Assembly (NCBI GenBank): GCA_002708205.1
Contig: PAMR01000034.1
Location: 17,617 to 65,004, forward strand
Origin: Gammaproteobacteria bacterium
GTDB taxonomy: Bacteria > Pseudomonadota > Gammaproteobacteria > Pseudomonadales > Azotimanducaceae
Direction of reading: 5' to 3'
Length of the DNA stretch: 47,388 nucleotides
A program made the translations under genes and the position numbers. How positions within the stretch are numbered: position 1 is the first letter of the stretch; every line of letters starts with the position of its first letter. A model generated the notes under the pieces. The model was not told the origin of the DNA, made no database searches, and saw only the letters and a list, made by a program, of their open reading frames with translations. Positions 1 through 47,388 of the stretch are shown piece after piece.

Positions 1-104
1 TCTTGGTTAACAGGGTTATAGGTCGGTTGCTTATTATGGTTTTTTTTCGGGTACAGTTGATCGTATCCAATTGACAGAACAATAAAGGTTGGGGATTCAC
101 GGAC

Positions 105-1712
105 GTGGCAAATCTACTAGAAGTACGCGATTTACATGTGAGTTTTGGTAACGAACCCGCTGTCAGTGGAGTGTCATTTAATATCGCACCTGGGGAAACT
201 CTGGCGTTGGTGGGGGAATCAGGTTCGGGTAAATCGGTCACAGCTCTATCGGTGTTACAACTATTACCTTACCCCATGGCCAATCATCCGGGAGGTAGCA
301 TCACAGTAAATGGCCAGGAGATGATTGACGCTCCCAAGAGACAGCTTCTAGACGTGCGTGGTGGTGTAGTGAGTATGGTGTTTCAGGAACCCATGACATC
401 ACTTAATCCTTTGCATACGATCGCCAAACAAGTGGGCGAATCTTTGGTGGTGCACAAACAACTGTCCAAAACGATTGCTCGAGAAAGGACTCTCGAATTA
501 TTGGAGCTTGTCGGTTTACAGAATGCCGAGGAGCGTTTAGGGGCCTATCCCCATGAGTTATCGGGAGGACAGCGGCAACGGGTCATGATTGCTATGGCGC
601 TGGCAAATGAACCCCAGCTCCTTATTGCTGATGAACCGACGACAGCTTTGGATGTCACGATACAGGCTCAGATTTTGCAACTATTAAAGGACTTGCAGCG
701 GGATTTAGGGATGGCGTTGCTGCTCATAACCCATGATCTCGGTATCGTGCGAAACATGGCCGATCGTGTGTGCGTTATGACCAACGGAAAAATCGTCGAA
801 GCAGGCCCCAGTGAGGCGATTTTTAATCAGCCTCAACATGAGTACACACAACATTTACTTGCAGCGGAACCTAGTGGCGAGCCGGCGCCTACTACAGACA
901 CACCATCGGTAGTGGCAGAAGCAAAAAACCTGACAGTTAAATACGCCATTGGTAAAGGTTGGTTTGGTGGTAAAAGCTATTTCACCGCTGTAGATCAGGT
1001 GGATGTTTTAGTGCGAGCTGGTCAAACCGTCGGCGTGGTTGGTGAGTCAGGATCTGGAAAAACAACCCTTGGGTTAGCGATGTTGCGGCTGCTAAAAAGT
1101 GAAGGGCAAGTTCGATTTGAAGAAACAGATATACAGGCCGCCAACAAAAAATCCCTTATTTCTTTGCGTAGGGATATGCAGGTCGTGTTTCAGGACCCCT
1201 ATGGCAGTCTGTCACCGCGCTTAACGGTGCAAAGTATTGTCGATGAAGGACTACGTGTACATGAACCGACTGTGACTAAAGAAGAAAGGAGGCAACGGGT
1301 ATCTGAAGTATTGTTGGAAGTTGGTTTGGAACCAGAAATGATGGATCGTTATCCGCATGAGTTTTCGGGTGGACAACGCCAGAGAATCTCGATTGCAAGA
1401 GCGATTGTTCTACGACCCAAATTTGTCGTGTTAGATGAGCCGACTTCCGCGCTTGATATGTCGGTTCAAGCACAAATCGTGGATTTGTTGCGCGATTTGC
1501 AGTCCAAACATAATCTCGGCTACCTTTTTGTAAGTCACGATCTGAAAGTTGTGCGCGCACTTGCTAACTGGTTGATTGTGATGCGAGATGGCGTAATCGT
1601 CGAACAGGGACCTGCTAGACAGGTTTTCGAGAATCCGAGTTCTGATTATGCGCGCGCTCTATTCGACGCTGCGTTAGATATGAAAGTAGACGATGAGTAT
1701 GTTCGCCAGTAA
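105..1712 (+). CDS. yejF: ABC transporter ATP-binding protein with two fused ATPase cassettes (YejF-like, peptide/microcin-type importer)
   Basis: 535-aa ORF with GTG start at 105. Walker A GESGSGKS occurs in both halves and the LSGGQRQR signature occurs twice. Walker B is LLIADEPTTALD and FVVLDEPTSALD. Colinear with E. coli YejF as I remember it. Confidence 0.9.
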   Translation: MANLLEVRDLHVSFGNEPAVSGVSFNIAPGETLALVGESGSGKSVTALSVLQLLPYPMANHPGGSITVNGQEMIDAPKRQLLDVRGGVVSMVFQEPMTSLNPLHTIAKQVGESLVVHKQLSKTIARERTLELLELVGLQNAEERLGAYPHELSGGQRQRVMIAMALANEPQLLIADEPTTALDVTIQAQILQLLKDLQRDLGMALLLITHDLGIVRNMADRVCVMTNGKIVEAGPSEAIFNQPQHEYTQHLLAAEPSGEPAPTTDTPSVVAEAKNLTVKYAIGKGWFGGKSYFTAVDQVDVLVRAGQTVGVVGESGSGKTTLGLAMLRLLKSEGQVRFEETDIQAANKKSLISLRRDMQVVFQDPYGSLSPRLTVQSIVDEGLRVHEPTVTKEERRQRVSEVLLEVGLEPEMMDRYPHEFSGGQRQRISIARAIVLRPKFVVLDEPTSALDMSVQAQIVDLLRDLQSKHNLGYLFVSHDLKVVRALANWLIVMRDGVIVEQGPARQVFENPSSDYARALFDAALDMKVDDEYVRQ

Positions 1713-1783
1713 CCGCGGTGTTCGTAACAACTTCGCCCCTGGCAAAATTATCCTGCGGAAAAACGAAGTTTTTGAGAAATTGC

Positions 1784-2848
1784 CTAGATAGTTAATCGAT
1801 CGATATCCTTAGGTTGCATGCCTATCAGTTTTGCGGCGTCTAGAATCTCGTTCCAGCTAGTATTATCAATGGGGATTTTGTTGGATAACCGATCCTCCAT
1901 GGATTCGAGTTCCGGTTCTCCCGGTATGCGGACTTTGTCGTGCCCTGCGGCGACTTGTGTACTTTGAACATAGTCGATCATCGACGAAACTTCAGACTGA
2001 AATCTGGCATGACCTCCAAACAAGTCAGGGTCAAGTACGACCATAAGCATGTGATTGACGATAGTTCCGACTCGTTGATTGTCGGGTTGCATAGTCCATT
2101 CACCGACCAGCCCGCCACCGAGTAATTCACACATAAATGCGAGACCGTAGCCTTTGTGTTTGCCAAATGGACCTAAAGTTCCCGAAGGTTTCTCATAAAT
2201 TACTCGAGGATCGTTTGTTGGATTGCCCTCATGGTCAACTAATGCCCCGTCAGGTACTTCTTTTTTGGCGTTGTAAGCTACTCTCACTTTTCCTAAGGCG
2301 ATCGCGCTTGTCGCCATATCCAGAACAATTGGCTCATTCCTGTCGCGTGGTACTACGCAACAAAATGGATTAGTTTGAAGTCGGGCTTCCGTTCCGGCGT
2401 AAGGCGAAACGCGGGGCTCATGACCTACGACATTGACAAAGTGCATCGAGACAAATCCTGCAGCTCCGGCTATTTCCCCATATGTCCCAATGCGGCCGAG
2501 GTGGTGAGCATTGCGGAGGCCTATGCAAGCTAAACCGTTTTCTTTCACGCGAGTGACTGCGATATCAGTGGCTTCCTTACCGACAATTTGTCCAAACCCG
2601 AACTGACCGTCGATGAGAATGACAGAACCGGAATCTCTGATGGTTTTTGCGTGTGCGGTAGGATTCAGTGTGCCTGCGCGTAGGTTCTGAATGTAAGTCG
2701 GCACCATACCTACACCATGGGAGTCATGTCCTTTGAGGTTAGCAAGTACGAGATGTTTAGCTGTTTCTTGAGCTACAGAGAATTCTGCGCCTCCGCTAAC
2801 AAATATAGCAGAGACGAATTGTTGTAGTTTTTCACTGTCGATTAACAT
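1784..2848 (-). CDS. Ldh_2 family (malate/L-lactate/ureidoglycolate-type) NAD(P)H-dependent oxidoreductase, substrate unknown
   Basis: 354 aa. Motifs LKGHDSHGVGMVPTY and NAHHLGRIGTYGE are typical of the Ldh_2 family. Confidence 0.8.
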   Translation of the reverse strand: MLIDSEKLQQFVSAIFVSGGAEFSVAQETAKHLVLANLKGHDSHGVGMVPTYIQNLRAGTLNPTAHAKTIRDSGSVILIDGQFGFGQIVGKEATDIAVTRVKENGLACIGLRNAHHLGRIGTYGEIAGAAGFVSMHFVNVVGHEPRVSPYAGTEARLQTNPFCCVVPRDRNEPIVLDMATSAIALGKVRVAYNAKKEVPDGALVDHEGNPTNDPRVIYEKPSGTLGPFGKHKGYGLAFMCELLGGGLVGEWTMQPDNQRVGTIVNHMLMVVLDPDLFGGHARFQSEVSSMIDYVQSTQVAAGHDKVRIPGEPELESMEDRLSNKIPIDNTSWNEILDAAKLIGMQPKDIDRLTI

Positions 2849-2997
2849 GCATTACCCCGAGCACAAAAAGAAACAGCGCAATATGCCGGAATTCGATGGC
2901 GATATAAATCAGAAGGTGTCTTTCTTGTCCTAGTTACGGGAGTATTAGGTTCTTTCGTTATTGTTTGATCCCTAATTCGAAAAAGGTACTAGTAAAG

Positions 2998-3858
2998 ATG
3001 GAGAACGCGTTAGCGACCGGTTACGGACTAATTGAAGGGCCAGTGTGGGATTCCGAGCGCGGCCTACTTTTTTCTGATGTTCTCAATGGAGGCGTATTTT
3101 GTCTGGATCAATCCGGGAATGTGGAACAGTTGATCGAACATCGAAAGGGTATTGGCGGTATGGCATTGCATGAAAAAGGAATAGTAGTAGGTGGGCGAAA
3201 CATAGCGTTAAAGGCGTTTGACAAAAATTCTACTCAAGTTTTGCTCGATAGAGATTTGAATGCCCACAATGTGGGATATAACGACCTAACAACAGATTCG
3301 CATGGAAGGATTTATGCCGGTTCGTTAGGAAGTCCTGTTTTTGACCCGAAAGCTGTCTTTCAACCGGGCCAACTCTTCTTGATAGATGTCGATGGTTCTT
3401 CGAGGGTCGTTGCTGAAGATGTGCTATTAACTAATGGTTTAGGTTTTTCTCCTGATGGTCAAACACTGTATCACTCAGATTCTCGTCGCCAAGCCGTCTT
3501 TTTTTATAATGTCCTAAGTGATGGTTCGCTAGGAGCTAAATTACATTTTGCGGATATAGAAAAGGGATCTCCTGACGGATTGGCTGTTTCCAGTGATGGC
3601 CGTGTGTGGGTGGCAATAGCTGGCGGTGGTTTAGTGATCGTTTTTGATTCAGAAGGGAATTCGGTGGATTCCATTGACGTTCCTCTACCTATGGTTACAA
3701 GTGTATGTTTTGGAGGTGACGATCTGTGTGATCTATTTGTTGTCACCGGTTCAGATGGGACTGGTGACAAAAATCGGGGGACGGTCTTTCGATATGCAGT
3801 AGACACGCCGGGGCTGCCAATCCCGATTTCCCGCGTTCGAACAGCAAAATCCATCTAA
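2998..3858 (+). CDS. SMP-30/gluconolactonase/LRE-like (SGL) beta-propeller lactonase
   Basis: Motifs GLIEGPVWDSERGLLFSDV, NDLTTDSHGRIYAG and PDGLAVSSDGRVWVA. The ORF opens at TTG 2965; I chose the first ATG at 2998. Confidence 0.8.
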   Translation: MENALATGYGLIEGPVWDSERGLLFSDVLNGGVFCLDQSGNVEQLIEHRKGIGGMALHEKGIVVGGRNIALKAFDKNSTQVLLDRDLNAHNVGYNDLTTDSHGRIYAGSLGSPVFDPKAVFQPGQLFLIDVDGSSRVVAEDVLLTNGLGFSPDGQTLYHSDSRRQAVFFYNVLSDGSLGAKLHFADIEKGSPDGLAVSSDGRVWVAIAGGGLVIVFDSEGNSVDSIDVPLPMVTSVCFGGDDLCDLFVVTGSDGTGDKNRGTVFRYAVDTPGLPIPISRVRTAKSI

Positions 3859-3888
3859 ATCACAGATTCTGTACAAGGTTCGAAGTAT

Positions 3889-5214
3889 TTGAGAGATGAG
3901 CATTCACGCGTGTCAGTAAAACCTCGAGTGCAGATCGAAAAGCCTACCCATACGCGTTTCTTTTACGGTTGGGTCATTGTTGCGGTTGCGGCCCTTTTGG
4001 GCTTTCTAGGCACGGGCTTTTACTCCTATTCGCGCGGTATTTTCTTAACTGAGCTCGCCGACGAATTAGCGAATGGAAGCCGTTTCTGGATTGCCGCAGG
4101 ATTTTCAGCTGCAAGTATTACCGGGGCCATCGTAGCGCCATTTATCGGGCATCTATTGGATCGATTTTCTCCAAGAATCGTCATTCTAACCGGTGTCTGT
4201 GTCGTAGCGACTTCCTATGTTTTGTTGGCTAGTACCGCAAACTTGTGGCAGTACTTTATGGTGGTCGGTATTGGTATGGGTTTTGGAATGACCTGTATGG
4301 GAGGACTAGCATGGCACCGAACGGTAGTTAGTTGGTTTGATCACTGGCGGGGAAGAGCTATCGCTTTGGCTGTAATGGGTGCCTCGATAGCCGGAGTTAT
4401 GATGCCTCCTCTAGTTGAAGCCCTTTTAGAATCGATCGGATGGCGACTTAGCTACACTGTGTTCGCAGCGGTGACCTTCTTCGCATTGGTTCCGGCAGTT
4501 TGGCTGTATATGAAGGATCGGCCTTCGGATATAGACGAAGTACGCGACGGACATAAATATGTTGATTCGAACCCCGAAGAGCAAATTCGCATTGATGAAG
4601 ACACCCGGGAATGGCGTTGGCAAGATATGCTCAGGGCCAGACCTTTTTGGGCGATCGGGCTGGTTTTTGGTGCGATGGGCTGCGTTTATTCGGCCACCAT
4701 GTTGCATTTATTTGGTCACCTAACAGATATAGGCGTTACGAGGAGTTATGCGGCTTGGGTTTTGTCGGCTACAGCGCTTTTTGCGGCGGTGGGAAAGCCT
4801 ATTGTGGGGTGGCTAGCGGACGCTGTGGGAGCACGAGTGACTATTTGGTTGGCGTTAGTGTGCCAGGGAGGAGCTTTGGTCTTATTTGCTCAAGCCGATA
4901 GTTTGAGCATGGCTTTTGCTGCGGGATGTTTATATGGGTTCGGCTATTCGGGTATGTCGCCACTGAGGACATTTGCGTTGTCCACCGCGATGGGCAGCGT
5001 GTCTTTTGGCGCAGCGAATGGAATTATTCGTTTTGTAGAACTTCCGCTTGTACTGATGGCTTCACCTTTAGCGGGTTTTATTTATGATGTAACTGGCAGC
5101 TACCGCTTGGCCTTTTTAATCCTAGCGGGCCTGATGGGTGTAGCATTACTAGGGCCTTTGTTTATGCCGGCAGGTGGTGCGCGCGAGAGGCATCGTCGAA
5201 AACAGTCGAACTGA
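3889..5214 (+). CDS. MFS transporter
   Basis: 441 aa with many hydrophobic segments split by a charged central loop (KDRPSDIDEVRDGHKYVDSNPEEQ). The start is uncertain: TTG at 3889, with no nearby in-frame ATG. Confidence 0.75.
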   Translation: MRDEHSRVSVKPRVQIEKPTHTRFFYGWVIVAVAALLGFLGTGFYSYSRGIFLTELADELANGSRFWIAAGFSAASITGAIVAPFIGHLLDRFSPRIVILTGVCVVATSYVLLASTANLWQYFMVVGIGMGFGMTCMGGLAWHRTVVSWFDHWRGRAIALAVMGASIAGVMMPPLVEALLESIGWRLSYTVFAAVTFFALVPAVWLYMKDRPSDIDEVRDGHKYVDSNPEEQIRIDEDTREWRWQDMLRARPFWAIGLVFGAMGCVYSATMLHLFGHLTDIGVTRSYAAWVLSATALFAAVGKPIVGWLADAVGARVTIWLALVCQGGALVLFAQADSLSMAFAAGCLYGFGYSGMSPLRTFALSTAMGSVSFGAANGIIRFVELPLVLMASPLAGFIYDVTGSYRLAFLILAGLMGVALLGPLFMPAGGARERHRRKQSN

Positions 5215-5251
5215 AATTGGCCTTAACATACATTATGGGTGGCGAGAAGAT

Positions 5252-6286
5252 ATGAATAGACCGGAGCATTTAATCGAAGATCCCGATGTGACTGCGCTGG
5301 AATTGAATGACGTAGGTTGGGTTGGAGTCGACAAAGAATCTCCGCGCGTAGTAGAACTACACGATTATTTGGTTGCAAATAATGGGATACGGGGTCTTGA
5401 GATAGCGGATCCGGATCAAATAGAGAAAGCGACAGAATTATTTTATCGAGATGGTTTTGTAGTGGTGCGTGACGTTTTGGATACTGATCAACTTGAATTT
5501 ATTCGGAGCGGTTGCGACGATGTCATTCACCAGATTCTCGAGAAAGATGCTACCCGATATGGGAATCGAGGATCGCATCGATACTCCTTCGGTGGATCCA
5601 GTATCAGTGGGCATTTAATGCACCGTCCCGAGTGGGCAATGCTCATAGACTTGTCAACTGTCACACCAATTCTCAAATCGATATTTGGCTCATCCAATTA
5701 CATCGCTCGTGGCGGGGGTGGTGACTTTTGCTTGCCTGGAGCTATTGAGTATCAGGGTTTGCATGCGGATATGGGGGATCGACGCGTTTTGACCAATCCC
5801 AAAACTGGAAAGCAGAGAATATTCGGTTCCTTTTACGATCCTAGAGGTAAATTAAATTATCGGGACCTACCTTGTCCGTACGTGTGCTGTAATTTTTTGA
5901 TGGTAGATTTTACGGCAACGAATGGGCCCACTCGTCAAATTCCTGGCACACAACATAGCCAGCAACCGATACCGACTCTTGAAGAAGAACCGGAATGGAT
6001 GAAGTTGTCGACGGTGTGTCCTGCCCCGGCGGGGTCGGTGTTGATTCGAGATATTCGAGCTTGGCATGGTGGTACGCCAAATGTTTCGGACGAGGTTCGA
6101 GCGATACCGAACGCTGAGTTCTACGCTCCTTGGTTTCATGAGCCTATGCCCAAGAGTATGCCTAGGTCTATTTACGAAACACTTTCGGAACATGGGAAGC
6201 ACCTATGCCGTTTTATAGTTGCGGATACGGTGGATGAAGTGAAAGTGGGCGTTCGTGATGATATAGGATCCATTCGTCCAAAATGA
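5252..6286 (+). CDS. PhyH-family Fe(II)/2-oxoglutarate-dependent dioxygenase
   Basis: HxD motif in GLHADMGD, distal His in WHGGTPN, Arg in VRAIPN, N-terminal FYRDGFVVVRDVL. The ORF opens at 5174 overlapping the MFS gene, so I chose ATG 5252, which follows GAGAAG. Confidence 0.75.
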   Translation: MNRPEHLIEDPDVTALELNDVGWVGVDKESPRVVELHDYLVANNGIRGLEIADPDQIEKATELFYRDGFVVVRDVLDTDQLEFIRSGCDDVIHQILEKDATRYGNRGSHRYSFGGSSISGHLMHRPEWAMLIDLSTVTPILKSIFGSSNYIARGGGGDFCLPGAIEYQGLHADMGDRRVLTNPKTGKQRIFGSFYDPRGKLNYRDLPCPYVCCNFLMVDFTATNGPTRQIPGTQHSQQPIPTLEEEPEWMKLSTVCPAPAGSVLIRDIRAWHGGTPNVSDEVRAIPNAEFYAPWFHEPMPKSMPRSIYETLSEHGKHLCRFIVADTVDEVKVGVRDDIGSIRPK

Positions 6287-6373
6287 TGCTGTATACCTGT
6301 CGAAGAAAATTAACGAGGTAGGCTTGAATGTCTCGGATTTTTGATCTGATGAGCGGGGTAGTTAATTGAATTT

Positions 6374-7483
6374 ATGAATAGTGAGGCGTTAGACGGAATT
6401 AATGTTGTAGATGTCTCCGGCACCGTTGGTACTGGGTACTGCTCGAAAGTATTTGCTGATTATGGGGCCCAGGTTGTAAACCTAGAGACAGAGTCAGGTT
6501 TTGCTACGAGGCGTCTTGGACCCCATATCCCTGGCGTTTCGGAACCAGAAAATAGTGCGATGCACGCATTTCTCAGCACGAATAAGAAAAGTGTTGTGGC
6601 TACAGATTTGTCGAGTGATGTAGCAAAACGTGTGCTTCAAGAGGCTGATTTGATTCTTGACGATGGAAGTGATTGGGATGGGTGCAACCAGAGCACCGAC
6701 GCAATAAGGTCGAGCATCACCTGGTATGGGAAGGGTGGCCCTTATAGCGATTTCGTGGGGAGTGATATGGAAATTTTCGCTCTAAATGGGATGTTGCGTG
6801 GTATCGGTCATATTGACGGCCCCCCAATCATTCCAACGGGATACCAAGCTCAGATCATCGGCGGTGCGTCGGCGTTTATAGGCAGTATGGCTCAAGTGTT
6901 CGGTAAAGAACTGGGTAATAGCTTGGAACCTGTACATGTCGAGACGAGCATTTACGAATCATGTCTGTGCTTTACTGATGTGGGAATCGTTGGAGCGTAT
7001 TCGTCTGGTATCGTGGCCCCTCGTATGGGGATTAACCGCTTTCCGCCAACCTATCCTCTCGGTGTATTTCCGTGCAAAGATGGTTGGATTGGCGTGACTG
7101 TACTAACACCTAGTCAATGGCACGCATTTTGTAAATTGTTAGAAATGGACGATCTATCGCAACTAGAGCTGTTTCAATCGGCGATTGGGCGACTTCAAGG
7201 TATTGACATTATTGAGCCAAGAATGCGGGAAAAACTACTAACTTTTTCTGCGGAAGATATTTTTTATCGATCCCAGAAAGCTCGGGTACCTTTGGCGCGA
7301 GTTCCAACAATGGAGGAACTTTTCGATGTCGATCAGTTTGTCGAGCGTAATGCTTTTTCTTTAGCTCACAGCCAGCATTATGAAATCAATGTACCAAGTG
7401 TTCCGTTCCGTTTGTTCCGCACACCGCCGAAATTTGGGGGTGTGGTGGCTCATTTGGGTGCTCACACAAAGGATTACGCATGA
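6374..7483 (+). CDS. Family III (CaiB/BaiF-type) CoA-transferase paralogue lacking the catalytic Asp
   Basis: N-terminal INVVDVSGTVGTGYCSKVFADYGAQVVNLE matches the family. The segment DGPPIIPTGYQAQIIGG aligns without gaps to the DGPP...LGDSNTG region of YfdW/Frc, placing Gln160 (codon 6851-6853) where the nucleophilic Asp sits. Confidence 0.8.
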   Translation: MNSEALDGINVVDVSGTVGTGYCSKVFADYGAQVVNLETESGFATRRLGPHIPGVSEPENSAMHAFLSTNKKSVVATDLSSDVAKRVLQEADLILDDGSDWDGCNQSTDAIRSSITWYGKGGPYSDFVGSDMEIFALNGMLRGIGHIDGPPIIPTGYQAQIIGGASAFIGSMAQVFGKELGNSLEPVHVETSIYESCLCFTDVGIVGAYSSGIVAPRMGINRFPPTYPLGVFPCKDGWIGVTVLTPSQWHAFCKLLEMDDLSQLELFQSAIGRLQGIDIIEPRMREKLLTFSAEDIFYRSQKARVPLARVPTMEELFDVDQFVERNAFSLAHSQHYEINVPSVPFRLFRTPPKFGGVVAHLGAHTKDYA

Positions 7484-8715
7484 CGGCGGCAACACCATTG
7501 AAAGGAATACGAATTATTGATCTAAGTATGGGATGGGCGGGCCCATTGGCTTGTCGGCACATGGCCGATATGGGTGCTGATGTTATCAAAGTAGAGAGTT
7601 GTGAACGTTTTGATTGGTGGCGATCGTGGGAGGCTACACAGGAATGGATAGAAAGTAATGGTGCTGAAAAATCGACGGCTTTTAACACCGTAAATCGAAA
7701 TAAACGAGATATCACGTTGGATCTTGAGCACCCGGAGGGTCGATCCTTACTACTAGAGCTCGTCAAAACTGCCAACATTGTAGTAGAGAACTATTCGGGT
7801 AGTGTCTTGCCTAAATTAGATCTTAGTTTCGAAATTTTTCGACAAGCGAAGCCAGATATCATTCTTCTTTCAATGCCTGCATTTGGTTCCACCGGCCCTT
7901 GGGCTAATTTCCGTGCATATGGGTCTACGGTCGAACAGTCCTCCGGTCTTCCGCATCTAAATGGGAGTGAGAATGACCCACCTACTATGCAGCATGTTGC
8001 TTTGGGTGATGCGGTTGGTGGACTAACTGGTGCGGCTGCGATTTTGGTGGCATTGCGCCACCAATCAAGAACCGGGGAAGGACAATTTGTTGATTTATCT
8101 CAGGTAGAGGGATTGTTCCCCATGGCGTCGCACGGAATATTGGAGTATGCAGCAACTGGAAACTCCCCAAAACGCGCTGGCAGTCGTTTCGGTAATTCTC
8201 TCGTCCGGGGTGTTTACGCTTGCAAGGGAGAAGATCAGTGGGTGGCTATTGAATGTTCTTCTGCGGACCATTGGTCAGCTTTAGCTGACGAAATCGGTCA
8301 GCCGTTATCGGAATTTGGTGAGTACCAAATTGCGAAACATCGAATTGACGAAATTGACAGCGTCCTGTCGGATTCTTTCAGAGACAAGGATGCGAAAGAA
8401 GTGATGCGACAATTGCAAGGAATTGGTATTCCAGCAGCAGCTACACTTAGCACGGTTGATATATTAAACGACCCACATCTTGCAAAAAGAGGGTTCTGGC
8501 AGTTTCAAGAGCGTGCGTTTGTCGGTTTGCAGCCACATCCATCTCCACCCTACCGCGTTGGGAAAGAACCTTTTTCTATAGTGTCTGCGGCCCCGACATT
8601 AGGGGAACATAATCAAGAAATTCTAAAGACTGTTTTGGGTATAGAAGACGAGGAGATCACTCGACTAGAGTCGCTGGGTGTTATCGGTAACAGGCCTCGC
8701 CTGCCCTCAAAGTAG
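7480..8715 (+). CDS. Family III (CaiB/BaiF-type) CoA-transferase
   Basis: GIRIIDLSMGWAGPLACRHMADMGADVIKVES; catalytic Asp retained in ALGDAVGG (Asp177, codon 8008-8010); C-terminal APTLGEHNQEIL. ATGA start/stop overlap with the upstream paralogue at 7480-7483. Confidence 0.85.
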   Translation: MTAATPLKGIRIIDLSMGWAGPLACRHMADMGADVIKVESCERFDWWRSWEATQEWIESNGAEKSTAFNTVNRNKRDITLDLEHPEGRSLLLELVKTANIVVENYSGSVLPKLDLSFEIFRQAKPDIILLSMPAFGSTGPWANFRAYGSTVEQSSGLPHLNGSENDPPTMQHVALGDAVGGLTGAAAILVALRHQSRTGEGQFVDLSQVEGLFPMASHGILEYAATGNSPKRAGSRFGNSLVRGVYACKGEDQWVAIECSSADHWSALADEIGQPLSEFGEYQIAKHRIDEIDSVLSDSFRDKDAKEVMRQLQGIGIPAAATLSTVDILNDPHLAKRGFWQFQERAFVGLQPHPSPPYRVGKEPFSIVSAAPTLGEHNQEILKTVLGIEDEEITRLESLGVIGNRPRLPSK

Positions 8716-8798
8716 AAAATGAATTTAGTTCTACCGTAAAGCGGAATCTACGACACTTCGATTGGTTCGATCCGTCTATTTTCTTGTGGCTTGAAACT

Positions 8799-9662
8799 CT
8801 AGCCTCCAGTGATTACTTCGAGCTGGTCTTTGGGGCCATAAAAATAAGATCCGGGCATAAAGTCGTAACCTAGATCACCCAGTAGACGCCTTTGCCTATG
8901 AGTGCACTGCGCGTTTACTTCTGGAGTAACTTCATAATCATACTGCCGCACAAATAATTGACAGTAGTTGTAGAGCAATGTTCGGCGTCCATGACCAGAT
9001 TCGTTTCGGCTGGGCCCGTGCCACAATGCATGCGGAAATAAAATGCAATCGCCAGCTTTCCCTCGAATTTGCGCGGCCCCAGGGGAATATGGATTAGGAG
9101 GATTAGGTCCATCGTATGGAATAGCGCGGAGGTGGCTTCCCGGGAATACAGTTAGGTTACCCGTATTTTCATTTTCGGTATCCGTTAACAAATACAGTGC
9201 CTTCATAGCGATTGGAACACTTGACTCCGTCACACGAATTCGTCGTAGTGCTTCTCCGCCATCGGTATGTGTGTACCCTGGAAAAGTCGAGTTTGGTGCT
9301 CGCACTATCGCCTGAGACATACTGTGGAGGATATAAGGACCCATGATATCAACCACCAAATCGAAGACATTCGGTCGATCTATAAGTTCAATAAAGTGCT
9401 TGCCGTAAGGTAGCAAGTCCCTTCGGTCCATGAAACCGTCAGGATCGAGATCCTCAGTATGGGGCAGTTGGCCGTAATGCCCCATGGGCAGGTTTTCACC
9501 TTTTATCGGTTCGAAGCCGGGCTCTTTTCTAATTCGGTCTAGTTCTTCGTTGAAGAATGTAACCTCATCACGACTGAGTGCGTTTTCGACGACGATGTAG
9601 CCATCCGTATTCCACTGCCGCCGTTGTTCTCCATCCAACGTTTGCATAGACGCTCCTAGCAT
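8799..9662 (-). CDS. PhyH-family Fe(II)/2-oxoglutarate-dependent dioxygenase
   Basis: 287 aa. WNTDGYIVVENALSRDEV, HxD in YTHTDGG, distal His in LWHGPSRN. Confidence 0.75.
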   Translation of the reverse strand: MLGASMQTLDGEQRRQWNTDGYIVVENALSRDEVTFFNEELDRIRKEPGFEPIKGENLPMGHYGQLPHTEDLDPDGFMDRRDLLPYGKHFIELIDRPNVFDLVVDIMGPYILHSMSQAIVRAPNSTFPGYTHTDGGEALRRIRVTESSVPIAMKALYLLTDTENENTGNLTVFPGSHLRAIPYDGPNPPNPYSPGAAQIRGKAGDCILFPHALWHGPSRNESGHGRRTLLYNYCQLFVRQYDYEVTPEVNAQCTHRQRRLLGDLGYDFMPGSYFYGPKDQLEVITGG

Positions 9663-9783
9663 ATTCGTATGGTAGAGATTAGCGCCTTGTGGCCGTCTCT
9701 GGAAGGGGGGTAAGGAATTGCTGCTTGCTTTAAGGGGGATCGGAAGTTACCGATTTACATAGAATGTCGCAGACCGAAATCGA

Positions 9784-12700
9784 TCAGCTCTCATCTGCGA
9801 CAGGTATTTGTCCCCTGTGTTGCCGCGCTTCAGATTCTAAAGTCTTTTGTTTTAATCCTACCCACTCAAAGAAATCCTCTACTATCAGATAGAGGGAAGG
9901 GACCAGTAACAAGGTAATTGTCGTCGCAACCACAACTCCAAAGGCAAGTGAGACCGCCATAGGTACGATAAAAAAAGTTGCTGGATTTTGGTTGATCATT
10001 AGGGGGAACAAACCCACAAAGGTTGTCGTGGAGGTTAATACTATTGGCCGAAAGCGCACTGCGCCCGCTGTGACGACAGCTTCGATAAGCGGTATGCCGT
10101 CGCGACGCCGTCGATTGATGTAGTCAACGAGAACTAGGCTTGCGTTAACGACCACACCGGATAATGCGACGATGCCGAGCATTGAAAAAAACATGAGCTG
10201 AACATCCATGATGAAGTGACCGATAATTGCTCCGACTGCACCGAATGGTATAACCGACATTATCACTAGGGGTTGGAGATACGAGCGGAGTGGAATTGCC
10301 AAAAGAGCGTAGATCAAAATGAGAGAAAGTAATGCACCTTGTGCCAATCCGAGCATGGCTTTATTTCGTTCGAGTGCTTCCCCGGCTTGACCAGCGACCA
10401 CTGAAGTATAGGTGCTTTGAATTTCTGGTATCACTTCGCTCAGGATAGTCGTGTTTATCTCTTCTGGAGTTACAATCGCTCGATCGACATCGGCGGTGAC
10501 GTTAATAACACGTTGTCCATCGACTCTTTCTATCTTGGAGTAACCGCGCCCTATTTCGAATCGGGCAACTGATGTGAATGGTACTTCAATGCCTTCTGGT
10601 GTCCGTATTCGCATGGATTCAAGATTACCAATTGACTGTCTTTCATCGGTCGGCAAACGGACCATCACTCGGACTTCATCGGGGCCGCGTTGTATTCGTT
10701 GCACTTCAGCTCCGTAAAAAGCATTACGTACTTGTCCTGCCAAATCAGACAATGTGAGCCCCAGATTTTGCGCTTGCGGTAGAAGCTCAAGTTTAATTTC
10801 TTGTTTTCCAGCACGAAACGAGTCTTGTATATCAAATACGCCATCAAACCGAGACAGTTCCGCTCGTAGCTGTAGAGCGGCGAGACGTAATTCTTCGACG
10901 TCCTGACCAGTTAGTTCTAGGTTTATGGGTTCTCCTGCATTAAAGGAATCGGTAGTAAAGGTGAGCCCAACGGCTTCGGGTATCGGGCCGACGAGGGCGC
11001 GCCAACGATCGGCAATTTCACCGCTTTCTAGGTAACCTCGATTGGCCAAGGGAATTAATTCCAGCCCCACTTCGGCGAAATTACTACGACCGGGTTCAGG
11101 CCTGCGAGGTGGCCCCCCTCGATGAATATGCGTACCAATACTAACCAATACATTTTTCACGGTACTTTGCGAATTAGTGTCTATCTCTCGGTCCAGTTCG
11201 TTACGTAATTGTTCCGCTGCCTTTTCTAGACGAAGTGTTGCTTTTTCCGTAACGGATGCTGCTACACCTGCTGGCATCTCTAGTGTGGCGTACACAGTGT
11301 CTCCGTCGATGCTTGGAAAAAATGAAAATACGACGCGACCACTAAGGATTAGAGCGATTGTTATTATAAGGATTCCTAATCCAACTGATGCGGTCATGTA
11401 ACGCCATTCAATAGCCCGACGTAGAAAGGGGAGATAGAAGTTGTTGGCAAAATTTTGCAAACTTCCAGAGAATTTCCCTTGTATTCGGTTCCATCTCCCG
11501 TTGGGATCAGGATTGTCACGTTTACGGTGGGCGAGATGAGAAGGGAGAATCCATTGTGATTCGATAATTGACATCACCAGAGCGATGATGACAACCACTC
11601 CTATGACCCCAAAGAAGTCGGCCATGCGGCCTGGAACAAGTAGCAAGGGAAGAAATGCCGCCATAGTGGTTAGGACGCCGAAAATAACAGGGATAGATAC
11701 TTCCCACGTACCATCTACTGCCGCTCGTAAAGGGGGTTTCCCCATCTCTTCATGTCCGTATACTCGTTCCCCAACCACAATCGCGTCGTCGACTAATATT
11801 CCCAACACAAGAATAAAGGCCATCACTGTCATTGTGCTTATGGATACGTCGAAGTAGGGAAAAATAGCGATTGTTCCTAACAAGGCAATCGGTATTCCAG
11901 CGGCAACCCAAAGTGCTAGTCGAAATCGAAGAAATAGTGCTAGCACTATTAGTACTAGCGCGAGTCCAGAAAAAGCTGTTTTCAATAATGTTTCAACACG
12001 TTGCACTAATTCTGCTGATGCATCTCCATATATTTCTAGTTCGATACCAGGAGGAAGATCCGATCTTTTATTGTTGACATACTCTTTGACGTCCTCTGCG
12101 ATCGTCATTATGTCTTCCTTTCCGATTCGGAAGACCTGGATAACACTTGCTCGCTTCCCGTTAAACCGAGCAAGTAGATTACCTTCTTCGAAGCCATCGA
12201 TGACTGACGCAACATCCTTTACACGTACTTGTGTACCGTCGTCTTTGGTTAAAACAACAATATTTTCGAATTCGGGACTAAGGTAAGCCTGACCTTTAGC
12301 TCGCAGGAGGATTTCTCCCCCCGCGGTCCGCAATGTTCCACCGGGCATATCGAGAGATGCACGTCTGACTGCTCCGGCTACTTGGTTCAGCGTTATTTCG
12401 TGTTTCCGAAGCATATTCTCGGAAACTTCGATGGAAAGTTCATAGGGTCTTACATAAACGAGATCGACTTGAGATAGGCCATCAATAGCAACAACCTCAT
12501 CACGCACTTCCTTCGCCAATTCTTTTATTGTGCGTTCGTCTGTATCGCCGGACAATGCGATTTCAAGAACGTTATGTCGGAAAGAAAACTTTGAAACGAT
12601 CGGGGTTTCAATTTCTTCTGGGAACGACGAGATTCCATCGACTAGATTCTTTACTTCGTTAAGCGCGCGCGTCCCGTCGGCGCCATCTTCTAATTGGACT

Positions 12701-12978
12701 TGTACTGAACATATACCTTCACTAGCAGTCGCGTACATTTTTTCAATACTTTCGATACCTTCGACCGCTTCTTCAATACGTATACAAACGCCTTCCTCGG
12801 CTTCAGTCGGTGCAGCACCGAGGTATGGGACTTGAACTGATACTACTTCGACCTCAATGCTGGGAAACTCTTCTTGGTGTACGGTCAGAAGCGCCATTAC
12901 ACCGCCTACTAAAAGAATGGACATCAGGAGATTGGCTGCAACACTGTTTTGCGTAAACCAGGTAATGATGTGGCGCAT
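9784..12978 (-). CDS. RND efflux transporter, inner-membrane permease (AcrB/AcrD/AcrF family)
   Basis: 1064 aa. N-terminal FTQNSVAANLLMSILLVGG, two large periplasmic loops and 12-TM-type hydrophobic blocks. Confidence 0.9.
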   Translation of the reverse strand: MRHIITWFTQNSVAANLLMSILLVGGVMALLTVHQEEFPSIEVEVVSVQVPYLGAAPTEAEEGVCIRIEEAVEGIESIEKMYATASEGICSVQVQLEDGADGTRALNEVKNLVDGISSFPEEIETPIVSKFSFRHNVLEIALSGDTDERTIKELAKEVRDEVVAIDGLSQVDLVYVRPYELSIEVSENMLRKHEITLNQVAGAVRRASLDMPGGTLRTAGGEILLRAKGQAYLSPEFENIVVLTKDDGTQVRVKDVASVIDGFEEGNLLARFNGKRASVIQVFRIGKEDIMTIAEDVKEYVNNKRSDLPPGIELEIYGDASAELVQRVETLLKTAFSGLALVLIVLALFLRFRLALWVAAGIPIALLGTIAIFPYFDVSISTMTVMAFILVLGILVDDAIVVGERVYGHEEMGKPPLRAAVDGTWEVSIPVIFGVLTTMAAFLPLLLVPGRMADFFGVIGVVVIIALVMSIIESQWILPSHLAHRKRDNPDPNGRWNRIQGKFSGSLQNFANNFYLPFLRRAIEWRYMTASVGLGILIITIALILSGRVVFSFFPSIDGDTVYATLEMPAGVAASVTEKATLRLEKAAEQLRNELDREIDTNSQSTVKNVLVSIGTHIHRGGPPRRPEPGRSNFAEVGLELIPLANRGYLESGEIADRWRALVGPIPEAVGLTFTTDSFNAGEPINLELTGQDVEELRLAALQLRAELSRFDGVFDIQDSFRAGKQEIKLELLPQAQNLGLTLSDLAGQVRNAFYGAEVQRIQRGPDEVRVMVRLPTDERQSIGNLESMRIRTPEGIEVPFTSVARFEIGRGYSKIERVDGQRVINVTADVDRAIVTPEEINTTILSEVIPEIQSTYTSVVAGQAGEALERNKAMLGLAQGALLSLILIYALLAIPLRSYLQPLVIMSVIPFGAVGAIIGHFIMDVQLMFFSMLGIVALSGVVVNASLVLVDYINRRRRDGIPLIEAVVTAGAVRFRPIVLTSTTTFVGLFPLMINQNPATFFIVPMAVSLAFGVVVATTITLLLVPSLYLIVEDFFEWVGLKQKTLESEARQHRGQIPVADES

Positions 12979-12981
12979 ATG

Positions 12982-14118
12982 TTATGCCCCTATAGGCTCG
13001 ACGGGCATTCCGTCGATCACGGTTTGGATTGGCGACAAACAGACTCTGTCGCCTTTAGTCAGGCCGGCAGAAATTAAAACTTTATCTTGAAAAAGTCGTA
13101 GGAGTTCGACTGTGCGAAAGCGTAGTCGATTGTCTTGGTCTACGATCAGCACGCGGTCGTTACCTCTCAAGGCGCTGCGAGGGAGCTGGATAATATTGTC
13201 CGCAGTACGCCCCATTATTTCTCCATTGACAAATAGTCCTACCGATAACGGCGTGTTTTGGTCGCGATTATCAATACGGGCAACAACATGAACCATTCGG
13301 CTTTTGGTATCTATTTCAGCTTCGGTTCGAATAATCTCTCCGCTCCAAGTCAATGATCGTCCAGCATAGTTGGCTGTTAGTTGGACGTTAGGACGAGATC
13401 CAGGTGGTAGTAAGCCTTGCATATCTATAGGCAACTGAAGGTAAGCCAATTGCTGATCGGCTATGGGTAACCTTACTTCGACAATATCCGTGGCATAGAT
13501 CGTTGCAATAGGGTTTCCGCGGGCTACGAACTGGCCAATGTCAACTTTCTTGTTTCTTACTAAACCGGAAAATGGTGCTTGTATTTCTGTTCTCGATAGA
13601 TCGCGTTGTGCTTGATCGTGCATGGCGGATGCTTCTTGAAGGGAGGCTTGAGCTATCCGAAATGTACGTAACGCGTTTTCTATTTGAGAGCGGCTCGCGA
13701 GTTGGCGGTCGCCGAGACTTTCTAAACGCTGATACTCAAAGTCCGCGTGTTGGTGTTCGGCCTCGGCTCGGCTGAGACTGGCGGCCGCTCTTTCGAGGAC
13801 TGAGGAGAGATCTTGATCGTCGAGACGCAGAAGTACTTCACCTTGGGTGAAGCGGCCTCCAGCGACGAGCGCGGGCGACATCCAGATTACCTGCCCCGAC
13901 ACCTCAGGAATGAGTTGTGTTTCAACGTTCGGATTAACGGACCCTTGAGAGATAACGGTCAAGTTGACTGATTCCGGCGTCACGGTCGTGACTCGAACAA
14001 CCGTTGGCATCGGTTCCGGGATATTTGGATCGAGCGAAGGTGCGTTAGCCATCAACACTAAAGCCACCAACATTGCTATACCAAGGGCCAAAATCGGAAG
14101 AATAATTTTCTGGATCAA
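12982..14118 (-). CDS. RND efflux periplasmic adaptor (membrane fusion protein, HlyD/AcrA family)
   Basis: 378 aa with an N-terminal membrane anchor, a coiled-coil segment (AEAEHQHADFEYQRLESL...) and a beta-barrel C-terminus. TTG start preceded by GAGG. Its stop lies 3 nt from the RND permease start. Confidence 0.85.
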   Translation of the reverse strand: MIQKIILPILALGIAMLVALVLMANAPSLDPNIPEPMPTVVRVTTVTPESVNLTVISQGSVNPNVETQLIPEVSGQVIWMSPALVAGGRFTQGEVLLRLDDQDLSSVLERAAASLSRAEAEHQHADFEYQRLESLGDRQLASRSQIENALRTFRIAQASLQEASAMHDQAQRDLSRTEIQAPFSGLVRNKKVDIGQFVARGNPIATIYATDIVEVRLPIADQQLAYLQLPIDMQGLLPPGSRPNVQLTANYAGRSLTWSGEIIRTEAEIDTKSRMVHVVARIDNRDQNTPLSVGLFVNGEIMGRTADNIIQLPRSALRGNDRVLIVDQDNRLRFRTVELLRLFQDKVLISAGLTKGDRVCLSPIQTVIDGMPVEPIGA

Positions 14119-14456
14119 CTTGAAGCCTCGTTAGAAGTTTGCGGTGCGACTCGTCAGTAGAGGGGGCATCCCATTAACAAAACTCATAAACTTTTTATCC
14201 TTCGATTCGAGTGCGTTATCCGTTGTTTGGGAGGTTTCAAGAAGGTTGGTTATTTTTGCGTTTTGTGGTTCACGTACAAAGAAGATGGAAGCTCGTAATT
14301 ATAGTAACGATATCGTCACGATCTGTAGGCCCAATTGTCCTCGAATGGTCAGGAAATCAGCTTTATATTTTGTATTGTCCTGATTTTTGCGAAGGATTCT
14401 GTGTCTGGCGAAGAGATATGGCAAAGTACTCTTATTAATTGATTAGAAAGGTTCGT

Positions 14457-15881
14457 ATGAAAGTAAAACTTTTCTTCTTGGTGTGGTTTTCGAGTCTCCA
14501 ATCTCTTGGTGTTGAAATGACCGCTCCAGAAACTAGGCAAATTGTGTCCTCTTTAACCCAAGAAACGATACAAAATGCTGATGCGATATGGCATTTCGCC
14601 GAATTGGGGTATCGGGAATCGGAAAGTTCTGCGCAACTAGCAAATTATCTAGAAAAGGCTGGTTTTGAAGTTACTCGAGGCGTAGCCGATATACCAACGG
14701 CGTTTGTAGCGTCAGCCGGGAGTGGTGGTCCGCATATAGGGATATTGGCGGAATTTGATGCGTTACCAGGATTATCTCAAGACGCTGTCGCCACACGGTC
14801 ACCCATTATCGTTGATGCGCCTGGCCATGCATGTGGTCACCATTTATTTGGCGCTGCTTCAGCGGCAGCCGCTATCGCCATATCCCGATGGATGGCGGGT
14901 ACTGATACTAAGGGGACTGTAAGCGTGTTTGGTACACCAGCGGAAGAAGGAGGGTCTGGAAAAGTCTACATGGCACGAGCAGGCTTGTTTCGTGATCTCG
15001 ATATTGTTTTGCATTGGCATCCCGGTGATAACAACGGAGCATCGCCAACTAGTACCAATGCGAATAAATCAGGACGTTTTGAGTTTCATGGAATTGCCGC
15101 ACACGCGGCATCAGCTCCTCATCGAGGTCGGTCGGCACTGGATGGTGTGGAAGCTATGAATCATATGGTAAATATGATGCGTGAGCATGTACCTTCGAAT
15201 GCGCGATTGCATTACGTGATAACTGATGGTGGTGACGCGCCCAATATCGTTCCAGAATTTGCGGAAGTGTATTACTACGTCAGACATCCGCAGGTAGATC
15301 GTGTGAACACACTATTCGAACGACTTGTCGATGCGGCCCGTGGTGCTGCGTTGGGTACTGGGACGCGAATGCAATATGAAGTGATGCACGGAAATTATCC
15401 GGTCTTACGAAATGATGCGTTGGCTCAAATTGTTTACGATGAAATGACTGCATTAGGTGGATTTTCGTATTCATCAACAGAGCAGTTTTTTGCGGAAACG
15501 ATTTTTAAAACATTCATCCAGCCGGTAAGGAGTATCGGATCACAGGAGACAATACGTCCGTTTCAATTTAGGCAGAGTATGGGGTCAACCGATGTGGGCG
15601 ATGTAAGTTGGATGGTCCCCACGGCCGGTTTCACCACAGCTACCTGGGTCCCTGGTACTCCCGGGCATAGCTGGCAGGCAGTAGCTTCTGGAGGTATGAG
15701 TATTGGTCACAAGGGAATGATGATGGCGGCTAAAATCCTCGCGGCTACTGCCGAACACCTTTATCGCAACTCAAAACTTATTGATGGCATTAGAACCGAA
15801 TTTGAAGAACGCCGGGGTCCGCATTTTCGTTACGAAGCTTTGTTAGGAGATAGACAACCTCCTTTAAACTATCGAAAGTAA
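14457..15881 (+). CDS. M20D-family amidohydrolase (AbgB / aminobenzoyl-glutamate hydrolase subunit B-like), predicted secreted
   Basis: GHACGHHLFG metal-binding motif, FGTPAEEGGSGK, HGIAAHAA. The N-terminus MKVKLFFLVWFSSLQSLG looks like a signal peptide. ATG 14457 follows AAAGG; the ORF opens at TTG 14439. Confidence 0.8.
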   Translation: MKVKLFFLVWFSSLQSLGVEMTAPETRQIVSSLTQETIQNADAIWHFAELGYRESESSAQLANYLEKAGFEVTRGVADIPTAFVASAGSGGPHIGILAEFDALPGLSQDAVATRSPIIVDAPGHACGHHLFGAASAAAAIAISRWMAGTDTKGTVSVFGTPAEEGGSGKVYMARAGLFRDLDIVLHWHPGDNNGASPTSTNANKSGRFEFHGIAAHAASAPHRGRSALDGVEAMNHMVNMMREHVPSNARLHYVITDGGDAPNIVPEFAEVYYYVRHPQVDRVNTLFERLVDAARGAALGTGTRMQYEVMHGNYPVLRNDALAQIVYDEMTALGGFSYSSTEQFFAETIFKTFIQPVRSIGSQETIRPFQFRQSMGSTDVGDVSWMVPTAGFTTATWVPGTPGHSWQAVASGGMSIGHKGMMMAAKILAATAEHLYRNSKLIDGIRTEFEERRGPHFRYEALLGDRQPPLNYRK

Positions 15882-15903
15882 AAATAATCTAAAGGAGTAG
15901 AGC

Positions 15904-16743
15904 GTGGCTAATGTCTTGTTATTACATCCGGGTAAGATGGGGTCGTCGGTGGCAAATGCCTTAATTCAGGCGGGCCATGAAGTATTTTGGGTGTCTCAGG
16001 GCCGAAGCAACCAGACCCGAGAACGAGCGGAAGAGTTAGGCTTATGTGATGTAACGGATTTGTCGAGTGCGCTAGGGAAAAGCGAGTTCGTTATCTCTGT
16101 TTGCCCTCCCGAATATGCCGGTAGCCTTGCGGAAGAGGTTATTGAAAGAGGCTATGAAGGGACCTATGTAGACGCTAATGCAGTTTCTCCCGCGACCTCT
16201 CTGGCGATGGGTGATTTAGTTGGCGAGAATTACGTCGATGGGGGAATTATCGGACCTCCGGCTTGGAATGTCGGCAGTACCAGAATTTACCTTTCCGGTC
16301 CACGAGCAGCCAATATTGCGGCGCTTTTTGAGGGTACATTGTTGGATAGTTTCGTAATCGAAGGGGAGATCGGTGCGGCGTCTGCTCTCAAGATGTGTTA
16401 TGCGGCGTACACAAAAGGATCATCGGCATTGCTTTTAGGTGTGAGAGCATTGGCGGAGCGGATGGGAGTTACCGATTCTCTTATTTCGGAATGGGCAATT
16501 TCCCAGAGAGGCTTAGAGGAGCGCAGTCGCAATACCGCCTACTCTACAAGTCAAAAAGCCTGGCGGTTTGCTGGAGAAATGCGGGAAATTGCAGCTACGT
16601 ATTCGGCGGCTGGCCTTCCGGCTGGATTTCATGAGGCTGCGGCGGAATTATTTGAACGCATGAAGGGTTTTAAAGATCGAGATCCCGCGACCATTGATGA
16701 GTTAACGGCCGAACTTTTACGCGGTAAAAAATCTCTCGATTGA
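15904..16743 (+). CDS. NAD(P)-binding dehydrogenase-like protein (6-phosphogluconate dehydrogenase-type N-domain plus DUF1932-like C-domain)
   Basis: N-terminal Rossmann-like VLLLHPGKMGSSVANALIQAGHEV and C-terminal AWRFAGEMREIA segment. GTG start preceded by AGGAG. Confidence 0.65.
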   Translation: MANVLLLHPGKMGSSVANALIQAGHEVFWVSQGRSNQTRERAEELGLCDVTDLSSALGKSEFVISVCPPEYAGSLAEEVIERGYEGTYVDANAVSPATSLAMGDLVGENYVDGGIIGPPAWNVGSTRIYLSGPRAANIAALFEGTLLDSFVIEGEIGAASALKMCYAAYTKGSSALLLGVRALAERMGVTDSLISEWAISQRGLEERSRNTAYSTSQKAWRFAGEMREIAATYSAAGLPAGFHEAAAELFERMKGFKDRDPATIDELTAELLRGKKSLD

Positions 16744-16788
16744 CACGCGACTAACAAATACGATGTAAACGACTTACTGCATCCGTTT

Positions 16789-17121
16789 TTATTCTGTTAC
16801 GGCGTCGATATTTGTTTCAATCACCGACTTAGTCTGCTCGCATTTCCATCCCATTTTCGTGAGTTCACCAACGAATCCTTGGGCTTTATCGACACAGTAG
16901 GAAAGATCATTAGAGGCTCGCCAGAGCGATTTATCTTGATTCTCCTCATCCTTTTTATAGATCACTTCACACGGCAAATAGCTGGACGGCATCCCGTATT
17001 GGATTCGAACAGACCTCTGAAGCGAGTCAAAGGTGCATTCAGCTTCATACCCATGCAAGAACGTCGACCAGCCAAAGGGCACTAGAATCGCGAGCAATAA
17101 TGGTGTGTTTCGTTTTCGCAT
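16789..17121 (-). CDS. Hypothetical small secreted protein with four Cys
   Basis: 110 aa. The N-terminus [19 protein letters not shown] resembles a signal peptide. No family recognised. Confidence 0.5.
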
Positions 17122-17252
17122 ATCGAGATTATAGCCTCTTAGGGGTCGAAGTCACTTCCTTGGTTTCACGTGATATTCACAAATCGTACGGTATGGATTC
17201 AATCCCGAATAGTTCATATGTACTACGTAAGTTCGAAAGGCCGGTGGTTCTT

Positions 17253-17822
17253 ATGAGTGAATTAATTGGTTCCAAGCGCGGTGGTTTGTTTTTGAAAGTG
17301 GAGAATGATGTGATTGAACTAACAGTCAATAACGAAACGATGTTGCTCGAGATAGATTATGACACGCCACTTTTGTGGGTGATTCGGGAAAATATCGGGT
17401 TAATGGGTACGAAATTTGGTTGTGGTATAGCGCAATGTGGAGCCTGTACCGTTCATTTGGATGGGCAGCCGATCCGTTCCTGTAGTACTCCAGTCCGGGC
17501 CGCTATAGGTCGAAGTGTTACGACGATTGAAGGTCTATCTCCCGAAGACTTTAATAGCGTTCAGCAAGCCTGGATAGAAGAACAAGTTCCACAATGTGGC
17601 TATTGCCAGTCCGGCCAGATTATGTCTGCTGTGGCGTTATTGAGTGGTAATGATGATCCGAGTGACGAAGATATCAATTCGGCAATGCGTGGAAATGTTT
17701 GTCGTTGTGGAACCTATCCGCGGATACGTAAGGCAATTAAACGTGCTGCCAAAATACGCGACACTGTAGTGAAACACTATGTTCCAGTTTCTCGAGACGT
17801 AAAGGAGGTACATCATGGGTAA
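17253..17822 (+). CDS. Molybdenum hydroxylase small subunit, two [2Fe-2S] clusters (IorA / aldehyde oxidoreductase type)
   Basis: [23 protein letters not shown] and CRCGTY cluster motifs. The ORF opens at 17100, but ATG 17253 gives a typical length. Confidence 0.85.
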
Positions 17823-20070
17823 GTGGAGTCGTAGAGCTCTCCTGACTTCCGGAGTCTTAGGGGGTGGTGCTTTGTTAGTAGGTGTTGGATTACGCCCGGG
17901 GCACAGAGCTCCTAAATTGTCACCGCTAGTGGCCAATAGCGATGAAACCCTGATTAACGCTTGGGTGAAGATTGGTTCTGACAATATTGTTACCGCGGTC
18001 GTTCCGCATGCAGAAATGGGGCAGGGGATTCATAGCACACTGGCACAGATGCTAGCGGATGAAATGGATGCTGATTGGCGTTATGTGCAGACTTTAGAAG
18101 CCCCTGCTCATGAGGAATACGCGAATTATGCCCTAGGCAAGGGGTTCATACTCGGAGATTCGAGAGTTCCAGCGATTTTATCCGATACTGTTGACGGGGC
18201 ATTTCTATCTTTGATGCAAACTATCAATATGCAACTAACAGGTGGAAGTGCTAGTGTAAGAACGACGGGTTTACACGCGATGCGAGTTGCTGGAGCTGCA
18301 GCACGTCAGATGTTGATGGGGGCGGCTGCGGAAGCCTGGAAGGTGAGTACTAATGAGTTGCATACAGAAGACAGTCATGTAATGCACTCGGCAACTGGCC
18401 GTAGCGAACCTTATTCAAAGTTTGTAACAGCTGCTGCTTCGAATAAACCACCATCGAATCCTAAGTTAAAGAAAGCCAGTCAGTATCGGCTGATGGGCAC
18501 TTCTGTTAGACGGGGTGATATAGAACCAAAGACTAATGGATTAGCTAAGTTTGGTATCGATGCTGTAGTACCCGGCATGAAGTACGCTGCAGTCATGCGA
18601 TCGCCGGTGTTTGGTGGCCGTTTAATGAGCGTAAATAAAGCCGCGGCGGAGGCCGCTCCCGGAGTGGTACGAGTGGTCGAACTAGACAACGCGGTCGCTG
18701 TTGTTGCTGATGGATATTGGCAAGCGTCGCAGGCATTAAAACAACTTGATGTTAGTTGGGATAACTTGGGTAATGGAGACTCATCGTCACAATCGATATT
18801 TTCTCAGTTTGCAAAGGATTTAGACGAAGCGAGTACTGGTAACAATGCTAACGATGATGTGGTAGTTGGAGATGTTGATGCCGCCTTGGGTGAGGCAGAT
18901 CGAGTAATTGAGTCGGAATATCGTGTTCCTTATCTAGCCCATGCAACGATGGAGCCGTTGAACTGTACCGTATGGATTCATGATGGACTTTGCGAAGTAT
19001 GGACGGGTTCACAAAATCCGTTAGGAGCACGTGCCGATATTGCGGAGGCGATAGGTTTTGAGCCTAATAATGTAGAAATTCACAACGGTTTTCTTGGCGG
19101 CGGTTTTGGTCGTCGGGCGTATAGTGACTATGCAGTTCAGGCAGCAAAAGTGTCATTAATCGCTGGTGTACCAGTGAAGTTAATTTGGTCACGGGAAGAA
19201 GACGTGCGACAGGATCGGTACCGTCCCGCGGCGACCAGTCGCTTTCGAGCAGGACTAGATTCCAAGGGACATCCAGTCGGGTGGATCAATCTTTATGTGG
19301 ACAAACACGATCCTGCAGAAGCACCCCATATTCCATATGCAATAGACAATCAACGCATCCAATATGTATTGAGTCCTACGCACGTTCCGTTCGGATTTTG
19401 GCGTAGTGTTGACCACTCACAGCACGGCTTCTTCACAGAATCCTTTGTGGACGAATTAGCTTGGGCCGCCGGAAAAGATCCTTTTGAGTTTCGCCGTGAA
19501 TTGCTTTCCAATCAGCCGAGATTAAAGGCAGTGCTAGAACTTGCAGCAGAGAAATCGGATTGGGATAACAATATGTTAGGATCCAATCGTGGTAGGGGAA
19601 TAGCTTTGCAGCATTCGTTTGGGTCGATTGTTGCTCAAGTTATTCATGTTACTGTTGAATCGGGAATCGTTAGCATCGATCGGATTGTATGTGCGGTGGA
19701 TACAGGTTTTGCCATAAACCCAGACGGGGTTCGAGCTCAGATGGAAAGCGGAATCGTCTACGGGCTCACTGCGGCGTTGTATGGTGAAATATCAATAAGC
19801 AATGGAGCAGTCTCGCAAAGCAATTTCCACGATTATGAAATGGTTCGTATCGACCAGGTTCCCGATATAGAAACGCATGTTATAAACGGTGGTGGGCCTA
19901 TTGGTGGTGCAGGGGAACCGGGCACACCAGCGGTCGCCCCGGCTCTTGCGAACGCGATATTTTCCGCGACTGGGACGCGAATTCGGCAACTTCCCATAAA
20001 AAACTACGATTTAACCTTTCGGATCGAGGAGAGAGCTTTCAAACGGAAGGCGCCACTTCCACTCGGTTGA
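17815..20070 (+). CDS. Molybdenum hydroxylase large (molybdopterin-binding) subunit, IorB type, with twin-arginine signal
   Basis: 751 aa. Tat-like [23 protein letters not shown]. Aldehyde oxidase/xanthine dehydrogenase-type core ([21 protein letters not shown]). 8-nt overlap with the small subunit gene. Confidence 0.85.
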
Positions 20071-20078
20071 TATTGATT

Positions 20079-20795
20079 CTAGGGCAGTAATGCCCCCCCT
20101 TCTATATCAATAGTGGAACCTGTCATATAGTCATTCTCTAATGCAAAAATAATTGCGGAAGCCACCTCGTCTGCTGTTCCAGCACGAGGGATGAGAGTGT
20201 TGGCCGTTGCTTTGTTAAGAAATTCCTTTCTTGCTGAGCCTTCCAGCGCAAACATGGGTGTATCGATTAAACCGGGACATACAACGTTAATTCTTCTCGG
20301 AGCTATTTCTGGAGCGATTGCACGAGCAAAACCCTCTACAGCATTTCCAACAGTCGCAATAGCAGATGAACCCGGGTTGCTTTTTCGGGCAGGAAATCCA
20401 CTAACAAGTACAATAGCTCCTGTGGGAGACATAAATTCAGCGCCGATACGGACGGAATTTGTGTATCCCCAGAGTTTTCGGAACGATCCTTGGAATCCGT
20501 CGAGATCCATCTGTAAAAACGGGCCTGAAGCGCGTTCCCCTCCAGTGGCGCAATTGATAAGACAATCGAACGTTGCAAAATCAGAGAAAAGTGTTGCCAT
20601 AGCGTCCCGATCCAGTACGTCGAGAGCCTTAAACGTGACAGAATCCTCGGTGGTTTTACGGGCCATCTCTATATTTGACTCGGACCGACCGGCTGCAAGG
20701 ACGGTAGCGCCAGCAGAGTCGAGCAGCTGGACCGCTGCAAGTCCAATTCCGGATGTTCCACCTAAAACAATTGCTTTTTTTCCGTCAAGATTCAT
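20079..20795 (-). CDS. Short-chain dehydrogenase/reductase (SDR)
   Basis: 238 aa. Cofactor-binding motif VLGGTSGIGLA; otherwise a classical SDR layout. Confidence 0.85.
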   Translation of the reverse strand: MNLDGKKAIVLGGTSGIGLAAVQLLDSAGATVLAAGRSESNIEMARKTTEDSVTFKALDVLDRDAMATLFSDFATFDCLINCATGGERASGPFLQMDLDGFQGSFRKLWGYTNSVRIGAEFMSPTGAIVLVSGFPARKSNPGSSAIATVGNAVEGFARAIAPEIAPRRINVVCPGLIDTPMFALEGSARKEFLNKATANTLIPRAGTADEVASAIIFALENDYMTGSTIDIEGGALLP

Positions 20796-21921
20796 ATTTT
20801 TCCTTACTCATTAGGTTTTCGTTTAATTGTATAGATCCGTCGTTGGCGACTCGTTGTAATGTAATTCCTCGTTCTTGAAGGATATTGATTATGCTATTAG
20901 ACCCTATCAGGTGGGCGGCTCCTATCAGAACAAAATAATGGCCTGGGACGTCTAGTAATTCTATGATCTTATCTGCCATCTGAAAATTTCGTTTGTCTAA
21001 TAAATTACGTTGAAAGTTTTCGTATGCTTCAGAATTTTCAGAATCGTCTTGAAAAGAGTTTTCTATTGCCACGTCGTCGCCGTGCCACCATGCAGAAACC
21101 AATGAAGTCACCATCGATTCCAATTCGGTGTCACTTACTAATGATTCACTCAGAATGCGTAGTTGAATTTCCATGGCGGTTTGGGCGAGAAGAGTAATTT
21201 GTTGCTTCGTAGTTTCGAGTGATACGATCGTTCGAAAATCGGCGCGTTCAAGGAACTGTTGTTCCATGCCCCATTTCCGTGAAAACCCGAAGGCATCTAA
21301 ACGAGCATTAACTATATTTGTTGCCGCGAATGCAGGCTTTAGGCGATCAAGGGTTTCAAATTTTAAACCGGTATTCCTGAGTATCTTTTGCAATTGTTCA
21401 AAATTTCGATCATTCAACATAGAGCGCAACGATTGTTCCGGGGCCAAAGTGAGCTGATCAACTAACCATGCTCTTGAAGTTGATCCGTCGTCAGCTTGAA
21501 GTACATTAGTTTCAACGACGACATGGCTAGATTGTTCAAACGCTTGATCGATAGGATCGGGTAGAGGTAAGAGAGTGGCTTTTAAAGAGTGAACTGAACC
21601 CACTATGCTTATCTGACTTCTTCGATTTTTGTTTTGCCACATCATCAGTGGAGTATTTGGGCCAATATTTGCTTTTATTTCCTGAGCTGTGGCGATTGCT
21701 GTGCTCCCGATGCGAGTAATTTCACATTTTTGGGGGGTGTGTGCTGCTTCGCATCGATTGATCGCCTGGAGGGAAGCCGCGACCATATTGACTCCTTTGC
21801 CAACATACCGTGATTGATGGACAGAATCTGTCGCTATCGCTTCATACGCTCGCGTCTGTGTGTCGGCAGCCAAAGAGTCGATATAAACCAATATGATGAC
21901 TATAGGCATGATTAGCTTCAC
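20785..21921 (-). CDS. TraB/GumN family protein with signal peptide and an extra N-terminal Cys-containing domain
   Basis: IVGSVHSLK near the start of the GumN core and VLIGAAHLIG near the end. An N-terminal segment of about 90 aa (AYEAIATD...INRCEAAHTPQKCEITRIGSTAIA) resembles DUF4189. Confidence 0.7.
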   Translation of the reverse strand: MKLIMPIVIILVYIDSLAADTQTRAYEAIATDSVHQSRYVGKGVNMVAASLQAINRCEAAHTPQKCEITRIGSTAIATAQEIKANIGPNTPLMMWQNKNRRSQISIVGSVHSLKATLLPLPDPIDQAFEQSSHVVVETNVLQADDGSTSRAWLVDQLTLAPEQSLRSMLNDRNFEQLQKILRNTGLKFETLDRLKPAFAATNIVNARLDAFGFSRKWGMEQQFLERADFRTIVSLETTKQQITLLAQTAMEIQLRILSESLVSDTELESMVTSLVSAWWHGDDVAIENSFQDDSENSEAYENFQRNLLDKRNFQMADKIIELLDVPGHYFVLIGAAHLIGSNSIINILQERGITLQRVANDGSIQLNENLMSKEKYES

Positions 21922-22685
21922 GGGCGTTCGATATCCTCGGGTGTTTCTTCCTTCGCCGTTATGGTTGCACAGATAGAATTCAATACGAGGTTGAGTTCTT
22001 CTATATCAGTCCCGCGGATAACGAGAGATGTGCCATATCGATTGTTGCGAGAGAATGGATAGCTTCCTATATCGACGGCTGGGTGGTCCTTTTGGAGTGT
22101 GGTTAATTCGTCGGCAATTTCGCTTTCGCCCATATAGGCGGTTACAGAACAAGAGTGGACTACGGGGCCACCTTGAAAAGGGATATTTCCTATCATGGCT
22201 TGCATGACTCTTGGAATACCGGCCATAACATGTACGTTTTCCATAGAAAAACCTTGAGGGCCACCTGTGCTATTTTCAATCAGACTAGCGCCTTTAGGCA
22301 CTCTAGCCATACGAAGACGCGATTCCATAACATGTTCGGGAGCAGGTCGCTGTCGGATTCGACTAGCGATTTGATCATCTACGACGAGCTCGACATCAAA
22401 AGCTTTTGCGATACATTCAGCCGTAATGTCATCGTGTGTGGGGCCGATACCACCGGTAGTCAATACATAATCAAAATTCTCACGTGCCTGGTTAACTGTA
22501 TTGACAACTACTTCATGAAGATCTGGGATTACCCAAGCAGCTTTGACGCTTACTCCTTTGGTACCCAGATACTTAGCGATATAGTTAAGATTCGTGTCTT
22601 GTGTGCGTCCGGAGAGGATTTCGTTGCCTATAATAATAACGGCGGCAGTGACTGTTTTTTCGTCTGACATAGGATCTCCTGGCAT
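21918..22685 (-). CDS. CinA N-terminal-like / MoCF_biosynth (COG1058-type) domain protein
   Basis: AAVIIIGNEILSGRTQDTNLNYIAKYLGTKGV and TTGGIGPTHDDIT motifs. 4-nt overlap with the downstream GumN gene. Confidence 0.75.
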   Translation of the reverse strand: MPGDPMSDEKTVTAAVIIIGNEILSGRTQDTNLNYIAKYLGTKGVSVKAAWVIPDLHEVVVNTVNQARENFDYVLTTGGIGPTHDDITAECIAKAFDVELVVDDQIASRIRQRPAPEHVMESRLRMARVPKGASLIENSTGGPQGFSMENVHVMAGIPRVMQAMIGNIPFQGGPVVHSCSVTAYMGESEIADELTTLQKDHPAVDIGSYPFSRNNRYGTSLVIRGTDIEELNLVLNSICATITAKEETPEDIERP

Positions 22686-22764
22686 TGGTGGCGTTTCTGT
22701 TGTTTGGAAAGTGCTATCTGACGAAAGATGCGGTCTTCTCGTACTGTAGCGATAGTTTTAGGGA

Positions 22765-23565
22765 CTAGTGTCCTGTAAAGATGGGCGTGCGTTTTTCTGA
22801 GAATGCGACCCTACCTTCTTTGTAGTCTTCTGAGTTAAAACAGCGGTTGACCAATTCGTTCACCAGCGCTATGTCTTCTTTATGCCCACCATTTTCGAAA
22901 GTATTCAAGGCTTGCTTTGCAGCTTGGATTGTTAGTGGGGCATTTTTAACCATCTGTTGCGCGTAGTCGATCACTCTGTCTCGGATTTCATCTCTTTCAA
23001 ATACAAATTGTATTAACCCGCACTGGAGAGCTTCTTGGGCTGTTAAAAAACGCGCTGAGAAGAGAATGTCCCGTGCGCGAGCAGGTCCAACGCATCGTGC
23101 CAGTTTGGCGAGATTCTCATATTCGTATCCAAGGCCTAATTTAGCAGCAGGAATACCGAAAGTAGAGTCAGGTGTGGCGATGCGAAGGTCGGCGGTCAGG
23201 GCTGTTCCTAAACCACCGCCGATACAATAACCCTGTATAAGGGCCAAGACCGGTTTAGAGATATTGACTAATTCGCGATTTCCCTGAGTAGAAATTCGCG
23301 CGTATTCGGCTTTTTGTTCGGCATTTGACCGTTGTTTATCGAATTCACTGATGTCTGCTCCGGAGACGAAAGCCTTACCCCCGGCACCGGTTAGTACCAC
23401 CACACGCACATGATCAGACTCGTTGAAATAAGACGCTATATCACCAATGGCTTGCCACATTTCAAGTGACAAAGCGTTGTGTCTGGCCGGATTATTGAAA
23501 ACCATCCAACCTACACCATCTTCTACTTCATAGGTCATTCGATCGGTTTTGAGATTGGGCTTCAT
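22765..23565 (-). CDS. Enoyl-CoA hydratase/isomerase (crotonase family)
   Basis: 266 aa. VVVLTGAGGKAFVSGADISEF and IQGYCIGGG oxyanion-hole motifs. Confidence 0.85.
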   Translation of the reverse strand: MKPNLKTDRMTYEVEDGVGWMVFNNPARHNALSLEMWQAIGDIASYFNESDHVRVVVLTGAGGKAFVSGADISEFDKQRSNAEQKAEYARISTQGNRELVNISKPVLALIQGYCIGGGLGTALTADLRIATPDSTFGIPAAKLGLGYEYENLAKLARCVGPARARDILFSARFLTAQEALQCGLIQFVFERDEIRDRVIDYAQQMVKNAPLTIQAAKQALNTFENGGHKEDIALVNELVNRCFNSEDYKEGRVAFSEKRTPIFTGH

Positions 23566-24479
23566 AGACTGACTCCAGAGTGACGTGCTCTCTGTATAAG
23601 AGATTTCGCTCTATTTAGGTGTGGTGCGTCAACCATTTGACCCTTGAAACTAAAAGCCATTAAACCCTGTTTCTGGGCATCTTCGAAGGCTTCCAATAGC
23701 GCCTTCGCCTCCTCCACATCTGCTAAAGACGGGGTGTATATTTCGTTGACGATCGGGATTTGATCTGGGTGTATTGTCATTTTGCCGGTAAAGCCTAAGG
23801 CTGAGCCTTGGAGGCAATCCTTCCGTAAACCGTCGGCATCTCGAAGATCAACATAGACGGTGTCGATCGGTGGCACCCGAGATGCAACGGCACTGAGTAA
23901 TGTTTGGTGTCGGCAATGTTCGTACACGCTGAGATAGTTTCCATCGAGGCCTCGATTTCCAGAAGCACCAAGGTCAGCAGAGAGATCCTCGGCGCCCCAA
24001 GACATCGCAACGACACGTGGACATGACCCGAAAGATTCTATGTTCAGTGCTCCTCTAGCGGTTTCAGTAGCGATTAAAATCAATCCCACACCTTGATGAG
24101 CATGACCATACTCGCGTTCGAGCATCGTAAGTTCATTATCAATTCGTAATACGTCTTCAAGGCTATTTGGTTTTGGGATTACATATGCGTCGGGTGGATG
24201 GATCATTGTTTCGCGGAGGTCAGGATAGCCCCAAGGGGTATCTAGTGGATTGATTCGTATGGTGCGTTCTTTTCGGCCGAAATTGATCTCTCGTAGCCAG
24301 CCGGCGATAACATTACGAGATTCTTTTTTTCTATCCGGCGTTACCGCATCTTCGAGATCGAGTATTAAACCATCGGCCTCGGTTTCTAGTGATTTGGTCA
24401 ACATTTTCTCGTTTGCGCCGGGTACGAAGTGCATTGACCGGCGCAAACGCTCGCGCCCATTTTTTTTCTGTTCACTCAT
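23562..24479 (-). CDS. HpcH/HpaI-CitE family acyl-CoA lyase (citramalyl-/malyl-CoA lyase-like)
   Basis: RRSMHFVPGANEKML...ADGLILDLEDAV is the CitE signature. I chose the ATG at 24479 because it forms an ATGA overlap with the MaoC stop. The ORF opens at 24521. Confidence 0.8.
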   Translation of the reverse strand: MSEQKKNGRERLRRSMHFVPGANEKMLTKSLETEADGLILDLEDAVTPDRKKESRNVIAGWLREINFGRKERTIRINPLDTPWGYPDLRETMIHPPDAYVIPKPNSLEDVLRIDNELTMLEREYGHAHQGVGLILIATETARGALNIESFGSCPRVVAMSWGAEDLSADLGASGNRGLDGNYLSVYEHCRHQTLLSAVASRVPPIDTVYVDLRDADGLRKDCLQGSALGFTGKMTIHPDQIPIVNEIYTPSLADVEEAKALLEAFEDAQKQGLMAFSFKGQMVDAPHLNRAKSLIQRARHSGVSL

Positions 24480-24928
24480 TTGGTTTTTCTCATCATCATT
24501 GCTCCTCGTGTGCAAGAGCAAACAATCTCCTGTCTCTGGTTTTTTCCGATGTGTTCGAAGGTAATGATCCCTCGGTCTTGTTTTGTCTGACTTTCTCGGC
24601 GATCGATGACACGGGTTTGAACTCGAATAGTGTCTCCAAGAAATACGGGATTCGGGAATGTTGTTTTATCAAAACCCAGATTACCGAGCGTCGTACCAAG
24701 CGTTGTGTCGCCTACTGATAGACCAACCACCAAAGAGAGAGTGAATAAGCTATTTACTAGTATCTGTCCGTGTATCGAATTTTTAGCAAATTCGGCATCC
24801 AAATGTAGAGGTTGTGGATTGAGTGTCAGGGTTGTAAAAAGCAGGTTGTCAGTCTCTGTCACAGTACGTCCCGGTTCATGCTCAAACGACATGCCTGTAG
24901 TTAAGTCTTCGTAATATTTGCCAGCCAA
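24476..24928 (-). CDS. MaoC-like (hot-dog fold) acyl-CoA hydratase
   Basis: 150 aa. YEDLTTGMSFEHEPGRTVTETDNLLFTTLTLNPQPLHLD. TTG start. Confidence 0.8.
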   Translation of the reverse strand: MAGKYYEDLTTGMSFEHEPGRTVTETDNLLFTTLTLNPQPLHLDAEFAKNSIHGQILVNSLFTLSLVVGLSVGDTTLGTTLGNLGFDKTTFPNPVFLGDTIRVQTRVIDRRESQTKQDRGIITFEHIGKNQRQEIVCSCTRGAMMMRKTK

Positions 24929-24980
24929 GATTTATCCATTCGTAGTGATCCTATGGGATGGACCATGCTAACCTCGTGGC

Positions 24981-26147
24981 ATGGACTTTGAACAGACTGA
25001 AGAGCATCAGCTGATACGCGATGCGATAAAAAAGATATGTCAGGATTATCCCGACGATTATTGGCTGAAATGCGATAACGAACATACGTTCCCTTGGGAT
25101 TTCTATAACACTTTGGCGGAAGCAGGCTGGATCGGTATCGCTATTCCAGAAGCTTACGGAGGTAGTGGACGGGGTATTACTGAGGCTTCGATAGTCTTGG
25201 AGGAAGTTGCTGCATCCGGTGCGGCTATGAACGGTTGCAGCGGGATACATCTTTCTATTTTCGGAATGCATCCAGTGGTCAAATATGGCTCTGACGTAAT
25301 GAAACAAAAATATTTGCCACGGGTAGCAAATGGGGACCTGCATGTGGCCTTTGGTGTCACAGAGCCGGATGCAGGTACGGATACTTCGTCAATCAAGACT
25401 GCCGCACGCATTGAAGGAGATCAGTATGTTGTTCGTGGGCGGAAGGTATGGACAACTAAAGCCCTAGATTCAGAACGCGTACTTTTATTGGTGAGGACAC
25501 AAGCACGAGATAAAGTTGAAAAACGTACCGATGGATTGACATTACTTTTGGCGGAATTGCAGCGACCGGAAGTCAGTATTTCACCTATCGATAAAGTAGG
25601 TCGGAACGCGGTGGCGACCTGTGAAGTCGTGTATGACGATCTGCCTGTGAGTATCGAAGATCGCGTTGGAGAGGAAGGTAAGGGCTTTCGATATATTCTC
25701 GATGGTTTGAACGCGGAACGGATTTTAGTCGCTTCTGAAGCACTGGGGATTGGTCGAGCCGCGATGCGAAGAGCGGTTGATTATGCAAACGAACGCGTGG
25801 TGTTCGGACGCCCGATTGGGCGGAATCAAGGGGTGGCGTTTCCGCTAGGCGAAGCACAAATGCGTTTAGACGCGGCAGAGCTAATGATTCGAAAGGCATC
25901 TTGGTTGATAGATAATGGTCAACCCTGTGCTGCGGAAGCCAATATGGCGAAGTGGCTGGCGGCAGACGCGGCGTTTCAGGCTGCTGATCAAGCAATGCAA
26001 ACACACGGCGGATTTGGATACGCCAAGGAGTTTCACGTGGAGAGATATTGGCGAGAAGCTCGCTTGATGCGGATCGCACCGATATCGCAAGAAATGATTT
26101 TAAATTACGTCACGGAGCACGTATTGGAGTTACCCCGTTCGTATTAG
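24981..26147 (+). CDS. Acyl-CoA dehydrogenase
   Basis: 388 aa. FGVTEPDAGTD, QTHGGFGYAKEFHVERYWREARL, catalytic-base region near the C-terminus. Confidence 0.9.
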   Translation: MDFEQTEEHQLIRDAIKKICQDYPDDYWLKCDNEHTFPWDFYNTLAEAGWIGIAIPEAYGGSGRGITEASIVLEEVAASGAAMNGCSGIHLSIFGMHPVVKYGSDVMKQKYLPRVANGDLHVAFGVTEPDAGTDTSSIKTAARIEGDQYVVRGRKVWTTKALDSERVLLLVRTQARDKVEKRTDGLTLLLAELQRPEVSISPIDKVGRNAVATCEVVYDDLPVSIEDRVGEEGKGFRYILDGLNAERILVASEALGIGRAAMRRAVDYANERVVFGRPIGRNQGVAFPLGEAQMRLDAAELMIRKASWLIDNGQPCAAEANMAKWLAADAAFQAADQAMQTHGGFGYAKEFHVERYWREARLMRIAPISQEMILNYVTEHVLELPRSY

Positions 26148-26238
26148 TCGTCAATGATTTGAAATCCATTGAAATATTAGGGTTAGCAGTTTTACTTTTT
26201 CGCTCCACGGTCAGATATCCATGTATCGGCAAGACGTA

Positions 26239-27702
26239 CTAGTTGGTTTGCCATTCGGCGTTACTTTGGCCTAACGGCATCGATGGCTGCTTCCACGTGA
26301 CTTCCGTTCCGTCGATTGCTACGGCGGGAGCTAGATGAGTGATCTTGCCCCAAGATGTTTCACTCGACATGGTGAGTGTTTTTTGTTCCTTGGATCCGAT
26401 GGGTTCGTTATGTGTGTTGTCTCGAAGTCCTAGAGATCGTAACCACATTGCAGTGCGAGTCAGCGATACGCGAACCCAGTAGGTACCACCAAACTCGCGT
26501 TGGCGTTTTAAAGCGGTGAGAGTACCGAGAGCTGCTAGATAACCCGTTGTGTAGTCTGTCACCGCTGCTGGTTGGAGCAGGGGAGTGCCTTTGTTGACGT
26601 GCCTGCCGTGCTCGAAAGCCATGCCTGATACCGTTTGTGCTAATTGCTCCCAACCGGGGATTTTCCGCATTGGGCCCTCATGGCCATAACAATTGATAGA
26701 AACATATACGATACCGGGTCTTTTCTGGGCGACTTCGTTCAACCCAAATCCGAGCCGCTCCATTGCTCCTGTTCGATAGCCCTGAGAAAAAACATGCGCC
26801 TCAGAAAGCAGTTTGTTCAGTTGATCTCGAGGCTTTTTATCTTGAAGGTTAAGAAATGCCGTTCTTTTTCCATGACCGGTATCAGTCACAAACATTGGGA
26901 CGCTGGGTAAATGTTCAGCACCGATGCGCAGTGTTTCAGCTCCATAGCTAGCAAGTGTTCGTGCACAGGTTGGTCCCGCGAGAACGCGGGTAAGATCTAG
27001 GACCCGAAAGCCGTTAAGAGGTCGCCCTTGACTCGTTTTCGGTCCTATTGGATCGGCGTCGCCAATCTGTATTATGTCCACTACTGGGCGACAACTCAGA
27101 AATTGACAATGTGTCGATTCATCCCATTCGGAGGGACTGCGGACCATTGCACTGCACAATCCTTTTGTCCATATTTCCTTTTCCAGATCCGGTGCCGTGC
27201 GCTTTTCCAATGCGCGTTGAGCTGCAGGACGGTCTTTGGGATTTCCTAAAATTTGCATCAAGGCTTCTGTATTGTGAGGAAACCCAGGATGCATATACAT
27301 CCAACGTCCGTCGCCTGTTTGCATGAAACCACCTATGGGCCGAGTTTGTTGTGCAGTTCGTTCCGGCGGCGCTTTTGCCGAGTCGTGATATCGCAAGAAG
27401 TGATAACTCATAAGGGAAGCCTCTGCTGCCCGAGTTGAAATACGAGTGCGATGGTTTCCCATAAGGGACGCTGCAATCGCTCCTCCCGCAGCTAAAGCTG
27501 CTGTAGCGGCTTCGGCCACCCGAAAACGAGTCTCAAGTGCCCGACCTTGATCGGTCATTTCTACTTGTTCGAGCAATGAAGAAACTCCCGAGATAGCCAG
27601 AAGTTCTCGTATTGCTCGAGTTAGTGTTGGGTTTGGTTGGATGGGAATCTCCCCGTATGCGTGTATCCGTGTAGAATCTACACATGAATAGTGAACGGAC
27701 AT
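26239..27702 (-). CDS. Family III CoA-transferase with atypical (apparently permuted or partially duplicated) domain order
   Basis: The canonical N-terminal motif RPLNGFRVLDLTRVLAGPTCARTLASYGAETLRIG begins only at about aa 236 of the 496-aa ORF. Catalytic Asp in AAVTDYTTGY; C-terminal PSMPLGQSNAEW. Start ambiguous: TTG 27729, ATG 27702, or ATG at codon 58. Confidence 0.75.
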   Translation of the reverse strand: MSVHYSCVDSTRIHAYGEIPIQPNPTLTRAIRELLAISGVSSLLEQVEMTDQGRALETRFRVAEAATAALAAGGAIAASLMGNHRTRISTRAAEASLMSYHFLRYHDSAKAPPERTAQQTRPIGGFMQTGDGRWMYMHPGFPHNTEALMQILGNPKDRPAAQRALEKRTAPDLEKEIWTKGLCSAMVRSPSEWDESTHCQFLSCRPVVDIIQIGDADPIGPKTSQGRPLNGFRVLDLTRVLAGPTCARTLASYGAETLRIGAEHLPSVPMFVTDTGHGKRTAFLNLQDKKPRDQLNKLLSEAHVFSQGYRTGAMERLGFGLNEVAQKRPGIVYVSINCYGHEGPMRKIPGWEQLAQTVSGMAFEHGRHVNKGTPLLQPAAVTDYTTGYLAALGTLTALKRQREFGGTYWVRVSLTRTAMWLRSLGLRDNTHNEPIGSKEQKTLTMSSETSWGKITHLAPAVAIDGTEVTWKQPSMPLGQSNAEWQTN

Positions 27703-28520
27703 ATTGCTCGGACTTGAGCCGGGCCGCAAACGAAACGATGCTAGGTACAGCAGATAGGGTCGATGTTTGGATTATGGTCGAATACAAGTCGGTATGGAAA
27801 CCTAAAGCAGTTATCGACAATGACCTTCCAATCTCTATTCAACAATGGCTTGTTAATTCGCAAGATCGTTGTCGCGAAACAGCATTAAAACCAAGGCTTC
27901 AACTTATACGACAACCCCAGGTCGAAGCGGAATTGACCACCGTGATGGTGCATCGGGAAGGACGATTAAATGTTCGAAAATGTCGTACTCAGGAAGAAAT
28001 AACCAGTATCGACGTACTTTCTGACGACTCATTTGATGAATGTTTAGAACCACAATATTTTGTATGTACGAATGGACAGAGGGATTTGTGCTGCGCGCGT
28101 TTTGGATTGCCTACTTTCAAAAAATTATCCGAAGCCGTAGGAGAAAGAGTCTGGCAAACGACCCACTTAGGTGGGCATCGTTTTGCACCAAATGTACTTG
28201 CATTGCCACAGGGGGTTCTTTACGGCCGTGTGGATGCGAAAGACGTGACACAGTTCCTCGATCTGACGGAATTGGGTCGATTGTCAAAAATTCATGTCCG
28301 AGGACGATCGGCTTTTGATCCGTCAGCGCAAGTAGCAGAGCTGGCTATAGAAGAAGAAATATTGGATATCGTAACGACCGATGACAGCGAAGTACGATTT
28401 CATACAACTCATGGCATTAAGTCTGTGAAAATAAATAAAAGACAGAAACCAATAGCTGTCATAGCCAGCTGCGGAGACGAAAAAACGAAAGACATTTTTC
28501 CGTTGATTGCTCAGGAGTGA
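27684..28520 (+). CDS. Sucrase/ferredoxin-like (thioredoxin-fold, putative [2Fe-2S]) protein
   Basis: CSDLSRAANETMLGTADRVDVWIMVEY, FVCTNGQRDLCCARFG and HLGGHRFAPNV are characteristic of this family. Confidence 0.75.
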   Translation: MNSERTYCSDLSRAANETMLGTADRVDVWIMVEYKSVWKPKAVIDNDLPISIQQWLVNSQDRCRETALKPRLQLIRQPQVEAELTTVMVHREGRLNVRKCRTQEEITSIDVLSDDSFDECLEPQYFVCTNGQRDLCCARFGLPTFKKLSEAVGERVWQTTHLGGHRFAPNVLALPQGVLYGRVDAKDVTQFLDLTELGRLSKIHVRGRSAFDPSAQVAELAIEEEILDIVTTDDSEVRFHTTHGIKSVKINKRQKPIAVIASCGDEKTKDIFPLIAQE

Positions 28521-28523
28521 TGG

Positions 28524-29303
28524 TTAAAGACATGCCTTAATAAAACTTGAAACAGCCTTGTTAAATTCTGGAGCTGTCTGCATGTTAACGGCATGTCCCG
28601 AGTCAACATTCGTTATCGAAAGATTGGGCATTGTAGCGGCCGCATAATCTCTTTGTGCGACGAAGCGTTTTTCGAAGCGGCCGCAGACAAGTAAGGCTTT
28701 ACTTTGGTTATCCCCAATGTATGTGCGGCTGGAAGCACCAGGTATTGTGAATTCGATCGCGTTGGCAATACCTCTGGGATCGAGCAACCGTGAATCAGCG
28801 ACTAGATCGTCATAAATGCTTGTTGGTAGACGTCGCGCGCGTTTAGGATGAACTGGAAGTTTCTCAATTGCGCGCATACCGCCCGTTCGAATAGCTGATG
28901 AAGATTTTTCCGCTCCTGCACGCCAGGCCTTTATTTGCTGGTCGTCAGCAAAAGCAGAGGACGAGTTCGTAAACACGTGTCCGATCGTATGTTCAGGGTA
29001 AGTGAGTGCATATCGAATAGTGATAGCAGCTCCGAGTGAATAGCCGCATACAAACCAATGAGCTATGTCCAGCTCATTCCGCAATTGTTCTAATTCCTCG
29101 ACATAGCTCGATATCGAATACAAGTTTGTTTCTTTAGGGGAAGGCGACCTACCGTGCCCAAAAAGTTCGACGGTGATCGGAGTGCATTCTTTGGATAGGG
29201 CGTCTAGGTTCAAACTCCATTGCGCTCGACTAGATAAAAACCCGTGCACAAGAAGTAGGTAGGGCCCGTTCCCCGGATGAATTTCCCAGAACAATCGGCT
29301 CAT
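28524..29303 (-). CDS. Alpha/beta hydrolase
   Basis: LLLVHGFLSS and nucleophile elbow GYSLGA. 259 aa. Confidence 0.8.
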   Translation of the reverse strand: MSRLFWEIHPGNGPYLLLVHGFLSSRAQWSLNLDALSKECTPITVELFGHGRSPSPKETNLYSISSYVEELEQLRNELDIAHWFVCGYSLGAAITIRYALTYPEHTIGHVFTNSSSAFADDQQIKAWRAGAEKSSSAIRTGGMRAIEKLPVHPKRARRLPTSIYDDLVADSRLLDPRGIANAIEFTIPGASSRTYIGDNQSKALLVCGRFEKRFVAQRDYAAATMPNLSITNVDSGHAVNMQTAPEFNKAVSSFIKACL

Positions 29304-29307
29304 TTGT

Positions 29308-30375
29308 TTATAGCGCTGATCCTACTGCATCAATAAATTCCGTGGTGGTCGCGTTTCCGCCTTGGTCTGGAGTAAGCACAGCCCCTTCTGCGAATACTCG
29401 AAAGACAGCTTTTTCTATCTTCTCGGCCTCGTGCGAAAATCCTAAATATTCGAGCATCATAGTACTTGTTAGTAATGCGGCTGTTGGATTAATAATATTC
29501 TGGCCGGCTATGTCGGGCGCTGTACCGTGTGCTGGCTCGAAGTAAGCATAGTGGTCGCCATATATACCACTGGCTGCCAGACCTAAGCTTCCTACCAAGC
29601 CGCCAGCGGCATCAGATAGTATGTCTCCGTAAAGATTAGGCATAACGATTACGTCATATTTTTGGGGTTCACGAATTAGACGACACGCGAAGTCATCTAC
29701 GATATACGTTTCGAACTCAACATCGGTATAGTCTTTCGCTACTTCGGTTGCTATATCGAGGAACAGTCCGTCGCTTTGGCGAAGCATGTTATGTTTTTGA
29801 GTGCTCGTGACTTTCGGAGAGCCTTCCCGAGTTTTTGCTCTTTTTCGAGCAAGTTCAAAAGAGAAACGAACAACTCGTTCTGTGCCTTCCTCGGTAATAG
29901 CCTTAATGGCATAGCGCCCCTTACCAAGTTCATGTATCGGTTGACGAATATTTCGACCTGAGAGCGACAGAGGGGCTAGATCTTCCAAAGGTCCTTCGAC
30001 ACCAACGTAAAGGTCTTCAAGATTCTCTCGAACGATTGCGAAATCTATACCCTCAGGATTAGCAAGTGGACTGGCACATCCAGGAATATAAACGCAGGGT
30101 CGCACATTGGCGTAAGTTTCTTTCCCCCAACGCAAGTACATGAGAGAGGCTCCCGATTTCCCACTGGTTGAACCGAAAAACGTCGTATCTGCTCTATCGA
30201 TGATCGCTTTAGCTTCGTCGGGGAAAACTGACCCGGTTTTTTCTTCGGCGATTTCTCCAACTTCTGGATAGACAAATTCGAGGCCAATATTTAGTGATTC
30301 CAATAGGGAGACCACCGGCTTCATAGCTTCAGGAGCGGCATCGTCTCCTTCAATTACGGCAATTGTTTTGATCAT
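29308..30375 (-). CDS. Isocitrate/isopropylmalate/tartrate dehydrogenase family beta-decarboxylating dehydrogenase
   Basis: IAVIEGDDAAPEAM, NLYGDILSD and HGTAPDIAGQNIINPTA. ATG 30375 is preceded by GGAGG; the ORF opens at 30411. Confidence 0.85.
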   Translation of the reverse strand: MIKTIAVIEGDDAAPEAMKPVVSLLESLNIGLEFVYPEVGEIAEEKTGSVFPDEAKAIIDRADTTFFGSTSGKSGASLMYLRWGKETYANVRPCVYIPGCASPLANPEGIDFAIVRENLEDLYVGVEGPLEDLAPLSLSGRNIRQPIHELGKGRYAIKAITEEGTERVVRFSFELARKRAKTREGSPKVTSTQKHNMLRQSDGLFLDIATEVAKDYTDVEFETYIVDDFACRLIREPQKYDVIVMPNLYGDILSDAAGGLVGSLGLAASGIYGDHYAYFEPAHGTAPDIAGQNIINPTAALLTSTMMLEYLGFSHEAEKIEKAVFRVFAEGAVLTPDQGGNATTTEFIDAVGSAL

Positions 30376-30428
30376 GTTCCCTCCAGCTGTCATTCTGCCG
30401 GTATGAAACACTAGAAGGAACCGTAAAC

Positions 30429-31091
30429 GTGAATCAAGTTCGGGTTTTTATTTGGCTTTTTGGGGCCATAGCCGGTTTTTCACATGCAGCACTGAACACC
30501 GAGGATAAGAATTTAATTGTTTCAGCGGCCTCAAAAGCGGGAGGAGAAGAAAATGAGTCATGCTCCTATACGACACGCCGTAATGACGGCAAAACAGTAC
30601 AGGAGGAGCGCTATAACGCTGGCGCGGAGAATCCTTGGCGATTATTGACGGTGGACGGAAAACTCGCGACTACTAAGCAGAAAGAAAGTTATAAGTCTGA
30701 GTACCGAGGCAACCATCCCGCCTCACTGGGCCTTGATGACTTGGACTTTACTGAGTTTTCTCGAGTAGAAAGTGCGGATGATGTCGCTGTGTTTACCTTT
30801 GTTCCGAAAGAGAACGGCGAAGTCATGGACGAAGCAATCAGGGGGGAAATGATAGTCGATCTCACGACAGAGACCGTCACTAGTATGGAAGTTAAAACTA
30901 TCAAACCATTTTCTCGTGCGATGGTGTTTAAGATGAATGCTTTTCGCCAGTTCTTTGAACTCGGCTACGATGAAGAGGTGGGTGCTGTGGTTATGCAGAA
31001 TCTCGATATGGAGATGCGAGGCAAAGCAATGCTCAAGAAGATTGAAGTAGCGTTCAATATGCAATTCTTTGATTTTGATTGTCCGCGATGA
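30429..31091 (+). CDS. Hypothetical secreted protein
   Basis: 220 aa, GTG start, signal-peptide-like VRVFIWLFGAIAGFSHAAL. No family recognised. Confidence 0.55.
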   Translation: MNQVRVFIWLFGAIAGFSHAALNTEDKNLIVSAASKAGGEENESCSYTTRRNDGKTVQEERYNAGAENPWRLLTVDGKLATTKQKESYKSEYRGNHPASLGLDDLDFTEFSRVESADDVAVFTFVPKENGEVMDEAIRGEMIVDLTTETVTSMEVKTIKPFSRAMVFKMNAFRQFFELGYDEEVGAVVMQNLDMEMRGKAMLKKIEVAFNMQFFDFDCPR

Positions 31092-31438
31092 CTCAAACAC
31101 TCGACTCATTAAAGGCAGCCGTTGAAACGTTTTCAATAGAGCGTGATTGGAAACAGTTTCACACCCCGAAAAATTTATCGATGGCTCTTTCTGTAGAAGC
31201 TTCTGAATTAGTAGAAATATTTCAATGGTTAACCCCAGAACAGAGCGCTGGATTAAGTCCAAAACTACGCGGGGCTGTCGCCGATGAGCTGGCGGATACA
31301 TTGATTTATTTAGTTCAAATAGCAAATCAATTGGACATCGACTTGTTAGATTCCGCTTTCGAGAAATTAGACAAGAATAGGTTGAAGTACCCGATCGAGA
31401 AATCTCGTGGTAAAGCTCTGAAGTATAGCGATTTATAA
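31088..31438 (+). CDS. MazG-like nucleotide pyrophosphohydrolase (small, dCTPase/YpjD-like)
   Basis: FSIERDWKQFHTPKNLSMALSVEASELVEIFQW and ELADTLIYLVQIAN. ATG 31088 forms an ATGA overlap with the upstream stop. Confidence 0.8.
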   Translation: MTQTLDSLKAAVETFSIERDWKQFHTPKNLSMALSVEASELVEIFQWLTPEQSAGLSPKLRGAVADELADTLIYLVQIANQLDIDLLDSAFEKLDKNRLKYPIEKSRGKALKYSDL

Positions 31439-31451
31439 ATTTTATCAGTCA

Positions 31452-31802
31452 ATGCTTGGTTCAATACTACATCTGATTTTGCATTTGATAATCCCAGCAG
31501 TGGTTGCCTTAGTTTGGTCAAATTGGCCCCATTCTAGATGGGGTGGACGAGGACTACAGTTGTACGGTCTGATGTTATTAACAATGGCTGTTGACATAGA
31601 TCACCTGTTAGCTGACCCGATTTACGATCCAAATCGCTGTAGTTTGGGATTTCACCCCCTACATACATTTGGGCCGATTCTGCTGTATTTTGTTTTATGT
31701 CGATGGTCTTCATTACGGCCTATTGGCGTGGGGCTAATCGTTCACATGATTCTCGATTCATTGGATTGCTACCGACTGATGGGTCGTTGGTATATGAATT
31801 AA
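31452..31802 (+). CDS. Small integral membrane protein with DIDH motif (DUF6122 / YdjM-like?)
   Basis: 116 aa, hydrophobic helices, AVDIDHLLADP. Family call is tentative. Confidence 0.55.
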   Translation: MLGSILHLILHLIIPAVVALVWSNWPHSRWGGRGLQLYGLMLLTMAVDIDHLLADPIYDPNRCSLGFHPLHTFGPILLYFVLCRWSSLRPIGVGLIVHMILDSLDCYRLMGRWYMN

Positions 31803-31863
31803 GAGCTGAAGAAAGCTAGACTCCCGTTATTGATAGTCATCGGGCTCAAACATAGGAGCAATT

Positions 31864-33558
31864 ATGAGTTACGACTTGGTGGTAAAGGATGGAACAGTCA
31901 TTGACGGCTCCGGCCAACCCGGATATCGAGCGGATATAGGCATAAAGAATGGAAAAATATGGTCGATTGGTCGAATAACTGAGCCGGCGAAGCAAGAGAT
32001 TGACGCCGAAGGTCATGTCGTTTCGCCTGGATTCATTGATGGTCATACGCATATGGATGCTCAGATATTTTGGGATCATCTGGGTTCATGTTCTTGCTAT
32101 CACGGAGTCACTAGTGTGGTCATGGGAAACTGTGGCTTTACTATCGCTCCATGCAAGGAGGCAGATGCATCCTACGTTTTTAAAAATCTTGAACGTGCGG
32201 AAGATATATCTCCGGAAGCCATGAAGGCCGGAATAAATTGGTCATGGGAGACTTTCCCTGAATTTCTCGATACGTTGGATCGTTTGCCCAAGGGGATTAA
32301 CTATGCGGGATATATCGGGCATTCGGCAATGCGTACATATGTGATGGGAGAACGAGCTTTCACTGAGAAAGCTGATGAAGATGAATTGAAACGTATGTGT
32401 GAAATTGCGAAGGAGGCTGTCCAAGCCGGCGCGATAGGCTTTTCTACTTCCCGCACACCCAATCATGTAACTCCTGATGATCTGCCTGTGGCAAGCAGGG
32501 TTGCTGATTGGCGAGAAGTGCAAGCGATCGTTAATGCCGTTGGCGAGACGGGTCGCGGCATTTTTGAGATAGCGGGAGAGCATGTAGGACGTGATCCTAA
32601 GCGTATTCGAGAGTACCACGAGCGATTGCGAGATCTCGCGGTCGAATCGGGGGTGCCGCAAACATGGGGTATGTTCAGTACAAGGCGAGCTCCAGATCTT
32701 TGGCGACCCTATTTTGATTTGTTGGATGAAACATCGGCGGCTGGCGGAAAGATATTTGCTCAGGTGCATTCGCGTCAGCTGAATACGATGTTGTCCTTTG
32801 AAACTCAATTGCCGTTTGACAAATGGGACGTATGGAAAGATCTGCGATCGTTACCGCTTGGTGAACAAAAGCAAAAATTACGGGATCCCGAGCTACGAGC
32901 GAAACTCGTTGAAGTGGCCAGTGGTAGTGCTCCCGAGATCAATCTGGTCGGTGTTGAAGCTCGTCCACCGGATTACGATCACTTATATATCGTTGATTCC
33001 ATGTACGGTGAACAGCGGTTGTTGGTTGATGTTGCGAAGGAAAGGGGTATGGATCCTGTAGATCTCATGATCGAGCTCGCCTTGCAAAAAGATTTGAAGC
33101 AGTTTTTTCGACAACCGGCGGCGAATGAAAATCAAGATCATGTGTTGGAAATGATGAAACATCCTAGGTCGGTGGTGACATTTTCCGACTCTGGGGCTCA
33201 TGTATCGCAAATTATGGATAGTTCACTTCAAACGCACGTATTGGCGCACTGGGTACGTGAAAAAGAGGCCTTTACGCTGGAGGAAGCGATAAAACAGCTT
33301 ACATTGATTCCGGCGACCCACTGGGGAATGCATGATCGTGGAATGATTCGAGAAGGCTTGAATGCGGATCTGATTGTTTTTAATCCAGACACCATTGGGC
33401 CCAGCATGCCTGAAGTCGTGTTTGATCTACCTTCGGGTGCAAAGCGCCTGAAACAAACCGCTGATGGGATCAAGCATAGCATCGTGAACGGTGAAGTTTT
33501 TTTAACCGATAATGAGCATTCTGGATCGCACAGTGGAAAGATTTTTCGTGGAGTCTAA
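31864..33558 (+). CDS. N-acyl-D-amino-acid deacylase (D-aminoacylase) family amidohydrolase
   Basis: YDLVVKDGTVIDGSG...GHVVSPGFIDGHTHMD. 564 aa. AGGAG precedes the start. Confidence 0.8.
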   Translation: MSYDLVVKDGTVIDGSGQPGYRADIGIKNGKIWSIGRITEPAKQEIDAEGHVVSPGFIDGHTHMDAQIFWDHLGSCSCYHGVTSVVMGNCGFTIAPCKEADASYVFKNLERAEDISPEAMKAGINWSWETFPEFLDTLDRLPKGINYAGYIGHSAMRTYVMGERAFTEKADEDELKRMCEIAKEAVQAGAIGFSTSRTPNHVTPDDLPVASRVADWREVQAIVNAVGETGRGIFEIAGEHVGRDPKRIREYHERLRDLAVESGVPQTWGMFSTRRAPDLWRPYFDLLDETSAAGGKIFAQVHSRQLNTMLSFETQLPFDKWDVWKDLRSLPLGEQKQKLRDPELRAKLVEVASGSAPEINLVGVEARPPDYDHLYIVDSMYGEQRLLVDVAKERGMDPVDLMIELALQKDLKQFFRQPAANENQDHVLEMMKHPRSVVTFSDSGAHVSQIMDSSLQTHVLAHWVREKEAFTLEEAIKQLTLIPATHWGMHDRGMIREGLNADLIVFNPDTIGPSMPEVVFDLPSGAKRLKQTADGIKHSIVNGEVFLTDNEHSGSHSGKIFRGV

Positions 33559-33602
33559 ATAGCGATTCCATTTCGTTTTTTCTTTCGGGGGGGAGGAAAA
33601 TA

Positions 33603-35039
33603 ATGTCGCAAGCAGAAGTATTGAGATCAAAGTTAGATCATCCGGTGATCGATGCGGATGGCCATTGGTTGGAGTACGGTCCAATCCTATCGGCTGCTTT
33701 GGAGAAGATAGGAGGTCAGGACGCCATTCGTGGATTGCAGATGGGTGGAACACGGGTACGCCAATCGCTGCAAATGACACCTAATGAACGCCGACATGCG
33801 CATGTTCCGCAAGAAGCGTTCTGGGGAGCCCCGACAAAAAATACACGTGATCGAGCCACGGCCATGATGCCTAAACTGATGTATGAACGGCTCGACGAAT
33901 TTGGGATTGATTTTTCTGTTCTGTTTCCAACGATGGGATTGGGATTTCCCAGGATAGATGACGGAGAAGCGCGGCGAGCTCTTTGTAAGGCGTTTAACAT
34001 TTACTGTGCCGAACTTTTTGAACCGTTTAAGGATCGAATGACTCCAGCCGCGGTCATTCCTATGCATAATCCGGAGGAAGCGATCGCGGAATTGGAACAC
34101 GCTGTCGGTCAGCTCGGTCTTAAAGCGGTGACAATGAATAGCTTGATTGAACGTCCTGTAGAGGAAATTAAGGAGAAGCGGCCCGATTCCTCCGATCTAG
34201 CAAAGTGGTTTGACGTGATCGGGATTGATAGTGCCTATAATTACGATCCCGTATGGGAGACATGTCGAGAACTAGGAGTATCCCCGACATTTCATAGAGG
34301 GTCTCGCGGTAAAGCACTACGAGTGTCACCAAGTAATTTTTGCTACAACCATATTGGGCATTTTGCAGCCGCAGGAGAAGCGACCTGTAAAGCTCTTTTC
34401 TTGGGTGGTGTCACTCGACGATTCCCCGATCTAAATTTTGCCTTGCTGGAAGGTGGTGTCGGGTATGCCTGCCTGTTATATGCCGATCTGATAGGACATT
34501 GGAATATTCGCAATGGCGATGCCCTCGATTATACGGACCCCGCGAATCTCGACCTGGGGCTCCTGCAAGAGTTGTCAGAAAAATATGCCGGATCGGACAT
34601 GCAGACGGCCATCAAAGCGAGGAAAGGCCTGAGTACCCGCAATGATGATTCAACGACGGGTGCTATTAGCAACCTGGATGACTACTCGGCGTGTGAGATC
34701 GAGTCAGCGAGCGATATCAAATCGTTATTTGTGGATCGTTTTTATTTTGGATGCGAAGCGGATGATTCAACGAACGCTTGGGCATTCGATACAAAAAATA
34801 ATCCGTTTAACGCTGAGTTGAAAACGCTCTTTGGCTCAGATGTCGGTCATTTTGATGTGCAGGATATGGCAGGTGTTCTTCCTGAAGCATATGAGCTAGT
34901 TGAAGAGAGTAAAATGACTCTTGATGATTTTCGCCATTTTGTTTTCGAAAATCCGGTCCGTTTTTGGGGTGAAACAAATCCGCGATTTTTTGCGGGGACA
35001 CGTGTAGAAAAGGAAGCGCTGGCCGTCTTGAGAAGTTAG
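33603..35039 (+). CDS. Amidohydrolase_2 (ACMSD-like TIM-barrel metal hydrolase/decarboxylase) family protein
   Basis: VIDADGHWLEY N-terminal metal motif. 478 aa. GGAGG precedes the start. Confidence 0.75.
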   Translation: MSQAEVLRSKLDHPVIDADGHWLEYGPILSAALEKIGGQDAIRGLQMGGTRVRQSLQMTPNERRHAHVPQEAFWGAPTKNTRDRATAMMPKLMYERLDEFGIDFSVLFPTMGLGFPRIDDGEARRALCKAFNIYCAELFEPFKDRMTPAAVIPMHNPEEAIAELEHAVGQLGLKAVTMNSLIERPVEEIKEKRPDSSDLAKWFDVIGIDSAYNYDPVWETCRELGVSPTFHRGSRGKALRVSPSNFCYNHIGHFAAAGEATCKALFLGGVTRRFPDLNFALLEGGVGYACLLYADLIGHWNIRNGDALDYTDPANLDLGLLQELSEKYAGSDMQTAIKARKGLSTRNDDSTTGAISNLDDYSACEIESASDIKSLFVDRFYFGCEADDSTNAWAFDTKNNPFNAELKTLFGSDVGHFDVQDMAGVLPEAYELVEESKMTLDDFRHFVFENPVRFWGETNPRFFAGTRVEKEALAVLRS

Positions 35040-35102
35040 GGAGCCGTGATCCAAGAAATATCGGTTGCGAAGCATCTTTTCATTTCATGAATAAAGAAAA
35101 AG

Positions 35103-35179
35103 TGGCGCGCCCACAGGGACTCGAACCCCGAACCCCCAGGTTCGAAGCCTGGTGCTCTATCCAGTTGAGCTACGGGCGC
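35103..35179 (-). tRNA. tRNA-Arg (anticodon UCG), CCA encoded
   Basis: The reverse complement folds as a 77-nt cloverleaf. Acceptor GCGCCCG/UGGGCGC; D arm GCUC-AACUGGAUA-GAGC; anticodon arm CCAGG-CUUCGAA-CCUGG; T arm CGGGG-UUCGAGU-CCCUG; discriminator G plus CCA. Confidence 0.9.
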
Positions 35180-35255
35180 ACAATGTATTGCTGCCTAGTA
35201 TATCAAGGACGGCGGTTCAACGACATTTCCTATACGGTTAAAGATTGGAAAACAG

Positions 35256-35332
35256 CTCTTCGATAGTAGGTAATTCGAATACGGAGTGACTTTTCGTGGT
35301 CGCCGAAATTCGATGTGAGTTTCATCGAAGAG
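35256..35332 (+). other. 77-nt imperfect inverted repeat / potential RNA hairpin of unknown function
   Basis: CTCTTCGAT (35256-35264) is the exact reverse complement of ATCGAAGAG (35324-35332). Inner helices are TCGAAT/ATTCGA (35275-35280 / 35308-35313) and CGG/CCG (35282-35284 / 35303-35305). Confidence 0.3.
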
Positions 35333-35513
35333 GTAAGTCTTAAGTATCGTATTGTTAATACGTCCGTTAGTTTGAGTAAAAATTAACTTTCGAAATCCGT
35401 TTCTTCGCGAGTATGACACCCAGAGTGCGCATAAATCTGCCGGGATGAATTATTAAGGACAAAGCCCGTGCTATTCTTGACCACCAGAAAAGTGGTTACG
35501 AAATAGGATACTT

Positions 35514-36614
35514 ATGGAGTTCAACGAGGTCGAAGAAGCGATCTCTGCGGTAGCGTCAGGGCAGCTAGTCGTAGTGGTTGATGACGACGATCGTGAAAAC
35601 GAAGGCGATTTAATAATGGCTGCTTCCAAGGCGACGCCAGAACAGATCGCTTTCATGATCAGACACACTAGCGGTATTCTGTGTACGCCACTCACTGAGG
35701 AACATGCTAAACGGCTCAACCTCGAGCCTATGGTTGCGCGGAATGATGCTCCACTATCGACAGCATTTACTGTCAGCGTTGATTATAAGCAAAACCTTAC
35801 CACTGGCATTTCTGCCGAAGAGCGAGCCTCAACCGCTCTCGCGCTGTCGACGAATAATGCGCAAGCATCAGACTTTGTGAGACCGGGACATATCTTTCCA
35901 TTGGTGGGCAGAAAAGGGGGTGTGCTGGTTCGGTCAGGGCATACAGAAGCAGCAATCGATTTATCTGAGGCGGCCGGTTGTGCACCGGTGGGTTTACTTG
36001 CGGAAATAGTTAATGACGATGGGACGGTGAAACGTTTGCCGCAACTTATCGACTTTGCCAAGGAACACGAACTTCTAATTATTTCCATAGCCGATTTGAT
36101 TGCGTATCGACAACGGAGAGAACAGTTAGTAGAGCGCACTTTAGAATTTGGAATTAATACGCGAATTGGCAAGGCTAAAGCCTATGCGTATCGCACGAAA
36201 TTTGAGGACGCTGAACATTTGGCGTTGGTTTTTGGGGATATTTCTAGAAGTGAAGCATTACCGGTTCGAATACATCGTGAAAAGCTAATTGATGATGTTT
36301 TCGGCTCACAGACGGCCCACGATACGAACTTGCTAGATGCTGCTTTGGATCGCATTCAAAATCTAGGGGGAGGTATCTTGATTTATCTTCGTAGCGGATT
36401 TGTAGGGGTGCCCCATGAAAAGCTCAGCGATTCTGGAGAAACGTCCAGGGAGACTGCGCGACAGGCGGAGTGGCTTGAAATAGGCGTTGGTGCTCAGATT
36501 CTGCGTGACCTCGGAGCTCGAAAAATTCGAATCATCTCAGGTCGAGAGGTCGGTTATGTAGGCCTCGATGGCTTTGGCATTGCTGTTAGTGGGATGGAAC
36601 TACTAAACGACTAA
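35514..36614 (+). CDS. ribB: 3,4-dihydroxy-2-butanone-4-phosphate synthase fused to a degenerate GTP cyclohydrolase II-like domain (RibBX type)
   Basis: N-domain VVVVDDDDRENEGDLIMAA...IRHTSGILC. The C-domain aligns with RibA (HLALVFGDIS), but the three Zn-ligand Cys are replaced: IHREKLIDD for VHSECLTGD, and QTAHDT for LRCDCG. Confidence 0.85.
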   Translation: MEFNEVEEAISAVASGQLVVVVDDDDRENEGDLIMAASKATPEQIAFMIRHTSGILCTPLTEEHAKRLNLEPMVARNDAPLSTAFTVSVDYKQNLTTGISAEERASTALALSTNNAQASDFVRPGHIFPLVGRKGGVLVRSGHTEAAIDLSEAAGCAPVGLLAEIVNDDGTVKRLPQLIDFAKEHELLIISIADLIAYRQRREQLVERTLEFGINTRIGKAKAYAYRTKFEDAEHLALVFGDISRSEALPVRIHREKLIDDVFGSQTAHDTNLLDAALDRIQNLGGGILIYLRSGFVGVPHEKLSDSGETSRETARQAEWLEIGVGAQILRDLGARKIRIISGREVGYVGLDGFGIAVSGMELLND

Positions 36615-36622
36615 TTACCTGC

Positions 36623-36865
36623 TTAGTTCTTTCGATAATGAAATCCGCGGAAATTTCCGCAAGAACCTGTATACACAATACGAATATCGTTGGTTTTTCG
36701 GCCACAGTTAATGCACCGAACACGCTTCCTAATTTTCGCAATGGGATAGTCTTTACTGTGCGCAGCAGTGAGGCGACGGATGTCTAGAACCTCTGTACGA
36801 TGACATAACGTGCAAACACCGAATAGTTCGTACGTATTGAGCAGTTCGGCAAGCGTTTTTGGCAT
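36623..36865 (-). CDS. Hypothetical 80-aa basic zinc-ribbon-like protein (CxxC...CxxC), candidate SOS-regulated gene
   Basis: ATG-initiated ORF with C18xxC21, C51xxC54 and C69; 16 Lys/Arg against 6 Asp/Glu; no hydrophobic segment. There is no Shine-Dalgarno, and the LexA box abuts the ATG. Coding status unproven. Confidence 0.5.
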   Translation of the reverse strand: MPKTLAELLNTYELFGVCTLCHRTEVLDIRRLTAAHSKDYPIAKIRKRVRCINCGRKTNDIRIVYTGSCGNFRGFHYRKN

Positions 36866-36884
36866 ACTGTATATATATACAGTA
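36865..36884. promoter_or_regulatory. LexA (SOS) box, perfect palindrome TACTGTATATATATACAGTA
   Basis: Exact match to the E. coli-type consensus (CTGT-N8-ACAG core within a 20-nt perfect palindrome). It lies in the 77-bp divergent spacer between the zinc-ribbon ORF and the PdxA-like gene. Confidence 0.8.
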
Positions 36885-36942
36885 TTTCAATTATCATTGC
36901 GCGATGGTCTGAATAAGAGATGGTTTTGAGAGGGAAGGTGAG

Positions 36943-37902
36943 ATGGTTAGTAAACGTCCTGTTATCGGCATTACGTTGGGAGATCCAGCCGGAATAGGTC
37001 CAGAGGTACTTTCGAAAGCACTTCAGAATTCCATGCCTGATTGTACAATCGTGCTATATGGCGCGCGTTGGGGGCTAGAACTCGGCGCCAGGGTTGCCGG
37101 TGTCGACTTTCCAACCGGAAGTAAATTTGTGAGTGTGGGGGGCGAAAAGCCAAACGATTTTACGTTCGGTCGTGTGCAGGCGAGGTGTGGAGAGATAGCG
37201 GTGCTTGCGGTCGAAGCAGCCGCTCGCGATGCCCTGCTAGGTAAAATTGATGCAATGGTGACCTGTCCACTGAATAAGGAGGCGATCCATGCGGCGGGTT
37301 ACGATGATATTGGACATCAAGAAATTTTGGCTCGTCTCTCCGAGGTCGACAGTACAGCTACCATGCTGATGACGCCAGGTCTTCGGGTGGTGCACTTATC
37401 CACTCACAAGTCTTTGATAGAGGCCGGTCGCTATGTGACTGAAGAAACGGTATTCGAGAAGATACGGTTATGTGCCGACACCCTAAAACGTTGGGGAATG
37501 CCAGACGCTAGAATAGCCGTAGCCGCACTCAATCCACATGGAGGAGAAGGTGGATTATTGGGGCGGGAGGAAATAGAAGCCATTCGGCCTGCAGTGTTAA
37601 AGGCCGCGAATATGGATATTGATGCAACGGGACCGTTACCGGCCGATTCAATATTTAATCGAGCTATAGAGGGTGAGTTCGATGTGGTTTTGGCCATGTA
37701 TCATGATCAGGGCCACATCGCTATCAAAGTACATAATTTTCATGAGAGCGTAACAGCAACGATGGGAATCCCATTCATTCGGACGTCTGTCGATCATGGT
37801 ACCGCTTTTGATATTGCTGGACGTGGAATAGCTGATCCACGCAGTACTTCGAGTGCGTTAGAAACCGCAATTACGCTTTCTCTTGGTAAATATGGATCCT
37901 AA
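36943..37902 (+). CDS. PdxA-family NAD(P)-dependent (decarboxylating) hydroxy-acid dehydrogenase
   Basis: PVIGITLGDPAGIGPEV, HGGEGGLLG and AMYHDQGHIA are PdxA family motifs. It is not necessarily the pyridoxal-pathway enzyme. Confidence 0.85.
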   Translation: MVSKRPVIGITLGDPAGIGPEVLSKALQNSMPDCTIVLYGARWGLELGARVAGVDFPTGSKFVSVGGEKPNDFTFGRVQARCGEIAVLAVEAAARDALLGKIDAMVTCPLNKEAIHAAGYDDIGHQEILARLSEVDSTATMLMTPGLRVVHLSTHKSLIEAGRYVTEETVFEKIRLCADTLKRWGMPDARIAVAALNPHGGEGGLLGREEIEAIRPAVLKAANMDIDATGPLPADSIFNRAIEGEFDVVLAMYHDQGHIAIKVHNFHESVTATMGIPFIRTSVDHGTAFDIAGRGIADPRSTSSALETAITLSLGKYGS

Positions 37903-37981
37903 GAGGATCCAGTATTCTATCAGCGCCAAACGTAGTTTTTTTTGGCACACTTGTGGAACACTTGATTGAGGGGGACGAGGT

Positions 37982-39067
37982 ATGAAAGCAGCAGTTTTTA
38001 GGGAAATTAATAAACCAATGGAAGTTGAGGAGGTAACTGTTGACAAGCCGAGTGGTCGAGAAGTTTTAGTTCGTACAGCAGCTGCAGGAGTTTGTCATTC
38101 GGATATGCATTTTTTCAATGGAACCTACCCCGGTCAACTTCCTATTGTATTAGGACATGAATCTGCCGGTGTTGTGGAGCAAGTTGGCGAAGATGTGACG
38201 TATGTGAAGCCCGGCGATCACGTCATAACCTGCCTATCGGTATTTTGTGGTCATTGTGAGTATTGTCTTACAGGGCACATGTCGCTATGTCAGGAACCTG
38301 AAGTCAGGCGTAGTGCAGAGGATGAGCCAAGACTACGGAAAGAGGCGGAGTCGTTAAGTCAATTTGCGAACTTAGGCTCTTTTGCAGAAATGATGTTAGT
38401 TCATGAACACTCAGTAGTTAAAGTGCGTGAAGACATGCCACTCGACCGAGCCGCACTGATTGGCTGCGGAGTAACTACTGGCGTCGGTGCTGTCATTCAC
38501 ACGGCGGCTGTCGAGCCTGGCGCTACCGTAGCGGTCATAGGTTGCGGCGGTGTTGGCCTGTCCTGTATCAATGGAGCGGCTCTTGCAGGAGCCAGTCGCG
38601 TCATCGCCGTCGATATGGTCGCGTCTAAGTTGGAGCTTGCTCGTAAATTTGGAGCCACGGACGTGGTTGATGCGAGTTCAGGAGATGCTGTTGAACAGGT
38701 TCGAGAAATAACAAGTGGCGGAGTTCATTATTCTTTTGAAGCGATTGGACTCAAAGTAACGGCAGAGCAAGCGTTTCGAATGTTGCGCCGTGGTGGTACC
38801 GCTACTGTTATTGGGATGATTCCTCCTGGAGATATGGTGCAGCTACATGGCCCCGATTTTCTTCAAGAAAAAACTATTCAAGGTTCAATGATGGGGTCTA
38901 ATCGGTTTCGAGTAGATATGCCTCGGTTTGTCGATTTTTATCTTCAAGGAAAATTGCATTTAGACGATATGGTGTCAAGCCGAATCAAACTAGAAAACGT
39001 CACTGATGCGTTGCTAGCGTTGGACTCGGGAGAGGTCGCAAGAAGCGTAATTGTATTTGATCAATAA
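37982..39067 (+). CDS. Zinc-dependent alcohol dehydrogenase (MDR family)
   Basis: GVCHSDMH, GHESAGVVEQVGEDV, structural-zinc CGHCEYC, GCGGVGLS cofactor motif. Confidence 0.9.
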   Translation: MKAAVFREINKPMEVEEVTVDKPSGREVLVRTAAAGVCHSDMHFFNGTYPGQLPIVLGHESAGVVEQVGEDVTYVKPGDHVITCLSVFCGHCEYCLTGHMSLCQEPEVRRSAEDEPRLRKEAESLSQFANLGSFAEMMLVHEHSVVKVREDMPLDRAALIGCGVTTGVGAVIHTAAVEPGATVAVIGCGGVGLSCINGAALAGASRVIAVDMVASKLELARKFGATDVVDASSGDAVEQVREITSGGVHYSFEAIGLKVTAEQAFRMLRRGGTATVIGMIPPGDMVQLHGPDFLQEKTIQGSMMGSNRFRVDMPRFVDFYLQGKLHLDDMVSSRIKLENVTDALLALDSGEVARSVIVFDQ

Positions 39068-39094
39068 ACGTTTGATTAGTAAGAAGGAAGAATT

Positions 39095-39937
39095 ATGAAA
39101 TGGATTTCCTTTGAGAAGGATGGAAAGGAATCGTTCGGATTAGTCGTTGGCGAGGCCGTAATCGATGCTGGTGCTCGAACGAGATTTGGTTCATTGAAAG
39201 AAGCAATTGCATCGGATGAAAGCCTGGATTCCATAGGTCGATCAATTGGTCAATCTGAGGATTACTTATTAGAAGATGTCGTTTTCTTACCGACTATCAC
39301 TCGCCCGGATAAGATTCTATGTGTAGGTCTCAATTATAAAGAGCATCAGGAAGAAACAGGCCGCGGAGGAGAGGATAACCCGACGATATTTGTACGCTTT
39401 GCATCTGCTCAAATTGGCCATGAAGCCAAAATGATTCGACCGACAGAATCAACTAATTTAGATTTTGAGGGTGAAATAGCGGTGATCATTGGCAAGGGAG
39501 GTCGACGAATCAAGAAATCTGATTGGTTAGAGCACGTGGCTGGATTCAGTTGTTATAACGACGGTAGCGTCAGAGATTATCAAAGACATACGAGTCAGTT
39601 TACTCCCGGAAAGAATTTCACGGGGACTGGTGGCTTCGGGCCTTGGATGGTTACGCCTGATGAAATCGACGATTTTGATGAAATGGAAATTACAACCCGT
39701 TTGAACGGTGAAGTCATGCAGAACGCGAAGGCAAAACTGTTAGTTTTTGGATTTGGCGATTTAGTCCAGTACATATCGTCGTTTACCGAGTTAGTTGCTG
39801 GTGACGTAATCGTTACCGGTACGCCAGGTGGTGTTGGGTTTGCTCGGAATCCGCCGGTATGGATGGATGAAGGCGATATAATCGAGATACAGGTGGACCC
39901 GATCGGCACACTTACAAATCACGTGATCGTTGGATAG
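39095..39937 (+). CDS. Fumarylacetoacetate hydrolase (FAH) family protein
   Basis: KILCVGLNYKEHQEE, DFEGEIAVIIGKGG, VIVTGTPGGVG. Confidence 0.85.
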   Translation: MKWISFEKDGKESFGLVVGEAVIDAGARTRFGSLKEAIASDESLDSIGRSIGQSEDYLLEDVVFLPTITRPDKILCVGLNYKEHQEETGRGGEDNPTIFVRFASAQIGHEAKMIRPTESTNLDFEGEIAVIIGKGGRRIKKSDWLEHVAGFSCYNDGSVRDYQRHTSQFTPGKNFTGTGGFGPWMVTPDEIDDFDEMEITTRLNGEVMQNAKAKLLVFGFGDLVQYISSFTELVAGDVIVTGTPGGVGFARNPPVWMDEGDIIEIQVDPIGTLTNHVIVG

Positions 39938-39939
39938 CA

Positions 39940-41319
39940 ATGGGGAGAGAGTTAAGAATAGGACTTTTGATATTATCTGCCTTATCAACAAGTTCAATTA
40001 TTGAGGCGAATGCACTTGTTGATGGAGTTGTTGATAGGCTTTCCGAATATATCCAAGTAGATACAACCAACCCGCCGGGCAACGAACAACGTGGAGTCGT
40101 TTACTTATCCAAAATCTTGGATGCATCTGGAATTTCCTATAAGACGGTTGAGTCGGCACCTGCTCGAGGCAACCTCTGGGCGAAGCTTGAAGGTGGTGAC
40201 AAACCTGCGTTGGTTCTATTGCATCACATCGACGTTGTTCCTGCGGATCCGAGTTATTGGTCCGTAGATCCATATGCTGGTTTAGTAAAAGAGGGCTATC
40301 TCTACGGGCGCGGCGCGTTGGATATGAAGTCTCTCGGTATCGTACAACTACAGGCATTTCTTGCTTTGCATGAAACCGGAAAACGTCTTAATCGAGATGT
40401 TATTTACCTGGCGACAGCAGATGAAGAAGCGGGTGGTTATGCGGGAGTAGGATGGCTAATCGAGAATCGCCCGGATCTGTTTGACAGTGTAGGTTTTGTA
40501 CTCAATGAGGGCGGCGGCGGCCGTTTTATGGGAGAGGACGATGTGGTCTTTACCGTTGAAGTCACTCAAAAAATTCCCGTGTGGTTACGTTTGGTGGCCC
40601 GAGGCAACCCAGGCCATGGCTCGGCACCACAGGTCGAAACTGCCGTAAGCCGGCTTATAAGAGCAGCGTATCGTTTGGTTGATACTCGTTTTAAAGCGGA
40701 AGTGATTAAGCCCGTTCGAGAAATGTTTAGAGGCCTTGCACCGTACCAAGATGCCGGTTATGTCGAAGCGTTCCGTAATATTGAGGACTTCGTTGGTGAT
40801 CCTGACTTCATGCGGAGCTTGCAGTTAGTAAATCCTGGTTTACACGCTTTGTTACGAAATACATGTTCAATTACCGTTTTGCAAGGGAGTAGCAAGATCA
40901 ATGTAGTACCCCCTGAAGCGGTACTTGAGCTTGATTGTCGCGTATTGCCAACTCAAGACGTGGATGGGTTCATCGAACAGATTCAGACGCTCATCAATGA
41001 TCCAAATATAGAAGTAGAACGCATTATGAGTTTTGCTCCTGCGGTCAGCTCCACGACTACCTCTTTGTTTGAAGCCATTAGGAGTACGGCGAACAAAAAT
41101 TATCCTGAAGCTAAGGTCATTCCCGGGGTAACGACTGGATTTACCGATAGTCACTTCTTTCGTGATATCGGTATCGACAGCTACGGGTTTGCGCCTTTCG
41201 TACTGAGACCGGGGGAAGGTAGTGGTATTCATGGCAATGATGAACGCATTGGGATTGAAACTCTGAAAGAAGGAACCCAGTTGATGATCGACCTTCTACA
41301 GGAATTTACGACTGACTAG
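39940..41319 (+). CDS. M20 family metallopeptidase (dipeptidase/carboxypeptidase-like), predicted secreted
   Basis: LLHHIDVVP, RGALDMKS, TADEEAGG, NEGGGG. The N-terminus LRIGLLILSALSTSSIIEA is signal-like. It starts 2 nt after the FAH stop. Confidence 0.85.
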   Translation: MGRELRIGLLILSALSTSSIIEANALVDGVVDRLSEYIQVDTTNPPGNEQRGVVYLSKILDASGISYKTVESAPARGNLWAKLEGGDKPALVLLHHIDVVPADPSYWSVDPYAGLVKEGYLYGRGALDMKSLGIVQLQAFLALHETGKRLNRDVIYLATADEEAGGYAGVGWLIENRPDLFDSVGFVLNEGGGGRFMGEDDVVFTVEVTQKIPVWLRLVARGNPGHGSAPQVETAVSRLIRAAYRLVDTRFKAEVIKPVREMFRGLAPYQDAGYVEAFRNIEDFVGDPDFMRSLQLVNPGLHALLRNTCSITVLQGSSKINVVPPEAVLELDCRVLPTQDVDGFIEQIQTLINDPNIEVERIMSFAPAVSSTTTSLFEAIRSTANKNYPEAKVIPGVTTGFTDSHFFRDIGIDSYGFAPFVLRPGEGSGIHGNDERIGIETLKEGTQLMIDLLQEFTTD

Positions 41320-41445
41320 ATTACTTGCGTGGAGATATCAAATGACCGGTAACCATAAAACTTTATAGCGCTGAAGCGTTACTTTGGATAATCTGCGAGT
41401 CAAATAATTCGAAGCGGCGATGCGCCGCAATTAAGGGAGGGAACT

Positions 41446-42522
41446 GTGGCACCAATACCTAAGGGCGGCACCGTCGCTGTCACTGGAAGCGCTGGTTTTA
41501 TCGGAAGTTGGGTTGTACGACTGTTACTGGATAAAGGTTATCGAGTTAGAGCTTGCGTGCGTGATGAGTCCGATGGAAAAAAAACGGACTTCTTGCGCGA
41601 GATGCCGGCGTATTCAACGGGAAGATTGACTTTACATTCCGCTAATCTCGATGACGAGGGGTGCTTCGATGACATTTTTCAAGGATGTCATGGTGTAGCA
41701 CATGTGTCGCATGTGAGCGATTACAATGATCAAGAATATGTGGAGAAAGTTTGTCGGCACATCATCGCAAGTGTTAACAAATCAGAGTCGGTCACACGTG
41801 TAGTAGTGACTTCTAGCATTGCAGCGGTAATTTCTGAGGTTGATATTAAGGAACTTTTGCGACGGCCGGTTCTATACGAGGATCGTTATCCAGATGAGTC
41901 GAATCCAAAGCGTACCCCGGAACGTGGTCAAGGATATTCGATGGGTAAAGTAATAGCGCAAAGAGCGTTTTCCGATGCTGCTGCTGAAGCAGGCACCTGG
42001 GATGCCATAACCTGTTGTCCAGCGGATAACGTAGGACCGATACAATCCGCGCATCAGAAGAATTTTGGTCCCTGGCAACACAACATTGAGATGATGTTAT
42101 TGGGGGAATATTTTCAAAATGGCGCTTATCGACCATGGATGACGGTTGATGTTCGTGATGATGCAGAATGTCATATACGTTTATTGGAAAGTGTGAAAGT
42201 ACAGAATGGAGAACGTTATATCGCTTGGTCTTGTGACACTCCGAAAGTCGAGGAGATTTGTGCAAGCATTGATCGCTTGCTGCCGGAACTCGGTCACGAC
42301 ACCCCAGAGGTAACAGATAACTTCCCAGAGCGGGTTCAAGCGCGCGAGGATGAGCTGCGTGCTATATGGGATCAGTGTGAATTGCGGAATGATCGAATTC
42401 GAGACACCACCGGCGTGGAGTTTCGTCCTTTCGACGATTCCTTGAGAGATTGCGTTGAATCACTGATTTCTGTGGCGGGAGTAAAACCGCAATTACGGGA
42501 TGGCTTTAAACTTCCAAGTTAG
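41446..42522 (+). CDS. NAD-dependent epimerase/dehydratase family (extended SDR, aldehyde/flavonol reductase-like)
   Basis: VAVTGSAGFIGSWVVRLLLDKGYRVRACVRD. GTG start preceded by GGGAGGG. Confidence 0.8.
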   Translation: MAPIPKGGTVAVTGSAGFIGSWVVRLLLDKGYRVRACVRDESDGKKTDFLREMPAYSTGRLTLHSANLDDEGCFDDIFQGCHGVAHVSHVSDYNDQEYVEKVCRHIIASVNKSESVTRVVVTSSIAAVISEVDIKELLRRPVLYEDRYPDESNPKRTPERGQGYSMGKVIAQRAFSDAAAEAGTWDAITCCPADNVGPIQSAHQKNFGPWQHNIEMMLLGEYFQNGAYRPWMTVDVRDDAECHIRLLESVKVQNGERYIAWSCDTPKVEEICASIDRLLPELGHDTPEVTDNFPERVQAREDELRAIWDQCELRNDRIRDTTGVEFRPFDDSLRDCVESLISVAGVKPQLRDGFKLPS

Positions 42523-42575
42523 TGGTAGTTCGGGAGGCTGAGTCAATTACTCAGCGTCCCGCAGCCTCTATGAAA

Positions 42576-43052
42576 TTACTTAGTCTGTACTGTCTTCAGT
42601 GCTTCTAAAACTTTTAAAGGGTGGTCGCCTGCTTTCTGCACCCTGCCCCAGTGCTTTATCACCTGTCCGGTCGGGCCAATCCAGACAGTGGAGCGTATCA
42701 CTCCGACAGTTTTTTTCCCGTACATCATTTTTTCCCCAAATGCCCCGTATTTTTCCATGACCTTTTTATTGGGATCGCTCAGTAGTGTGAATGGCAATTG
42801 ATATTTTTGTTGAAATTTAAGGTGTGACGAAGACTCATCCGGTGATATTCCAAAGACGATAGTGTTTGTTGCTTCTATATCGGTTGATAAATCTCGGAAC
42901 GCACACGCTTCCTTTGTACATCCTGGAGTGTCGTCACGAGGATAAAAATAGATGATTACGTTTTTACCTCGGAAATCCTTCAGAGCGACTTTCTTTCCTT
43001 CCGAATCTTTTAACGTGAATTGCGGCGCTGCTTTGCCTTCTTCTATGGTCAA
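42576..43052 (-). CDS. bcp: Thioredoxin-dependent peroxiredoxin Bcp
   Basis: GKAAPQFTL...VIIYFYPRDDTPGCTKEACAFRD. I chose the TTG start at 43052 because GGAGG lies 6 nt upstream and it avoids overlap with the AKR gene. The ORF opens at 43121. Confidence 0.85.
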   Translation of the reverse strand: MTIEEGKAAPQFTLKDSEGKKVALKDFRGKNVIIYFYPRDDTPGCTKEACAFRDLSTDIEATNTIVFGISPDESSSHLKFQQKYQLPFTLLSDPNKKVMEKYGAFGEKMMYGKKTVGVIRSTVWIGPTGQVIKHWGRVQKAGDHPLKVLEALKTVQTK

Positions 43053-43075
43053 TGTATTCCTCCAGTTTTTGTCGG

Positions 43076-44080
43076 TTAACGATAGCCTTCTATAACAGGT
43101 CGCTTTGGTAATTCCCACCACAGCTGATCACATAACTCTCGTAGCGAGTTTGGTATTTCGATTTCTAGGGCGTTTATATTTGCAGCCAGTTGATCGGGAC
43201 GGCTTGCTCCAATGATCGCACTGGTTATACCTTTTTGGTCAAGCACCCATCGAATGGCAACGCTGACTGGATTCATGTCCAATTCACTACACAATTCAGA
43301 GAATTTATCTACTGCGTGAAATTGAGCGTCGTGCCAGTATCTTTCTTGATATCTTTCGGCGGCATTACCTAATGTGAAGCGTGTGTTGTCGATTAATCCG
43401 GTAGTTCTTTTGTACTTTCCTGATAGAAATCCGCCAGCCATTGGGTTGTAGACCAGTACTCCAAGATTCATGTGTCGACACAAAGGTAAGAGTTCAGTCT
43501 CTATTTCTCTATACAGCATGTTATATCGAGGTTGCACTGAAACATAATGCTCCAATCCCAAATGTGTGGAAGTTGCCAGAGCTTCGCTGAGACGCCAAGC
43601 GGGATAGTTGCTGCATCCGATGTATCGAACTTTACCGTGTCGTACGAGATCATCGAAAGCTTTCAAAGTTTCCTCGATGGGTACAGATGGATCGAATGCA
43701 TGTGATTGATAGAGGTCGATACTCTCTATATCTAATCGAGTTAGGGATTGTTCGACCGCTTGGACTATATGTTGTCGCGAGAGCCCACTGGAATTAGGCC
43801 CCCTATCGGTTGGGGCAAAACATTTGCTGGCAATCACAAGGTCATTTCTATTTTTCCGGCTTTTCATCCACTTACCGATAATCATCTCGGTTCGGCCGAC
43901 AGTCTCTAGACCACCGCCAAGCGGGTAGGCGTCAGCGGTGTCAAGAAAACGCATTCCAAGCTCAAATGCGTGGTCCAGGATGTCAAAACTTCCAGATTCA
44001 TCGACTTGCAGACCGAAAGTCATCGTGCCAAGACAAAGTGGTTGAACTTCGAGTCCTGAACGTCCGAGTGGCATGGATTC
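43076..44080 (-). CDS. Aldo/keto reductase
   Basis: LGRSGLEVQPLCLGTMTFG, FLDTADAYP, IGCSNY. The start at ATG 44080 (MESMPLGR) is preferred over 44119. Confidence 0.85.
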   Translation of the reverse strand, partial: ESMPLGRSGLEVQPLCLGTMTFGLQVDESGSFDILDHAFELGMRFLDTADAYPLGGGLETVGRTEMIIGKWMKSRKNRNDLVIASKCFAPTDRGPNSSGLSRQHIVQAVEQSLTRLDIESIDLYQSHAFDPSVPIEETLKAFDDLVRHGKVRYIGCSNYPAWRLSEALATSTHLGLEHYVSVQPRYNMLYREIETELLPLCRHMNLGVLVYNPMAGGFLSGKYKRTTGLIDNTRFTLGNAAERYQERYWHDAQFHAVDKFSELCSELDMNPVSVAIRWVLDQKGITSAIIGASRPDQLAANINALEIEIPNSLRELCDQLWWELPKRPVIEGYR

Positions 44081-44229
44081 CATGATGTTAGCTCCGTAGT
44101 ACTTGGTCGGTAGGTGCATTCCTAGTGGAATACTTTTGGGGCATACAAGTATGCCGCGTTTTTCTGATTGTCCGAAAATTGAACAAATAAATTCAACTTA
44201 GAGATTTATTCTTGATACGGAAATGTTTA

Positions 44230-45081
44230 TTAGTCGATATCGCCCAAATCGCCACCATCCACTTCCGAGCCATCGAAACTATCGAGTATAGTTTTGTATC
44301 TCTTTTCAATAGAGCTTCTCAATCCTGCGTGAGTGAAAATGTATGCCTTGTTATATTTAATACCGTGCACTACTTGCTCTCCAACTTTGTCAGGATGTAG
44401 GCCCATAGACTGAAATGTTTGTGAGACAACGTCGCGATCGTTTTCTGTGAACGAAGCTTCGGTATTCGCGAATGAGTTTGGCCGATTACGATCTGACTCG
44501 ATTATTTTCGTAGCGATCATGCCTGGACACAGGGCAGAAACGCCAATGGATTCGCCTTGTAAGTCTATTCGAGCAGCTTCGGATAATGCCAATACAGCAT
44601 ATTTAGAAGCAGAATAGATACTTTGTCTTTCTCCTGTGATATGTCCGAGGATAGAGGACGTGTTGACAATATGTCCCCCTTCACCGTGAGCTTTGATTAG
44701 TGGAACATACGTTTGCATACCATTGACCACGCCATTGAAGTTGACTCCCATCACCCAATCCCAGTCATCATAGGTGAGCTCGCCTACGCGGCCACCACTT
44801 ACAACCCCGGCGTTGTTACATAGTATGTGTATACGCCCAAAATGGGCCGATATAGAGGTTGCTACCTCAGATACTTTTTCTCTATCTGTTATGTCGCACA
44901 CATGGCGTTGGATATCGACATTAGCCTGATTGATTGATGTGTATGCGGATTCCAAAGCATCTTCCTCAATATCAAGCATTGCAACGTGTACCCCTTCGGC
45001 CACTAGTGCTTTAGTAATTCCCAGACCAATCCCTGAAGCGGCTCCTGTTACGACAGCCACCTTGTTTTGAAGATCTTTCAT
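44230..45081 (-). CDS. Short-chain dehydrogenase/reductase (SDR)
   Basis: VAVVTGAASGIGLGI, NNAG, YSASKYAV. ATG 45081 is preceded by GGAG; the ORF opens at 45099. Confidence 0.85.
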   Translation of the reverse strand: MKDLQNKVAVVTGAASGIGLGITKALVAEGVHVAMLDIEEDALESAYTSINQANVDIQRHVCDITDREKVSEVATSISAHFGRIHILCNNAGVVSGGRVGELTYDDWDWVMGVNFNGVVNGMQTYVPLIKAHGEGGHIVNTSSILGHITGERQSIYSASKYAVLALSEAARIDLQGESIGVSALCPGMIATKIIESDRNRPNSFANTEASFTENDRDVVSQTFQSMGLHPDKVGEQVVHGIKYNKAYIFTHAGLRSSIEKRYKTILDSFDGSEVDGGDLGDID

Positions 45082-45149
45082 TGTCGACTCCATGGTCATA
45101 ACGGGTTATAAGTCTAGACTTTCAGAGTTACAGTTTGTAGGAGATTTTT

Positions 45150-46190
45150 ATGCAGCTGCAGTTTACGAGGGAAGAATTGTTAAGCGAGCATGATATTGTT
45201 TCTTCACAATTCGAGAGCGGTAGGGTGATGCACGGTGGATTTGATTCCAAAGGGTGTTACATCTCGCCGCGTTCAAAAGGGCGATGCCGGGCGATCAGTA
45301 ACTGGTCTAAAGCATTGCGTAATAGAGGTGGTGATCTCTTGCGCGCAGATTCTAGTCTTTTGACGGGCCCACGTATCCCTAATGTGCCCCAACAGTGTGT
45401 GCTCATTCGTAATGGATTAGATCGTATATTTTGGAACAATCTAACAGTCGTAGGTAAAATTGAAGGTAGGGGACGTATATTGGCGGAAATGACGTTTCCA
45501 TCTCTGAGCGATCTGGTCGTAGAAGATATTAGTTCAATGGCAATTGGCCATCTTAATGAGGGACTATTATTTGCACATGGGTTAGATGAGGGCGGTGAAC
45601 CGGATAAGGAGATTGGCGGACATGACGTCATGTGGTTTGTAGCTCGTGATCTGGTTTTTGGGGTAGACCGACATCCGGATATAGAACCACCTGAAAGAAT
45701 TGCTCGTTCGGAGGATGGTAAGCGGTGGATGCCTCAACTGGATCAACCATACGAAATGATGTTGAGTTTTCTTATGAACCTTTTGGTAATCGAATTTCGT
45801 GCAGAGATCGGGTTTGCGAATACCCAAGCTGTGTTGAGTGATCCGGACCTTTTCGAGGATCGGCGAGACGAAGCGGCTATTGCGGTTAGTTTGGTAGATC
45901 GGATTCGCACTGACGAAGAAATCCATGTTGAATCTCTTCGACTTTATTTAGGTGAACTTCGATCTCTAACGTTTCGTACGAAAGATGGAAATACCATAGA
46001 TGGAAAAAAGATTATCGATCCATTCTGGCAGCAACTCATACAGTGGGCGACGGTAGAGCAACCTAAGCTGGCAGCAGAGCAGCAGTACTTGGCCATAAAG
46101 GAGACTATCTTAAAGCACGACAATGGGCACCAAATATTGACGGAATTTGATGAACTGAGGGACGCAGGCTATGAGTTGGTTGCCGGTTAA
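45150..46190 (+). CDS. Hypothetical protein (346 aa), family not recognised
   Basis: ATG preceded by AGGAG and no long competing ORF. It has acidic/His motifs (KIEGRG, GLDEGG...GGHD, IEFRAE, DEEIHVE) but no assignable domain. Confidence 0.6.
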   Translation: MQLQFTREELLSEHDIVSSQFESGRVMHGGFDSKGCYISPRSKGRCRAISNWSKALRNRGGDLLRADSSLLTGPRIPNVPQQCVLIRNGLDRIFWNNLTVVGKIEGRGRILAEMTFPSLSDLVVEDISSMAIGHLNEGLLFAHGLDEGGEPDKEIGGHDVMWFVARDLVFGVDRHPDIEPPERIARSEDGKRWMPQLDQPYEMMLSFLMNLLVIEFRAEIGFANTQAVLSDPDLFEDRRDEAAIAVSLVDRIRTDEEIHVESLRLYLGELRSLTFRTKDGNTIDGKKIIDPFWQQLIQWATVEQPKLAAEQQYLAIKETILKHDNGHQILTEFDELRDAGYELVAG

Positions 46191-46215
46191 CTTTTTTCAA
46201 ACGAGTCACTTGCAG

Positions 46216-47388
46216 TTATTGAGTGGGAGATTGTTCCGAATAGAATCTCTTGTGGGCACTGGAAAAAAAAGTGGAAACCAGGGCAGCGCGGTTTAGATCT
46301 GGCACAGTCGGTAGGAGGCGTTCGTCTTGGTAAATCCACTCGGAAATACCCCCTCCGTACAATAGGACTGTAAGACGATCGTTTTCGAATAACCCGACGT
46401 GATAATCGTGCTCAACAGGTACAAAATTATCATCCGAAACAAACAAGTTGCTTCCATAGAAATTTTCTGTATCGATTATATCTAACAATCCAAGAATGGT
46501 TTTAGGTACGCTCATCAGTGAGCCTGCGTGAGAGACAATCTTAGGCGGTAGTTTGTTCGGAGCTAAAAACAATAATGGCACTCGGTAATAATCCATAGGT
46601 ATGTCTGCGCTTCCCCCGATTCTTGGCGCATGATCTGCTGCTATTACGAACAATGTATCGTTGAACCATTCCGTTTTTTTCGCTTTTTCATAAAACTCTC
46701 CTAGTGCCCAGTCAGCGTAAGCCATAGCGTATTCCGCTTTTCTTTCGTTAGAAGGAAATTGAATTCGGTTCGGAGGAAAGTCATACGGACGGTGAAAACT
46801 CACGGTCAATGTCGTCAAAAAAATATGTTCGTGAACGGCCGTTAGAGTATCCATCTCGGTTAATATTTTGGAGAAAAGATATTCATCTGCAACACCCCAG
46901 CTTGTTTGGAAAGTCTCTTCTTCAAAATCATTTCGATTTCGTTGTTCTACGAATCCGCTTTCTTTCCAGTATTCTTGAAAATTTGAGAAATTGGGCCAGC
47001 CACCATATATGAAAATGGGAAGAAATTCGGATTGATGTAGCACCCGGGCGAGGGAAGGTAACTTTTGAAAACCTGATCGCTGATTCACCGCTATACCTGG
47101 CAGAGGAGGATACCCGTTCAGAATGGCCTCGAGACCTCGAGTAGTCCTACTTCCAGTAGCATAGATGTTATCGAACAGTACTCCTTCTTCGGCTAAGGCG
47201 GACATTTGGGGTAAATACTTTTTTCGTAATTCTTTTTGATTCCAGATCGAGCCGGCGAAAGATTCTTCAATAATCAATATGACATGTTTAACGTCTAATT
47301 TTGGACCTGATTTTTTTTCCGTATATAGTTTGAGTTGATTGGACAGATCGTCGTAGTTTTTATTCCATTGTGTCTCGTCCACTCGGGC
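46216..47388 (-). CDS. Sulfatase/alkaline-phosphatase superfamily protein (LtaS / phosphoglycerol-transferase-like catalytic domain), 5-prime end outside the window
   Basis: IIEESFAGS, YATGSRTTRGLEAILNG, FVIAADHAPR. The reading frame stays open to the window edge, so the N-terminal (probably membrane) part is missing. Confidence 0.8.
   Translation of the reverse strand, partial: ARVDETQWNKNYDDLSNQLKLYTEKKSGPKLDVKHVILIIEESFAGSIWNQKELRKKYLPQMSALAEEGVLFDNIYATGSRTTRGLEAILNGYPPLPGIAVNQRSGFQKLPSLARVLHQSEFLPIFIYGGWPNFSNFQEYWKESGFVEQRNRNDFEEETFQTSWGVADEYLFSKILTEMDTLTAVHEHIFLTTLTVSFHRPYDFPPNRIQFPSNERKAEYAMAYADWALGEFYEKAKKTEWFNDTLFVIAADHAPRIGGSADIPMDYYRVPLLFLAPNKLPPKIVSHAGSLMSVPKTILGLLDIIDTENFYGSNLFVSDDNFVPVEHDYHVGLFENDRLTVLLYGGGISEWIYQDERLLPTVPDLNRAALVSTFFSSAHKRFYSEQSPTQ

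What the first reader, a model, noticed from the sequence alone, without database searches (positions are those of the whole stretch)
36623..36942. Perfect 20/20 LexA box abutting the start codon of an orphan basic zinc-ribbon-like ORF: candidate novel SOS effector
Positions 36865-36884 read TACTGTATATATATACAGTA. This is a perfect 20-nt palindrome identical to the idealised E. coli-type SOS box (CTGT-N8-ACAG). As a rough estimate, the expectation of any perfect 10+10 palindrome in 47 kb is about 47388 x 4^-10, or roughly 0.05, so this is unlikely to be chance. I saw no other CTGT-N8-ACAG site in the promoter regions of the window. None of the flanking genes is a classical SOS gene (no recA, lexA, uvr, umu, imuAB, sulA, dinI or yebG). 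On the minus strand a good -10 (GATAAT, 36895-36890) would place the transcription start at the edge of the box. LexA would then sit on +1 to about +20 of a transcript whose first ORF is the 80-aa protein MPKTLAELLNTYELFGVCTLCHRTEVLD...RCINCGRKTNDIRIVYTGSCGNFRGFHYRKN. That protein has two CxxC pairs, a net charge of about +10 and no membrane segment. I do not recognise it as any known SOS protein. Lineage-specific small SOS effectors are well documented (SulA, SidA, YneA, ChiZ, DivS, TisB), so a new one is plausible. There are several oddities. The ORF has no Shine-Dalgarno. Its short leader would be the palindrome itself, a potential hairpin masking the AUG. Its stop is only 8 nt from the convergent ribB stop with no terminator between them, so an induced transcript would run antisense into ribB. 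The alternative reading is a LexA-controlled non-coding or antisense RNA.
Basis: partly seen in the sequence, partly recalled or inferred. Interest (0 to 1): 0.72.

Follow-up and report, generated by a model that had tools for sequence, protein, structure and literature searches.

The report
Conserved SOS-controlled small zinc-ribbon gene
A perfect LexA (DNA-damage repressor) binding site sits on the start codon of a real, conserved 80-residue zinc-ribbon gene whose uncharacterised family is tied to the DNA-damage response in marine/soil gammaproteobacteria and in rhizobial phages.

Summary
Window 36865-36884 is TACTGTATATATATACAGTA, the only CTGT-N8-ACAG site in the window, and its last base is the A of the ATG of an 80-aa ORF (36623-36865, minus strand).

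The ORF is a real gene: dN/dS is 0.05-0.25 and the four Cys are invariant. It is not an orphan. A full HMMER search finds 74 clusters, none in Pfam, NCBIfam, PHROGs or PADLOC.

- In 22 of 22 related genomes the ORF lies between ribBA and pdxA with a LexA-type box at its start.
- In 80 loci fetched by pdxA alone, 65 of 66 ORF-bearing loci have the box. Ten relatives with ribBA directly joined to pdxA have neither.
- Homologues in temperate rhizobiophages (16-3 p035, phi2LM21 p59) carry the alphaproteobacterial LexA box (GTTC-N7-GTTC) in 42 of 45 loci. They often sit next to ATP-dependent DNA ligase or SRAP genes.

The best reading is a LexA-repressed SOS gene, probably translated from a leaderless or nearly leaderless mRNA. 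Its protein is probably a nucleic-acid-binding zinc ribbon with a role in DNA-damage handling. LexA binding, damage induction and biochemical function are all untested.

The parts
36865..36884 (.). LexA operator (SOS box), a 20/20 match to TACTGTATATATATACAGTA. The perfect palindrome extends to 36864-36885.
   Evidence: The core is conserved at the same place in 22 of 22 genome orthologues and in 65 of 66 ORF-bearing metagenome loci. The flanking intergenic sequence is not conserved.
36623..36865 (-). 80-aa basic C4 zinc-ribbon protein gene. The ATG overlaps the last base of the box.
   Evidence: ORF. dN/dS is 0.05-0.25, and 10 of 12 differences between the window and L001 fall at third codon positions. 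All 23 genome orthologues are intact. The family has 74 clusters. AlphaFold2 mean pLDDT is 87.8.
36803..36814 (-). First zinc knuckle, codons C18-x-x-C21.
   Evidence: Invariant in the 68-sequence alignment A3. In the model it lies at the beta1-beta2 hairpin.
36704..36715 (-). Second zinc knuckle, codons C51-x-x-C54.
   Evidence: Invariant in A3.
36872..36879 (-). TA-repeat centre of the box, a candidate -10 element (TATATA). It would place the transcription start at or within a few nt of the ATG. This is inferred.
   Evidence: CTGTATAT is invariant in 23 orthologues, including genomes of up to 70% GC in which nothing else upstream is AT-rich. The core-to-ATG gap is 1, 2 or 4 nt in 40 loci, all of which use ATG and none of which has a Shine-Dalgarno. 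No transcription-start data are available.
36890..36895 (-).
   Evidence: Present in the window and its near-identical relatives, but not conserved in position or sequence in other orthologues. A transcript starting here would carry the palindrome as a hairpin of -11 kcal/mol that pairs the A and U of the AUG.
36615..36622 (.). 8-nt spacer between the convergent stop codons of the small ORF and ribBA.
   Evidence: In GC-rich orthologues the ORF runs on and overlaps the 3' end of ribBA.
35514..36614 (+). ribBA (bifunctional DHBP synthase / GTP cyclohydrolase II), the convergent neighbour.
   Evidence: Pfam PF00926 and PF00925. Syntenic in all genome loci whose fetched sequence reaches that far.
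36943..37902 (+). pdxA, the divergent neighbour on the same strand as ribBA. It is the first gene of a pdxA / Zn-ADH / FAA-hydrolase run.
   Evidence: TIGR00557 scores 309.7, above its cut-off of 290.35. Synteny. In 10 relatives pdxA directly follows ribBA, with no ORF and no box.

Best explanation
The region is a compact SOS module: one LexA operator fused to the 5' end of a single small gene.

Shown:
- The operator is a perfect gammaproteobacterial LexA site.
- It is conserved together with the ORF across a broad clade of uncultured marine and soil gammaproteobacteria (labelled Pseudomonadales or Gammaproteobacteria in the MAG records).
- The ORF is a protein-coding gene under purifying selection.
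- It encodes a basic protein with an invariant CxxC...CxxC pattern.
- It belongs to an uncharacterised family whose rhizobiophage members carry the LexA box type of their alphaproteobacterial hosts.

Inferred, regulation:
- LexA sits on the -10 / start-site / start-codon region and blocks RNA polymerase.
- After RecA-stimulated LexA self-cleavage the gene is transcribed from a -10 inside the box.
- The mRNA has no leader, or at most about 5 nt, and is translated without a Shine-Dalgarno.
- Because the operator is a consensus, high-affinity site, the gene would be tightly shut off and de-repressed only late, or after heavy damage.

Inferred, function (lower confidence, about 0.35):
- The product is a zinc-stabilised, arginine-rich nucleic-acid-binding protein that acts in DNA-damage processing or tolerance.
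- This rests on its phage homologues, which sit in LexA-boxed units next to ATP-dependent DNA ligase and SRAP (YedK-type) genes.

The module sits antisense between ribBA and pdxA. In some relatives those two genes form a translationally coupled operon. Induction may therefore also interfere with ribBA-to-pdxA transcription; this is speculative.
For: Box:
- 20/20 match and unique in the window; 8e-8 expected.

Gene:
- dN/dS 0.05-0.25.
- 23 of 23 genome orthologues intact.
- Invariant C18, C21, C51 and C54.
- Mean pLDDT 87.8.

Co-conservation:
- 22 of 22 genome loci have the box at the ATG.
- In those loci pdxA, the small ORF and ribBA keep the same order wherever the fetched sequence extends.
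- In the 80 loci anchored on pdxA, 66 have the ORF and 65 of those have a site within 5 of 20 mismatches of the consensus. Forty-seven have a perfect core.
- Ten loci have ribBA joined to pdxA, four of them with an ATGA overlap. These have no ORF and no site better than 9 of 20 mismatches. Fisher p = 1e-11.
- In 516 kb of related DNA there are 68 strong sites, one per locus, all at the ORF.

Leaderless inference:
- The gap is fixed at 1, 2 or 4 nt in 40 loci.
- GTG starts number 0 of 40 there against 4 of 25 in the long-leader variants, p = 0.019.
- The long-leader variants carry a conserved AAGGC ahead of the ATG.

Family-level SOS link:
- hhalign of A3 against phi2LM21 p59 gives E = 7e-13, and against 16-3 p035 E = 7e-11.
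- Of 45 p035-type viral loci, 38 have GTTC-N7-GTTC at -24 to -34, and 4 more have GAAC-N7-GAAC at about -70 to -84. It is usually the only such site in the locus.
- The phi2LM21 operon has such a site about 77 nt upstream of p63.
- The two motif types are as described in PMC3323433.

Repair neighbours:
- An ATP-dependent ligase lies within 2 kb in 29 of 46 viral loci, in three different arrangements. SRAP lies within the fetched flanks in four.
Against: - There is no experimental evidence: no LexA binding, no transcription start, no induction data.
- I could not check whether lexA, recA or uvrA of this lineage carry the same motif.
- No good -35 precedes either candidate -10, and the promoter scan found nothing on the minus strand.
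- Leaderless mRNAs are uncommon in gammaproteobacteria.
- The box is also only 8-77 nt from the pdxA start, so it could act on pdxA too.
- Function is by association only. The gammaproteobacterial copies have metabolic neighbours and no ligase or SRAP.
- The phage loci are related to one another, so the counts are not independent.
- The structure search gave no informative analogue. The best PDB hit has E = 0.6, and the single BFVD hit is unnamed.
Confidence: 0.72

Rival explanations
1. The LexA box primarily controls the divergent pdxA / Zn-ADH / FAA-hydrolase operon, or both directions equally. The small ORF would then be a bystander.
For: The box lies 58 nt from the pdxA ATG in the window, and only about 8-13 nt away in several orthologues. 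The site is palindromic, so an embedded -10 could fire both ways. A promoter-like site for the plus strand lies inside the ORF at 36800-36827, which would put the box in the pdxA 5' UTR.
Against: The box is absent in all 10 relatives where pdxA directly follows ribBA. Its spacing to the small ORF's ATG is fixed in 40 loci, whereas its spacing to the pdxA start varies from about 8 to more than 70 nt. In L014 another gene is inserted between pdxA and the box, and the box stays with the ORF. Phage homologues with no pdxA also carry LexA boxes.
Confidence: 0.12
2. The product is a regulator inherited from temperate phages. It would be either a LexA-controlled antirepressor (like 186 Tum or the Gifsy antirepressors) or a small zinc-finger transcription activator (like Ogr/Delta), now acting on a host or prophage target. 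It would not be a repair factor.
For: The family has temperate-phage members that sit as LexA-boxed units following a terminator-like sequence. It is small, basic and C4-type like Ogr. More distant homologues lie among integrases and HTH genes.
Against: No sequence match to any antirepressor or Ogr/Delta family. The window copy is not in a prophage. Repeated linkage to ligase and SRAP genes points towards DNA transactions.
Confidence: 0.2
3. The product is an SOS checkpoint or toxin-like effector that halts division or replication, analogous to SulA, SidA or YneA.
For: A consensus-strength operator is typical of genes whose products are harmful if leaky (established E. coli knowledge: sulA, umuDC, tisB). 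Lineage-specific small SOS division inhibitors are common.
Against: There is no membrane segment and no similarity to any known inhibitor. The phage context suggests repair rather than arrest.
Confidence: 0.15
4. The transcript acts mainly as an SOS-induced antisense or interfering RNA against ribBA and ribBA-to-pdxA read-through, and the ORF is incidental.
For: The stops are convergent and 8 nt apart with no terminator between them. The ORF overlaps the 3' end of ribBA in GC-rich orthologues. The module splits what is a coupled ribBA-pdxA operon in relatives.
Against: Strong purifying selection on the protein, invariant cysteines, and homologues in unrelated contexts. Antisense interference can be at most a secondary effect.
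Confidence: 0.04
5. The palindrome is not a LexA site. It would be a promoter, or the operator of another regulator, that only resembles the SOS box.
For: No binding data exist. The AT-rich centre could be just a -10 element.
Against: It is a 20/20 identity to the LexA consensus. The CTG and CAG arms are conserved in genomes from 47 to 70% GC. Phage homologues independently carry the other LexA motif type.
Confidence: 0.04

Closest known systems
E. coli-type SOS genes with near-consensus LexA operators (sulA, umuDC, tisB, dinQ)
   Same: A CTGT-N8-ACAG palindrome overlaps the promoter or 5' end of a single small gene. A strong operator implies tight repression and late induction.
   Different: The protein is unrelated to any of these families. 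The operator is a perfect consensus and is fused to the start codon. There is no Shine-Dalgarno.
Rhizobium phage 16-3 p035 and Sinorhizobium phage phi2LM21 p59 (unannotated hypothetical proteins)
   Same: True homologues: hhalign probability 97-98%, E = 7e-11 and 7e-13. They have the same CxxC...CxxC core and are also preceded by a LexA-type box.
   Different: They are phage-borne and carry the alphaproteobacterial GTTC-N7-GTTC direct repeat at about -33, with an ordinary leader. They often lie next to ATP-dependent DNA ligase or SRAP genes. Direct identity to the window protein is only about 31% over 54-55 aligned residues.
LexA-controlled phage antirepressors (coliphage 186 Tum, Gifsy-type antirepressors)
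   Same: A small gene that forms its own LexA-repressed unit, and a family with temperate-phage members.
   Different: No sequence relationship was detected. The window copy is chromosomal, sits among metabolic genes, and has been inherited vertically across a wide clade.
Ogr/Delta and other small phage C4 zinc-finger regulators (Com, Lar)
   Same: About 70-80 aa, basic, four Cys in two pairs, and phage-associated.
   Different: No Pfam or PHROG match at E < 0.01. The Cys spacing differs: here CX2C-X29-CX2C.
SRAP / YedK (PF02586)
   Same: A family whose link to the SOS response was first inferred from genomic context. It is adjacent to family members in phi2LM21-type phages.
   Different: An unrelated fold and size. 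SRAP is a neighbour, not a homologue.
Leaderless bacterial mRNAs (for example lambda cI from PRM)
   Same: No Shine-Dalgarno, an obligatory AUG, and a -10 a fixed short distance upstream of the start codon.
   Different: The transcription start has not been mapped here. The operator, -10 and start codon would be packed into about 23 bp.

Membership tests
Gammaproteobacterial LexA operator (SOS box) | 16-bp palindrome CTGT-N8-ACAG with an AT-rich spacer, close to TACTG(TA)5CAGTA | tested here: met
   20/20 match. The motif definition is cited from PMC3323433.
Gammaproteobacterial LexA operator (SOS box) | Located at or overlapping the promoter of the regulated gene | tested here: inconclusive
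   The site abuts the ATG and contains -10-like TATATA. No start site has been mapped, and no sigma-70 promoter was called on the minus strand.
Gammaproteobacterial LexA operator (SOS box) | Conserved in front of orthologous genes while the flanks diverge | tested here: met
   Met in 22 of 22 genome loci and 65 of 66 metagenome loci. Absent in 10 of 10 ORF-less relatives.
Gammaproteobacterial LexA operator (SOS box) | The same motif lies upstream of lexA, recA or uvrA in the same genome | not tested
Gammaproteobacterial LexA operator (SOS box) | LexA binding and DNA-damage induction | not testable with these tools
   Needs a gel shift or ChIP, and RNA-seq with and without mitomycin C or UV.
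Known small SOS proteins (SulA, DinI, YebG, SymE, TisB/DinQ, SidA, YneA) | Sequence membership in the corresponding Pfam or NCBIfam model | tested here: not met
   Nothing reached a curated cut-off. The best Pfam hit was Cytochrome_C7 at E = 0.013, below threshold.
Type I toxin-like SOS peptides (TisB, DinQ) | A short hydrophobic transmembrane peptide | tested here: not met
   Maximum 19-residue Kyte-Doolittle mean 0.81, GRAVY -0.41, net charge +10.
C4 zinc ribbon | Two CxxC knuckles, invariant across the family | tested here: met
   C18, C21, C51 and C54 are the only invariant columns in 68 sequences.
C4 zinc ribbon | A zinc-ribbon or rubredoxin-like fold | tested here: inconclusive
   The model is confident (pLDDT 87.8), with the first knuckle between beta1 and beta2. 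The best PDB Foldseek hits (HypA, rubredoxin) have E >= 0.6 and TM about 0.35.
C4 zinc ribbon | Binds zinc | not testable with these tools
   Needs metal analysis of purified protein.
LexA-controlled phage antirepressor | Encoded in a prophage, beside or acting on a non-cleavable phage repressor | tested here: not met
   The window neighbours are ribBA, pdxA, ADH, FAA hydrolase and other metabolic genes. The synteny is vertical across genomes of 47-70% GC.
LexA-controlled phage antirepressor | Homology to a known antirepressor family | tested here: not met
   No Pfam or PHROG match.
Leaderless mRNA | No Shine-Dalgarno, and an AUG start | tested here: met
   The 20 nt upstream are the box itself. 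All 40 abutting loci use ATG, against 4 GTG among 25 long-leader variants.
Leaderless mRNA | Transcription start at the A of the AUG | not testable with these tools
   Needs 5' RACE, dRNA-seq, or 5' ends from metatranscriptomes.
Anti-phage defence systems (PADLOC) | A match to a defence-system protein model | tested here: not met
   0 of 12 members matched.

The most novel reading that the evidence does not exclude
This would be the founding example of a widespread, unrecognised SOS-associated zinc-ribbon family with a new role in the DNA-damage response. One possibility is a DNA-end or lesion-binding partner of ATP-dependent ligases or SRAP. Another is a new kind of checkpoint factor. It would be expressed from an unusually compact operator / promoter / start-codon unit as a leaderless mRNA. 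In this lineage the unit is inserted antisense into a ribBA-pdxA operon, so DNA damage might also throttle synthesis of the photosensitising cofactors riboflavin and PLP.
Probability: 0.2. Interest if true: 0.8.

Novelty: new member of a known kind. Interest (0 to 1): 0.64.

Why it matters
SOS regulons outside model organisms are poorly charted. This adds a well-supported new SOS gene family with no Pfam, NCBIfam or PHROG model. The text searches I ran found no paper on it. No named or isolate-derived sequence appeared among the clusters I examined.

Two observations make a real role in the damage response likely. The family's tie to LexA holds across two proteobacterial classes that use different LexA motifs. 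Its phage members are repeatedly linked to DNA ligase and SRAP genes.

The module also gives a clean test case for leaderless translation in gammaproteobacteria. It is a compact, portable, damage-inducible expression unit of about 23 bp. It is directly testable in a heterologous host with E. coli-type LexA.

Tried and rejected
Searches that found nothing:
- Pfam, NCBIfam, PHROGs and PADLOC scans of the protein and of family members gave nothing significant.
- The PDB sequence-profile search gave only chance-level hits to zinc-ribbon ribosomal proteins (E >= 0.04).
- Foldseek against the PDB gave nothing below E = 0.6. Against BFVD it gave one unnamed 87-aa viral protein.
- tblastn against plasmids gave nothing.
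- The word-indexed protein search found only the near-identical cluster and did little better with the profile. The full HMMER search was needed.
- Alignments A3 and A4 were too diverse for the search for related loci. A5 worked.
- A viral-contig scan for the gammaproteobacterial subfamily found nothing.
- Five completed literature searches and one paper look-up found no description of the family.

Leads that did not hold:
- Longer family proteins (P0050, P0090, P0089, P0086, P0075) gave no informative extra domain.
- A suspected 5'-UTR hairpin in the long-leader orthologues showed only 3 invariant pairs and no covariation. I reinterpret the conserved AAGGC as a possible Shine-Dalgarno.
- The conserved C-terminal tail SSSVPSSVSPNPDTPT in GC-rich orthologues is the antisense reading of the conserved ribBA C-terminus, not an independent motif.
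- The second CTGT-N8-ACAG site in L010 and L011 lies after a tRNA, is weak (6-7 of 20 mismatches), and was not pursued.
- Rfam finds no RNA family in 34900-37100 apart from the tRNA. There is no FMN riboswitch before ribBA.
Full report
**1. The observation**

Window 36865-36884 reads TACTGTATATATATACAGTA. It is the only CTGT-N8-ACAG site in the 47 kb. No other 20-mer comes within 6 mismatches of the consensus, and the perfect palindrome is in fact 22 nt long (36864-36885).

The 16-nt core alone is not surprising: 0.36 are expected, and 31 of 100 shuffles give at least one. The exact 20-mer is expected 8e-8 times. Any perfect 20-nt palindrome is expected 0.044 times.

The last base of the box is the A of the ATG of an 80-aa ORF on the minus strand (36623-36865). 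The protein has net charge +10, pI 9.9, five Cys including two CxxC pairs, and no hydrophobic segment. ribBA (35514-36614, plus strand) converges on it with 8 nt between the stop codons. pdxA (36943-37902, plus strand) diverges from it. The description is accurate.

**2. The ORF is a real gene**

The exact protein and seven one- or two-residue variants occur in marine metagenome assemblies. Between the window and three such contigs, 10 of 12 differences in the ORF fall at third codon positions, and the box is unchanged.

Across orthologues, dN/dS is 0.05-0.25 in all but two of the pairs with a usable dS. The exceptions are 0.30 for a pair with only two differences, and 0.47 for L020/L022. All 23 genome-derived orthologues are intact. 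The non-coding or antisense-RNA reading is therefore rejected as the primary function.

**3. It is not an orphan**

The word-indexed search found only the near-identical cluster. An exhaustive HMMER search of 1.84 billion representatives found 74 clusters at E <= 1e-3, of which 11 are at E <= 1e-10.

All but one (342 aa) are 56-132 aa long. The only invariant columns are the four cysteines, with recurring TLxDL, RxRxRC and IRIVY motifs. Neither the protein nor 68 family members match anything significant in Pfam, NCBIfam, PHROGs or PADLOC. Sources call them 'hypothetical', or once, wrongly, 'ribosomal protein L37E'.

AlphaFold2 with the family alignment gives a confident model (pLDDT 87.8). 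It has three strands and two helices, with the first CxxC knuckle between strands 1 and 2. It has no informative PDB analogue: the best hit has E = 0.6, and the hits are rubredoxin- or HypA-type knuckles. There is one unnamed viral match (probability 1.0, TM 0.70).

**4. Box and ORF are one conserved module**

A genome-collection scan returned 22 loci from Gammaproteobacteria and Pseudomonadales MAGs of marine, sediment and soil origin. They span 54-70% GC (the window itself is 47%), and their proteins are 34-63% identical to the window protein.

Every one of the 22 has a LexA-type site at the start codon. Fifteen are strict CTGT-N8-ACAG. Seven have one or two mismatches in the right arm. In a 23-sequence comparison CTGTATAT is invariant, while the sequence just upstream is unrelated between lineages. 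Wherever the fetched sequence extends, the order is the same: FAA hydrolase, Zn-ADH and pdxA on one side, then the box and ORF pointing the other way, then ribBA converging.

That sample was chosen through the ORF, so I repeated the test anchored on pdxA alone. This gave 80 metagenome loci, one of which (L037) matches the window: its pdxA and small ORF are 100% identical and its ribBA 99.7%.
- 66 carry the ORF. Of these, 47 have a perfect core, 16 have one core mismatch, 2 have two, and 1 (L055) has no box.
- 10 have ribBA directly followed by pdxA. In four of them the two genes share an ATGA stop/start overlap. These have no ORF and no site better than 9 of 20 mismatches.
- 4 have no ribBA detected upstream, so they are uninformative.

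Box presence (at most 5 of 20 mismatches) against ORF presence is 65 of 66 versus 0 of 10, p = 1e-11. In 516 kb of related DNA there are 68 strong sites, one per locus, all at the ORF.

So the box belongs to the ORF, not to ribBA or pdxA. The pair looks like an insertion, or a loss, at the junction of a ribBA-pdxA operon. In L014 an extra gene separates pdxA from the box, and the box stays on the ORF's ATG.

**5. How it is probably expressed**

In 40 of the 66 loci, the end of the 16-nt core and the ATG are separated by exactly 1, 2 or 4 nt. All 40 use ATG and none has a Shine-Dalgarno.

In high-GC genomes the only AT-rich, -10-like sequence upstream is inside the box (TATATT or TATATA).

The other 25 loci have leaders of 5-95 nt. 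Four of them use GTG, against 0 of 40 in the abutting group (p = 0.019). The group with leaders of about 37-39 nt has a conserved AAGGC ahead of the ATG.

This pattern fits a -10 inside the operator and a transcription start at its 3' edge. That gives a leaderless or nearly leaderless mRNA where the ATG abuts the box, and an ordinary leader where it does not. It is an inference (about 0.55), because no good -35 exists for either model. If transcription instead started after GATAAT, the leader would be the palindrome, a hairpin of -11 kcal/mol that pairs part of the AUG.

Under either model LexA would cover the -10-to-start region. By analogy with E. coli, a consensus operator predicts tight repression and late de-repression (established knowledge, not tested here).

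**6. The SOS link is a family trait**

tblastn gave weak hits to two temperate rhizobiophages. Profile comparison confirms both as family members: phi2LM21 p59 (E = 7e-13) and 16-3 p035 (E = 7e-11).

Upstream of p035, after a terminator-like sequence, lies GTTCTCATTTTGTTC at -33. This matches the alphaproteobacterial LexA motif, the GTTC-N7-GTTC direct repeat (PMC3323433).

In 45 viral contigs with p035 homologues (61-100% identity):
- 38 have GTTC-N7-GTTC at -24 to -34. The GTTC repeats are invariant while the spacers vary. It is usually the only such site in the 4.2-kb locus.
- 4 more have GAAC-N7-GAAC about 70-84 nt upstream.

In phi2LM21, such a site lies about 77 nt upstream of p63, at the head of the same-strand gene run that ends in p59 and an SRAP peptidase gene.

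Two branches of the family therefore live in hosts with different LexA motifs, and each carries the host's motif. This is the strongest argument that LexA control is functional.

More distant metagenomic homologues lie among integrase and HTH genes. They have no standard box.

**7. What the protein may do**

In 29 of 46 viral loci an ATP-dependent DNA ligase gene lies within 2 kb. There are three arrangements:
- about 65 nt downstream on the same strand in many loci;
- upstream on the opposite strand in a second subclade;
- convergent, beyond an intervening SRAP gene, in phi2LM21.

SRAP lies within the fetched flanks in four loci. These loci are related to one another, so the counts overstate independence. 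Still, linkage persists across different architectures.

Together with the arginine-rich surface and the zinc knuckles, I favour (about 0.35) a nucleic-acid-binding role in damage processing or tolerance. The alternatives are a phage-derived regulator (about 0.2) and a checkpoint or toxin-like effector (about 0.15).

The gammaproteobacterial copy has only metabolic neighbours. Its partner, if any, is encoded elsewhere.

**8. Comparison with known systems, and verdict**

The module works like a classical SOS gene with a very strong operator. It is not a member of any known SOS protein family. Its nearest relatives are unannotated phage proteins. I therefore file it as a new member of a known kind: a new LexA-regulon gene family. 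Its unusual feature is the compact fusion of operator, promoter and start codon.

Still missing are LexA binding, induction, the transcription start, the motif at recA and lexA in this lineage, zinc content, and any activity of the protein.

Noticed in passing
L059, L064, L069, L081 (ribBA stop / pdxA start); also L049, L072, L096, L100, L111, L116: In relatives that lack the small ORF, ribBA and pdxA are adjacent. In four loci they share an ATGA stop/start overlap, which points to a translationally coupled riboflavin/PLP cofactor operon. In the window that operon is split by the SOS module.
   Followed up: partly
L012, L014, L016-L018, L023-L027 (3' end of the small ORF), for example L014 3998-4306 against ribBA 4246-5346: GC-rich orthologues have a conserved C-terminal tail (...SSSVPSSVSPNPDTPT). 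It is the antisense reading of the conserved ribBA C-terminus, because the ORF runs into ribBA. The conservation is probably imposed by ribBA.
   Followed up: partly
L029 about 2633-2649 and L030 about 1778-1794 (53 nt upstream of distant family members): A conserved CTG[TC]A..GAGTTATACAG element resembles a LexA box but has an N9 instead of an N8 spacer. A second TATACAG lies 36 nt further upstream. The taxon and the binding protein are unknown.
   Followed up: no
L010 and L011, 7015-7034: A second, weaker CTGT-N8-ACAG site (CTGTATGG[GT]TATACAG) lies just downstream of a tRNA gene and upstream of a 149-aa ORF with a signal-peptide-like N-terminus.
   Followed up: no
L121, L123-L125, L127-L130, L135, L136, L140, L141, L145, L147 (about 2330-3300): In these prophage contigs the order is a LexA-type box, the zinc-ribbon gene, then an ATP-dependent DNA ligase about 65 nt downstream on the same strand. 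This looks like a candidate SOS-inducible phage ligase operon. L121 and L135 also have an SRAP gene upstream on the opposite strand.
   Followed up: partly
window 35103-35179 (-): A tRNA-Arg(TCG) gene lies between the amidohydrolase gene and ribBA. No FMN riboswitch was detected upstream of ribBA in the Rfam E-value scan.
   Followed up: partly
window 11933-11950: A perfect 18-nt palindrome, AATAGTGCTAGCACTATT, lies inside the 1064-aa ORF at 9784-12978 (minus strand). It is the second longest palindrome in the window.
   Followed up: no
window 36647-36660: A perfect 14-nt palindrome, GCGGAAATTTCCGC, lies inside the 3' end of the small ORF and was flagged as terminator-like on the minus strand. 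It sits before the stop codon and has one central mismatch in close relatives (L001-L003). It is probably incidental.
   Followed up: partly
L014 3429-3923 (-): A 164-aa ORF, not scanned against any family library, is inserted between pdxA and the box/ORF module in one soil MAG. The box stays at the small ORF's ATG.
   Followed up: partly
L089, L091, L092, L097, L099, L101, L103, L110, L112, L114 (leader between box and ATG): One sublineage has a leader of about 37-39 nt with invariant GCC...AGGC elements. RNAalifold found only 3 invariant pairs and no covariation, so the AAGGC may simply be a Shine-Dalgarno.
   Followed up: yes
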